This document shows positions 1 to 64,000 of a DNA stretch of 64,000 bases, piece after piece. Location: positions 24,552,001 to 24,616,000 of the forward strand of contig NC_090350.1 in assembly GCF_035084215.1 (NCBI RefSeq), given 5' to 3'. This DNA comes from Heptranchias perlo. Lineage: Eukaryota. The notes beneath the pieces were generated by a model that was given only the letters and a program-made list of their open reading frames with translations, had not been told where the DNA came from and did no database searches. Every line of letters begins with the position of its first letter. Position 1 is the stretch's first letter. Made by a program: the position numbers and the translations under genes.

Positions 1-198
1 TCATAGGACAACCCTTTCATCCCAGGAATCAATCTAGTGAACCTCTGTTGCACCACCTCTAAGGCAAGTATATCCTTCCTTAGGTAAGAAGACCAAAACT
101 ACAAACAGTACTTCAGGTGAGCTCTCACCAGAGCTCCATATAAATGCAGTAAGACTTCCTTCCTCTTGTATTCCAACCCTCTTGCAATAAGGGCCAAA
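1..198 (-). mobile_element. CR1-type LINE ORF2 C-terminal fragment
   Basis: Minus frame reads IARGLEYKRKEVLLHLYGALVRAHLKYCL, homologous to the CR1 copy at 6495-7160 (ISRGMEYKSRIVMLQLYKVLVRPHLEYCV). Confidence 0.85.
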
Positions 199-204
199 AA
201 AGAC

Positions 205-889
205 CCTGAGTGTTGAATAATAACACCCCCACGATGGATGGGACAGGGTCGGGGGGGGGGGTTAAAAGCTAAAAATCGCGAAACACGACCCCAACCCGTC
301 GCGTACGCGCCTGCCACCATTTTTACAGTGGTGGGTTGCGAGCCTTGTCCGTGTTCCGCTATCGAGATGCTGAACACTTCATTATAATATTCAAATTGGG
401 CTCCCACAGTAGGGTTGGGAGCCTGATTTAAATTTAACAGTGGCCAAGCTGGGTTTCCCAGGGCTCGGGAAACCCGGCAGCGAAATGGAGACAGGAGCAG
501 CAGGGTCAAGCAGGTAAGTGCTTTTCCAGCACTGCTTGTGGGCCAGAAGGGGCTGGAGTACTCCCCCCAGCCCCCTGAGAAATCCTTCTGTCGATCGCGG
601 ACTTTCCTCGCTGCCCGTGATCGGCCGACACCCCCCGCCCCTTCCTTCTGCCCCGCGATCCTTCCCGATTGCCGGTCCGACCCTTCCGTCTCCAACGGTC
701 CCCGGCTGCGGCCTTTTACTGCAGGCTTTTCTGCCCGGTAGCCGACCAGCCTATTCAGGAAATAGAATTTAAAAAAAGTAATAATGAGGTCCTGCTGTTA
801 AATTCGGCAGGACCTCCGTGTTCCCGGGATTTCCAGGTTTTCACCGCAGAAACACGCTCCCTCCCCGCCTCCCCTTAAATATTGGGGCC
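205..889. mobile_element. GC/CpG-rich non-autonomous DNA element (MITE-like)
   Basis: Abrupt GC/CpG-rich block ending in a terminal-repeat-like ccccttaaatattggggccc. Architecture resembles the element at 42140-42906. Boundaries approximate. Confidence 0.5.
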
Positions 890-1329
890 CCTTTGTCATA
901 GCACAGTGTTGTAAGGGGCCTGGGGCCTGGGGCCTAGGTGTGCACCTGTTCTTTATCTCTTCTTGAGAAATCAGATCCACATTTTACTTCCATTTTCTGC
1001 TAGAAGTTCATTTCTGCTGCACCCACATCTTTTTAAATTTTTCCTCTTTTATGTTTTTTAATTTCTCAAATTTTTGTTGTATATGTGCCTCTCGTTTGTG
1101 TTGACAACACCTTCCCCCGGTATTTGCACCTTCCTTTGCCTTTCTATATGTCTGTATTATCTCATTGATGATCTTTTATATCACTTGTTTTCTACTCAGC
1201 AGTTTGCAAGTCATTTATCTCGTTAACTACCTTCCTGCAATTGGTGGATCAGTTGCTTTTTCCTCCTACCTCCTACACGTTTTTTCTCTGTCTTCAAACA
1301 ACTTTACTAAAATGACAGTTTATCTTTTA

Positions 1330-1447
1330 ACCTTCAGTATGAAGAACAATACACATCCAAAATGTCATAACAGATGCTGACTGACCTGCTCTGTTTTTGC
1401 AGCATTTTCAGTTCTCTTTTTGGATTTCTAGCATATGCAGTTTTCCC
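1330..1447 (+). mobile_element. Decayed Penelope-like terminal-repeat fragment
   Basis: acagatgctgactgacctgctc...cagcattttcag...gatttctagcatatgcag resembles a common shark Penelope-associated 3' repeat (recognised from memory, not searched). Confidence 0.4.
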
Positions 1448-2040
1448 TTTTTTTATTTTACTGCAGGTTTCTCACTCAGAGCGGCCACAAAGGCACAGGT
1501 GTTAGAACCTAAATTCACATCTGTGCAGTAGCGGGGGGTTAAGGCATCTCAGGGAAGAAATGCTCTGGTTGACATTGTAAATGCAGTCAGACAGAACGGG
1601 TTAGATTTTAACTTTCACCACCGGGTGGCGAATTGGCGGCCGTGGATCGGCCGTCCATTATACACACTGGTGGATTTTTATGGGAGTCCCAGGAGAAAAT
1701 TGGCAAGCATTACCTTGGCATTTTTACCTCCTGCAAGAAATGTGTGGGTGGAATCCATGATAGTACACATTGTAGATGACTAGTTGAAAGAAATAGACTC
1801 AAAGTGCTGGATCTTTTCTTAGTCCTTAATTTCTTATGCTCTTTAGGACTGATTAAATTCTGCTGAGTTACATTATCTCTGTCGTGGGTGGAGAGCTGTG
1901 CTGAGTTAAGTCCCATTGGACTGTGCAGGGACCTGCTCTAAGGATATGAAAGAAGCCTTTTACCATCTACATGCACTATCAGTCTGAAAAAGTTAAACTC
2001 TTAATGCCTGATCTTATGTCTTATCCTTTCCATTTAACAG

Positions 2041-2180
2041 CTGCTGATAGCAAGAGGATTCTACAGCCAGACTACAAAGGAAATGACATCACTTATTTTA
2101 AGCTAACAACAGATCTAATTTCTCCTCCTGTTCTATTCACTCCAGAAGCCCATATTCTTTATTCACATCGAACTGGATTG
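2041..2180 (+). CDS. GRHL3: Grainyhead-like protein 3, internal coding exon (ADSKRILQPDYKGNDITYFKLTTDLISPPVLFTPEAHILYSHRTGL)
   Basis: Acceptor tttccatttaacag|, donor |gtatgt. Phase 1 in, phase 0 out. GNxxTY...TDLxxPPVLFxP matches the grainyhead-family post-DNA-binding region. Confidence 0.9.
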
Positions 2181-2289
2181 GTATGTAAAAGTGCTGATAG
2201 GTGCAGCATGTGTAATACTATAGAATGATCGATTCTATTTATTTTATGGGGCTCCAACTGTACTTTTTCTTCTTTCCTATTTTTCCCTG

Positions 2290-2645
2290 CTTTTGGTCCT
2301 GGTGGCAATGGCTTGTACTGAGTTAAGTCCTAAGGACACCAGCAGCCTTCCAGTACCTTGAAGTGGCTGTTCTTCATGTGTGAGCCAAAATAGTGAGTGC
2401 TGGTGAGCTATTTTATCATGGAAGGCATCACAACCAAGCCTCATCCCGTTCTCCCAGATCACCTTCCAGTGGGGTTCACTGCGCCTGTCACTTCCTAGCC
2501 TGAGGATACAGAGGCCAACTTCCATGTCCTTACTGCTGCCTCAATAGAGATTAGAAAATGCAGCATAGACCTGGGAACCAAGCCGACTTTCCTGGTCTAT
2601 ATGGCTCAGCTCTACATCATGTTGTGCATTTAGTCACTGACCCAT
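2290..2645 (-). mobile_element. Ancient tRNA-derived SINE-like repeat
   Basis: Reverse complement contains ctgagccatatagaccaggaaag..., shared with copies at about 12668-13000 (+) and 39040-39160 (-). Confidence 0.5.
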
Positions 2646-3203
2646 AATTTTTATTTTGAGGACAGTTTTGCACTGAGAATGGGGACTGAGCTCAAATATT
2701 TCTACACACAAGTATCAGAGATAAAAAAAATATTCATACCCTCTCTCCAGGTTGTATTTGAACTTAAAGGAGTCAGAGTAAAATCTCCCTGTTGAAAGAT
2801 TAGCAGCACAGCTGTCTGCTAGAATGTCACGGTGCCTGCTATCAGGTGTGTCACTTACCTGCTGTGCTTCACATCAGGCCCACGAAGAGCGTTCTAAACA
2901 TTGCTGTACCTCAGTACAGTTGCTTCTTTGGAGCAAAATCCTTGTTTGCCACAACATTATATTGAACAGGAATATTAACAGTTAGCATCAACAGAGTTCT
3001 GTAGCAACATTTCCAGTAACTAAGAAAAGCTTTAAAAATATAACATGGTCAAGTTCAGTGCTCCCAAATTTCAATCTGTGACTTGCAAAGATACTTTCTA
3101 AAATCCTCTTTCAGTTTTAGTAGCAACTGCTAATATTAAAAAAACATGTACCCTGGATAAAACTTGAAAACTGTGCTAAAATCTTGCTTTGTTTTTTTTT
3201 TAG

Positions 3204-3241
3204 GGACAGTCGATGGGTTGTGAGGTCACACAACTCGAGGG
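3204..3241 (+). CDS. GRHL3: GRHL3 38-nt micro-exon (GQSMGCEVTQLE-G)
   Basis: Strong acceptor ttgttttttttttag| and donor |gtaagg. The 38 nt convert phase 0 to phase 2, exactly as needed to join 2180 to 5771 in frame. No recognisable protein similarity. Confidence 0.75.
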
Positions 3242-4343
3242 GTAAGGAAAACTTTCTGTTTATTCTCAAGTTACTAATGTTCAGTGCCTGGGGATATTTT
3301 TCTATGTTAAAGGTGCCATGTTTGTATGTTGTTGATGATGATGATAAGATATCTCATTTTAATGTTCTATGCAGTCAAGCTGTTCACTTCAGTGAACTCA
3401 TAGATGTGCCTCCATGCAGTAATTTGGTAATCAGAAGACACATCAGAGCCTTTGAGAAAGACATAAAGGAAATTCCAAATAGCTTTGCACACTGACACCG
3501 TCTCCCACAGTGGAATTTAACTGATGGGCAAAAAATTTATCTGGTTATGTGCAATCATGGCAAAGTTTAAACATCAAAATTTTAGCATCCAAGAAACAGT
3601 CACAAAATGCAAACATTGAAAAAATGAGGCCACTACTCTGAAATATATAAATTAGTGTCAATTGTGTAAAAATTGATATTTTAGCATTTATTAATTAAGG
3701 AATCACAATATACATTTATGAAGTCAGGTGAATGATCTGAGTGTCTATTCCAAAGCAGCGATTAATCCTCCAAATCTTAGCATAAACTTTCAATTAATTC
3801 TGGAACCTAAGTTGCCATCATCGCCATCAACTACAAATTGTTATTTATTTCTTCTGTGATATCACTGAACTGGACAGTTAAAGTAATGTTCATTAAAGCA
3901 GAACAGTGGTAGAACTGTGAAAAATACAAGACTGCCTACATTTGGGAATTATTTTACTTTTAAAGAAATTCTTTTGAAAAAACAATGGTAGTTGTGAGTG
4001 AAAAGAGGTTGAGGATGCATCATGGGCAACAAGACCTGTTATAAATATCACCAGCTGAAACTAGAGATTAGTTTAGAACTTTTTAACCCACACCTAGGTG
4101 AGAGTTATTTTATACAATACTGCTTGATTTTTTTTTAAATTTTAAAAATCAGTAATCACAGTTTCTGTTTTGACTGAGCAGTACATGCTGAGTGTGTTCC
4201 ATAGTCTTGTTAGGTCACAGGCAAGACTGTGGATTATATGATTTATAGAATAGTGTACAGTCTTTGTGGTTTAACGAAAAGATTAAAGCACCACTTGATG
4301 GAGAGAAGCCTCTTTCAAACGATGCATTTACACTGTACGTTAC

Positions 4344-5637
4344 AATGGAGATTTCTGTCATTCATTGTGATTTTAGATGGTAAGAGTAAATCTGATCTTT
4401 TTTAAAACGGCTTCAGCCAGTTGTGCCTCTGGAATTCCTTTGCTCTGTGGCAAAGTTGCTATGTGCTGACCAACACACATAACTGGCCACATGTAACTCA
4501 AACCTTGTCATCAGTGTGAAGCAATTTCAGATTTGCACAGATGCAAAACTAACAGTGTAAATCTGGAACCAGAACCTGACCTGATTCTAGAACAAAGCTG
4601 AATGAGACTCCCCGGAAGGGATAGTCTCACATTGCCTCAGTTTGATAGCGCATGGAGTGTGAATCCAGGGAAGTGTCAAAGCTGATTTTTTAAAAATTAA
4701 TTCTCGGGATATGGGCGTCGCTGGCAAGGCCGGCATTTATTGCCCATCTCTAGTTGCCCTTGAGAAGGCGACACTGGGCCTTCTTCTTGAACCGCTGCAG
4801 TCCGTGTGGTGAAGGTACGCCCACAGTGCTGTTCGGTAGGGAGTTCCAGGATTTTGACCCAGCAACGATGGAGGAACAACGGCTCATGTCCAAGTCGGGA
4901 TGATGTGTGACTTGGAGGGGAACTTGGAGGTGACGGTGTTCCCATGCACCAGCTGCGCTTGTCCTTCTAAGTGGTGGAGGTCGCAGGTTTGGGAGGTGGC
5001 GTTGAAGAAGCTTTAGTGAGTTGCTGCAATCTAAATGTTTTAGAGAGCAGTGTTTCTCCCCCACCTGCTCTGTAAACAGCTAAATTTCTCATTTTAAGAG
5101 ACACTCATGCATCTAGGTATTTGCAAAGCCCACTCCTATACAGGACAGTGAAAGTTCCAACCAGGCAGGAGCTAATTAATGGAAACAGGATTCTGGCTGG
5201 CTGAACCTGAACTGTAACTATCAGTCTCAGGTGGGTGGCTACAGTGTAGACACACCCAAAGGTTGTTTTATCTGTCATTACAGATTTTTTCTCTATGCAG
5301 GATTAAAGAGATACATTTTGAGACAGCCATCAGCAAGAATAATTCACATAAAATAGCAATATGGAATAACCCCATGGGCACAAACAATGGGCTGTATCAT
5401 GCATAATCCCATTCTGCATTGAAACAGCAGCGAAAACCAATTTAGGACAAGCATTTCCGGTTGAATATGATGACAAGGTTTGAGTTACATGTGGCCAGTT
5501 ATGTGTGTTGGTCAGCACATAGCAACTTTGCCACAGAGCAAAGCGATTCCAGAGGCACAACTGGCTGAAGCCATTTTTAAAAAGATCAGATTTACTCTTA
5601 CCATCTAAAATCACAATGAATGACAGAAATCTCCATT
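4344..5637. repeat. 170-bp inverted repeat (arms 4344-4513 and 5468-5637)
   Basis: Arms are reverse complements with about 4 mismatches by manual comparison. Spacer is about 950 bp. Confidence 0.95.
4690..5030 (-). mobile_element. 3' fragment of CR1-group LINE (family also at 46960, 51070, 59562)
   Basis: ORF end ...AGSKSWNSLPNSTVG.PSPHGLQRFKK...LLKGN and the same 3' tail as the longer copies. Confidence 0.9.
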
Positions 5638-5770
5638 TCCATTGTGTACATGTCTAGAATTTAAATAGATACCCGCTGTTGAATTTACCTCAATGTGCTT
5701 ATAATTCCATTCTTATGTTTCATCTAACAGTATTGTTTATCGCTCATAATCATGTGCTTTAAATGTGCAG

Positions 5771-5859
5771 GTTTCCAATGAAGAGGGATAACAAGACTCT
5801 GTACAGGGATGAATTGGATCCTCCAGTCAAACAGGCTAGGCTTTGTGAACCAGAGAGAG
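5771..5859 (+). CDS. GRHL3: GRHL3 coding exon (FPMKRDNKTLYRDELDPPVKQARLCEPER)
   Basis: tgtgcag| ... |gtacag. Phase 2 in, phase 1 out. Aligns to the GRHL3 LPLKR...KQAK...QRV segment. Confidence 0.85.
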
Positions 5860-5881
5860 GTACAGCATGAACAGTCCTTAA

Positions 5882-8800
5882 GGCATCGATTTTAACTTGG
5901 AGCGTGTTCAGGGCGAGCGGTGTATGGGATGGGAGGAGACTTGTTGTGCTGGGGCCATTTCAACTCCCGGGCCTTGTTTGAAGAGTGCAGCACTATCTTC
6001 TGCCCAAAACTGGCAGGAGTGACAGCAGGGCCTGTGGGCAGGAGCCGTAATTTGGGTAGGGGCCTGATGTCACCAGGGTCCCAAGGGAACCGTCTGCTAC
6101 TTAAAATTTGTGCTGTGGGTAAGTGGGGGGGGGTGGGGGGGGTTTGAGAAGAGATGCCGTCGCTGGGAGGGAGAGGCAAGGCGGGGCTGGGAAGGGTCAA
6201 GGGTCCTTGCGGGGCCCAAGAGAGCACTCCTGCTTCTCCTGACACACAAGGAACCCTCAGAAAAGGCCAATGAACATACTTGGCATGGCCCTCTGCTGAG
6301 TCCCGCCAAGTCTGGCTATCAGTTTGGCCCCGTGTAAGTCTCCCAATTTTCAGAGTTATAAATGTGTCGTGGTGCTGATGACATCATCGGGCAACAACTT
6401 TTTAATCAGACCATAAGACCATAAGAGATAGGAGCAGGAGAAGGCCATTCGGCCCCTGGAGCCTGCTCCGCCATTCAATGATCTGATTTTTACCTCAACT
6501 CCACTTTCCTGCCTTTTCCCCATATCCTTTGATTCCCTTGCTGATCAAAAATTTGTCTAACTCAGCCTTGAATGTATTCAATGACTCAGCCTCCACAGCT
6601 TTTTGGGGTAAAGAATTCCAAAGATTCACGACCCACTGGGAGAAGAAATTCCTCCTCATTTCCGTCTTAAACGGGCGACCTCTTATTCTGAGACTATGCC
6701 CCCTAGTTTTAGATTCCCCCATGAGGGGTAACATCCTCTCAGCATCTACCCTATCGAGTCCCCTCAGAATCTTATATGTTTCAATAAGATCTCCTCTCAT
6801 TCTTCTAAACTCCAATGAGTATAGACCCAACCTGTTCAATCTTTCCTCATAAGACAACCCTTCCATACCCGGAATCAACGTGGTGAACCTTCTCTGAACT
6901 GCCTCCAATGCAAGTATGTCCTTCCTTAAATAAGGGCACCAGAACTGTACGCAGTACTCCAGGTGTGGTCTCACCAGCACCTTGTACAGTTGTAGCATGA
7001 CTATCCTGCTTTTATACTCCATGCCCCTGGAAATAAAGGCCAATATTCCGTTTGCCTTCCGGATTACCTGCTGCACCTGTATGTTGACTTTTTGTATTTC
7101 AAGTAAGAGGACACCCAGATCTCTCTGTATCACAGTATTTTGTAGTATTTCTCCATTCAAATAATATTTTGCTTATTTATTTTTCCTCCCAAAGTGGATG
7201 CCTTCACATTTACCAGCAATATATTCCATCTGCCAAATTTTTGCCCATTCACTTAACCTGTCAATATCCCTTTGCAGACACTTTGTGTCCTCATTGCAAC
7301 TTGCTTTTCCACCTATCTTTGTATCATCAGCAAATTTGGCCACAGTACACTCTGTTCCTTCATCCAATCATTGATATATATTGTAAATAGTTGAGGCCCC
7401 AGCACTGATCCCTGCGGCACCCCACTAGTTACAGATTGCCATTTTGAAAATGACCCTTTTATCCCGACTCTTTGTTTTCTGTTAGTTAGCCAATCCGCTA
7501 TCCATGCCAGTATATTACCCCCAACACCATGAGCTCTTATCTTGTGCAGTAATCTTTTATGTGGCACCTTATTGAATGCCTTTTGAAAATCCAAATATAC
7601 AGCATCCATTGTTTCCCCTTTATCCACCCTGCCCGTTACTTCCTCAAAGAACTCTAATAAATTTGTCAGACATGATTTCCCTTTCATAAAACCATGTTGA
7701 CTCTCCCTGATTGTATTATGAGTCTCCAAATGTCCTGCTACTACTTTCTTAATAATGGATTCTAGCATTTTCCCAATGTCAGATGTTAGGCTAACTGGTC
7801 TACAGTTACCTGCATTCTGTCTCACTCCCTTCTTGAATAGGGGTGTTACGTTTGCAGTTTTCCAATCTGCTGGGACCTTTCCAGAATCTAGTGAATTCTG
7901 GAAGATTACAACCAATGCATCCACTATCTCTGTAGCCACTTCCTTTAAGACCCTCAGATGCAATCCATCAGGTCCAGGTGACTTGTCAGCCTTTAGACCC
8001 ATTAGTTTACCTAGTACTTTTTCTCTAGTGATAGTGATTGTTTTTAGTTCCTCCCTCCCCTTTGCCCCTTGATTATCTACTATTGTTGATATGTCATTCG
8101 TGTCTTCGACTGTGAAGACAGATACAAAATATCTGTTCAATTCCTCTGCCATTTCCTTGTTTTCCATTATTATTTCCCCAGTCTCATCCTCTAAGGGACC
8201 AATGTTTACTTTAGCTACCTTCTTCCTTTTTATGTACTTGTAGAAGCTTTTACTGTCAGTTTTTATATTTCTTGCTAGTTTACTCTTATAATTTATTTTC
8301 TCCCTCTTTATTATTCTTTTAGTCATCCTTTGCTGGTTTTTAAAGTTTTCCCAATCGTCGGGCTTACCAGTAATCTTTGCCTTGTTGTATGCTTTTTCTT
8401 TTAACTTGATACCATCCTTGACTTCCTTAGTTAGCCATGGTTTGTTCACTCTTTTTGTGGAGTCTTTCCTCCTCACAGGGATATATTTTTGTTGTGAGTC
8501 ATAAAATATCTTTTAAAATGTTTGTCACTGCTTGTCCACCATCATACCATCTAATCTGTTTACCCAGTCCACTTTAGCCAATTCCGCCCTCATTTCTTTA
8601 TAATTGCCCTTATTTAAGTTTAATACAGTAGTTTCAGACCCAAGATCCTCGCTCTCAAACTGGATGTGAAATTCTATCATGTTATGATCACTGCTTCCAA
8701 AGGGATCCTTTACTTTGAGATCATTAATTAATCCTGTTTCGTTACCCATTACCAGATCCAAAATGGCCTGTTACCTGGTTGGTTCCCTGACATATTGGTC

Positions 8801-9690
8801 TAAGAAACAGTCCCTAATACACTCTGTGAACTCCTCCTCAGGGCTATTTTTGCCAATTTGATTTGTCTGATCTATGTGAAAGTTAAAATCACCCATGATT
8901 ATTGCATTACCTTTTTTTACAAGCCCCCCTTATTTCCTGATTTATATTTTGCCCTACAGTGTAGCTACTGTTAGGGGGCCTATAAACTACTCCCACCAGT
9001 GATTTCTTTCCCTTGCTATTTCTTACCTCCACCCAAATTGATTTGACATCTTGATCTTCTGAGCCAAGATCATTTCTCACTATTATACCAATTTCATCCT
9101 TTATTAACAGAGCTACCCCACTACCTTTACCTTTTTTCCTATCCTTCCGAAATGTTAAATAATCCTGAATATTTCACTTCCAGCCTTAGTCACCTTGCAA
9201 CCACTTCTCTGTAATGGCCACGAGATCATACCCATTTGTTTCTATTTGTGCCGGCAGTTCATCTAATTACGAATGCTGCGTGCATTCAGATAAAGAACCT
9301 TTAATTTTGTCTTTTTACCATTCTTTCCTACCCCGGTCCCATTTGCTGGTGCACTCTTATGTTTGTACGCTTTGTTCTTTCCTGACACACTCTGTTTATC
9401 ATTACCCCCATCACTTTCCTGTAGTACTTCCTTGTCTTTTCTCTTTATCAATTTAAACTTCGCCCCACCTGAGCCCTCCCCCCCTCTATTTAATCTAAAG
9501 CCTTCTCTACCGCCCTTGTTATTTGGTTTGTAAAGTAGGACCCCGCCTGTATGGGGCTGAAGCCCTCCTGTGCCTGTTTTTTGATGAGTTAAAATGGTAT
9601 CAGTCCGGAATGCGTCACAAACCTGGAGTGAACCCCCCACCTGCCATTTCAAGAACCCGTTATGGGCAAACTGTGTTAAAATACGGGCTT
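5882..9690. mobile_element. GC-rich non-autonomous DNA element split by the CR1 insertion (pieces about 5882-6405 and 9531-9690)
   Basis: Left end gcatcgattttaac and right end gttaaaatacgggc are approximate inverted termini. GC-rich sequence resumes directly after the LINE. Confidence 0.4.
6408..9530 (-). mobile_element. 5'-truncated CR1 LINE (about 3.1 kb): end of ORF1 region plus frameshifted ORF2 (endonuclease and reverse transcriptase)
   Basis: LYLNARSIRN (endonuclease start), GSSDHNMIEF, KSPGPDGLH, QHGFMKGKSCLTNLLEFF, YLDFQKAF, SGVPQGSVLGPQLF, KFADDTK, NLWNSLP. Stop at 6495. Tandem 8-mer tail (agaccata)2 at 6408-6423. Several frameshifts and stops. Confidence 0.97.
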
Positions 9691-11191
9691 ATATAGGAGA
9701 TATATAGAAGGTAATTAAATGCAGCAACAAACACAATGAGATCCAGGCGACTTTCTCCTTTTAAAACTATGACACCTGGATGAGTCACTTGGATTGAACA
9801 ACCAATAATTTTGAAGCCTAATAACACGTATACAGTACTGCCACAGATGGTAGCCCAAATGTCAGTTCTAGCATGGTAGAGTCAACAAGGGGACGCTTGG
9901 GCACCATGAAAAGAGATAGTTCTCATTGGCATCCATGCAGGCAGCACCAACCCAAATGGCAATGTAATCAGAAACCAGGCTTGTTGTCAGAGACAGAGTT
10001 GGCCATGTATTCTGGCTGACAGAAGTGCTGTGTAGCTTGCCTGTCCAACAAAGTAGTTTTGTGCTCACTCGCCTATACTGATCTTCCTCAGTCATCAGGG
10101 AAGGTAATTAACGAATCAGCATGTGCTCCTCTAAAAAGCAGCTTTCTGGTAACAATGCAAGTTACTGATTAAAAGAAAGAATGTGCAAGCTATTTGTATT
10201 TGACTTGTGCCTTTTAATAACAAATACAATAAAAATCAGAAGGGAGTTCCCGGGTAACCATATAGATAACAGGTTCCAATGAGGGCATAAGTCATAAGAT
10301 CAAAGTCTGAGGGCTTTATAACTGTCACCTGGATCTCATTGTGTTTGTTGCTGCATTTAATTACCTCCTCTATATCTTTTTCAAAAATAACAGTAGTTTC
10401 TTAAATTAGTGGACATTATAAACTCCTTGCTTATAGAGCCCTGTGGATCAAAGTAATGATGCAAGCAAGTGCAAAATATTGTAGAATTATACTGATAGAA
10501 GGGAGTCACAAAGCTGTATTGGAATCTGATCATTCGCTGCCTTGTATGTGCAATGTGATTCCATCGTGCGCAGTAGCACATAACAGGAATGGCATTTTGA
10601 TATTTTGGTATCTGTTATTGGATTAAATTTCACCATCTTGTGTTCTGTTCCAACTGTGACTGTTTCTCTCGGATGGTGTGTGAGGTTTAATGTGTCACTC
10701 TGCCTTCATATCAACCCCTGTAGAAGTTTCATAAGACTTTATCTCTGTGAGAGTTCGTTATTGTCAAAATGAAAAACTGCTTAAAACTTCTTGAGCATTG
10801 TAATAAAAATGTATTTTCCCACATGAAAAACTGAACTGAATGATTATTAAAATATTTACTGAAAATAGATCCAAAAAATATTTCCCTGATTTTATATATC
10901 TCCATTAGTGCTGTATCTTATATGTAAACTAAACTCAGAATTATTTAAAATATATATATATAAATGAAATAAATGTTCCAAATATTCAAATTACATTATT
11001 CTATGAATTTCCTCTCCAGATTATTAACCTTTATATTAGACATTTGTTCCCAAGTTGAAAATATAGGAAGTGCAATTCATTTTTCAGTTTTTGGAGATTA
11101 CAGGATATAAAGAGCTGTGCTTTGTTTTATATCTCTATTGATTTTAAGTTCTGAATAATAGATTCATATGACTTAATATAGCCTCATATGC

Positions 11192-11204
11192 AGGTCAAAG
11201 GTCA
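11192..11204 (+). promoter_or_regulatory. Perfect DR1 nuclear-receptor motif AGGTCAaAGGTCA in GRHL3 intron
   Basis: Exact 13-mer consensus in unique intronic sequence. Function untested. Confidence 0.45.
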
Positions 11205-11333
11205 GCAACAAAGCGCCCTAATGGTGTTATTAGTTTATGATTGTCTGTCATCAAAATATGTTAAAATTCTTATTTATTAGGAATGGATGAATCCTATGCT
11301 CATCATTTTGGATTTAATATTGGATTAAAATGA

Positions 11334-11461
11334 ACCTGCAGCAATGTGAAGTGCAGATACATTATTGAATGTGCAGTGTCAAAAATAATACAACTGTGCA
11401 CAGAATAAATATATTCCCATTCAGCATTTTGATAATATTCGTCATAAAATAGAGAAAATCA
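11334..11461 (+). repeat. Source copy of 128-bp direct duplication (copy at 12092-12219)
   Basis: 126/128 identical by manual comparison. Confidence 0.95.
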
Positions 11462-11721
11462 TTTTAAAAATGTTATTGAGACGTTGTGCAGTTTTGAAAG
11501 GAATTGAAGGCAATTCAGATCTCAAATCTTTTTGCCTTTTTAAACTTTTAATCAACAATTCTATTAATAATTCTATAATTGTCTGTCAATATAACACACT
11601 GAGACAATGCTATATTAATACTGACTATTCACTTTGCATGGTTTTCCTTGGAAAATTGGATGAATAATGGCCAAATGTAAAATATGATGCAAATAAAAAC
11701 ATATCTATATTCCTTTTCTAG

Positions 11722-11807
11722 TGTTGTTATATGTGCGGAAGGAGTCAGAAGAAGTTTTTGATGCCCTGATGTTAAAGACTCCCAATCTTAATGGATTGAA
11801 GAATGCT
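11722..11807 (+). CDS. GRHL3: GRHL3 coding exon ([29 protein letters not shown])
   Basis: ttccttttctag| ... |gtaagt. Hallmark grainyhead dimerisation-domain motif [21 protein letters not shown]. Confidence 0.97.
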
Positions 11808-11983
11808 GTAAGTATCGGATTACTTACTTTTCTTCACTGAATATCTTGTTTGAAAATGTAGTAAAATAAAATGGGAAAAATTCAATGTGTAAGTTGTTGC
11901 ATTTTATGGTATTAAAAACTACTGCAGCATTTTCAGCAAATTGAGGAATTTCATAACTGCCTGAATCTGGCAGTAACTCGGTG

Positions 11984-12274
11984 GGGGTCATTTTGACTTT
12001 TTGCAATGGTGTAAAACGGGTGATAGCGAATCAGCAGCCCGTTTTAGATCTCTCCCATTGCAGTCAATGGAATGAAAATCGGGAGAAATGTACCTGCAGC
12101 AGTGTGAAGTGCAGATACATTATTGAATGTGCAGTGTCAAAAATAATACAACTGTGCACAGAATAAATATATTTCCATTCAGCATTTTGATAATATTCGT
12201 CATAAAATAGAGAAAATCAGCTGCTGATACGCTATCACCCGTTTTATACCATCGCACAAAGTCAAGATTACCCC
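11984..12274. mobile_element. Palindromic MITE containing a captured 128-bp intronic segment
   Basis: Long inverted arms (ggggtcattttgac...aaaacgggtgatagcgaatcagcagc versus gctgctgatacgctatcacccgtttt...gtcaagattacccc). A related half-element lies at about 37872-37965. Confidence 0.85.
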
Positions 12275-12667
12275 TACTGATACCACCAGCTGTTTGCTTT
12301 TAACCTGTCCCTATGATTTTGATAGGGCTCAGTAAGAGGGACATAGTTGTTCACAATGGATGTGACAGGCATTATAGCTGAGCTGTCATGTGATTTTTAC
12401 CCTTTTTTACTGGTGCTAAAGAAGACTGTGATAGGAGGTTAATTCCACTCAAGGGATCTTTCAATATTAAAATTCTGTCACCTCTGCAGCTGCAGAGAAA
12501 TACTGATCTGTGGAATATAAATGTTCCACCGTCACCCGGGGGGAAAAGCTTGCCTCAACTCTACACAGGAGCCAGCTGTTCAGAGTGTCTGAGTAGATTG
12601 ACCATCTGGATACAGAATTCAACCACATTCACCCTGACAATAAAAAGTAATTCAGTGGAATCCTCCT

Positions 12668-13000
12668 AATGACTCAGCAAGTTTATTCAGTGAGTAGCTG
12701 AGTCATAAAGACTAGAAGGTCCCTGGTCTGTACTGAGTTAGCTGATCTCAACCTGCATGACTTTACGAGCGGTACAATTGCATTCAGTGTCCCTGAGTTA
12801 GGGAGGAGTAAATTGACCAGGATTCCAGCTCCTGATTGTTAACAAGTGACCTACCAGAAGTGTGTGGGTATCGGTGTCAAGTGAGGACAAGGTCATGCTA
12901 GGCAACTTTGGTCAAGTATCAAAGAGTGCCTGGCAGCTGTGGAGCTGTACCCAGCACCAACTTCAGTAAAGGAGAGGTGGAGGGGTGGAAGAAAATTGAC
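12668..13000 (+). mobile_element. Ancient tRNA-derived SINE-like repeat
   Basis: ctgagtcataaagactagaaggtccctggtctgtactgagttagctgatctc... is the same family as 2290-2645. Confidence 0.5.
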
Positions 13001-13866
13001 ATGAAAAAACATGACTCGGTGTATATATTTGGAAAGTACCAGTCTACAAAAATCAGCTGAAATCAATTAGAAAATAGTTCCTTATGGAGTGAAGTTGCAC
13101 TGTGCAATATTAGCATATGAATGTATTAACATGTTCTTGGTTAACATGTTCCTCCGACTGCTATTTTAATGAGGCCATTAACCTTTTAAAATTAGTGCAC
13201 TCACATTTTAATATCGCACACTGTGATTTTTTTCCTCCCATTAAAATATAGTTTTCTTTAGCTTCTTGCAATATCATCCTGAATGTATTGTGTTACTCCA
13301 CAATCTGAAAGAATCAAAGATAATCAGCAACCAGTTTATTCAGGACTTTTTCATCACTGGTGATAAGTTGCTCTCCAGCAACAACTATAGGGTTGTAAAT
13401 ATTTTGATTTCCTTTATTACTTTGGACTTTACAGGAAACATTAAAACTGTGATAGAGAAATTGCTGGAAGAGCAAAAATATAGAAAAACAAGGGTAAATT
13501 CACCAATCCCGAATCCCAGCAATGAGCTGAGCTTGAAGAGAGTGTCGGTCAGAGATGTGGCTGTTAGGAGTGTGGGTTTGGTGAATCTATTCTATAATTC
13601 CATATTCTCATTATTCATATATATTGAGCTATTTTGTCTTTGACAATACTGCTTCATTTAGGAAAAATGTATTGAAAAAAATATAAGCTCTAATATATAA
13701 GGTCAGTAAAAGACTCCAGTAAATATCATGTGGTCCTTCTTTCCCATGTTTCAACCCTTATTAGGGCTCATTAATATAAAACCCTGAGCAATGTTGACCT
13801 TCTCAGGTACTTGAAGCAATTTTGTTTGAACCTTTTGACAATTGTATTTTGACATTCTTGACCTAG

Positions 13867-13931
13867 ATCTCAGAGAAGTATGGGCTGCTTGAGGAGAGAA
13901 TTTACAAAGTTTACAAGAAGTGTATGAAAGG
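13867..13931 (+). CDS. GRHL3: GRHL3 coding exon (ISEKYGLLEERIYKVYKKCMKG)
   Basis: cttgacctag| ... |gtgagt. Matches GRHL3 ISEKYGxxEExIYKVYKKCKRG. Confidence 0.97.
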
Positions 13932-14065
13932 GTGAGTAATTGAGCAGATTTTATCTCTGTTGCCTCATTTACACTACCACATTAGTCGTAACCCCAGTGG
14001 GATGGTAAGTATACAAACTGGAGTCATAATCAGTACGGGAACTCAGTTCTTGAACTATAGGTTCA

Positions 14066-14268
14066 CTGGAATGCACTGCCTGAAAGGGTGATGGAAGCAG
14101 ATTCAATAGTAACTTTCAAAAGGGAATTGGATAAATACTTGAAGGGAAAAAAATTACAGGGCTTTGGGGAAAGAGCAGGGCAATGGGACTAATTGGATAG
14201 CTCTTTCAAAGAGCTGGCACAGGCACAATGGGCTGAGTGGCCTCCTCCTATGCCATACCTACTATGAT
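14066..14268 (+). mobile_element. CR1 LINE 3' end fragment
   Basis: tggaatgcactgcctgaaagggtg (WNALP)...ttcaaaagggaattggataaatac...tggcctcctc. Near-identical to 41547-41747. Confidence 0.85.
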
Positions 14269-14784
14269 ACCAAGCACAACTCTGAAAACAAGGTAATTGC
14301 AGTTATTGCTCGTCTCTGTGGAATGACTCCCCCTTTGGAGTGATCGCAACCATCGTGATACTACATGATTAGTAAGCTCCATGGTTTGAAAGTGATACGG
14401 CATCTTATTATTTTCAAATGGAGTTTTCCCACTGTGAGATGGTGTAAACTAAGCAGCTCTGATATTGTGAGCAATCAGTAGTTGGAGTAATTTAATTAAT
14501 GGTTTGGACTCTCATTTCAGTACAAGACCATGGCAGAGTCAGTTCACATGTGGCCTGAAAGGTTTATTCAATGACACATACATGTGCATATTTGTTGTGT
14601 TTGTACGTTTCTGGGTACATAGCTTTATTTGCATAGTTAATGGCTATGGTAATTTAGGCATGCATCTGAGGTGAATCTGCTTCCCATTTACTGTCTGAAT
14701 TTGTGCCAGTATCTAACCCAGCATTATGCAAAGTACTTACACTTGAAGTTAAATAAAAAGGTCTGGCATAGGATAATTGGTGAT

Positions 14785-15130
14785 AACTTAATAAATATGA
14801 AGGGATGGGACAGACTATTTCCAGCAATTGAGGGGCCGAGAATGAGGGGTAAAAGAAATAAGATTAAATGTAAGAGATTAAGAACAATGAGCAGCAGAAA
14901 CTTTTTTACACAGCGGGTTGTGAGGCTGTGGAATGCGCTACAAGACTTAGTAATTGAAGTGGAGACCATGTTAACATTTAAGAATAGGTTAGATGGATGA
15001 TTGAAGGAATGGTGGATAAAGGGACATGGGAATAAGGCGAGCACTAAATTACGACTACTACTTATCCGGAGGATAACACCAACACGAATTGGTGGCCAAA
15101 TGGCCTGCTTTTGTGTTGTAATTCTATGTT
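14785..15130 (+). mobile_element. Old CR1 LINE 3' fragment
   Basis: RNFFTQRVVRLWNAL...TFKNRLD CR1 ORF2 C-terminus. Confidence 0.85.
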
Positions 15131-16429
15131 AATGTTATGTTTTAATTTCCAGTCAGAAATTTTTAAAGTTCACCTCACACCATTTGTTCTTGTACTGCAG
15201 CCGGCAGAAAGCTATAGCATTCTCATACTGCTTCCTCAAGGTGGTGTCGCACTGCTTGCCAGAATTCTACCTGATTGACTTTACTCCCAAATTATACTAC
15301 ACAATTTGTGTAGCTGCAAAGCCAAAACTAGTATTCTGGGAAGGCTCACTGTAATAGTGAGGTCTGGAACTGGTCCTGGTGTTGTTTCTTTGAAATGTTT
15401 TTCACTCATTTGTCCACTGTATTTCTGGAAAGGTGTTACATTATGATTACAGTTTCAGTACCACATGGTGAATTTCAGAGTTTATGTTTGTATTTTTACT
15501 TGGAAGGTACATTTTTTAATAACGTATTTGCTAAATTCTTAAATTTGCATCTTTTTAATATGTGCTGTATTCATAGAATAACAAAGATACCACATTTTTA
15601 ACATTGAATAGGTAGAACAGCAGTGTAAATATGACTCTTAAACCTCCCTTGAGGTGTTTTGTTCAAACCTATAATAAAAATGTCAGTGTGAGAGTCAAGA
15701 TCAACATTAAAGTGAGACATGATTTGTTGGTTTAATCATTTTAGTATCAGAGCTTTGCAAAACAAAAGGGATAACAGCTGAGTAAGAGGAAATGAAGGTG
15801 CACAAATAGTTAAAAACCCTGGAATGTTTGTTCGTGACTGGATTGGAATGTGGCTATTAACTGATTTAAGAACTGATTTTGATCCTTGCTCAATGACTCA
15901 TCACAAGAACACAAACAGGTGTTCCCAGTTCATTGGCAGGAATTTTGTATTTAAATTTAGAAACAATAAATATTGTAAAGCAGTCACATTATTTTAGCCC
16001 TGATTTTCCAAACAAGTTGCAACTGGTTGTTAATCAGATAGATTTGCAACAGTTAGGGATGAGCTTCAATTCTGAGCCAAGCCAATTGGAGGAGCAAAAT
16101 TACAAGTTCAATGTGTTCTTCCTCAGAGGACAGGAAGAACTGTCTATTGTCTATGCCACCCCATTGTAACCACATCTCCTGTTGGCTCACTAAGGAGTAG
16201 CATTAGCACTGGTCAGACAGAAGATTGTGGTTTTGGCTACTTTGCTGTCTCATATAAAGGAAGTTTCATAGGGGATTAAAGGTTATTCAAAAATTAATTT
16301 GAATGTTCTCCACATGGTTCATGTGTAGGGAGAAGCTGTCCCTTGTGGAACAGTTTTATGAAGCTCAAGCATTTTGACCACAATTAGTAAGCTCTAATTG
16401 ACATTCATTTTCCATTTTCTCTCCTGCAG

Positions 16430-16544
16430 AATCTTAGTAAACATGGATGATAACATTGTGCAGCATTACTGTAACCATGCTGCATTTTTGGTGGAGATAA
16501 AGGACATAAGTGGAGGCTGTCAAATAACACTTAAAGAGGTTTAA
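16430..16544 (+). CDS. GRHL3: GRHL3 terminal coding exon (ILVNMDDNIVQHYCNHAAFLVEIKDISGGCQITLKEV*)
   Basis: ttttctctcctgcag| acceptor, phase 2, TAA at 16542-16544. The QHYxNHxAF motif is GRHL3-like (GRHL1/2 have HYSNEDTF). Synteny with STPG1 also supports GRHL3. Confidence 0.95.
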
Positions 16545-19517
16545 GGAACCTCAACATTCATGGACAAGTTCAAAGGAGCCCGGAATATAGGAACAAAACA
16601 GGAATCACCCTACCTCTCCCCCTTCTCTCCGTGTGCATGTACTATTGGCTGCTTTCAATATTTGGACCCAAGTACTTTGTGCCATCACTCTCTTCTGTAC
16701 AGATGTGAAAACTAGCTTGTTGAAGCCAAGCATGAAGAATTCAACATTACTTTATTTTTAATCTACACTTGTATTGGATGAAGTCCCCTATGTCACTGAA
16801 GCAATCTTTTTTCTCCTTTGTTTATACTACTCGGCCTGTTAAATCCTGGATGTCAAAGTACGACATGCTTTCAGCTCTGCCTGACGTAAATTCTTATTGA
16901 CCATTGGACTATATACATGGAATCACTAGCCAGTCTGTGTATGCTTCAGTGTATTTGAAAGTGTGATATTTTAGGATTATTCACCTTTTTCTGCAATTTA
17001 CATGGGTCATTTTTTTATTGCAATTTCAACCATTTTCAGATTTTCAGCAGGTTTTTCAATATTAGGTATTTACACAAGGATTGGCAAATAGATTGCTAAA
17101 AAAAACACTTGTATGGTGCTGATGAAGTATGTAGAAGAATTCATTGCTCATATCAGAAAATGAAAACTATTTTCCTCTTTGGGAGACACTGACTCCATGA
17201 TAATTCAAAAAGCATTTACCACTTCTTAAAGTATTAGTCGAAGTGTATGGTTTCAAAGTCACATCTTTCCCTGTTACACATCATGAATCTGTGACATACT
17301 TCCCTTATGCTTCAATAGAGGAACTATTCATGTGTAATGATAGTCATTTTAATGCCACAAAATGGTACCAGGATCTCCTGATATGATCAAGGATTTTGAA
17401 AATCTTAAAAACTATCAGCATACAGAGTATATGTGTGTTTTAGAATCATGGTGTGCTGGTATCATATCATGATTTGAAACATTAAAGCATTGTACTATGG
17501 ATATGTATAAAATATTGTATCATATCATAGATAAAGGGGTGACAACTCACAATGATCTAGCAGCCTCCAGTTACCAAAATATTATTCAGGTGACTAGATT
17601 TAAAATATTAATAGCTCTGTTAACTGCCTACCTTTTAAAAATCCTTTATCATGCATAGGTTCTTATTTTTATAGCAAGTATGCTCTGTGATTGTCATATG
17701 GCAAAATTAGTGAGGAAAGCAGTGTTTTCCAATGCAGCAAACTGGGAAGAGCATTGGTTCCTATTAGCTCGTTGACTTGAGCTATAACATTTTTACTGAG
17801 CTTCCAGATTTGATGTGTAGGTTGCTCACCAAACTACTTGTGGAAACATTACATTTCTATGCCTGAAGATATGGTAAACCAGAGTCATTCAAGTTTTTGT
17901 CTTTCTCTGACTGATGTACTAAACTATAACATTTTAAATGTAGCCTTCTTGGGGTATATTTTCCTCTGTTCACTAATGTTAGTGAAAACATTTACTTGAG
18001 CATAAAGTCCCAGAAATATGCTTTATACTCAGGCTGACACTTTTGCTAACATTAATGCACAAAGGCAGGAAAATATCTTGTTATGAGTTGTCTTGACTCA
18101 TTTTCAATTGACCATATTTTGATTATTAAGGGGTTTGTATATTGTGATATAGTCAGTTTGTGACATCTATTAGTATTGTGCTCAGGGTCTCCGCGCTATG
18201 AAGCATATATATGTACATATAAAGAGTAAGGCTCAAGTATGAACAGTGTGGTGACGGACATTTCATATTTTCTTTATGATTTTTTCCAAATTGCAGGCCT
18301 GGTCTCAGAAATGCGGGATATATTTTTGTTATCCCACTGTAATGAATTTGCATATCTGGATAACACTCTATATTTGTAGCTTCTTGGATGTCATAACAGA
18401 TTCCTAATGACACAATACAGAAGCTTCACTGCCAAATTCCTGTAACAATTTCAACCAAGTAAAATGTAACTTTTTTAAAGAAACTCTCTCAAGTTGATGC
18501 ATTCCTTATCTAATGAGGGAATGAAGCCTCCCCCTATGTCTATATGCCATTGCCATTGTTTCCATCTCTTGGCTGTTCACAGAGTTGCAGTTTTCAAAGT
18601 TCACATATTCTAAACAAACTTTACCTTTTAAACTTTAACTGTGAAAGAAAATGTATTTCTTTCAATCTCCGGTGTGGTGCATGAATGAGTAGAATTCTGT
18701 TCCCATCATCTTCCTACCTCCACCCCCTCTTCCTCCTTCACTTGCTTCCAATTTCAACATGAAAAAGCAATGGGTACACAGGTACAATATTTTGCTCTAT
18801 TCCACTCCAGGAAAAGATTATATAATAGGTGCAATGCAAGAGTCCATTTGTTTCATGAAGGAGGAAAAATGATTCATACTTCTAAAACCAAAAAAGCATG
18901 CCTCGAATCATGAGGTCTACTACAATGTTCAAAAACTTTTTATTTTGTTTGTCTCATTATTTAATAACACGAGCTGGTTATTTGCATCAGTGCCCATTCT
19001 GAAATTTGCTCTGGACTCTCCTCTCAGTACTAGTCACAGTGCTAGTTCCTCGCACCATGACTGGTGATAATAATTGTGTTTGGATAGGGAAATAAATAAG
19101 GGAGATAATTTCCCAAGGTAGTAGAGCAAAGTGCTGTTAATTTCTTTCTTACGCCAAAAGTCTGCACTGTTTCACCAAAGGGAACATTCTGCCCACTGAC
19201 AGAAACAATTAATGGCAATGGCAGACATCAGCAGAGAAAGCATCAGCAATTGGGAGGGTAAGGTACACAGCTGATTACCCAATAAGCCCCAGTGCCTGTG
19301 CTGCTCATGGTTTATGAGTTGGTCTTTACTTATGGGATAAACTGCATATCCTATTAGTCCTCAATGTGTCCTTTTGTATCAGATGCTGTGACTTTGTCAT
19401 TTATTGGATTGTGAATAATGTTGGAAAATGCAAATTGAACAAGTAACAAACACATTTTATTAACTGGGAAACCTTGTCAGATGACTAATAGCATTGTTTT
19501 TTAAGTTTTAAAAGTTA

Positions 19518-19523
19518 AATAAA
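19518..19523 (+). terminator. Candidate GRHL3 polyadenylation signal AATAAA (3' UTR about 3 kb)
   Basis: AATAAA followed by a GT-rich downstream tract (ggtctgttgtgttatt) at the end of a repeat-poor stretch. An alternative AATAAA lies at 19091. Confidence 0.55.
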
Positions 19524-19715
19524 AAATGTATTTTATGGTCTGTTGTGTTATTCTTACTGCACACTACAATTACATTTAAAAAGAAACTGCTTTTGATTTG
19601 TGTGGCCAGCTAGTGATGGTTTTTGAAATGCAAGTCGATGATCCATTGAATGTGCAGAGTGAAATGAGAATGCATGGACAATAGATTGCAAAGAGTAGCT
19701 TGTTCGTGAAATAAT

Positions 19716-20490
19716 GGTCAGGAAATTGTTCGTAAAATAACTTTGAACCTAATGGCACTCACCGTTATTAATGGGCAAATGGAAGAACAAGTTCCGGCGA
19801 CCACACATGCGCAGTCAAACGTGAAAATCCAGAATTTGCTCTTTCTGATTCACCGGTTATCTGAAAGCTTCTCGTTAAAGGGACCTCACCAGCTGCAATC
19901 AATGGACCAGTGCCAACTTGCTCTCCTGCCCAGCCAGACACTAACTAGTCTCATCACAAAAAGGTACGCTGAATTTTTTAAGTCTAACTTTTAACAGCGT
20001 GGTGAGTATTAATGACTGCCAAACAATCTCTATGGCACTGAAAATTAACTTTTAAAAATGTGGAGTTTCATTACCTTGATTTTAATAGATTTTGGATACT
20101 TCAAAACTTTTTTATTAAATTTAAAAATTAAGAAAACTTTATTTTTACTTTTTCTTTCTCTTTTATCGCAGTCTTTTAATCTTACCCTCTATTTTGCTTT
20201 CTCTCTCTCATAAGATAGTACATTTTTTAACCTTTATTGGGCACTTCCTGGGTTTAGTCTGCGCGGTTTGTCAATGAGTTTCACTTCCTGGTTCTCACGG
20301 CATGGCATGCTTCTAGCTGATTGGTTGAGGGGGATCCTTTCCCTGCTCACACAGCCCGGGAACAGACGCTGCTGTTTTTGAACTCAAATTTCAAGCGAGT
20401 TGCCGCCAAAATGGCGGTAATTTAATGTGTGAATTTAAATCTAATGAGCGGCGAGCACTGTTGGTTCGCTACTCAGAGCAATTTACGGGC
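19716..20490. mobile_element. Non-autonomous DNA element (family related to 59250-61863 and 21600-22110)
   Basis: Approximate inverted termini ggtcaggaaattgttc / gagcaatttacgggc. Shares taatggc(a/g)ctcaccgtta with 59284-59300. Confidence 0.55.
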
Positions 20491-21603
20491 AGTAAAAAAA
20501 TGTCACAGAAACCAAGGAGAAAACTAGATAATTTAATCCGTAGCACAACGCAAAAATCAAGCAATAACACAGAGATCTATTATTGTCTTGGTGCGCACTT
20601 TAAAATACATGATTCTGTTTAACATATACACAGTTAACGTTATTTCCCGTTGTTTAAGCTTCTTTGTTTTCACTTTTGTTGCTGTGATGTTGTAGCATTT
20701 ACCAATGGCTAGCAGTTCTACAGCTGAAGCATGTGATTTGGACAGAAGTGATACTTTACTACATGATTTAAATGGTAATAACTTTGGGATTTATTTTACT
20801 GTGTGTTACAGGAGACTATCACAGCACACACAAATTATACTCCTGTAGGTATTCATCGAAAAAAAAAACCCTTCCTTGCGACAAAGGAATTTAAACCAAT
20901 GAAACCTGCTGGCTGTTCAGTACAATGGAAGCAGTTTGTTGCAATCATTTTCAAAAGGGGAATTTTTTTCTTTCTGTCAGACATCTCCACCAGAACTCAA
21001 TGTGATTAGTTAAAGAACAAATTGTACCAAAACTTTGGTGTCTGCCAAATTAAATGATGATCCATAATCTTGAAGAGAACTTCAACTGAGCTTTGTGTCT
21101 GTACTTTACCTACAACTGATCAAAAATTCAAAATAATCACATTTAATACTGCAGCACTGGAAGTGAAAATAATACATTTTTAGAAAAAGAGGCATCTTTG
21201 GGTACAAAATAACTACTTATGGTTAGTGAAAAAATTCTGTAAGTCTTGCGAAACAGGAGTTCAAAAAGTTACAGTATCATCCAGATCATGAGTGATGTAA
21301 CCAGGCAGCAAGTGTTCCTAACTCTACACATTGCTATGGATCATTCACACTTGAGGAGAAACAGGAAAAGAATCTCCTCTACTTTTAAACCAGACTTTTT
21401 TGGCAGTTTGCACCCGACTAACCAATCTCATTAACTCACCTTGTTAACTTTAGTGCGGATTTCTGCAACTTATTTTAAAACTAGAAGCGGCTGGTAACTT
21501 GTGCAACGCGAAAAGAGAATTTTAAGTAAAATTTGCAAACTATTCAGCAACAGTTGAATTCCGCTTCAGTTTAAGGAACTAAGGATACCTAACGTTATTA
21601 CAA

Positions 21604-22110
21604 GGGGCCACATCTGGCTGGAGCGGGGCGTCATTAGTTAGACTTTTTCCTGCACCCTTCAGCTTGAATATAATTTGCACCGTAACTTGCTGGAAGTGCA
21701 GGCTGATAACAGCCCGGTGGTGAGGGCAAAGGGGCATCTGGGACCTTAGTGAACAACAGGACCAACATCTCCTTAATCAATGAGATTTAAGGATTGAGAA
21801 AGAAACAGAGGAAGGATGGAGAAGGAGGGTGAATTAGAGTCAAATCAGGTACCTAAAGAGAGGGAAAGAAAGATTGGATTAAGAGAGAGGAAAAAAAGAC
21901 AGGAGTAAAAAAAATTGAAATTTGAAATTTTTTAAATCACTAAGAATAATTTACTGCATGCCGGAATGTGACTCAACAGTTTAAATTGTGGGCCTTTCTG
22001 GGCCAGGGAGATTGATTGGCATTGCATTACCAATTATCACATCTGTTAATTATGAGCCCCAACTTTTTGCAGTGAGTTTAGTGGACAATTAATGTGCAAA
22101 TCCAGCAAGT
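21604..22110. mobile_element. Decayed non-autonomous DNA element
   Basis: Reverse-complement similarity to 61500-61760 (gggcatctgggacc...gtgaaca, ttaatcaat..gattt). Confidence 0.5.
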
Positions 22111-22257
22111 TCTGATAAATAATTTTGTTGTGACTTTATTTTAAAAGTTAAGAGATGGGACAACCCCATTCTCGTGTTGTGGCAGGGTCAGTGGGCTGTT
22201 TATCCCACCTCCCCACTTTGGGCTGATTATATTTCTAAAATGATTTAAAGTTAGAAT

Positions 22258-22454
22258 TGATATGGATGGTACTTGCATATTGTTAACTAAACACTAGATG
22301 ACTCCCATCAGGGAGTAAGCACATTGTAACATTTACACTCCAGTGTCTTCTCTTGGATTACTTTGTTATTCCTGGATGGAATATTCTAGAGGGTCTGGTT
22401 AATAAAGTAGCTAGTTATTACCACACCAGTTTGAGTGTTTATTCAAACATAACA
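22258..22454 (+). repeat. 5' LTR
   Basis: Colinear with 24954-25150, 30 mismatches in 197 nt, no indels (manual count). Confidence 0.92.
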
Positions 22455-24953
22455 ATGACTATGAGAATAAAAGATAGCGCATTGTTAAAAAGATTGAATA
22501 TTATACATCTTTGTTACTTAGCGACTGGTCTACCTGGTCACTGATTTTTTTTTAACAATGTCGGTATTAGTTGGAAAAACAGACTATCAAGTGGTGTTGA
22601 GTATGTAGAAAGATTTAATTTTTATTTTGAGGCAAATGAGCTTGCAATAGATGCCAAAAAGAGAGAGCTTTTGCTGACTAACTGTGGACCTGAAACTTAT
22701 GCATTAATTAAGAATCTGATTGCTCCTGCCCAGAATAAAGACAAAAATGCATGAGGAGTTAATCTAAGTGGTCAAAGAACACATGAGCCCGAAGCCCCTC
22801 ATTATTGCGGGACAGTCAAGTTTAACCAAAAGAGAAAAAGTGATGATGAAAATGTTTTTCAGTTTATGGCAGAGCTGAAGAAATTATCCAAAACATTTTG
22901 ACTTTGCTGGGTTTCTCAATGATGCAACAAGAAATCGCTTTATCTATGGTTTGAAGGAAACGTCAATCGGGGGGAAACTATTGGTAGAAGACAGACTCAC
23001 ATCGGCTAGAACTCTCGAAATAGCATTTGGGACGGAGAATGCTGCCAGGCATGTTAGCGAGTTACCTGCCAGAGGGTCTAACACCTCCAGAGTGAAGAGT
23101 TCCTTAACCACGGTGGAGGACTGGTAAAAAGAATCTTCATCCAGACTGATGTTTTTGTAAGAAGGTTAAATATCATAACTGCACAGAAACAGGCCATTTA
23201 TTTAAGTGTTGCTGGAAGCTAGTAGGTGTCACTAGATTGGAGGCAGGGGGAAAGAAGGCCCCAAGTTACATCATAGTGCTGTGAGGAATCAACAGAAGAA
23301 AAAAACAAAAATCCAGTGTCCATAATGTCGATTCCAACAGGGAACCTGAGGAAGAAACTGTACCACAAGGTGAGATGGATGAAGAAGGTTCGTTTTCCTG
23401 TATATTCCAGAACGGGTAAGGAGCAACACAAAATTGTCGTCTCCATCTGCATAGGAGGTATTAAATGTGAGTTTGAATTGGACCTGTGGCTGTGGTAACT
23501 ATTACATCATCAAAAGTATATGAGGAAAAGTTTAGGAAAATTGCCCTACACAAGAATAACATTTTACTCAAAACTTATTCTGGACACCCAATACCAGCCC
23601 TTGGGAAAATAAACGTCCAAGTGAAATACGAACAACAGATGAAACAATTATGTGTAAATGTAGTAAAGGCCAAAGTTCCCTCATTGATGGGCCTAGATAG
23701 GTTTCATAGCCTGAAGTTAAACTGGGCCAATATTAAGAGCACCACTCATAGATCTGTGGACATACTTATGGAAGAGCACAAGTCCTTTATTGAGTCTGAA
23801 ACTTCGTACAGCAAAGGGTATCCAGGTACAGCTTAATGTGAAGGAGAGAACAAAGCCAAAAATATTTAACCCCAGAGCAGTACCCTATGCTCAAAAGGAA
23901 AGGATATCAGTGGAATTAGATTTCACGGAGGGTGAAGGCATAATTGAGAAAACCGACTACAACTGACTGGGCAAGCCTGCTCGTGCCTGTGGTAAAACCT
24001 GAACAGAATGATTCGGAGACCATTTCACCAAAGTGAAAGCACTGAGACCAGCATCAAATAAAGACCTGATGACAGTGCAGTGTGTAGCTCCAATGAAGAA
24101 CAATGGAAATTGCTTAATCCAGAGGCCAAGAAGCAGTATAACTGGCAATTGCTCCTTAGTTTCAGTTTCATACCAGCCAGTATCCAGAAACCAGATGGTT
24201 TGCCAGTAATTAACAATGTTATTCTTGACAAGATTAACTGGACCAAACTAATGACAAGACCTTTAGGCCCTTCACAAATTTTGTCCAGAGACTCAGACTT
24301 CACACCATCCTTTGCAGATTTTGGAAGGGAGTCACAAAGTGAAGGTGTTCCTGATGATCCTGAAATACAAAAAACACAGGAACTGTTCCGAAGAATTAGA
24401 AGCACCCTGAACAAGCTCGTACCACAGATGTTTCAAAAGTAAATGAAATAGTTTCAGGAGCTGATAATTGAGATGCTTAGGAAATGGTTGTTACAGCTCC
24501 TCAGAAAACTTCAGACGATTCACCTATTCCTATGCATAACGAACCAATCATATCCCAGGAGATTGCTTGTGCTGATCGTGGTGTGGACGCTCTAGGATGG
24601 CATCCAAAGAAAGTTGTGAACCCTGACATTGTGGAAACTGAACAAGAGAAGTTGCCATTTACTGCTCCTGTTATTAGTCCCAGCTCACCCATTGTCAATC
24701 CTACTCAAAGATATCCACAAAGGTCAAGGAAACCTCCCAATTGTTTCAACAAGTGTAATGGTTTTCATTATGGTTCTAGTGTTGGCAATAACCCATCTTT
24801 CCTGCGTAATACCAGGAGAACGCTGTTTTTTTTTTAATAATGTTATTGTAAGATATAGTTGCTGAATTTCTTTACTTAATGTTTTTTAGCTCTTAACCAG
24901 GTTCATTCTTGGAGATGATTATTTTCACCTTGTAATTGTGAGGGGGGGGAAAG

Positions 24954-25150
24954 TGATACATATGGTAATTTCACATCGTTAACTGAACACCAGATGGCCC
25001 CCTGGTGGGAGTAAGCACATTGTAGCAATTACACTCCAGTGCCTTCTCTTGCATTACTTTGTTATTCTTTGATGGAATATTCTGGAGGGTCTGGAAAATA
25101 AAGTAGCTAATTATTACCACACCAATTTGGATGTTTATTCAGATATAACA
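24954..25150 (+). repeat. 3' LTR
   Basis: Follows the polypurine tract. TGATAC...ATAACA termini. Contains AATAAA. Confidence 0.92.
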
Positions 25151-25237
25151 ATGTGAACTTCAATTGACTCACTACTGATGCATTTGACATAGTATGTTAC
25201 CCTGTGCAGCTTTGAATCACCACATCCTCCCTATTTT

Positions 25238-25243
25238 TTTATT
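25238..25243 (-). terminator. Candidate STPG1 polyadenylation signal
   Basis: tttatt on + (AATAAA on -), about 480 nt downstream of the STPG1 stop. Confidence 0.5.
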
Positions 25244-25720
25244 GACATATTAATATGGTTTTACTTTGGAAAATAAATGCAACTTAAGATGTTTTGGTTG
25301 AAATGAAGAAAAATAAATATATCAATATATATATTTAAACCATTAAGCTTTCAATGCATGTATGAATGATGGAAGTAATAGATTAAGTGAAAATTGACTC
25401 GTTGTTAAGTTTGACAGAACACCTGATTCCTACAGAAAACAGTAAGTCATTTTTTTTGGAGGAGAAGCTTTTACACTTCATTAGGAAACAAGTCATCACA
25501 TAATACACACAAGTGAAGCAGCCTTCAATCCAAGGTCAATAATAAACTCAAAAACTTGATTTTGATCACTTTTTTCCACAATACAATTATTCTGCCCTGT
25601 TCATTACCACCCAAAGCACAGCACTCATCTTCATGTGTGCAATATAAACTGATTTGCAGTATAATCATTGGCCATCCCATCTGTCCCTGTGTGGGCTTCT
25701 GCTTGTTTTTCCGTAAATGT

Positions 25721-25794
25721 CTAGAGTGGCACCCACTTTCTATCAATGTTGTACAGGAACGATTGTTTTCCTCGTTTCTCTGGCAGATAGGAAG
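25721..25794 (-). CDS. STPG1: STPG1 terminal coding exon (A-SYLPEKRGKQSFLYNIDRKWVPL*)
   Basis: Acceptor ctgcatcccacag|, phase 1, TAG stop. Matches the STPG1 C-terminus GKQSFLYNxDxKWxP. Confidence 0.95.
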
Positions 25795-28700
25795 CTGTGG
25801 GATGCAGAACAGATAAATATCACCACATGAGAGCATGTTTGGAGATGCTTTAATTAGTGTTTGGATTAAGATTTGTTGATAATTATTTCTAGCTTGGCAG
25901 ATATCATATATCATGTGTAAGACAATACTGTTGCCCTGATAGATGGGACTTCAGTGCCCTGAAGTTGTAACTAAGAGAACTGAGATCGAATTGCAGTCCA
26001 GGCTGGTATTTCTACTTAGATTCTGCAAGGATTTGAGTTTTGCCAATCTTGGATTGCTTTAGAGAAGGGAAGGGAAAATACTGTAAGAGCTCATTTCTCC
26101 ACTTTTCAATCTCCTCTCCTGCTTAGATGGACAAGAACTGGCAGCCAGTGGCCATGGAGAATGAGACAGAATATGGTCCACTCAGTAACCATCATTAAAC
26201 AGTTAAAAAAAACAGTAACAACCCTTGGTTCATCAGATCATACTTTTTCTTTAGCTGGATGTATTATTAATTTAGTTACGTAAATTGGCAAATTATGCAA
26301 AGGTTTGTGTCTGTATGAATAAATAAACATAGAATTCCCATTTGCTTTCTGATAGGGCTGGCTAACCATGTGGTATAAGCTATCACGGACTTAGCAGGCA
26401 ATTAGATCCCGCAGCAGTAACAAAGAATCCAGCCGTGAAGATCCGACTCTAGGACTCAGCTGAATTAGTTTTACTGATAATGAATATACTGTCTATCTAA
26501 CTCACAGCGACAGTTTGTACTTGCCTGATCTTGCATTGGCTGTCAAATGTGGTGCTCAAGATCCAACTGTGCTGCCATTCTCCTCAACCCAACCCAACTC
26601 AACTATACTCGATAGCCTCCCTGTTTCCAAAAGGCCTGACTCTGTAGTCTACTCACACTCTCTCGTCATGACCCAACTTTAGAGCCAGCCTTCTCATCAC
26701 CCATGAACAAAACCATGAAAGTTTTATTTATTAAAATATGTCAATAAGGAATGTGAAGTGTCCACAATCAGACTAGTTTTAATGTGTTCTTGTGTTAGGG
26801 TGAGAGTAGTTTTGGGATGCGTATTTGCCAACAACTGCTGAACAGAAATCTGAACCGGAAGGGAGTCCACCATCATGAGGCTTAAGAAACAAATACCTCA
26901 CCCACAATTAACTTGTTTCACATTTTGGAGATAAATAAGACAGCTATTTATAAAATACATATTTATATGATTTATACAATATGGAAATGCAGGTAGAAAT
27001 TGAACCTCATTGCACCTGTTTTACAATGAGGGCCAATTTCTGGGAACAATGTCCTGCGCCCGATCAGCACCAAGGGTATGGGCGCCGCACTATTGACATA
27101 GGCGGCTGCCCAGGTTCCCGTGCATCTGCCTGAAACAGGGGTTAGGTCCCTTGCATATGTAAAAGAGTGGCCTAATGCCTATTTCTGGACCCCTGCACTA
27201 AGTTGATAAACGTTGAACGGAGAAGGCTTTTTGCCACAGGGCTAATTATGTAGTCCTGTCTTAGTGCCAGCTGGACTGCAATGCATTGTGTGTGCATAGA
27301 GAGTTGACCTTCAAGGTCAGCTCATTTCCACATTTAGAATATACTCCCCGTGAACAATGGAAGGGAGCACATTTGATGTATAAGCAGAATATCCCATCAC
27401 CTATTATTCCTTAAGAGCTGCTAGAAAAAAGTTACAGGGATTGGCCACTTAAAGTAGGTGGCTGCATATTGGGGCAAAAATTCTTTCAGCCTTTTGCTGA
27501 AAATAGTTCCTGAATATTTGACAGTTGTTCCAAAGACTGTATGGTGGGAAAGAATTGGCAGGTAAAAAGCAATTCAAGGAAAACTGAACATGGAGACATG
27601 GAACGCAGTCCTTGTGCAAGTGGCAGAGTGATGCAGCAACCAACCCCCATTTTGGTGGATGGCAAGTTAGACATACAACTGAATGAGGAAAAGGTGTGAG
27701 AGAATGCAGCAAGCTTTTAGGAACCTGGCAAGGTAAGACTGCCCAACAGTGCCATGGACCAAGAATGCATGCCATAAAGTATTACATATCAACCTGTTCC
27801 ATCACACAAACTTACAGCTCTTTCATACCCATATTTCAGCAGGGTACATATATAAGCTGTAACTTGCAATTGAAAGGCTTGAAACAATTACATCTTCTGC
27901 AGGCTTTACTCATCAAATCATTATGACACAATTCAGCTGCATGGTCACTTGCAGACAGGATGGGCTGCAGGTTAGATGCGTATCTGACACCACTTATACA
28001 TCAACTAACAGCACCTGAAGAATACTTCTCTGCTCACATGACAAAATTGTGCCTAATCCAGGGAACTGACCCAAACTGGAGATGGGCTCAGAAATCACAA
28101 GTACTTAACTCCCTTTAATACATCTTGTTTGACTTTAACCATGAAATGCTCTATTTGAGGAATATCCATGCCAAGCCCCACTCATTTACCTTTACTTGCA
28201 CCCACCACAGAATTCTGCACCTTGACACCTTGTGGCTCCCTGAGCTCTTATGAAAGTTGACATTGAAAGAATTCCTTGACATGTGCTCTTTTTTTCATCA
28301 GTTCCTGCACTGCTGAAGTCCTGCAAATGCTTTATTTCCAGTCCACTTTCTTGCAACTTCGCGGACAACAATGGATTATTTTATCAGGACATTTAAAAAC
28401 AAATGTACCGAAATGAATAAATAAAAAATCCCCCAAAAATGATCTCTCAAATACAAATTATTAACAAAAAAAATCAGAAATATTGAATAAGTCTTTTGTG
28501 CTAAAAAGGGTACTGTAATAGAGTTGCAACAAAAAATATACAAAGCTGGGCTCTTTTATATTATACGTGGAGCTCCTCATGTGAACTTACAAAAAAGGTC
28601 TCAGGATAAAAAATGCAATTTTAAGAAAAGTCAGAAAATTTGCCAAAATACAAAATACATTACAGGAGGTTTTAAAATAGAATCTCCTGTAACCCATATT

Positions 28701-30465
28701 TACTTAAAACTTGGCAACATGTAAAGGAAATACCATGGTGTACATCTATCATAGCAGGAACAACAGGGATGCTATTTGCTTATTGTATTTTGTTTGCAAA
28801 TTTTACACTGTTGAATTGTGGTTTAAAATGGCTGGGTTGAGATGTCATACAAGTTTGCAGCACTTTTCAGTTAAAGTGGAGCAGCGAGATATCTCCCTAT
28901 TCTTAAAAACTTATGACAAATCAGCAACAAAAGTTGCAATCTTTTGAAAGATTGTTACAAAGGGAGATCCCTCTGAGTGTCCAACGCAACCTTTTAGAAA
29001 AATTTTCCAAGGCTGACGACTTGCAGAACACACGTCTTCGTGACTGGTGTGAGGGAAGAGTAATAGTGATGTGAATCACGCAAAAATGTTCTAAGGATTA
29101 ATATTTTCTTGTGCATCACAGGTTTACTGCAAACAATTCACTTGTGACTTTACAGAGATGGAAATAAAACTGTGTGGTAATTGTGGGCTGCATTTGTATT
29201 TTACATTCTGGGGATCTATAAACAAAATTTGCCAAAACCTCAGTCAGTACAATTATCGTGATTTACAATTTGTGTTTTATTGGTGTTTAACATATATTGA
29301 CTTTCATTTTGGACTAATGAACCCTGAACTATCATTCTATTAATTTGCAATGATTGTATTACAATCCTTAGTGTTTCAGCGTAGACGTTATCATTGCATC
29401 CTCTATATTACACTCAAATGGAAATAAAGGCTGCAAAAATCTGCAGTGCACCAGGATTGTGCTCGCTCCTGCCGTCCATTGCTGACCCCGCTGGAGTTTG
29501 CAGGGTCAACAGGAGAGCACCTAATTTGAATAGGGCCGGTAGGCACCCATGTCACTAGGAGTACATCGCCAGCGTCTGCCCCATTTTGTCAAAAAAAACA
29601 CCTACTGTGGCCGGGTGGGTGTTGCCTATGTCCATCCAAGACACAACTACCTCCGCTTTGGCCCCCTGTGTGAAATAAGAACGTTCTTACTTCGGGGGTC
29701 AGGCAGCTCCCCTCGTCTATCTCATCCCCACCCTCCCCCCACAAGTGGGGCCCGCTTGCACCCAAATGGAGGCTGGTATGTCTCATCTCACTCAGTTTGC
29801 TGGCCTGCAGTCCTTAGCTGGGTTCCGCCTGAGCCCGGTTTAGGGAGGATCTACCCTCAGGAGTGCCCCTTTCATCACTGGCCTTGTAAGCGGTAGGCAC
29901 AGGTTCTGCCTCATATGGAGTTGCCCAATAATCCTAGAATCAGCAGGGATGCAGAGTAAACAGATGCCTGGATTTACAGCGGATGTCCAGCAGAACTCCT
30001 GAGGAAATTCGCGGCCACAATGTCTATAACTCCATAGTATAAATATTTTAACAAATCTCCCATGGTGCTGCTCACAGTGAGTCAGAGGATGTGCTGTTTT
30101 ATATCACTTACAGGTAGCGTACAGGCTACACGCTAAACTTTTATTGTATTACTAGCATATCTGTGGCATTGTTCATAGTGATTTGTTTATGCCATATAGA
30201 GCATAACATTATGGCCACTGATTTATAGTGACTGGACAAGTCAAATCTGTTTTTGTTACATGGTATTTTAAGATTTTCACCTGTGCTTTGGGGATTAAAT
30301 TCCACAAATCTTTCCATTATTCTGTGAAAACTGTAAATGAGTTGCAATTGTTTTGCATACATTTCTTCACCTAAATGCATTGAATTTTTATCACCTCCAA
30401 TTTTAAAGCTGAGAATGCACATCAAGATGACATACAACATGTATGAGTTGGAGATAAGTATCTGT

Positions 30466-31108
30466 GGGTGGAGTTTCCACTTACTAATGCTAATAATATC
30501 AGGGCAATCCGGGCAGAATCGGCCAAACCAGCGCAAAAGATCGGGGAATTTTAAACCTGAGTTATGCCCAAAACTACTTACATTCATGTTTTCTGTGAGC
30601 TCTTACGCTGGTTCATGATTCAATTCATCTGATCAGGCCCTGCCCACAAAACTGGCCACGCCCCCATGTCAAAATTGCAAGATTCTGCCAATTGTGCTGG
30701 TTAGGGAAGGCTCTTCAAATTGCGTTCATTTTCCTGGGCGCACAGGCACGGCGAGTAAGGACGTTTTAAAAGTTTCTTCATACCAAAAAATATTTAATTT
30801 ACTAAGAAACTAACTAATGTACACCAATGAAACTAATAAATGGTTCGGTATAGTTTTTTAAAGTCATTTTCAGTGATTTTAAATCAGGTTACTCACAGGT
30901 GGAGGACTGGACACCCTTATTAAAATGCTTGTTTTTGTTGATAAACCCATTTTCAGCTGTGTTAGTAAAACTGCACCAGGTTACCACTCTTAAATACATC
31001 AAGGAATACTTTTTAATGGAAAGAAATAAAAAGAAATGATTACGTTCTATTATGCTGTCCGATTGCGCTGGTTCATGGAGGAAGATTTTACGTATGTGAT
31101 TGTGCAAA
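30466..31108. mobile_element. Non-autonomous DNA element
   Basis: Approximate inverted termini gggtggagtttccac / gtggaaacttgaac. CpG-richer than flanks. Confidence 0.45.
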
Positions 31109-31583
31109 TAGCTTAGTGGAAACTTGAACTGTAACCTAACCAGCGCAATTACAAGCCCATTTTCGGTGCAATTTCCTGATTACGCCCAAAGCAGGTGTTT
31201 AGCAGCAGTGGGGTGGGGGTTGGGCTTAACTGCCAGTTTTGGGACTCCCGTCTCCATCTCCTCATGTAAGGGGTGGGTGAAGGTTTCACCCCTTACAAGG
31301 CCCACGGTAGTCCCAACGTAAGGCTGGAGCCCAGCGTATCCAGGTCCCATCCTAATTTCAGGCCCATCTGATGTACTTCTGGATTACGGGAGGAGTACTA
31401 GAAGGGCTGCAGATTTCCGCCTCTGTGTTTGTAAGTCATTGGAAGTTTAACCGTGATTTCTGACATCATCTGCATTCCCCTGTGTGCATTGCAGCCTTCA
31501 AACACAGTGCCAGCCATCTATTTTTTTTAATTACAATATCATGCTATTTCTGTTCCTTATCTCTAATAGCCATAATCTCCTAC

Positions 31584-31774
31584 CTGGCCCTGGTACATCT
31601 TTGTTATGGACATTTCCAGTCCAGCGGCTAGTGTTAGACACAAACACAGCATTGGACATGTAGTGCTTGGGTGGATCATGAAAGTCTACAGTGTCATAAT
31701 ACCCAGGGCCAGGAGGAGTCGGGTTTCTGCGTACTGGGAAGGGAGGAGCAGAAATACACATGTAATGTTTCTTC
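31584..31774 (-). CDS. STPG1: STPG1 coding exon 7 (KKHYMCISAPPFPVRRNPTPPGPGYYDTVDFHDPPKHYMSNAVFVSNTSRWTGNVHNKDVPGP)
   Basis: atcttttctag| ... |gtagga. PGPGxY repeat and FVSNTSRWT motif of STPG1. Confidence 0.96.
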
Positions 31775-34261
31775 CTAGAAAAGATAAATTGTAAAGAACA
31801 ATATGAGAAGTAACAAACATTTTGCTAAATGATACTAAATCTATGTTATAAAAACAGTAAATTACACCTAGTGATTTATATATTCCTCTTGTGAAGCTGA
31901 GCACAACTCATTTTATGATGGTTGTGAGATAACCACTCAGCCTCAGTTGCGGAATTTATCATGTTTGATGCCTGGCCATGACACGTTCTCCAGATAACGA
32001 ATTATAATCTGCAAAAACACTGGTTGTTTAGATCGTTAATGCCAGTCATCAAAATGGTTAATCCTCCACTCCACTGAGTTCCTGATCTCAGCCACGCTAC
32101 TATAGGGAATTGTCCAGCAGAGCCCTGTGCCTTGAAAATCCCCCTTTGAGGGGGGCTGTTCTGCCAGTCTCCTGCTGGTTGTGTGTTTCCGTGACTTTCT
32201 GACATGTCTTGTAAGGGGCAGTTCCTCTGTTCGGCCCTTATAAGGCAAATGTGGTCAGGGGGGTGAAAATTCCCAACACTAGGAGGTCCCGCTTCCCTGG
32301 GTCAGTCAGGATTTGGCATATCTCTGGATGCTGGTACACCAAGAGAGTTGAGGCCTACTGGCCTGAGATGGGTGAAAGTCGACCCCACCAGTGGAATCTA
32401 GGCTAGGAAAATGATCTGGATCCCAAAGGAAGGGCTATTTTTAAAAAAACAGTTTTGTGATCGGCCCCCTGACACAGAGGGAGACATGTGTTTCCCTCCA
32501 TGGTGGGCAGGCACCAGATTTTCTGGCCAGGTGGGCATCAAAGTTGTGGCTGTCTGTCCCATGTAAATTAGATGCCCTCTCACTAACCACACAAACTGCA
32601 GATGGGTTTAGCGCTGCAGAACAGGCATGATCTCGGCTAACTGTCGGGAATGTGTCCTAAGAAATTTCAGGGCCCTAATGTCTCTCTGCTGCGGGAAGGT
32701 AAATCAGACGTGGAGTCTCTACTTGGCTGTTATCACAAAGAGGGGCATTGCAAGCAGCCTGGGATCGCCCACATAGAGGATGGAGTCACTAACTACAGAA
32801 TAAAGTTGGGAGTAAAATATGTCTACATGCTGTAAAGGCAAACACACGTAAATTATATCATCATATTCATCAGAAGCATGTTCATTTTGTTGGAGTGAAT
32901 ACTTTCATTGTTCATTGAAGTGAAAACATTGCTACAGTATACATACAGCGAACTGATTGCTGCAACATGTTTAAAGACTAAGATTTCAGAGATCATTCAC
33001 ACCCATTGAACAAACAAGATGGCCCACCAGCATAGCAACATGAAGTTTGAGGGATTTTTCCTTTGTGCAAAAACCATCGGAATTTATTTGTGTGTAGTGC
33101 TTGTAAGCTTCCAATTCATGAAAGAAAATTACATCACTGTGAAATAAAGCCCTAGGTTTTCTGTCCCGGTACCAATTTCAGGTGGTAATGGGACAGGTGA
33201 GGATGAGAAATTCTCCAGGGAGCCATTCAGCTGGCTCCATGCCGGTCACTGCGACTTCCAGTGTTTTCTATCCGAAGTGATGGCAGCCATTGAATATATT
33301 GCCCAAGTGTGGTAGAGCATATTCAAATGACACAGTAATGATGGAGAAAAAGTCTGCCAATGTATTTCCTGTCATTAGTGCCACAGCAATGCTGGACACT
33401 AGGAACACCAGCGTGTTCCTGACACCCAGAGTTGCTATGGTAGGTGGAAGGGGATTTAAAATTTGAATGCCCACCAAAGGACTAATTCATCATATAAGTG
33501 GAGCTCCTCACCAGCTGGCCCAGAGGCAGCCAGTCCCATTCACTGCTCCAGACACTCAAGGCCTATGTACCTTTTTTGGACACCTACATACCTTTGCTCT
33601 TTCACAGCTCCGTCTCTCACTATTAAGAAAATATTCCGATTTGTCTTTCTCGGATCCAAAGTGAATGACCTCACACTGCTACATTGAACACTATCTGGCA
33701 TAGTTTTGCCTACTCACTTAGTCTGTTAATGTCCCTTTGTAACTTGCTTCTCCCATCTACACAATTTAGGATGCTTCCTAACTTAAATTGTTTATTGGTT
33801 CATTATTGCTGCTGGCATCCTTGTCATTGATGTCTCCATGGCCTCCAAACTTCCCATTAATCAATTCCTGGCTCCTGCAATCCTCTGCCCTCTCTGCCAT
33901 CAATGCCTACTATGGGTGACCATTTGCCATCAATGCATCTCAACCTCCACAGTTTCACATTCTACAATCGATGCCTTGCTTGGCTGCCTCTGATTTTCCA
34001 CTGCTTCTGCTCCAAAACAAGTAACTTTTATGAAAACAGGCCCAGGCATGACACCTGCTTTAAGATGTTACTTTAAAACAGGGCAGATGGTTGTGTTTAA
34101 CTTAAAAAAAGTACTGGTGACTCATGGTGGCTGTGTTTTAAAAAAATGAAAAGGATGTTTGGGAAAAGATGGTAGAAGAGTGTATGGCCAGGACTTATAA
34201 ATGCCAATTATTGAACTGTGAGTTTATTTTGCATGCACACTTATTGGGCTGTGAATATTTT

Positions 34262-34760
34262 ATATGTTCACATATGTTACTGTGTATTTGTTTTTGGAAG
34301 CTCACATTCTGCATTGTACATTTGTTTTAGATTCTCACATACTGCATTGTACATTTTGTTTTAGATGTTCAAATACTGCACTATACATTTTATTTTAAAT
34401 GCTCACATAATGTATTATGCATTTGTTTCAGATGCTTACACACTGCACTGTACAATTTGGTTTTGTTAGCTTGTGTACTGCACTGTCTATTTAAATAGGA
34501 AAATAGGAACATAGGTCAATTGACATTTTCAAGACTGAGATCGATAGATTTTTGTTAGGTAAGGGTATCAAGGGATATGGAGCAAAGGCAGGCAAATGGA
34601 GTTGAAGTACAGTTCAACCATGATCTAATTGAAGGGCAGAATAGGCTTGAAGGGCTGAATGGCCTACTCCTGTTCCTATGTTACACATATTGCATTGTGC
34701 ATCTGTTTTAGATTCTCACACACTGCATTGTGCCTTTGTTCTGGGTACTCATGTATACCA
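34262..34760. repeat. Degenerate ~33-bp minisatellite interrupted by a CR1 tail
   Basis: About 6 units of (atgctcacatactgcattgtacatttgttttag)-like sequence at 34262-34490, and about 2 more after 34681. Confidence 0.8.
34513..34682 (+). mobile_element. CR1 LINE 3' tail fragment
   Basis: ttttcaagactgagatcgatagatttttgttaggtaagggtatcaagggatatgg...aatggcctactcctgttcctatg is homologous to the 3' end of the CR1 at 6408-6580. Confidence 0.85.
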
Positions 34761-34954
34761 TGGGCCAAAATTACTCTGCGCAGACAGTGTTAATTTTACC
34801 CCCCACCCTCTTATTTAACAGACTCAGAGGATGCACAACTTTGCACTTTCCGAAAGCTCAGAATCTGTATACTAATTTTTCTCACAATCAGACAAGTACA
34901 TTTTGCTACGTTCACCTATCTGGCAACCACTCAAATGGAGTCAGTCACACGTAC

Positions 34955-35135
34955 CAAGGATGCAAATGTGCGAATTGCATCTTGTCTTGTACCATTGGTT
35001 TATATGGTTGATAGGTTGCTGGTCCTGGGCTTGTTGAGACATTTGGATACTTCAAGCGGATTGTCTTGGATCTAAAAGAAGAGACTATGATCTTTGGTGA
35101 CTCTTTGGTCAAAGAATGGTTGATTCTGTAATGAC
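34955..35135 (-). CDS. STPG1: STPG1 coding exon 6 (HYRINHSLTKESPKIIVSSFRSKTIRLKYPNVSTSPGPATYQPYKPMVQDKMQFAHLHP)
   Basis: ttcttttccag| ... |gtacgt. Phase 1 in, phase 2 out. HYxINxSL...FxSKT...PGP motifs. Confidence 0.93.
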
Positions 35136-36280
35136 CTGGAAAAGAATTTCACAGCTGACACAGAACATTAGTGGTGATGATACAGTTCACAGGTGTGCAA
35201 AAACAAATGCTCTTCACTATTTATTGACCTGGATAACTGTAACAAAAGAAACTTGTTATACATAGAGCTTTTATCAAAACTGGGAAAACTCTTTGGCCTA
35301 ATGCATTGCTTTGTTACCTGAGACACACAGAGACCTGAGGTAGATTTCCGTGTTCAGCAACCTGATTGCTTCATCTACAGATAAGCAATAAATGCTGGCG
35401 TGCCAGTGTCACCCACATCCCAAGAACAAAAAAAAAGAAAACTGGCAACTTTCTACTGTTCTCCTGAGATGTTTTATCAACCTTTCAATAATACGGGTTA
35501 ACCACTATAATCTGTGTATGAACAGCCCAGCAACATAGATGAAAGGGTCAGATAATAACATTGTCAACTTAGTACCACTTTGGACCAAATTATGGGAATT
35601 TTGTGTTGTGGGCTTCAACCTACAAAGAACTGGTTTGAAACCACACAAAGCATCATCAGAATGAGAGAGAAAGAAAAAAGGCTTGCAACCTGTCAGTGAG
35701 GTTTGGATTTTTACTCAGGCCCTTGAGATGAAATGAAATTTGTCTAACTCACTTCACTACCCTGTTCTGTGAGATCACTTACAAAAAAAGATTTCCACAG
35801 AGGAGTTTTTATTGGAGATTTACAGTGGGTTTTGCTCAGTGGGAAAGGGCCAATGATCTTTATCCTTTGTTCAGTTCTCCCCACAGCTTTGTAGCTCCTT
35901 TTACTGAACCAGAAATAATGTAGAGCAGTGTTAATTTTTTTTTATTCGTTCACGGGATGTGGGCGTCGCTGGTGCCTTATTTTCACACATAAAGGATACT
36001 ATGAAGTAATGGCAATTTTGTGACAAAAGATCCACTTCCATTTTAGCAAAAATGATGAAAAAATAGGGATGTTGGAACAAAATAAATTACAAACCAAACC
36101 TCGGTAGTTTGATCGCAATAGATAAAGATGTGCTGTGGATCAAACCTTAATTATTATTTCCAACTTCCTCAATGGTTCAGCGAGTTTCTCCAGTGAGTAA
36201 CAATGCAGTCTTGTCATATTTATGCACAAACCAACTGAGCACAGACTATTCCATTGTATTCAAAAGATGTGCATACTTAC

Positions 36281-36392
36281 ATGGGGAGGGTATCTTCAAT
36301 GTCCCTGGTGGAACTATGTCTCTCCGGGTTTTTGACAAAAATGCTGATTCAGCAGAGACATTGTTCATTTTCCCAAGATAAACATTAGAAAC
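36281..36392 (-). CDS. STPG1: STPG1 coding exon 5 (VSNVYLGKMNNVSAESAFLSKTRRDIVPPGTLKIPSP)
   Basis: ctctttctccag| ... |gtaagt. Phase 0 in, phase 1 out. NNV...FxSKTxR motif. Confidence 0.92.
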
Positions 36393-36900
36393 CTGGAGAA
36401 AGAGTTGTACAAATTAGATTGAATTCCTTCTGTACATAAAACTATTTTGAATGGATGTATGACATTTCTATCCCCTCCCCCATCTGTTGCATTGAAGACA
36501 TAATTTGAGCCAAATTGAATTTTCAGTATTAAAGGGCAACATAGTGTTAACTGTATTATTGGAAATAATATGAATGTTCACTTTGCATTCATTTGTACGA
36601 ACCAATTAGTGCAAGAATTGCAAGAATCTTCCCCCCACCTTGGATTTCTGCAGATTAGAATAATAGCATTAAGCCATTTTTTCTTCAGAATTAATCTTAT
36701 CTCTGGTACAGTAGCCAGTCAAATTTTACTTACTTTACTTAAACAAAGCTAATTACACAGAGCAGACATGGCTGCCATGTTGCGGTTTCATGTTACAAAA
36801 TCATATGCATACTGTTACAGATTTCAGGCCTGCTTTAGATATTCTCTAAGGGTCAGTGCCACTGCTCTCTCCCATAAGCGGATCCTGTGTCCCTCATAGA

Positions 36901-37218
36901 AAAAAGAAAGAACTTTCATTTATATAGCACCTTTCACAGCCTCAAGATGTCCCAAATGACTGTCCAATCAATGAAATACTTTTTAAGTCTATTCACTATT
37001 GCAATGTTGGGAAACGCAACAGCCAATTTATGCACAACAAGATCCCACAAACATAAGGTATAAATATTGGCCAGGACAGCTGAAGAACTCCTCTGTTCTT
37101 CTTTAAATAATGCTGTGGGATATTTTAAGCCCACCTGAAAGAGCAGTTTAATGTCTCATCTGAAAGATGGCACCTCCGACAGTGTAGCACTTCCTCAGTA
37201 CTACACTGAAGTATCAGG
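36901..37218 (-). mobile_element. Deu-domain SINE (SacSINE1/AmnSINE1-like), partial
   Basis: Reverse complement of the SINE at 48843-49290. Confidence 0.85.
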
Positions 37219-38051
37219 CGAGATACTTATGATCAGGAGGTTACCTTTGCTGCGCAATATATAGTCATATGATAGGTGATCCGGGGATTGTAACAATGAA
37301 ACTCCAAGTTAGATGAACTAAATACTGTAATCACACACATCCCTTCATCTGCGCTTCTCTGAACTTCTGAAAGGCAGATTGGTTATTACTTTAGTAAGAC
37401 GAGGCTGAAGGTAAATCAACAAACTGGTTTATTTTGTAATTGTTAAGCGAACAAGTACAGTAACATTTTTAGTAAATCTCATCGTATTTCAACTTAATTC
37501 AGTATCACTCCTCTTAACAAAGAAAATAATAATTAAATATGCCCAATGTCCCTGCCAGCAGGCTAAATACCACTTTACTGGTTAATAATTACACTGATCC
37601 TGATTGGCTGTATCTTAAGGAAGTCATGCTTGCTCTCTGTCTCTCTCAACAGATCGTCTCAAAACATTGTTCCAGACCTTGAGCTCAGCTGCTTTTTTGA
37701 TGCCTAACTGGGCAGGAAACCAGCAGCGTGACTTTTGATCCGCTCCCACCTCTCTGTATCCAGGGATTGGCCAGTATGACTGCCAATTAAATCAGCTACT
37801 GCCCTCCTGGGTGAGGTTCCTTAGAAACTACCCCTGCTGTTCTCAAATGAACAGGTCCATCCTGACATAATGGGAGTCATTTTAACTTTTATCGCTGGGT
37901 GAAAAACAGATGATGGCAAATCAGCAGTCGGTTTTACACATCTCTCGATTTTATTTTCCATTGACTCTCTGAAGCAATAGTTTAAAGCCACTTAACACCC
38001 TATTCACTCCAGTTGTGCCATCAGACATGTTAAGCAGATTGTTGTGAACTG

Positions 38052-38702
38052 CAACAACAACGACTTGCATTTATACAGCACCTTTAACATAGTAAATCGT
38101 TCCAAGGCGCTTCACAGGAATGTTATTGAACAAAATTTGATACCGAACCACATAAGGAGATATTAAGGACAGATGACCAAAAGCTTGGTCAAAGAGGTAG
38201 GTTTTAAGGAGCGTCTTAAAGGAGGAGAGAGAGGTAGAGAGGTTTAGGGAGTGAATTCCGGAGCTTAGGGCCTAGGCAGCTGATGGCAAGGCTGCCAATG
38301 GTGGTGCGATAAAAATCGAGGATGCGCAAGAGGCCAGAACTGAAGGAGCGCAGAGATCTCGGAGGGTTATAGCACTAGAGGAGATTACAAAGATAGGGTG
38401 GGGCAAGGTCATGGAGGGATTTGAAAACAAGGATGAGAATTTTATAATTGAGGCATTGCCAGACTGGGAGCCAATGTAGGTCAGTGAGCATAGGGGTGAT
38501 GTGTGAATGGGACTTGGTGCGAGTTAGGATACGGACAGCAGAGTTTTGGATGAGCTCAAGTTTACGGAGGATGCAAGGTGGGAGCTCGGCCAGGAGAGCA
38601 TTGGAATAGTCGAGTCTAGAGGTAACAACGGCATGGATGAGGTTTTCAGCAGCAGATGAGCTGAGACAGGTGATGTTACGGAGGTGGAAGTAGGTGGTCT
38701 GC
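38052..38702 (-). mobile_element. L2-type LINE 3' fragment
   Basis: LIHAVVTSRLDYSNALLAELP...QNSAVRILT...HITPMLTDLHWLPV is an L2 ORF2 C-terminus. The tail (aaggtgctgtataaatgcaagt, ttg repeats) is shared with the SINE 3' ends. Confidence 0.93.
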
Positions 38703-39436
38703 ACTGAGGACCCTTACAATACTGTAGCACCTTGAGGCCAATTATAGTGGCAAGCCCAACCAAATTTGCCAGCGAGAGGATGTAAATTCTGTGGCAGGAC
38801 TGTCCAGGGTTGGAGGGCATCAACTCTTTGCTGCGAGTATTTCTTCTGCAATGTTTAAGCTTTATGAAATTGTACATAAAGTAAAATGTAACACCTGAAA
38901 ATTCCACAACTTTTCACAGTTTTTGATTTGTTGTTCTCAGAAGAGAAAATAATACAATGTGATACTCCTTACACAACTGCAATATCATTGTCCCAGAAAG
39001 TTAATTTGCAGAGGTTGGATAAGGCATATCTGAGGAAATACAAACCATTGTTTTCCTCTCCCGGACTGAAATCATCAAAGCAGAGCAGGGATTGGACCTG
39101 GGACCTTCTTGGTCTGTATTGCTCAGTACCAAACTACATCACACAGTGTGTTAAGCCGTCAGAAAACCAACAAGGGCATTTTTATTTGAGTAACAATATT
39201 ACTTCTGAATGTCACCAACACAGAGTTCGCACGCATTATAAATATCCAGAGTGAACAGTAAAAAAACAACTTGAAAGAAATTACTATAATGAAAAATAAA
39301 CTATTTTACTCCTCCATTTGGAGTGCATTGTAACTTGACCCAGACTGCTTCACTCAATCTGTAGCTCTCTGATGCTTGCTCCAATTACAGCACTGTACTA
39401 AGCAACCTTTCATCTATCTGAAATCTCACTACTCAC

Positions 39437-39616
39437 ATTATATTCATTGGGACCTGGTGTCCAATTTTTGGGATCATCCACTTTCATAGCGATGGGCTGT
39501 TCAAACATACTGCTGTTCCCCATGTGATAGTCCACCTTTGACAAAAATGGAGATGGAATGTTGTATGCATTTGCTCCTGGCGTCTGAATAGTTTTTCTCC
39601 GTTCAAGACGGGATGC
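39437..39616 (-). CDS. STPG1: STPG1 coding exon 4 (ASRLERRKTIQTPGANAYNIPSPFLSKVDYHMGNSSMFEQPIAMKVDDPKNWTPGPNEYN)
   Basis: cccactgcttag| ... |gtgagt. 180 nt, phase 0/0. PxANAYxIPS...SSMF...TPxPNxYN motif. Confidence 0.95.
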
Positions 39617-39959
39617 CTAAGCAGTGGGCAAAAAGGAAGAAATCTTATCATTGGAACAATTATGGGAACAAGAAGAACAATGTGGAAAGGACACAATGCA
39701 TTTCAGGCTCTAATTACAATACAGATGTAGATTTACATTTATTTGGGACTGATAAGACTTCCCACACACAAACCTTTGCTGATCTGTAAAATGCAGTTTC
39801 TGCTATTTTTCTGTTCTACGAAGGCTGTTTGCTTTACTTTTGCAAACAGACCCAACCATTTGCAGAAAAATTAGCACAGAGCAAAAGCTTACCAAATAGG
39901 TGCCTAATATTTTCCCTGGTATCACAATTACATTAATATAAGAAAACATAAAAACTCAC

Positions 39960-40061
39960 TTTGGAAGCAAGCCCACCCATTCCTCTCTTGGAGAAGGAGG
40001 TGCTGAAAGTTTCGACTGGTCCATGAGTGTTATCATAGGAACCTGGTCCTGGGTTTTCACT
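39960..40061 (-). CDS. STPG1: STPG1 coding exon 3 (SENPGPGSYDNTHGPVETFSTSFSKRGMGGLASK)
   Basis: ttccttttacag| ... |gtgagt. 102 nt, phase 0/0. PGPGxY repeat and SxSxSKxG. Confidence 0.95.
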
Positions 40062-41399
40062 CTGTAAAAGGAAGTCAGCTTATTGATACTGAATCAAAAT
40101 GACAGCATGTGAGATTTAAGTGTTAATGGATGACCATAGCAGGGAATTAAAAGAAAGAGATTAATGTATAGCATGTCCCTTTAATCAGACCTCTATTCTT
40201 TATTCCTGTTGCACAGCACTTCTGCTTTCTGCTACTGCTTCAGTCACTGTGTTGGTTTTCTGCTCTTTGCAACTTTGAAAAGTTGCTGCATGAGCTCAAA
40301 CACTATCCAGGAACTCTTCATTGTTCCTAACACAATGAAGCAGATTGTTTAACACCCTGCCACAAGTTAGAGAATCTGGTGAAGGTATGCTTCATTTGGC
40401 TTGACTATCCGCCATCATCTTCAAATGTAAACACCAACTAGTGAATTTCTTCATCACTAAGATTGAGGCCATTGGGCAGCTATCCATTGTTATCTTGCAG
40501 CTTTGTGTCCAGCTCTCTCAAAACTGTTCAAATCCTTCTGCTGTGCATCCTCTCTCCATTGGCCTCATTGTTGGTGACAGAGCCTTCAACCATTCTTTGG
40601 AACTTCTTCTCTAAATCTCTTTGCCTCTTTATATTTCTCCCTCCTTTAAAAGCCTTCTCAAATCTTTTCTTTTTGACCCCCCCTCCCACCAATTAATACC
40701 CATACAAAAATAATTTCAATACTTAATTGATTACCCATCTTTGAATAATTGTGTATTTCAGTTCAGTTTCCTTGTCTAACTCATATCAACCAAAATCCTC
40801 ACTGATGTTCAAGGCCCAGCCACAGGATAGTGAGAAGAGTACACAAATATGAAAAATGAAATATGTTAAAGGGCTAATTTTCCGACTGTAAACCACAGGC
40901 AGGAAGCCTCACCCGCCGGTTGTGTATATTAGACCAAGTGGTCAGAAAACTATGCACAGCCTGCACCTAAATTTCTGATGTGTACTTCTAGCAGCTGAGG
41001 CTCTTTATCAAAAGCACAAAGCGTTAAAATTACTCCTTAAATCAATTGCTGCTGTGAGGTTATTTGATGTGGGAATGAAACCTTCATTCATTTTGATGGT
41101 GAATTGTTAATTGCAGATAAGTTATCTCATCCTCATTCAAAAGGGAAAACTGTGTTATAGATATTTAATCTATTGCCTATGAAAAGTACATTAAATGATC
41201 CAAAGGAAGAATTTTCTATGATATGCCATGTATGAATATATCAGGGTCAATGCAGCGATGCTGCACTCTGTAAGCACACCCAGAATATTCGGAGAGTGTG
41301 CCTTGGTGAGTCCGGCCAGTTGATCTGAGTGCTGGATTTGCAAAGTGCCACATTCAGCTCCATAAAAGAATTCCAATTTTTGGTTGTTTTGCAAGGAGC

Positions 41400-41747
41400 A
41401 TTGAGAACCTCTTAATTTAAGGTAGGTAAAGAGAAATTGTTTCCACTGGCAGGAGAGTTGATAACCAAAGGTCACAGATTTAAGATAATTGTGAAAAGAA
41501 ACAGGGGAAGATGAGAATTTTTTTTTATGCAGCGAGCTGTTATGATCTGGAATGCACAATCTGAAAAGGTGGTGGAAGCAGATTCAATAGTAACTTTCAA
41601 AAGGGAATTGTATACTTGAAAAGAAAAAATTTGTAGGGCTATGGGGAAAGAGCAGGGGAGTGGGATTAATTAGATAGCTCTTTCAAAGAGCCAGCACAGG
41701 CATAATGGGCCAAATGGCCTCCTTTTGTGCTGGAAGATTCTATGATT
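41400..41747 (+). mobile_element. CR1 LINE 3' fragment
   Basis: CR1 ORF2 end and tail (tctggaatgcac...aaatggcctccttttgtgctggaagattctatgattct). Confidence 0.85.
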
Positions 41748-42139
41748 CTTATTGATTGTTTCTTATTGTATCTGAAGTTCTGTTTTATTTGGATCTTATC
41801 TGTTTCTGCAATGTTCTTGATGCATAATTTGTTATTGGGGTTTTTCTTTTGCACTACAAGACTGTTTTTCTACAGCAGTCTCACTGATACCGACTATTTC
41901 ACTTGTAGCAAGCAAATTATCCAGTCTGGGAATTTCTTTGGACATTCCTATGGCAGTCCGTGATTTGGAGGAGGAACAGGAGTTCATGTGGATGGAACAA
42001 AGGCACGTACAATTACAACCTCAGGCATTTGGTATCCATCCATCCTTGTCCCAGGAGCCAAATGTTAGACCTCGGCACACTTACTTGATGAAACCGCCAT
42101 TAGTCATTTGTGCTTGATAGGGAGACTGTCACAGAGTTA

Positions 42140-42906
42140 TGGGCCTCAATTTTAGGGGGCAATTGCGGGTGCATTGGGGGACTCTGAAAATTGTGGAAAT
42201 CCCATTCGGGTTGGGTAGCCGGCTCCAACCCATCGACTTTCGAGTTTCGCAGGGACCCACCTGTGTGCGCGCAGGTGACCCAAAAACGGAAGTCCCACCG
42301 GTTTTGACAGTTAAAGAGCCAAATATACCTCATTGAGGTACTTAAGGCACTTTACCTGTGACGGAGTAAATGATTAGAACGATTTTTAACTTACCTGGGC
42401 AACTTGCCCACCACTTCTGATTCACGATGTCCGATGTCTCCCTCTCCGATGTCCCACTCTTCACCCCTCCCCCCCTGATGTCCTCCCGATGTCCCACTCT
42501 TCAACCCCCGATGTCCTCCTGATCTTCCCCCGTTCTTCCCCTCTCCCCCCGATCTTCCCCTCTCCCCCCCCGATCTTCCCCTCTCCCCCCGCCCCGATCT
42601 TCCCCTCTTCCCCCCCCCACCCCCCCGATCTTCCATTCTCCCCCCCACCCCCGGTCTTCCAGTCCAGTGCCGGATGACGTCTGGCGCTCTCTCTCTTTCT
42701 CGCCACCCCCCCTCGCATTGCAGCTCCTGATGGCAGCCAGCCTGCCCATCAGGCTGGCTGCCGGGCGCGAAACTTGGAGAGGACGTTAATCATTAGCAAT
42801 CAACATGCGATCGTGTCGGAAACATTAAGTTTTGTTCATGCGGGTTTGCCACGAGGACCTTCACCTCCCCCCCTCCCAACCCACCACCATTGCAAAATCA
42901 ATCCCA
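42140..42906. mobile_element. CpG-rich non-autonomous DNA element with internal (ccgatcttcccc..)n C-rich repeats
   Basis: Approximate inverted termini gggcctcaatttt / aaaatcaatccc. Tandem ~18-20-nt units at 42426-42660. Confidence 0.6.
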
Positions 42907-44694
42907 TGCTGTCTCCTTAAACACGACTCTGGACAAGTTTCACCACAGAACAGCTCTGCCCATGAAGGTGAAGGTGACCATTGCATAACATTTCAAGTCA
43001 CCACAAAAACATTTGCTATACTGGCCAGTTCTCTGTGTACCAATGTATCCAACAAGTGACAGAAGCTTTGTTTGGCAGAGAAGCACTTTCCTCACCTTCC
43101 CCATGGAAAGGAAACAGCAGCATGAGAGGACATAGCATTTATACCACTAGCAGTTTCTCAAAAATGTGCTGATATAGTCATGAATATGCAGGTGGTCTTG
43201 GACCATAAGTCCTGAATTATGCAAATGAACGTATGTTACCCTGGGAGTAAGCACCATGCCTTCATTTTGTGACATTCCACCGTGCCATCATTATTTGAAG
43301 GGATAGGCAGAATGGACAATTGGCTTCTATGCAACCAAGGACACCCAACTGCAGCCATGGCTATACGCATTCACTTACTGAATTAAACCTTCCAGTTTCT
43401 TGAGCACTGGACCTGAAATTGCAACCATAGTATCGTGCCAAATCAAAACTTTTTCCTGTTGTCACTCTTTTAAAAAAAGTTAAAATTGGACTCCATGTAG
43501 GATAATAACCATGTATAATAACCATGTGTAGACATTCAATGTTTCGGAGTCAACATCTGCTTCTCTGTGTTCATGGATGAAAATCAATGCCATTCCTGGC
43601 TCAGTCCTTCGCCGCTGCTCCTGACTGCTAACTGTTGCTCTGGTGGTGGAACTCCGCTGAATGCTGTGGGCAGCAACTCTCATGATAGCTTTGCGAGATC
43701 AGGAAATCGCACCCACAGTATCTAACAGAGTTCCATGTCCCAGAGCAGCAGAGGCACCCCGGGGCGATGCTGAGGGAGGAGGGGAGAATGGTGCCAGTGT
43801 GAACTGTAAGTGGGGGAGGAGATAGTCAATGTGAGTTGAAAGGTGGACTAGAGTGCCAGTATGAACTGGGATCAGGGGAAGAGAGTGTGGTCTGAAGGGG
43901 AGGCCTTCTGTCACTTGGTGAATGGAAAACTGGAAATGATGACAGAGGAACGTACTGCATTTTCAGCAAAAGCTTCACATGCTTTGCAGCAGTGTTTTCT
44001 CATTCATACAGGTTCATGAACCCCCAAATCGTTCTGTTCTTCCACAACAGCCAGCTTTCTCCCATTCAAATTATAATCATTACTTTTATTTATTTTTCAA
44101 CAAAAATGTACCACCGAGCGTGGCGGCAATGTGGACCACCAGTGGTCGGAGGGTGTAATTGCAGCAATTCAAATTTACCTTGGCAGTTTTCATGAGAAAT
44201 GTGAACACAGGAATTTCTAATGGGAAAAGTAGATATCAATAAGGACAGAATGTATGCCTTTAAAATTTGGGTTCAATTACATCTGTGCACCCTGGTTCCA
44301 TTATCTCCCAGCTTCTAACACCCACTTCTCTTGCAGACTACACTGTGCATTCAGCTGCCTAGGCCCTAAGCTTTGGAATTCCCTCCCTAAACCCTTCCAC
44401 CTCTGTTGGGCCAAATGGCCAGTTTGTGTGCTGTACATTCTATGTAAGGTGCACAAGACATTAAAAGCAGCACCTCAAGTGGATAGTCCATTGCAGGGCA
44501 GAGCAGGGGAGTGGGACTAATTGGATAGCTCTTTCAAAGAGTCAGCACAGGCACGATGGGCTGAATGGCCTCCTTCTGTGCTGTATGATTCTATGATTTG
44601 CAAACGCTATTAGCCCCTAACCTGCACAGCTCACAGGGGTGACCGAACTTTAGAAGGACAAGACTGTTCAATTCCTTTCACCTGTGGTAGGTTT

Positions 44695-44708
44695 CGCCAT
44701 CTGGTGGC
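44695..44708 (-). promoter_or_regulatory. CTCF core motif (GCCACCAGATGGCG on -)
   Basis: Close match to the vertebrate CTCF core consensus CCAC(C/T)AG(A/G)(G/T)GGC(A/G). CpG retained. Confidence 0.55.
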
Positions 44709-44924
44709 TCATCTTAGAACTCATTAAACTCCACATATTTAGGACCAAGACATTTATTTAGCAGCAAGTGGGTTTGGTCAGTAAAAGTAAATTCTGTAAC
44801 TATCGGGACTGTTTGCATATTGTGACTAATGTACTGACAACAAAACAAATCTTGATAAGTCTGCAGTTAGCACCCAATTTGGACATTTTCAAATCCTTTC
44901 TCCTCCCATGGACACACGGTAACC

Positions 44925-46050
44925 TGTGGTGTGCCCTGGGCTTCATCCTTGGTCCCCTCCTGTTCACCATCCACATACTACCCCTCATTGACGTCATCTA
45001 CATGTGGTCAGCTTCTACATGTACACTGATGACATTCAATTCTACCTTTCTGCCACCCCACTGACTCCAGTGCTGTTGCTGTACTATTTAATTGCCTAAG
45101 CAACATCAAGTCATGGATAAGTTATAACTTCCTACAGCTCAACAACAGCAAATTCTGTTGGGTTTTGCCAGAACTTGTGTGCCTCCAGCATTGGCTCCGT
45201 CAACCATCCTGATGCTTGCATAGGCTGAGCCCTGTGGTGGATGGATAAGGTGGATGTTAACCTCAGCCTTCAATCACACCAGAACTTTCCTAGTTATGCC
45301 CCTATCTTACTGCCACCAGTGCTAAAACCCTCATTCACACCTTTGACACTTCAAAATTCAACTTCTGAAATGCTCTCCTTTAGCCTTCACAAATTTCAAC
45401 TAATCCAGATTTCCTCAGCCCAAGTCCCATCACACATAAAACACAGTCTGTTCTTCACCCCCAAACTCACCTGGCTCAGTGGGTAGCACTCTTGCCTCTG
45501 GGTCAGAAAGTCATGGGTTCAAGTTCCACTCCAGAAACCTGGGCTGACACTTCAATGCAATACTGAGGGAGTGCTGCACTGTCAGAGGTGCCATCTTTTG
45601 GATGAGATGTTAAACCGAGGCCCTGTGAAAGATCCCATAATACTATTTCGAAGAAGAAAAGGGGACTTCTCCCCAGCGTCCTGACCAATATTTATCCCTC
45701 AACCAACATTACTATCTGGTCATTACCTCATTGCTGTTTGTGGGACCTTGCTGTGCGCAAATTGGCTGCTGTGTTCCCTACATTACTACATTGACTACAC
45801 AACAAAAGCGCTTCATTGGCTGTAAAAGGCTTTGGGATGTCTTGAGGTCGTAAAAGGTGCTATATAAATGCAAGTATTTCTTTCAAATCAACTTCAAGAT
45901 CCTCAATCTTCATTTTGAAATCTTGGCACAGCCTCACCCAGTAATCTTTTCCAGCCATAAATTCCAACCCACACCTTCCAATCCTCTGGTAACTGGTCGT
46001 CTCCCTCCTCCTCTACTCCACAATTGGAGCTCAATCTTTCAGATATTCCA
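44925..46050 (+). mobile_element. Highly decayed L2 LINE, interrupted by a SINE
   Basis: ILGPLLFTIH and tacactgatgacattcaattctac (YTDDIQFY, the YADD region). L2-like sequence resumes after 45884. Confidence 0.7.
45471..45884 (+). mobile_element. Deu-domain tRNA SINE (SacSINE1-like), nested in L2
   Basis: A-box tggctcagtggg, B-box gggttcaagttcc, central tgctgtttgtgggaccttgctgtgcgcaaattggctgc, and L2-like tail tatataaatgcaagt. Confidence 0.9.
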
Positions 46051-46959
46051 CCCCTGCCTGTTAGAACTCATATCCACAGCCATTTCACCACCCGGCACAA
46101 CAAACAAGAAGCAAGAAGCTCACTAAAGATGAATATGAAGGCATTCAAGTCACGGCTGCTGTGCTGCCCACTGCCGCTCCAGCTTTTTGGGCACCCCAGA
46201 ATGAAAAGCAGCGCAATTTCTGGAGAAGCCTGGAAATTCCCGCCGAGTTCCCCTGTCACATTTTGGAATTTGTTTGACCACTTTTCCACACAATGGATTT
46301 GGAAAAGAGTTGCTTTTAAATGATGGTTTTCAAAGCAAAGTGTATTCACGTCATTTAAAAACAAAAGCACTGAGACAAAAGATGGTTAAAATGCCAACAA
46401 GCTTTGCACTTTTCCCCCAAAGGACAAAAACAAAAAGCAGTTCATTTGCCTGTCTCAGTACTCTAAAAACGCCTCACTTCTATTGTGTTGGGAAGTCCCA
46501 TGGTCCTGGCCATTCGGTAGGGATTGTCTGGCATAGTCCTTCTCCTTTGGTTGTTGAACACAGAAATAAAATAGAGATGGAGATACACACTGAAAGTCAG
46601 GTTTTTAAACAGAAAGTTGCTCGGACAGGATTTTATCCAGACTGAAGGTTATTATGCAGGAATTTTGTATTATTACATGAAGACAAGTTGTACTGATTGA
46701 ATTAAGTGAGTACAATCATCACTGTTGCTCTGTATGTTCACTCGCTTTCTGAGAAATAAAGCAGCTTAATGTTTCATTCTGGTGTCATCTGACACAAGCG
46801 TAAACAGTCTGCCCACTCAAAGACTGGAGAAGCACACATGAGGGCACATGTGAAAGAAATGATATCCAGTTCATATCTCAAGGGGGCCAAATTGTTACAT
46901 CCCCTGGAATATGCCATCGTTTAAGTAGATATTATGTAATGAGTCAACTCCGAAATTGT

Positions 46960-48676
46960 TTTTTAATTCATTCCTAGGATTTGGGCGTCGCTGGCAATGC
47001 CAGCATTTATTGCCCATCCCTAATTGCCTTTGAGAAGGTGGTGGTGAGCCGCCTTCTTGAACCGCTGCAGTCCTTGTGGTGAAGGTTCTCCCACAGTGCT
47101 GTTAGGTAGGGAATTCCAGGATTTTGACCCAGCGACGATGAAGGAACGGCGATATATTTCCAAGTCGGGATGGTGTGTGACTTGGAGGGGAACGTGCAGG
47201 TGGTGTTGTTCTGATGTACCTGCTGCCCTTGTCCTTCAAGTTGGTAGTTGTCGCGGTTTGGGAGGTGCTGTCGAAGAAGCCTTGGCAAGTTGCTGCAGTG
47301 CATCCTTGGTACACGCTGCAGCCACAGTGCTCTGGTGGTGGAGGGAGTGATCAAGTGGGCTGCTTTGTCCTGGATGGTGTCGAGCTTCTTGAGTGCTTTT
47401 GGAGCTGTACTCATCCAGGCAAGAGGAGAATATTCCGTCACACTCCTGATTTGTGCCTTGTAAATGGTGGAAAGGCTCTGGGGAGTCAGGAAGTGAATCA
47501 CTCGCCACAGCATATGCAGTCTCTGACCTGCTCTTGTAGCCACAGCATCAATGTGGCTGGTCTAGTTAAGTTTCAGGTCAATGGTGACCCCGAGGATGTT
47601 GATGGTGGGGGATTCAGCGATGGTAAAGCCGTTGAATGTCAAGAGGAGATGGTTAGGTTCTCTCTTGTTGGAGATGGTCATTGCCTGGCACTTGTCTGAA
47701 GCAAATGTTACTTGCCACTTATGAGCCCAGGCTTGGATGTTGTCCAGGTCTTGCTGCACGTGGGCACGGACTGCTTCATTATCTGAGGGGTTGCGAATGG
47801 AACTGAACACTTTGCAATCATCAGCGAACATCCCCATTTCTAACCTTATGATGGAGAAAAGGTCATTGATGAAGCAGCTGAAGATGGTTGGGCCTAGGAT
47901 ACTACCCTGAGTAACTCCTGCAGCAATGTCCTGGGGTCGAGATGATTGGCCTCCAACAACCACTACCATCTTCCTTTGTGCTAGGTATGAGTCCAGCCAC
48001 TGGAGAGTTTTCCCCCTGATTCCCATTGACTTCAATTTTACCAGGGCTCCTTGGTGCCACATTCGGTCAGATGCTGCCTTGATGTCAAGGGCAGTCACTC
48101 TCACCTCGCCCCTGGAATTCAGCTCTTTTGTCCATGTTTGGACCAAAACTGTAATTTGGTCTGGAGCCGAGTGGTCCTGGCAGAACCCAAACTGAGCATC
48201 AGTGAGCACGTTATTGGTGAGTAAGTGCCGCTTGATAGCACTGTCGACGACACCTTCCATCACTTTGCTGATGGTTGAGAGTAGACTGATTGGGCTGTAA
48301 TTGGCCCGGTTGGATTTGTCCTGCTTTTTGTGGACAGGGCATACCTGGGCAATTTTCCAAATTGTCGGGTAGATGCCAGTGTTGTAGCTGTACTGGAATA
48401 GCTTGGCTAGAGGCGCATGCTAGTTCGGGAGCACAAGTCTTCAGCACTACAGCCAGTATGTTGTCGGGGTCCATAGCCTTTGCTGTATCCAGTGCACTCA
48501 GACGTTTCTTGATATCTCGTGGAGTGAATCGAATTGGCTGAAGACTGACTTCTGTGATGGTGGGGATCTTGGGAGGAGGCCGAGAAAGATGGCTGAAGAT
48601 GGTTGCAAATGCTTCAGCCTTATCTTTTGCACTCACGTGCTGGGCTCTGCCATCATTGAGGATGGGGATATTCACG
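46960..48676 (-). mobile_element. 5'-truncated CR1-group LINE (RT and C-terminus), frameshifted
   Basis: QFGFCQDHSAPD, ALDIKAASDRMWHQG, GVTQGSILGPTIF, MFADDC motifs. 3' tail at 46960-47010. Confidence 0.95.
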
Positions 48677-48842
48677 AAATGTGACAGAATGAGCCTTTTT
48701 TATCCTGGTGCAGACGCAGCGCAAAATCCAAGGCAGGAGCAGACACTGGGAACGGATGAAATTCCAGATGCTTGTGGCACAAGGGAGTGCAATTTTAAGC
48801 TCCAGGTTCCCAGCCATGAGCTACAGCAGTGCTTAGCAGTAT

Positions 48843-49290
48843 CTGCTGTGGCTCAGTTGGTGGCATAGTTGGAGTCAGAAGGTTGTGGGTTCAAGTCCCA
48901 CTCCAGAGACTTGAGCACATAAGTTAGGCTAACACTTCAGTGCAGTACTGAAGAGTGCTGCACTGTCGGAGGTGTTGTCTTTTGGATGTGAGCCCCGTCT
49001 GTCCTCTCAGGTGGATGTAGAAGATCCCATGGCATTATTTTGAAGAAGAGCAGAGGAGTTCTCCATGGTGTTCTGGCCAATGTTTATCCTTCAACCAACA
49101 TAACTAAAAAAAAGATTATCTATTCATTATCACATTGATGTTTGTGGGACCTTGCTGTGTGCAAATTGGCTGCCATGTTTCCTACATTACAATAGTGATA
49201 CACTTCAAAAGTACTTCACTGGCTGTAAAGCACTTTGGGATGTTCTGAGGTCATGAAAGGCACTGTATAAATGCAAGTATTTCTTTCTTT
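48843..49290 (+). mobile_element. Deu-domain tRNA SINE (SacSINE1-like), near full length
   Basis: tggctcagttgg A-box, gggttcaagtcc B-box, Deu core, and tail ataaatgcaagtatttctttcttt. Confidence 0.9.
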
Positions 49291-50719
49291 AAGTTGTTTT
49301 TTTTTTGGCCAAGCCAGCCTTGCCCCTGAGTTCAGCCAAGGTGGCTGTGCCCCCAGGTTCCCAGCTGTGGTCCAGGGTCAGTTTTTTAAAAAATGGTCTT
49401 TCGCCAAGCCAGGCTTGTCCCCAGATTCTCAGTGGCAACAATGTTTTACAGTGCATTTACACTCCACAAGTTTAGTGTTAACAGTTTGCAATACAGTTGT
49501 TTTATTTGAAAATTAACACTTTTTGGGGATTGGGCAACAAAGTCAGTTAAAACATTGTCTTTTCTTCTCCGGATCTTAGATTTGAACCCAAAGGAAAGAA
49601 ATAATTTGCATATTTGTAGCACCTGTCGTGACCTCAGGATGTCCAAAGCGCTTCATAGCCAATGATATATTTCCGAAGCCAAGTCATTGTTGTAATATAG
49701 GGAAATCTATGAGATGAAAAGTCTCCTCTCTCTGCCAGACATAGACGTTCTATGCAAAATGTGGCCCTATGTGTCACTGAAATGTTGAAATGTGTTCAGT
49801 GATAGATTCGGATTGTGAATCCAAAGCAGCTGCCCATAATTTGCCTCAAATTTGGGCTAGATTTGACAGTTAGTAAGGAAAGTGGAGCTGTTACACTGAT
49901 AAAACAAGTCGGTCATTTTCTGAAGTTTAGGGTTAAGTCACATTGTTTGTACCAAGGAAATAAAGAGCTTGGTTCCATAAATCCGCAGGTCATGATCCTG
50001 GTGATTACGTTGGGATTGCGCCTGCCTGCTGGTGTCCACCAGCACTGGAATCTGTAGGGTCAGTTGCTAATTTGCAATGGGCATACAGGCACCTGTGTCA
50101 CTGTGGGCACATCTCCAGCACGTGCATGCCCCACGCAGCTGGAAGATCCGGTGCTTGCCTTTGGTCGGAGGCTGCCCAGACCTTACCCCCAGAACCCAGC
50201 CATATCCCCTTTGGCCCCATGTTTAAGGGGCTGATAAAGAGTTGTTTTTGAATATTCTATTATTTGGGAGCCCAGACCATTTGCCAGACCTGGACTGCCC
50301 CCTCACCCCACAGTGGGACCCACACAACCATGTGAAAGATGTTACACCTTATCTCACTGAGCGTACTGGCCTCCATTTCCCCAACTCATGCTGGATCCCG
50401 AATGAGTTGGGGAAATGGGAACTCGCAGCCTAGCAAGCCTCTTCTCCCCCTCCCCCCTTAACCCCCACAATGACATTTGCTTTGTAAGGGGTGGGCGGGG
50501 GTTCAGCTCCCCACATGGTCTAGAAATGACAGACACCCAGCGCAAGTGGGTCCATTTTTTTTTGGTGGGTTCCACCTGTCTCTCACCAGAGTTACATAGG
50601 GAGTCTTGTGGAACTCCTGAGGAAATTTATGTATACAGTATATGTTTTTTTAATTAATATTTAAAAAAAATTTTGTTTGTGCTTTCAATCATTTGGTGGA
50701 AACTTGAAGAATTTATTAC

Positions 50720-50841
50720 CTGGTTGAAATCATCGTCAAACCTTCTTGCCTGAGAACCAAACCCCTTCTTCTCAGGGTTTTCATACAACACAGTTTGATA
50801 CTTGGTAGGGATTGTAGGGGTTGCCTTCGATGGTTGCCATT
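50720..50841 (-). CDS. STPG1: STPG1 coding exon 2 (E-WQPSKATPTIPTKYQTVLYENPEKKGFGSQARRFDDDFNQ)
   Basis: gtggcaatgtag| ... |gtaata. Phase 1 in, phase 0 out. IPxKxQ...EKKGFxSQAxRF motif of STPG1. Confidence 0.93.
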
Positions 50842-51069
50842 CTACATTGCCACAAGAAGAGAATTACAATGATATTAGATATGGAGATTAAAAAATCCAT
50901 CTCACTCATTAACTAGCAAAATATACCCTGCCAAGAAATAAATATTTACTATTACATATATTGTATGTTGCTGGGGCAGGTGCCTCAGATCTGCATTATT
51001 CATTGATTGATGGAGGTGCTGCACAATTATAGCAATAGCTTCGAGCTGCATTAACAGTTATCATGGTGT

Positions 51070-53487
51070 ATTTTTTTTTATTTGATCATGGGATGTGGGC
51101 ATCGCTGGCAAGGCCAGCATTTATTGCCCATCCTTAATTGCCTTTGAGAAGGTGGTGGTGAGCTGCCGCCTTGAACTGCTGCAGTCCGTGTGGTGAAGGT
51201 TCTCCCACTGTGCTGTTAGGTAGGGAGTTCCAGGATTTTGACCCAGCGACAATGAAGGAACGGCGATATATTTCCAAGTCAGGATGGTGTGTGACTTGGA
51301 GGGGAACGTGAAGGTGGTGTTGTTCCCACGTGCCTGCTGCCCTTGTCCTTCTAGGTGGTAGAGGTCGCGGGTTTGGGAGGTGCTGTCGAAGAAGCCTTGG
51401 AGAGTTGCTGCAGTGCATCCTGTGGATGGTACACACTGCAGCCACGGTGCGCCAGTGGTGAAGGGAGTGAATGTTTAGAGTGGTAGATGGAGTGCCAGTC
51501 AAGTGGGCTGCTTTGTCCTGGATGGTGTCGAGCTTCTTGAGTATTGTTGGAGCTGCACTCACCCAGGCAAGTGGAGAGTGTTTCATCACACTCCTGACTT
51601 GTGCCTTGTAGATGGTGGAAAGGCTTTGGGGAATCAGGTGGTGAGTCACTCGCTGTAGAATACCCAGCCTCTGACCTGCTCTTGTAGCCACAGTATTTAT
51701 GAGGCTGGTCCATTATGTTTCTGGATAATGGTGACCCCCAGGATGTTGATGGTGGGGGATTCAGCGATGGCAATGCCGTTGAATGTCAAGGGGAGGTGGT
51801 TAGGCTCTCGCTTGCTGGAGATGGTCATTGCCTGGCACTTGTCTGGCATGAATGTAACTTGCCACTTATCAGCCCAAGCCTGGATGTTGTCCAGGTCTTG
51901 CTACATGTGGGCACGGACTGCTTCAATATCTGAGGGGTTGCGAATGGAACTGAACGCTGTGCAATCATCAGCGAACATTCCCATTTCTGACCTTATGATG
52001 GAGGGAAGGTCATTGATGAAGCAGCTGAAGATGGTTGGGCCCAGGACATTGTCCTGAGAAACTCCTGCAGCAATGTCCTGGGGCTGAGATGATTGGCCTC
52101 CAACAACTACGACCATCTTCCTTTGTGCTAGGTATGACTTCAGCCACTGGAGAGTTTTCCCCCTGATTCCCATTGACTTCAATTTTACTAGGGCTCCTTG
52201 ATGCCACATTCGGTCAGATGCTGCCTTGATGTCAAGGGCAGTCACTCTCACTTCACCTCTGGAATTCAGCTCTTTTGTCCATGTTTGGACCAAGGCTGTA
52301 ATGAGGTCTGGAGCCGAGTGGTCCTGGCCGAACCCAAACTGAGCATCAGTGAGCAGGTTATTGGTGAGTAAGTGCCACTTGATAGCACTGTCGATGACAC
52401 CGTCCATCACTTTGCTGATGATTGAGAGTAGACTGATGGGGTGGTAATTGGCCGGATTGGATTTGTCCTGCTTTTTGTGGACAGGACATACCTGGGCAAT
52501 TTTCCACATTGTCGGGTAGATGCCAGTGTTGTAGCTGTACTGGAACAGCTTGGCTAGAGGCATGGCTAGTTCTGGAGTACAAGACTTCAGCACTAGGGGC
52601 TCATAGCCTTTGCTGTATCCAGTGCACTCAGCCATTTCTTGATATCACGTGGAGTGCATCGAATTGGCTGAAAACTAGCTTCTGTGATGGTGGGGATATC
52701 GGGAGGAGGCTGAGATGGATCATCCACTCGGCACTTCTGGCTGAAGATGGTTGCAAATGCTTCAGCTTTGTCTTTTGGACTCACGTGCTGGGTTCTGCCA
52801 TCATTGAAGATGGGGATGTTCACAGAGTCTCCTCCTCCCGTTATTGTTTAATTGTCCACCACCATCCATGACTGGATGTAGCAGGACAGCAGAGCTTTGA
52901 TCTAATCCGTTGGTTGTGGAATCGCTTAGCCCTGTCTATAGCATGTTGCTTCCGCTGTTTAGCATGCATGTCATCCTGAGTTGTAGCTTCACCAGATTGG
53001 CACCTCATTTTTAGGTACGCCTCGTGCTGCTCCTGGCATGCTCTTCTACACTCCTCATTGAACCAGGGTTGATCCCCTGGCTTGTTGGTAATGGTAGAGT
53101 AAGGAATATGCTGGGCCATGAGATTACAGATTGTGCTGGAATACAATTCTGTACCCCTTGGACGCCCTGTTTTGAGCTGCTAGATCTGTTCTGAATCTAT
53201 CCCATTTAGCACTGCGGTAGTGCCACACGACACGTTGGATGGTGTCCTCAGTGTGAAGATGGGACTTTGTCTCCACAAGGACCGTGCGGTGGTCACTCCT
53301 ACCAATACTGTCATGGACAGATGCATCTGCGACAGGTAGATCGGTGAGGACGAGGTCAAGTAGGTTTCTCCCTCGTGTTGGTTCACTCACCACCTGCCGC
53401 AGGCCCAGTTTGGCAGCTAAGTAGTTCAGGACTCGGCCAGCTCGGTCAGATGTGGTGCTACCGAGCCACTCTTGGTGATGGACATTT
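51070..53487 (-). mobile_element. CR1-group LINE, about 2.4 kb, truncated inside the endonuclease domain
   Basis: EPTRGRNLLDLVLT...IGRSDH (endonuclease), PWFNEECR, RT motifs, and the same C-terminus and tail as the 46960 copy. Confidence 0.96.
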
Positions 53488-54188
53488 GCACGTCATCATC
53501 CATTAACAGCAAGCCCAGACTCAAAGGTGGTGACTGTAGTTGAAAATCTGCCTCCACTATTTAAACATTAATGAAATTTTCATTAACAGTTCAAACAATT
53601 TGAATCCAGTGCTATCTGATCTGCCTCACTAAAGTTTTTGTGTCAGAATGCTCTTAAAATGTGGAAACAAATCCAGTTTATATCTTCAGTGATTGATATC
53701 TCAAACACCCAATTTGAACACCCAGTGTGTCAAAACAAATTAATTTACAGTAGTTTTTAAAAAATCATTTTATTGACCTGACCATCCAATAACGTTATGA
53801 AATTAGAGTTTGGATTTTCCTGCATAATCCTGCCCAAAAACAAATAGGATGGCAGTGGAAACTGAGGAAAAATGGAGCGGTGAGGTCTATCACCACCTCA
53901 TCACCCCAACATCGATTTCTTTCCCCCATTAAAGATTTAGTGAAAATGAGGAGGAAATTATTTGTTGTGGTTTAACCTGAAAAAGTGAAGATTAAATTTT
54001 GAAACAAAACTCTCCAGCGAATACATTAAAACAAATGAGCAGCTTATGACAAATTAACCAATTGTCACCTGCGAATTTCCAGCAAGAGGTTCAATCAATG
54101 GATTAATGGAGGCAGAGATCACTAAGCACAAGCAAGCAGAATAAACAGAAAATATGCTTATGGCCAATATCATGAATGATTTAGTTAC

Positions 54189-54288
54189 CTTTACCGAGTT
54201 TTCCTGAAGGTACCTTACGAATCCATTTATACTCAGGCCTGCAAATCTGTTCGTCCTCGGGCTCCAGGGATTGAATATAATCTAACAT
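54189..54288 (-). CDS. STPG1: Probable STPG1 first coding exon (MLDYIQSLEPEDEQICRPEYKWIRKVPSGKLGK)
   Basis: ATG at 54288 lies 7 nt after a possible acceptor (ctaccctcag|, exon start 54295). Open frame to donor |gtaact in phase 1, matching exon 2. No recognisable protein similarity. Confidence 0.6.
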
Positions 54289-55490
54289 AATGTAACTGAG
54301 GGTAGTGACAGTGCTCCAGTCTCAGGCTGTGGGGATCTAATCAGACACAAGCAATAATAGAGGAATTGGTTAATCTAGTCACCTTGGTCAACTAGTTGCT
54401 TTAAGCTGTTAATGTTTCTCAGAACCAATAATCTTCTGGTGACTTCCCAATTTTAGCCACCAAACAAAGGTGATATGTCTCTCCAAGGGACAGAAGGAAA
54501 ATTGGAGGTCACCTTAGGGATTCCTGTGTACTCCTTCCAACATCCAGTAAAACAGCATTGGCAGTGGCTTAGGAGCAGGTCTGTAACCTGAGGTCTGAAT
54601 CGAGGGGGGGGTCGGTGGTACAGAAAGTCTTCAAGAAGGGAAAAAAATAAAAATATAACTTTTCCACAAAATTTACCTGCACAGATGAGGAGTGGCTGAT
54701 CAGTGCTCCCAAGTGGCCATTTGGGATTCATAGAGTAAGAGGATATAGTTTTGTTCCCAACCCACCCAGTCCAGGGGAACCACTCAGGTCCTATTCTGCA
54801 GGGAGGGGAAATTGGAAGGCAAGTCCCCTGATCCATTCCTGTGCACCTCCTATTGACCAGTTACAGAACTGCCTGGGCAGAACTGTGGCAGGAACTTGTC
54901 TAACAAGCCAAAACAGATTAGAAATAGCAAAAATAGAAAATAACCCAACACGAAAAGACTTTAATTATAAATACTGCAGCAGCTTTTGGAACTATAAAGA
55001 TCCATTCAAAAAATAAAAAATCAAGAAATAATAGCCTAATTTTCCTCCTCACCCCCCCCCCCCCACCCTTGCCCTAGCTTAAATTGCATGGTATGTTTTT
55101 TTCAAGTGCCTGACTTGATATCAACTGAACCCAGCCATATCTCCAGGTGCAGCTCATTTAAATGGCCTGCCAGAGCACCAGACAAGGCCTGGGAATCAGT
55201 GATGTGCAGGTTGGAAGCTGGCCACGGTTGCAAGTCTTAAAACCTACATTTGTGGTGAAATTTAGGTCTGTTGGCTACTGACAGGAACAGCAACCACATG
55301 GCCTCCACCCCTACTGTGCAGCCCTGATGGACCCAACATTCGATGTGGGAGGAAGTTTCTGGCAGCCCCTTTACAGATTCTCCAATCTGATGGGGTAATC
55401 CCGCAACCTTTATAGCTTGGTGGCTTTTGGAGGAGACATATGCCCAGTAGAAGCCACAAAAAAAGATGAAGGAGTGTTATGACAGCACTC

Positions 55491-55629
55491 TAGGGGTACC
55501 AACCCTCCCAACTCTAAAGGTTAATCTCCTGGACACTGCTGCGAGCAACCCAGGAGAAAAATCAAAGGGGCATTCAAAAAAGTGTGTGTTTTTTCATTTT
55601 TTTTGAACACTTTCGAATTGGCAACCTTA
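55491..55629. mobile_element. Small hAT-type MITE
   Basis: TIRs taggggtaccaac / ttggcaacctta. 8-bp TSD cagcactc (55483-55490) / catcactc (55630-55637), 7/8 match. Confidence 0.75.
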
Positions 55630-57066
55630 CATCACTCCCACCTGTTTCAGGCTTTCAGCATGATTCAAACTGGAGCAGTTAAATTTCATTCAACAAACAA
55701 CTGGGAGGCCTGAAACATGCTGAATATGCACAGGAATTGTGCATCAAGCGTAAATGTAGCAGAGACCTTGCACTATGGGTCTCCACCCATTTTTTTCTCT
55801 CCCTGATGCCCCAGAAACTGCCGCTCATGAGGTGTTCGGTAGAAGAAAATTGTCCCCAATATCTCAAGGTACCTCTAAAAATAGTGCACAGCGTGCTGAC
55901 CTATGTTGAATATAATTTTCATTTCTGTAAATCTTTTCCACATTGTTTTGAATCCACGAAGCTGAGGATAAATGGTGAAAGGAGACATCATCCATCCCTG
56001 GAAGGAGCAAGAAAAGCTCAAAGGCTAAAACAATCCTGGCCTCTCGTTATTACTTCTTTCTTTCTTCTTGTTAACCTGTTTATTTTCTCCCAGTTTTCCT
56101 TCTTTGAGTCTCTCTGTACCATCCACCATCTTCTGCAACCCGAAAGTGATGGAAGCGGTGAAAAACTGCTCCCAGTCTCTGCTAGTGTAGTTCTACAGCC
56201 ACTGACTGAAGGTGTGTGATAGCAGCCCAGCTTAACTCTCCCTCCATGTTGTGTCACTCAGTGGAGATGCTGTGCTGCACAATGGCACTACTGAAACCAA
56301 GAATCACTATGTAGAAAATTCTGGGCCCAAACATGTTTCATTTATCATTTTTTGAAGAATGTTCTAGAAGGACCTGAATTGCAGCCTTCTAACCGGGTCA
56401 CACCCAAAGATTAAAATGACAGATTAGTAATATAACTTAATCATTTTATTTCATAAGCTGATAAATTGCAGAAAATGAGGATTGTCAGTGGTGAGTATTG
56501 TATCATAGAGAAGATTTTTTTAAAATTGTTGGCAGAAAATTATAGTGTAAATTTCTTAATGAGTATAATTGTCAATGGTTCCACTGTAACTTCCCCATAA
56601 CAAAATAGTAGATTAAGATGGTTCATTCATTCCGACAGAAAATAAGGAATACACAATTGTCTGTGGTCCGTGGAAACCATATGCAAACTATCAGACATTA
56701 CGATATTCTTTTAGAACTTTTTGTGTTCAAAAATCTAACATTACTATTTTTAAAATGACTGTTTTTTTTTTAGTTATGAACTCTATAAGCCACATTGGTA
56801 GCCCTACAGCTATAAGATTTTGAACACGTTGAAGTAAAATGGTATCATAATATCAATGACATGATAGTCTATTCAGACAATTGGGAATGTGATAATTTAT
56901 GTGCAGAATATGCTGCTTCTGCAACAGCAGAAAATGCTGATGATTTTTTAAAAACTGATAATTGGAAAAACTGCAAATAGTTACATTTGGCTCAATAAAA
57001 ATCATGCCGCATTATATGCACTTAATTCTATTATTTTTGTTCCGGCAGCCACTGGGAGTTGAAGTA

Positions 57067-57080
57067 CCACTAGAGGGAGC
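57067..57080 (+). promoter_or_regulatory. CTCF core motif CCACTAGAGGGAGC
   Basis: Strong match to the CTCF core consensus in non-repetitive sequence upstream of STPG1. Confidence 0.55.
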
Positions 57081-57893
57081 AAGATACCCGGACCTGAAGT
57101 GCGTAGTCATAGCTTGCAAATGGAGGTCTGCTAAGATTTGCTAATCACGGGTTTACAAGTAACAGGAAGCTACTGTGCACATTCGGTGCCTTTTCCAGCA
57201 ATAAACCCAACACTGCAGAAACCTTGAAGTGAGGAGTTTCTAGTCTCAGATCAATGGAATCAAGATGGCAGACAATTAGGAGTCAAAGAACCTATGACAG
57301 GAGCAGCATTTATATTTGACAAATTACAAGTTTGATGACTTGGGTGAAGGACTGTGTGTCAGTAAAGGACTAGGACTTTGATCAGGTCAAAATAAAGAAG
57401 AGGAGGAGGTCCACAAGTCAGAAAATAAAAATAACTAGACTAACTGAAAGGGAGTCAGTTAGTCAACAATTGATGTCATTGGGAAAGCCAGGAGAGGAAC
57501 AGGAGAGGCCTGAGGCTTAAGGCCTAGGTGAGTATTGTTATATTGTATGGGGGGAGAACTGAATAGAATAAAAGAAATTAGTGTGTGAAAATCTACAGCT
57601 GGAATTTAAAAATAATCATTATTTGCAACTTGGAAAATGGTAAACAAGGCAGAACAGTCACAGAAATGAAATAGGAATTTTGTAAAGGAAAATATTAAAA
57701 AGATTGTTTAAACCTGAACAAGTAATGAAAGCCATAACAACTGAAATTAAACAGTAAGTGAGGGAAATACTATGAAAATGAAATTTGCTTTATTAAAACA
57801 AATAAAAGTGAAACGTGCTCGGCTTTAAAAAGGCACATACTCATTTTTTTTTTTGAAATGATTTTTAGCCTTAGCAAGAACTTTATTTTTAGT

Positions 57894-58027
57894 CATGATG
57901 TGGAGATGCCGGTGATGGACTGGGGTTGACAATTGTAAACAATTTTACAACACCAAGTTATAGTCCAGCAATTTTATTTTAAATTCACAAGCTTTCGGAG
58001 GCTTCCTCCTTCCTCAGGTAAATGTTC
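57894..58027 (-). mobile_element. Solo Penelope-like terminal repeat with 9-bp TSD
   Basis: Flanked by atttttagt at 57885-57893 and 58028-58036. Minus strand has a hammerhead motif followed by AATAAA, typical of Penelope pseudo-LTRs. Confidence 0.8.
57983..58023 (-). ncRNA. Minimal hammerhead ribozyme motif
   Basis: Minus strand: AUUUAC-CUGAGGA-A-GGAGG(AAG)CCUCC-GAAA-GC-UU-GUGAAU. Stem I AUUUAC/GUGAAU, stem II GGAGG/CCUCC, and palindromic AAGCUU in place of stem III. Confidence 0.75.
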
Positions 58028-58677
58028 ATTTTTAGTGAATGGTCTGGTACCATTTTGTTGGAAAAGGGATGCTGATTTTGACTCAGGTAGAATTTCACGG
58101 CACAGGATCTCCAACCTTGGATCAGAGAACAGGAATGGGGGAGAAATTGGATAGCCCCGGCCTATCATCGTGAACTGGGCACAGGGAATGATTCCTGCAG
58201 CAGAACAGGTAGGCGTTAGGCCCAATCGAAATTGGACCTTGGGCCTCATTTTAAATTAGACCAGCAAGCTGCAGACTCCTGCTGCGCATCCCCAAGCAGC
58301 TTGCCGGTGGAGCGGACATCAATTTTGACAGCAGCCCTCAGGTAGATCTTGGGGGGTGGGGGAAGCGATCGGGAGGGGGCCAAGCACAGGCCACCAACGA
58401 TGTTCGGGAATAACGTGAAGCCAGGAGGAGCACTCATTCACATTCAGGTTTCTTTTTTACAAAACGTATCCTTTTGTTCGCGGCCTCCAGAGATGCCAGC
58501 TGCGCTCAGGGCAGCCCAATTTAGGGAAGGAGTCCTCAAACAAGCGTTAGGCCCCCTGTTTACATATTGAAAGGGCCTGATGTCTGGATGCCTCTGCTAT
58601 TGCCTTTGCCAATATACTGGGTGGTACGCTTTTGGTGCGGAATGTGCATGTGATGCCGCTCACCGTGTTGGACGCTT

Positions 58678-58857
58678 AGATTATCTGGTCATTATCACAT
58701 TGCTGTTTGTGAGACCTTGCTGTGTGCAAGTTGGCTGCTGCTTTTCCCTGCATCACAACAGAGACAACAATTCAAAAGTTCTTAATGAGCTGTAAAGTGC
58801 TTTGGGATTTCCTGAGGTCGTGAAAGGTGCTATCTCGATGCAAGTTCATTCTTCTTT
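58678..58857 (+). mobile_element. Deu-domain SINE 3' half
   Basis: gattatctggtcattatcacattgctgtttgtgagaccttgctgtgtgcaag...gaggtcgtgaaaggtgctat matches 49115-49290. Confidence 0.85.
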
Positions 58858-59249
58858 AGATGCCTGTTTTATGCCTGTAAAACCAGCGTGGCGCCAAAGA
58901 ATTTCTAGAATTTCATACTTTCCTGGAAGGTTATTACAATTATTACTGTGACCTAGGAAAACTATGCAACATCAGTGCCCTAAATAAATTTTAAAAATGA
59001 ATTAAAATAAACTATATGTAGCTTCACCCTCTTTTTTCTTTAAGGAAAGAAAATTAATTTTCTTTTCCAGCTCTTTTGGTCTCCTCATACCACACAAGAT
59101 CCAACAGGAGAGCTGCTCTGAAATTGGTTACTTACAGATGCATAAGAGTGACTGGATGGGACTAACCCTCTGGTTTTTCCTCTTTCCCCCTGTAGGAAAA
59201 CACTTGACCTCACTGGAAGCTTCCCTCCTGCAGCATGGCTGAAATTAGT

Positions 59250-61863
59250 GGGCCAGATTTTGCTGTCAAAATAACAGTGTGGCTAATGGCGCTCACCGTT
59301 ATCTATTCGTAAATGCTACAGCAACTTCAGGTGAGGGGCAGATGCCCGGTTAAACTCAATTATCCAAAAGTTGCTGTCCGAGTTGTGTCGCGAAAATGGC
59401 ATCTTGCTGTCTGCCTCACCACTGAAATGCATTGAATGGCGTGAAGTTGCTGTATTTGCCACAGAGAGCTAAATCCATTACAATCTAAGTACCCTGTTAA
59501 TGACACTAAGTATTAATTATTGCCAATCGACCTCTCTGGAACTGAAAATTGACTATTACAATTTTTTAAAATTTTATTTGTTCATGGGATGTGGGCGTCG
59601 CTGGCAAGGCCAGCATTTATTGCCCATCCCTAATTGCCCTTGAGAAGGTGGTGGTGAGCCACTTTCTTGAACTGCTGCAGTCCGTGTGGTGAAGATTCTC
59701 CCACAGTACTGTTAGGTAGGGAGTTCCAGGATTTTGACCCAGCGACGATGAAGGAACGGCGATATATTTCCAAGTCAGGATGGTGTGTGACTTGGAGGGA
59801 AATGTGCAGATGGTGTTGTTCCCATGTGCCTGCTGCCCTCGTCCATCTAGGTGCTAGAGGTCGCAGGTTTGGGAGGTGCTGTCGAAGAAGCCTTGGCGAG
59901 TTGCTGCAGTGCATCCTGTAGATGGTACACACTGTAGCCACGGTGCACCGGTGGTGAAGGGAGTGAATGTTTAGGGTGGTGGATGGGGTACCAATCAAGC
60001 GGGCTGCTTTGTCCTGGATGGTGTCGAGCTTCTTGAGCGTTGTTGCCTGCACTCATCCAGGCAAGTGGAGAGTATTCCATCACACTCCTGACGCGTGCCT
60101 TTTGGATGGTGGAAAGCCTTTTGGGAGTGAGATGGTGAGTTACTCGCTAGAGAATACCCAGCCTCTGACCTGCTTTTGTAGCCACAGTATTTATATCGCT
60201 GGTCCAGTTAAGTTTCTGGTCAATGGTGACCCCCAGGATGTTGATGGTGTTGGATTCAGCGATGGTAGTGCCGTTGAATGTCAGGGGGAGGTGGTTAGAC
60301 TCTCTCTTGTTGGAGATGGTCATTGCTGGCACTTGTCTGGTGCAAATGTTACTTGCCACTTATCAGCCCAAGCCTGGATGTTGACCAGGTTCATGCTGCA
60401 TGTGGGCACGGACTGCTTCATTATCTGAGGAGTTGCGAATGGAACTGAACACTGTGCAATCATCAGCAAACATCCCCATTTCTGACTTTATGATGGAGAA
60501 AAGGTCATTGATGAAGCAGCTGAAGATGGCTGGGCCTAGGATACTGCCCTGAGAAACTCCTGCAACAATGTCCTGGGGCTGAGATGATTGGCCTCCCAAC
60601 CCTTTGTGCTAGACGTGACTCCAGCCACTAGGGAGTTTTCCCCCGATTCCCATTGACTTCAATTTTACGAGGGCTCCTTGGTGCCACATTCGGTCAGATG
60701 CTGCCTTGATGTCAAGGGCAGTCACTCTCAACTCACCTCTGGAATTCAGCTCTTCTGTCCATGTTCGGACCAAGACTGTAATGAGGGCCGAGTGGTCCTC
60801 GCGGAACCCAAACTGAGCAACAGTGAGCAGGTTATTGGTGAGTAAGTGCCACTTGATCGCACTGCTGACGACACCTTCCATCACTTTGCTGATGATTGAG
60901 AGTAGACTGATGGGGCAGTAATTGGCCCGGTTGGATTTGTCCTGCTTTTTGTGGACAGGACATACCTGGGCAATTTTCCACATTGTCGGGTAGAATTCAG
61001 TGTTGTAGCTGTACTGGAACAGCTTGGCTAGAGGTGCGGCTAGTTCTGGAGCACAATTCTTCAGTACTACAGCCGGGATGTTGTCGGGGCCGATAGCCTT
61101 TGCTGTATCCAGTGCACTCAGCCATTTCTTGATATCATGTGGAGTGTATCGAATTGGCTGAAGACTGGTTTCTGTGATGGTGGGTATATTGGGAGGAGGC
61201 CGAGATGGATCATCCACTCGGCATTTCTGGCTGAAGATGGTTGCAAACGCTTCAGCCTTGTCTTTTGCACTCACGTGCTGGACTCCACCATCGTTGAGGA
61301 TGGGGATGTTCTTGGAGCCTCTTCCTCCTGTTAGTTGTTTAATTGTTCACCACCATTCATGACTGGATGTGGCAGGACAGCAGAGCTTTGATCTCATCCA
61401 TTGGTTGTGGAATCGCTTAGCTCTGTCTATAGCATGTTGCTTCCGCTGTTGTGAAGTCTCATTCCTCCAGGTTGTATGGAGATTTTCAAAATGTAAAGTT
61501 TTACATTTTAATTTTTTTTTGCTTTTCCTTTCTGTCTCTTTTTTTCTCTCTCTCTCTTAATCCAATCTTTCTTTCCCACTCTTTATTTCTCTTTATGTAG
61601 CTGGTTTGACATTGAATTCACCCACTTTAACTTCAGTCCTTGCGCTGTTAGTTTCACAATCTTTCAATCTGATTGGTTAAGGAGATGCACAGTTGCTTGC
61701 CCTGTTCACTCAGGTCCCAGATGCCCTGTTTCCCTCGCTGTGACCTTATCAGCTCGCACTTTCAGCAACTTGCCACGCAAAAAATTTAAAATCCCAAACA
61801 TGCAAGGGCAAGTCTTACTAACGTCAGACGCCGTTGCATGGCCTACCGCAGCAAATTATGCCC
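59250..61863. mobile_element. Non-autonomous DNA element split by a LINE (pieces 59250-59561 and 61451-61863)
   Basis: Inverted termini gggccagattttgctg / cagcaaattatgccc. Colinear with the element at 19716-20490 across the LINE junction (actgaaaatt.ac...tgtg.agt.tcatt). Confidence 0.65.
59562..61450 (-). mobile_element. CR1-group LINE, about 1.9 kb, 5'-truncated
   Basis: KAIGPDNIPAVVLKNCAPELAAPL, ALDIKAASDRMWHQG, MFADDC, and the same tail as the 46960 and 51070 copies. Confidence 0.96.
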
Positions 61864-63589
61864 ATTATTTCAGTGCATCGGGGGTAGCTGCTGAGCCTGC
61901 AACTTATTCCTCCCTGACGCGGCACATGAGGTCTCCTAAAAACGGTGCCACCTTGCTGACACTCCCACCTTCTGGTATCGATAAACGTAATTGTTGTAAA
62001 AATATTTTCAAAATGTCTTTATACGACACATATTAGGAGGTATGTAATATGCTAAATGTTAGATTTCTAACTGTATGTATTTTGGTAAAGCAAATTGATA
62101 CCCTGCTTTACCAAAAGCAAGATTCAAGCTGCAGTATCTCAGCTTGGACTGATTTTAGCAGAATGAAAAGCATGAAATAAAAGTCAGCATGAACGGTATG
62201 AAGTGTAAGGTTCCAACCTTGCAGCAGTACAAAGGGCAGAACTGGAAGGTTTTGTTAGGTGTTTCATAAATACTTGGATCAATGAAAGATGTCACTTTAG
62301 CCACTGCAACCTCTAGAGACTGGCAACAAAACATTATTGTGTCATTGAACAGTCCTTGAGTGAGGGTCAATAGTGCAGACTATAGATGTTGGATGGTAGA
62401 TAGAGTGAGGAATAATGATGATAACACGCCTGAACAGTAAGTGGATGAAATGCACCGTTAGACTTGCAGCAAACGTGCACTTGAGCAAATTTCAGTTTTT
62501 TTCAGTTAAGATCAGCTGTTTTAATTATTAGGTGCTGTATTATAATATTGTTATTGTTTATAAACACATACTACTTCAAAGGTTGTAACTAAGCTTGCGC
62601 TGGGACAAGATAAAGAATTAATACAAGAAAGTGAGCTCTTTACAAAAATACACTTTAGCTTTAGGGATTAAATAGATGGTGAATGCGAGAGACAGATTAG
62701 AGGTGATAAAGATAGGGTAGCCAGAACTTCTCTGTACCTGTGCTATTTTGATATGAATTGGACCATTATCTAAAAGAAAATTATACAAGATTTCCAGATG
62801 CATTGATATGTGATAAATTACAGGCAGCTCCAAACAAGTTACTCATACTTTTTTTTTCGGTTATCTCAACCAGATCAAAATGTGTTACTGTGTGATGCAA
62901 ACACATGGGCCTAGACATTGGATTTGGCACGAGCCAATTTCTAGGCCATGTTATCTAGGATTGGTTTCACTATTAACCTTGAAGAAAGAAACCAGGAGTG
63001 ACATGATGATGAGTTTTATAATATTTCACCAACTCATACATTCTGTACAAAGGCTTTATCCTGTCCAGCCATGTAATAAGTATCTCCAAAATTAGGTTGA
63101 CCCGGATAACTCAGCAGTGATTAAGACATCAGTAAATTATGGTCAGCCACTTCAGTAGAGATATGTATTCTGTCAAATTGCTATTGATGACATATTTGAT
63201 TTTATAGCCTTTATAATGTGTTTTCAAATGGGGGAGATTATACCTAATAAATTGTTGTAGCCCAAAAAATCAATTAAAGGTGTTTTTTTTTCTGTCAGCT
63301 TGTCATTGTGATAATATATCACTAGAGATGAGAACTTAAATATTCCAGCCCTTGGACAGCCGAAAATCACCAAGATTTCCGAACGTGGGCGGAAGCTGAC
63401 TCAGGGTCGCACACCACTGTCTTCATCCGTGCATCCTTCTGCCAACTCTTCCACCTCCACCCCCTTAACAGGAGAGCAGATTCAATGTTCAACATGTCCA
63501 ATTAATGCAGAGTAACAATCAACAGAGTGAATAGATTGTTGAACTATTTATAACCAAAACAGGAGAACATAAGTCAGAAGAAGTCATCA

Positions 63590-64000
63590 TCAAACTGTAC
63601 AGTTCTCTGGTCAGACCTTGAGTACTACATCTTAGTCTGGTCACCAAGAAACAAGGGAGACACTCAAGCACTGGGGCAATGCAAAGAAGAGCCACAAGAC
63701 TGTTTCTTCGATGTATTCGACAAAATCAAATGTCATAACCAGCAATTTGACAATACATATGGTTCTAAGTTTTGAGGAAAGATTGGATAGACTTGGGCTA
63801 TTCAACCTTGAAACAAGGCATCAGATAGATAATCTTAGCAAGATATATAGATAATATGAAAAAGGTTAATCTGGAATATTATTTTAAATTAAACTCTGGC
63901 AGTAGGACAGGAGACACAGGTTCAAACTAAAAAAAAAGGTGACATTACGACTGATGTCAGGAGGTTCAGACCAGTTGGGCCAATTGGCTTGTTTCTGTGC
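63590..64000 (+). mobile_element. Old CR1 LINE 3' fragment
   Basis: ctgtacagttctctggtcagaccttgagtactac...tggtcacca (LYxxLVR..LEY...WSP) and ttttgaggaaagattggatagacttgggctattc (FEERLDRLGLF). Confidence 0.75.

What the first reader, a model, noticed from the sequence alone, without database searches (positions are those of the whole stretch)
57885..58036. Young 134-bp Penelope-type insertion carrying an intact minimal hammerhead ribozyme
Seen in sequence: a 134-bp insert with a perfect 9-bp TSD (atttttagt). Its minus strand holds the hammerhead cores CUGAnGA and GAAA, a perfect 5-bp stem II, a 6-bp stem I (one G-U pair) and the palindrome AAGCUU where stem III should be. The predicted cleavage triplet is CUU, and there is one extra A after CUGAGGA. 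Established knowledge: Penelope-like elements carry minimal hammerheads lacking stem III that are thought to cleave as dimers. Inference: the insert begins only 4 nt 5' of stem I, so the mobile unit is essentially ribozyme plus poly(A) signal. It is in the same orientation as STPG1, about 3.7 kb upstream of the start codon, and could lie in the STPG1 5' intron.
Basis: partly seen in the sequence, partly recalled or inferred. Interest (0 to 1): 0.7.

Follow-up and report, generated by a model that had tools for sequence, protein, structure and literature searches.

The report
Shark Penelope leader stub with hammerhead
This 134-base insert is a real, recent stub of a very common Penelope-type jumping gene, carrying the already described minimal hammerhead motif, and it likely is a copy of just the front end of that gene's RNA rather than a mobile ribozyme of its own.

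Summary
In detail: a 134-bp insert (57894-58027), 9-bp flanking duplication, and a minimal type I hammerhead motif on the minus strand. The insert is the end of a Neptune-like Penelope element: it matches 138 of 139 nt of the pLTR of an intact 3,066-bp copy, and its last three bases are the ATG of that copy's 902-aa RT/GIY-YIG ORF. A 34-mer of its end occurs 19,359 times in the genome. It is therefore ribozyme plus 5' leader up to the start codon, not 'ribozyme plus poly(A) signal'. Copies' 5' ends cluster just upstream of the ribozyme, peaking 29-31 nt downstream of a TATA-like box, where this insert also starts; none starts at the predicted cut. The edge is sharp in one subfamily (56% loss in 4 nt), weak in this insert's own (11%). 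Covariation inside the family is not significant; cleavage is untested. The insert appears to lie in an intron of a plus-strand transcript, antisense to the ribozyme. Minimal hammerheads in Penelope pLTRs are published, and this scan has noted the transcription-start pile-up before, in this genome and others.

The parts
57885..57893 (+). Left copy of the 9-bp target-site duplication; 57890-57893 also equal the element's own sequence after the ATG (microhomology)
57890..58028 (-). Whole element-matching stretch: 139 nt, 138 identical to the pLTR/ORF junction of intact copy L047
   Evidence: (blastn)
57894..57896 (-). ATG: start codon of the parent's 902-aa RT + GIY-YIG ORF
57890..57931 (-). Penelope 'tail': the stretch missing from the inverted arm in fold-back copies (outer ends at -33 to -38 in 38 of 53)
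   Evidence: PMC8557442 and PMC3846280 passages
57973..57978 (-). AATAAA inside the leader; role as poly(A) signal untested
   Evidence: sequence
57983..57988 (-). Hammerhead stem I, 3' strand (GUGAAU); predicted cut between 57989 and 57988
57989..57996 (-). GAAA core plus GC-UU; self-complementary AGCU in place of stem III; triplet CUU
57997..58009 (-). Stem II (GGAGG/CCUCC, AAG loop)
58010..58017 (-). CUGAGGA core and the unpaired A between positions 9 and 10.1
   Evidence: PMC4209133
58018..58023 (-). Stem I, 5' strand (AUUUAC)
58027..58027 (-). 5' end of the insert; 29 nt downstream of the first T of TATAAA in the parent pLTR (predicted transcription start; the TATA box itself is not in the insert)
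58028..58036 (+). Right copy of the 9-bp target-site duplication
57091..57527 (+). Host exon upstream of the insert (RNA-like contigs stop at 57527, GTGAGT follows)
59196..59330 (+). Next host exon (AG acceptor, GT donor); the insert lies in the 1,668-nt interval between the two exons

Best explanation
The insert is the ribozyme-bearing end of a young Neptune-like Penelope retrotransposon, likely made when the element's reverse transcriptase primed near the start codon of its own uncut mRNA and ran off the RNA's 5' end. Steps: (1, shown) the parent is a 3,066-bp unit with one 902-aa RT + GIY-YIG ORF whose pLTR reads TATA-like box, hammerhead, leader, ATG; (2, inferred) transcription starts about 29-31 nt after the TATA-like box; (3, inferred, by analogy to the anole element PAc) the endonuclease nicks AT-rich DNA and the freed end primes cDNA internally, a few bases into the ORF, here helped by 4 nt of match (ACTA); (4, inferred) the cDNA ends at the RNA 5' end, about 138 nt later, and is joined to the other strand, leaving the 9-bp duplication (shown). 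The ribozyme is a passenger: it is predicted to cut only as a dimer or with protein help, and a lone copy that lacks its TATA box and is antisense to the host transcript most likely does nothing.
For: Parent and ATG; relatives with RVT_1 and GIY-YIG. Abundance: 19,359 exact 34-mers, reversed control 0. In 85 copies picked by their 3' end only, 48 of 71 still at risk end between -114 and -145 (2.1 per 100 per nt, against 0.22 and 0.25 in the flanking intervals). Measured against their own subfamily, 20 of 69 short arms end at TATA+29 to +31; the mode is 15-17 nt upstream of the core in subfamily B and 10-11 nt in subfamily A, i.e. at the same TATA distance. Genome-wide in subfamily B: 10,361 -> 4,596 -> 3,857 exact matches on extending upstream in 4-nt steps, the drop covering an initiator-like TCA+1TTT (Inr consensus recalled). 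No 5' end at the predicted cut (-92); 4 of 85 within -87 to -98. 3' ends lie at ATG+2 to +14 in 84 of 85. PAc primes internally and uses uncut RNA in vitro (PMC11167929).
Against: In the insert's own subfamily the edge is weak: 3,818 -> 3,383 (11% loss) -> 3,111 (8% loss), and only 4 of 16 A-type short arms end at the mode, so this particular copy may be an ordinary truncation. For 35 arms ending 9-20 nt before the core, spread was smaller relative to the ribozyme (sd 3.0) than to TATA (sd 4.0) (the window was chosen relative to the ribozyme). No excess of an extra G before the ends (5 of 22). The 43% loss from 5 to 9 nt in A-type patterns partly reflects other subfamilies. No transcription start was measured: only contigs were available. 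D. virilis Penelope has a TATA-less internal promoter (PMC2377424).
Confidence: 0.6

Rival explanations
1. Structure-induced truncation: the same Penelope origin, but RT copying a long read-through RNA stalls or switches template at the 5' side of the folded hammerhead, so ends cluster there with no role for the transcription start.
For: The cluster is broad (TATA+9 to +42), weak at the predicted start in subfamily A1, and many ends fall within stem I.
Against: The sharp edge in subfamily B is 9-13 nt upstream of stem I, in unpaired sequence, and sits at the same TATA distance as the A-type mode.
Confidence: 0.3
2. A separate non-autonomous mini-element (SINE- or retrozyme-like) made of ribozyme plus poly(A) signal, copied from its own transcripts after self-cleavage.
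For: Short solo copies are common (19 of 85 are direct copies ending between -114 and -145); tandem retrozymes derived from pLTRs are described (bioRxiv 2026.07.22.740005).
Against: No fixed length or private substitutions: 4 of the 29 other copies are identical over the 134 nt and all 4 continue into parent sequence; the stub lacks the TATA box; no tandem array here; ends do not match the cut site; no poly(A) tail.
Confidence: 0.05
3. The stub is what remains of a longer insertion after deletion or pLTR-pLTR recombination.
For: Solo pLTRs formed by recombination or deletion are reported in Adineta (PMC3846280 passage).
Against: The 9-bp duplication abuts both ends exactly, and the 5' end falls at the family's modal end.
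Confidence: 0.05

Closest known systems
Minimal hammerheads (min-HHR) in pLTRs of metazoan Penelope-like elements (Cervera and De la Pena 2014, PMC4209133; parts 1-2 of 4 read)
   Same: Type I core without helix III, unpaired base between 9 and 10.1, G10.1-C11.1 pair, palindromic 15.2-16.2; most copies solo and tied to truncated PLEs; some as opposite-strand pairs 100-700 bp apart.
   Different: Stem II is 5 bp and stem I 6 bp here (7-8 and 4-5 bp in the Schistosoma families); sharks are not named in the parts read; the paper does not tie solo motifs to a transcription start in those parts.
Neptune/Nematis-type EN+ Penelope-like elements (Craig et al. 2021, PMC8557442; passages)
   Same: Single ORF with RT and C-terminal GIY-YIG, CX2-5CxxC linker (CHGNLCKTC, aa 753-761), partial tandems, inverted 5'-truncated copy, 30-40-bp tail.
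   Different: Neptune versus Nematis not separated by a tree here; this insert is the smallest direct form with no ORF beyond 7 nt.
PAc (Poseidon of Anolis carolinensis; Frangieh et al. 2024, PMC11167929; parts 1-2 of 4 read)
   Same: Internal priming at two nearby sites that bound the tail; AT-rich targets; hammerhead near the ORF start; uncut RNA as template.
   Different: In PAc the ORF starts inside the ribozyme and priming is 111-118 nt into the ORF without homology to the target; here the ATG is 92 nt after the cut site, ends lie at ATG+2 to +14, and duplications overlap the element end by 1-3 nt in 41 of 59 cases (inflated by how copies were selected).
Adineta vaga Penelope pLTRs (Arkhipova et al. 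2013, PMC3846280; passages)
   Same: pLTR reaching into the ORF start, TATA and Inr-like motifs in the pLTR, 8-10-bp TSDs, inverted pLTR, solo pLTRs.
   Different: Low copy number there; duplications here peak at 12 bp (27 of 59).
Non-LTR retrozymes (bioRxiv 10.64898/2026.07.22.740005; part 1 of 5 and passages)
   Same: Type I hammerhead, no coding capacity, pLTR-derived.
   Different: Defined as tandem arrays of two or more ribozyme units; this is a single dispersed copy with a TSD.

Membership tests
EN+ Penelope-like element (parent family) | Single ORF with RT and C-terminal GIY-YIG endonuclease | tested here: met
   902-aa ORF; RVT_1 E=2e-10; VYLI/YIGET motifs at aa 791-809; Pfam GIY-YIG did not hit this protein itself, but hits many of its close relatives
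EN+ Penelope-like element (parent family) | Partial tandem forming pLTRs; inverted 5'-truncated copies; 30-40-bp tail | tested here: met
   L047 partial tandem, 3,066-bp unit; 53 of 85 copies have an inverted arm, 38 of 53 stopping at -33 to -38
EN+ Penelope-like element (parent family) | Target-site duplication on insertion | tested here: met
   59 of 78 examined copies have a duplication of 8 nt or more, mode 12 (control 15 of 300; a few hits are internal repeats; 7 long copies left out)
Neptune clade | CX2-5CxxC linker between RT and EN | tested here: met
   shared with Nematis (PMC8557442)
Neptune clade | RT phylogeny with reference clades | not tested
   no named reference sequences in hand
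Minimal type I hammerhead | Conserved core, stems I and II, no stem III, palindromic 15.1-16.1 | tested here: met
   core nearly invariant over 31 distinct variants while position 7 varies
Minimal type I hammerhead | Compensatory changes in stems | tested here: inconclusive
   Within the family 95.6% cells paired, 2 pairs with two-sided change, 19-94 of 500 shuffles as high. Significant only after adding 5 rows chosen by a pairing filter, 2 from another family, which is circular.
Minimal type I hammerhead | Self-cleavage (as dimer or protein-assisted) | not testable with these tools
   needs an in vitro assay; cofold of two copies gives an alternative duplex, AGCU duplex only -2.5 kcal/mol
Non-LTR retrozyme | Tandem array of two or more ribozyme units | tested here: not met
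   single copy in the window
Non-LTR retrozyme | Circular monomer RNA | not testable with these tools
   only contigs available

The most novel reading that the evidence does not exclude
The thousands of solo minimal hammerheads in this genome are complete cDNA copies of the Penelope 5' leader: RT primes beside its own start codon and runs off the capped 5' end, so stub ends map the element's transcription start and show that uncut RNA, not the ribozyme product, is the template in vivo; priming is helped by 1-4 nt of target homology at a 12-nt staggered cut.
Probability: 0.5. Interest if true: 0.5.

Novelty: new member of a known kind. Interest (0 to 1): 0.25.

Why it matters
As a single insert it is ordinary: one of tens of thousands, with no sign of host function. 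As a population, the stubs record where Penelope reverse transcription starts and stops in vivo, which bears on an open question (how PLEs integrate and what their hammerheads do) and yields a cheap test: map the RNA 5' end.

Tried and rejected
Rfam scan at E up to 10: no hammerhead hit. Core-pattern count in the window: chance level. The first sample was biased by the query's flanks, so end statistics come from copies picked by the 3' 34-mer (85 distinct ends from 90 loci on the first 12.4 Mb of contig C1, out of 100 listed places). Copying from the self-cleaved 3' product: rejected, no end at -92. Cap-derived extra G: not seen, 5 of 22. Empty allele: DNA contigs of the same sample show both junctions and no skipping joint among the rows shown (9 rows not shown); no related genome is held, so the orthologous site was not checked. 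No RNA holder on record was listed, and contigs cannot give RNA starts. My guess that the plus-strand neighbour is NIPAL3 was wrong or unsupported: no PF05653 match on this contig; the next plus-strand coding exons are ribonucleotide reductase small chain. The candidate STPG1 first coding exon near 54.2-54.3 kb had no contig cover, which shows nothing. Four paper searches listed no paper whose title, abstract start or read passages tie PLE stub ends to the transcription start; supplements were not read and could bear on this.

Full report
Observation. The window holds ATTTTTAGT at 57885-57893 and 58028-58036 around 134 bp. The minus strand reads stem I (AUUUAC), CUGAGGA, an unpaired A, a 5-bp stem II, GAAA, GC, UU and the stem I partner GUGAAU. 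Both stems are in the predicted fold, with z-scores of -1.8, -1.9 and -0.45 for three pieces. The core pattern alone is at chance level (4 found, 3.3 expected) and Rfam has no hammerhead hit.

What it belongs to. A genome search returned 258 candidates, of which 40 were scored, the best places all 98-100% identical. An exact 34-mer of the insert's 3' end occurs 19,359 times, its reversed control 0 times. Many copies continue upstream into a 3' UTR and an RT ORF. L047 holds a partial tandem with a 3,066-bp unit and an open 902-aa ORF whose ATG is the last three bases of the insert. The protein has RVT_1 (E=2e-10), a CHGNLCKTC linker and GIY-YIG-type VYLI/YIGET motifs; its closest named relatives are shark proteins at 80-95% identity, and many other relatives carry Pfam GIY-YIG. 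That fits the Neptune/Nematis type (PMC8557442, passages); no tree was built. So the insert is hammerhead plus 5' leader up to the start codon of a Penelope-like element, not a ribozyme with a poly(A) signal; none of the 30 + 85 copies inspected ends in a poly(A) tail.

Where copies start and stop. Because one search was biased by the query flanks, I took 90 loci at places listed by the 3' 34-mer, giving 85 distinct ends. 3' ends lie at ATG+2 to +14 in 84 of 85 (the pattern excludes ends before +2). 53 of 85 have an inverted arm, 38 of them stopping at -33 to -38, which defines the known tail. 59 of 78 examined have a duplication of 8 nt or more, mode 12 nt, against 15 of 300 shuffled flank pairs; 7 long copies were left out and a few hits are internal repeats; 41 of the 59 overlap the element end by 1-3 nt, a figure inflated by the selection. 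5' ends cluster: 48 of 71 at risk end between -114 and -145, about ten times the rate on either side, and none at the predicted cut (-92), with 4 between -87 and -98 (positions measured on one reference, so other subfamilies are compressed and at least one copy, L072, is miscalled).

The TATA link. All 22 long copies carry TATAAATGCG or a close variant 36-47 nt before the core. Measured on their own subfamily, 20 of 69 short arms end at TATA+29 to +31; the window insert starts at +29. Whole-genome counts for subfamily B fall 10,361 to 4,596 across those 4 nt, then to 3,857. Against this: the insert's own subfamily falls only 3,818 to 3,383 to 3,111; 4 of 16 A-type short arms are at the mode; pooled spread is not smaller relative to TATA; no extra G is seen (5 of 22); the 10,201 to 5,837 fall nearer the core mixes truncation with other subfamilies. 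No RNA start could be measured: only contigs were offered.

Mechanism. Most likely (0.6) the element's RT primed just inside the ORF on uncut mRNA and ran off the 5' end. Parent structure, end positions and duplications are shown; the transcription start, the nick and the priming are inferred, the last by analogy with the anole element PAc, which primes internally, uses uncut RNA and cleaves its hammerhead only with protein (PMC11167929, parts 1-2 of 4 read). The main rival (0.3) is stalling at the folded ribozyme. A free mini-element (0.05) or a deletion remnant (0.05) fit poorly.

Ribozyme status. The core is nearly invariant over 31 distinct family variants while position 7 varies, and 95.6% of stem cells pair, but two-sided changes are few and not above shuffles. 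The significant result depends on 5 added rows chosen by a pairing filter and is circular. Cleavage is untested; published minimal hammerheads were inactive as monomers and weak as dimers (PMC4209133).

Host context. SHIPPO-repeat exons on the minus strand at 31.5-40 kb agree with an STPG1-like gene. RNA-like contigs of two organisms cover 57.1-57527 and stop at a plus-strand GTGAGT donor, and one covers 59193-59330 between AG and GT; the joint itself was not among the rows shown. The insert thus appears to sit in a plus-strand intron, with the ribozyme antisense to that transcript. Whether a minus-strand transcript also crosses it is not shown. No empty allele was seen.

Comparison and verdict. 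Minimal hammerheads in PLE pLTRs, solo truncated copies, inverted arms, tails and TSDs are all published (PMC4209133; PMC8557442 and PMC3846280, passages); tandem retrozymes differ (bioRxiv 2026.07.22.740005, part 1 of 5 and passages); D. virilis Penelope uses a TATA-less promoter (PMC2377424, passages). Four searches listed no paper making the transcription-start link in what I saw; supplements were not read. I reached the leader reading before consulting earlier scan notes, which had noted it in this genome and others; they are not independent support, one prompted the extra-G test (negative here) and one reports clustering at the cut site (not seen here). Verdict: a real, young, ordinary stub of a known element class; interest 0.25.

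Noticed in passing
window 57091-57527 and 59196-59330 (+); L050:6709-9590 (+): Two spliced-looking exons on the plus strand, seen in RNA-like contigs of two organisms (first exon) and one run (second); the next plus-strand coding exons, about 10 kb on, are ribonucleotide reductase small chain. Linkage of the exons to that gene is inferred, not shown.
   Followed up: partly
   Followed up: partly
L004:295-339 and L097:74-118: A second, unrelated minimal-hammerhead family with different stems and the palindrome ACGU instead of AGCU, followed by a pyrimidine tract ending in CAG that looks like a 3' splice site.
   Followed up: no
L031-L034; 53 of 85 sampled copies: Fold-back insertions with arms from under 100 bp to 1.9 kb, 12-bp duplications and an inverted arm stopping 33-38 nt before the ATG, consistent with priming from both target strands.
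   Followed up: partly
L047 minus strand 2982-5690: ORF-intact copy in a partial tandem; at least 38 places are fully identical over a 201-nt ORF stretch, so the family is probably still or recently active.
   Followed up: partly
L158-L160 (G000:C1 3.99-4.01 Mb): Three near-identical fold-back copies with shared flanks, probably a local segmental duplication.
   Followed up: no
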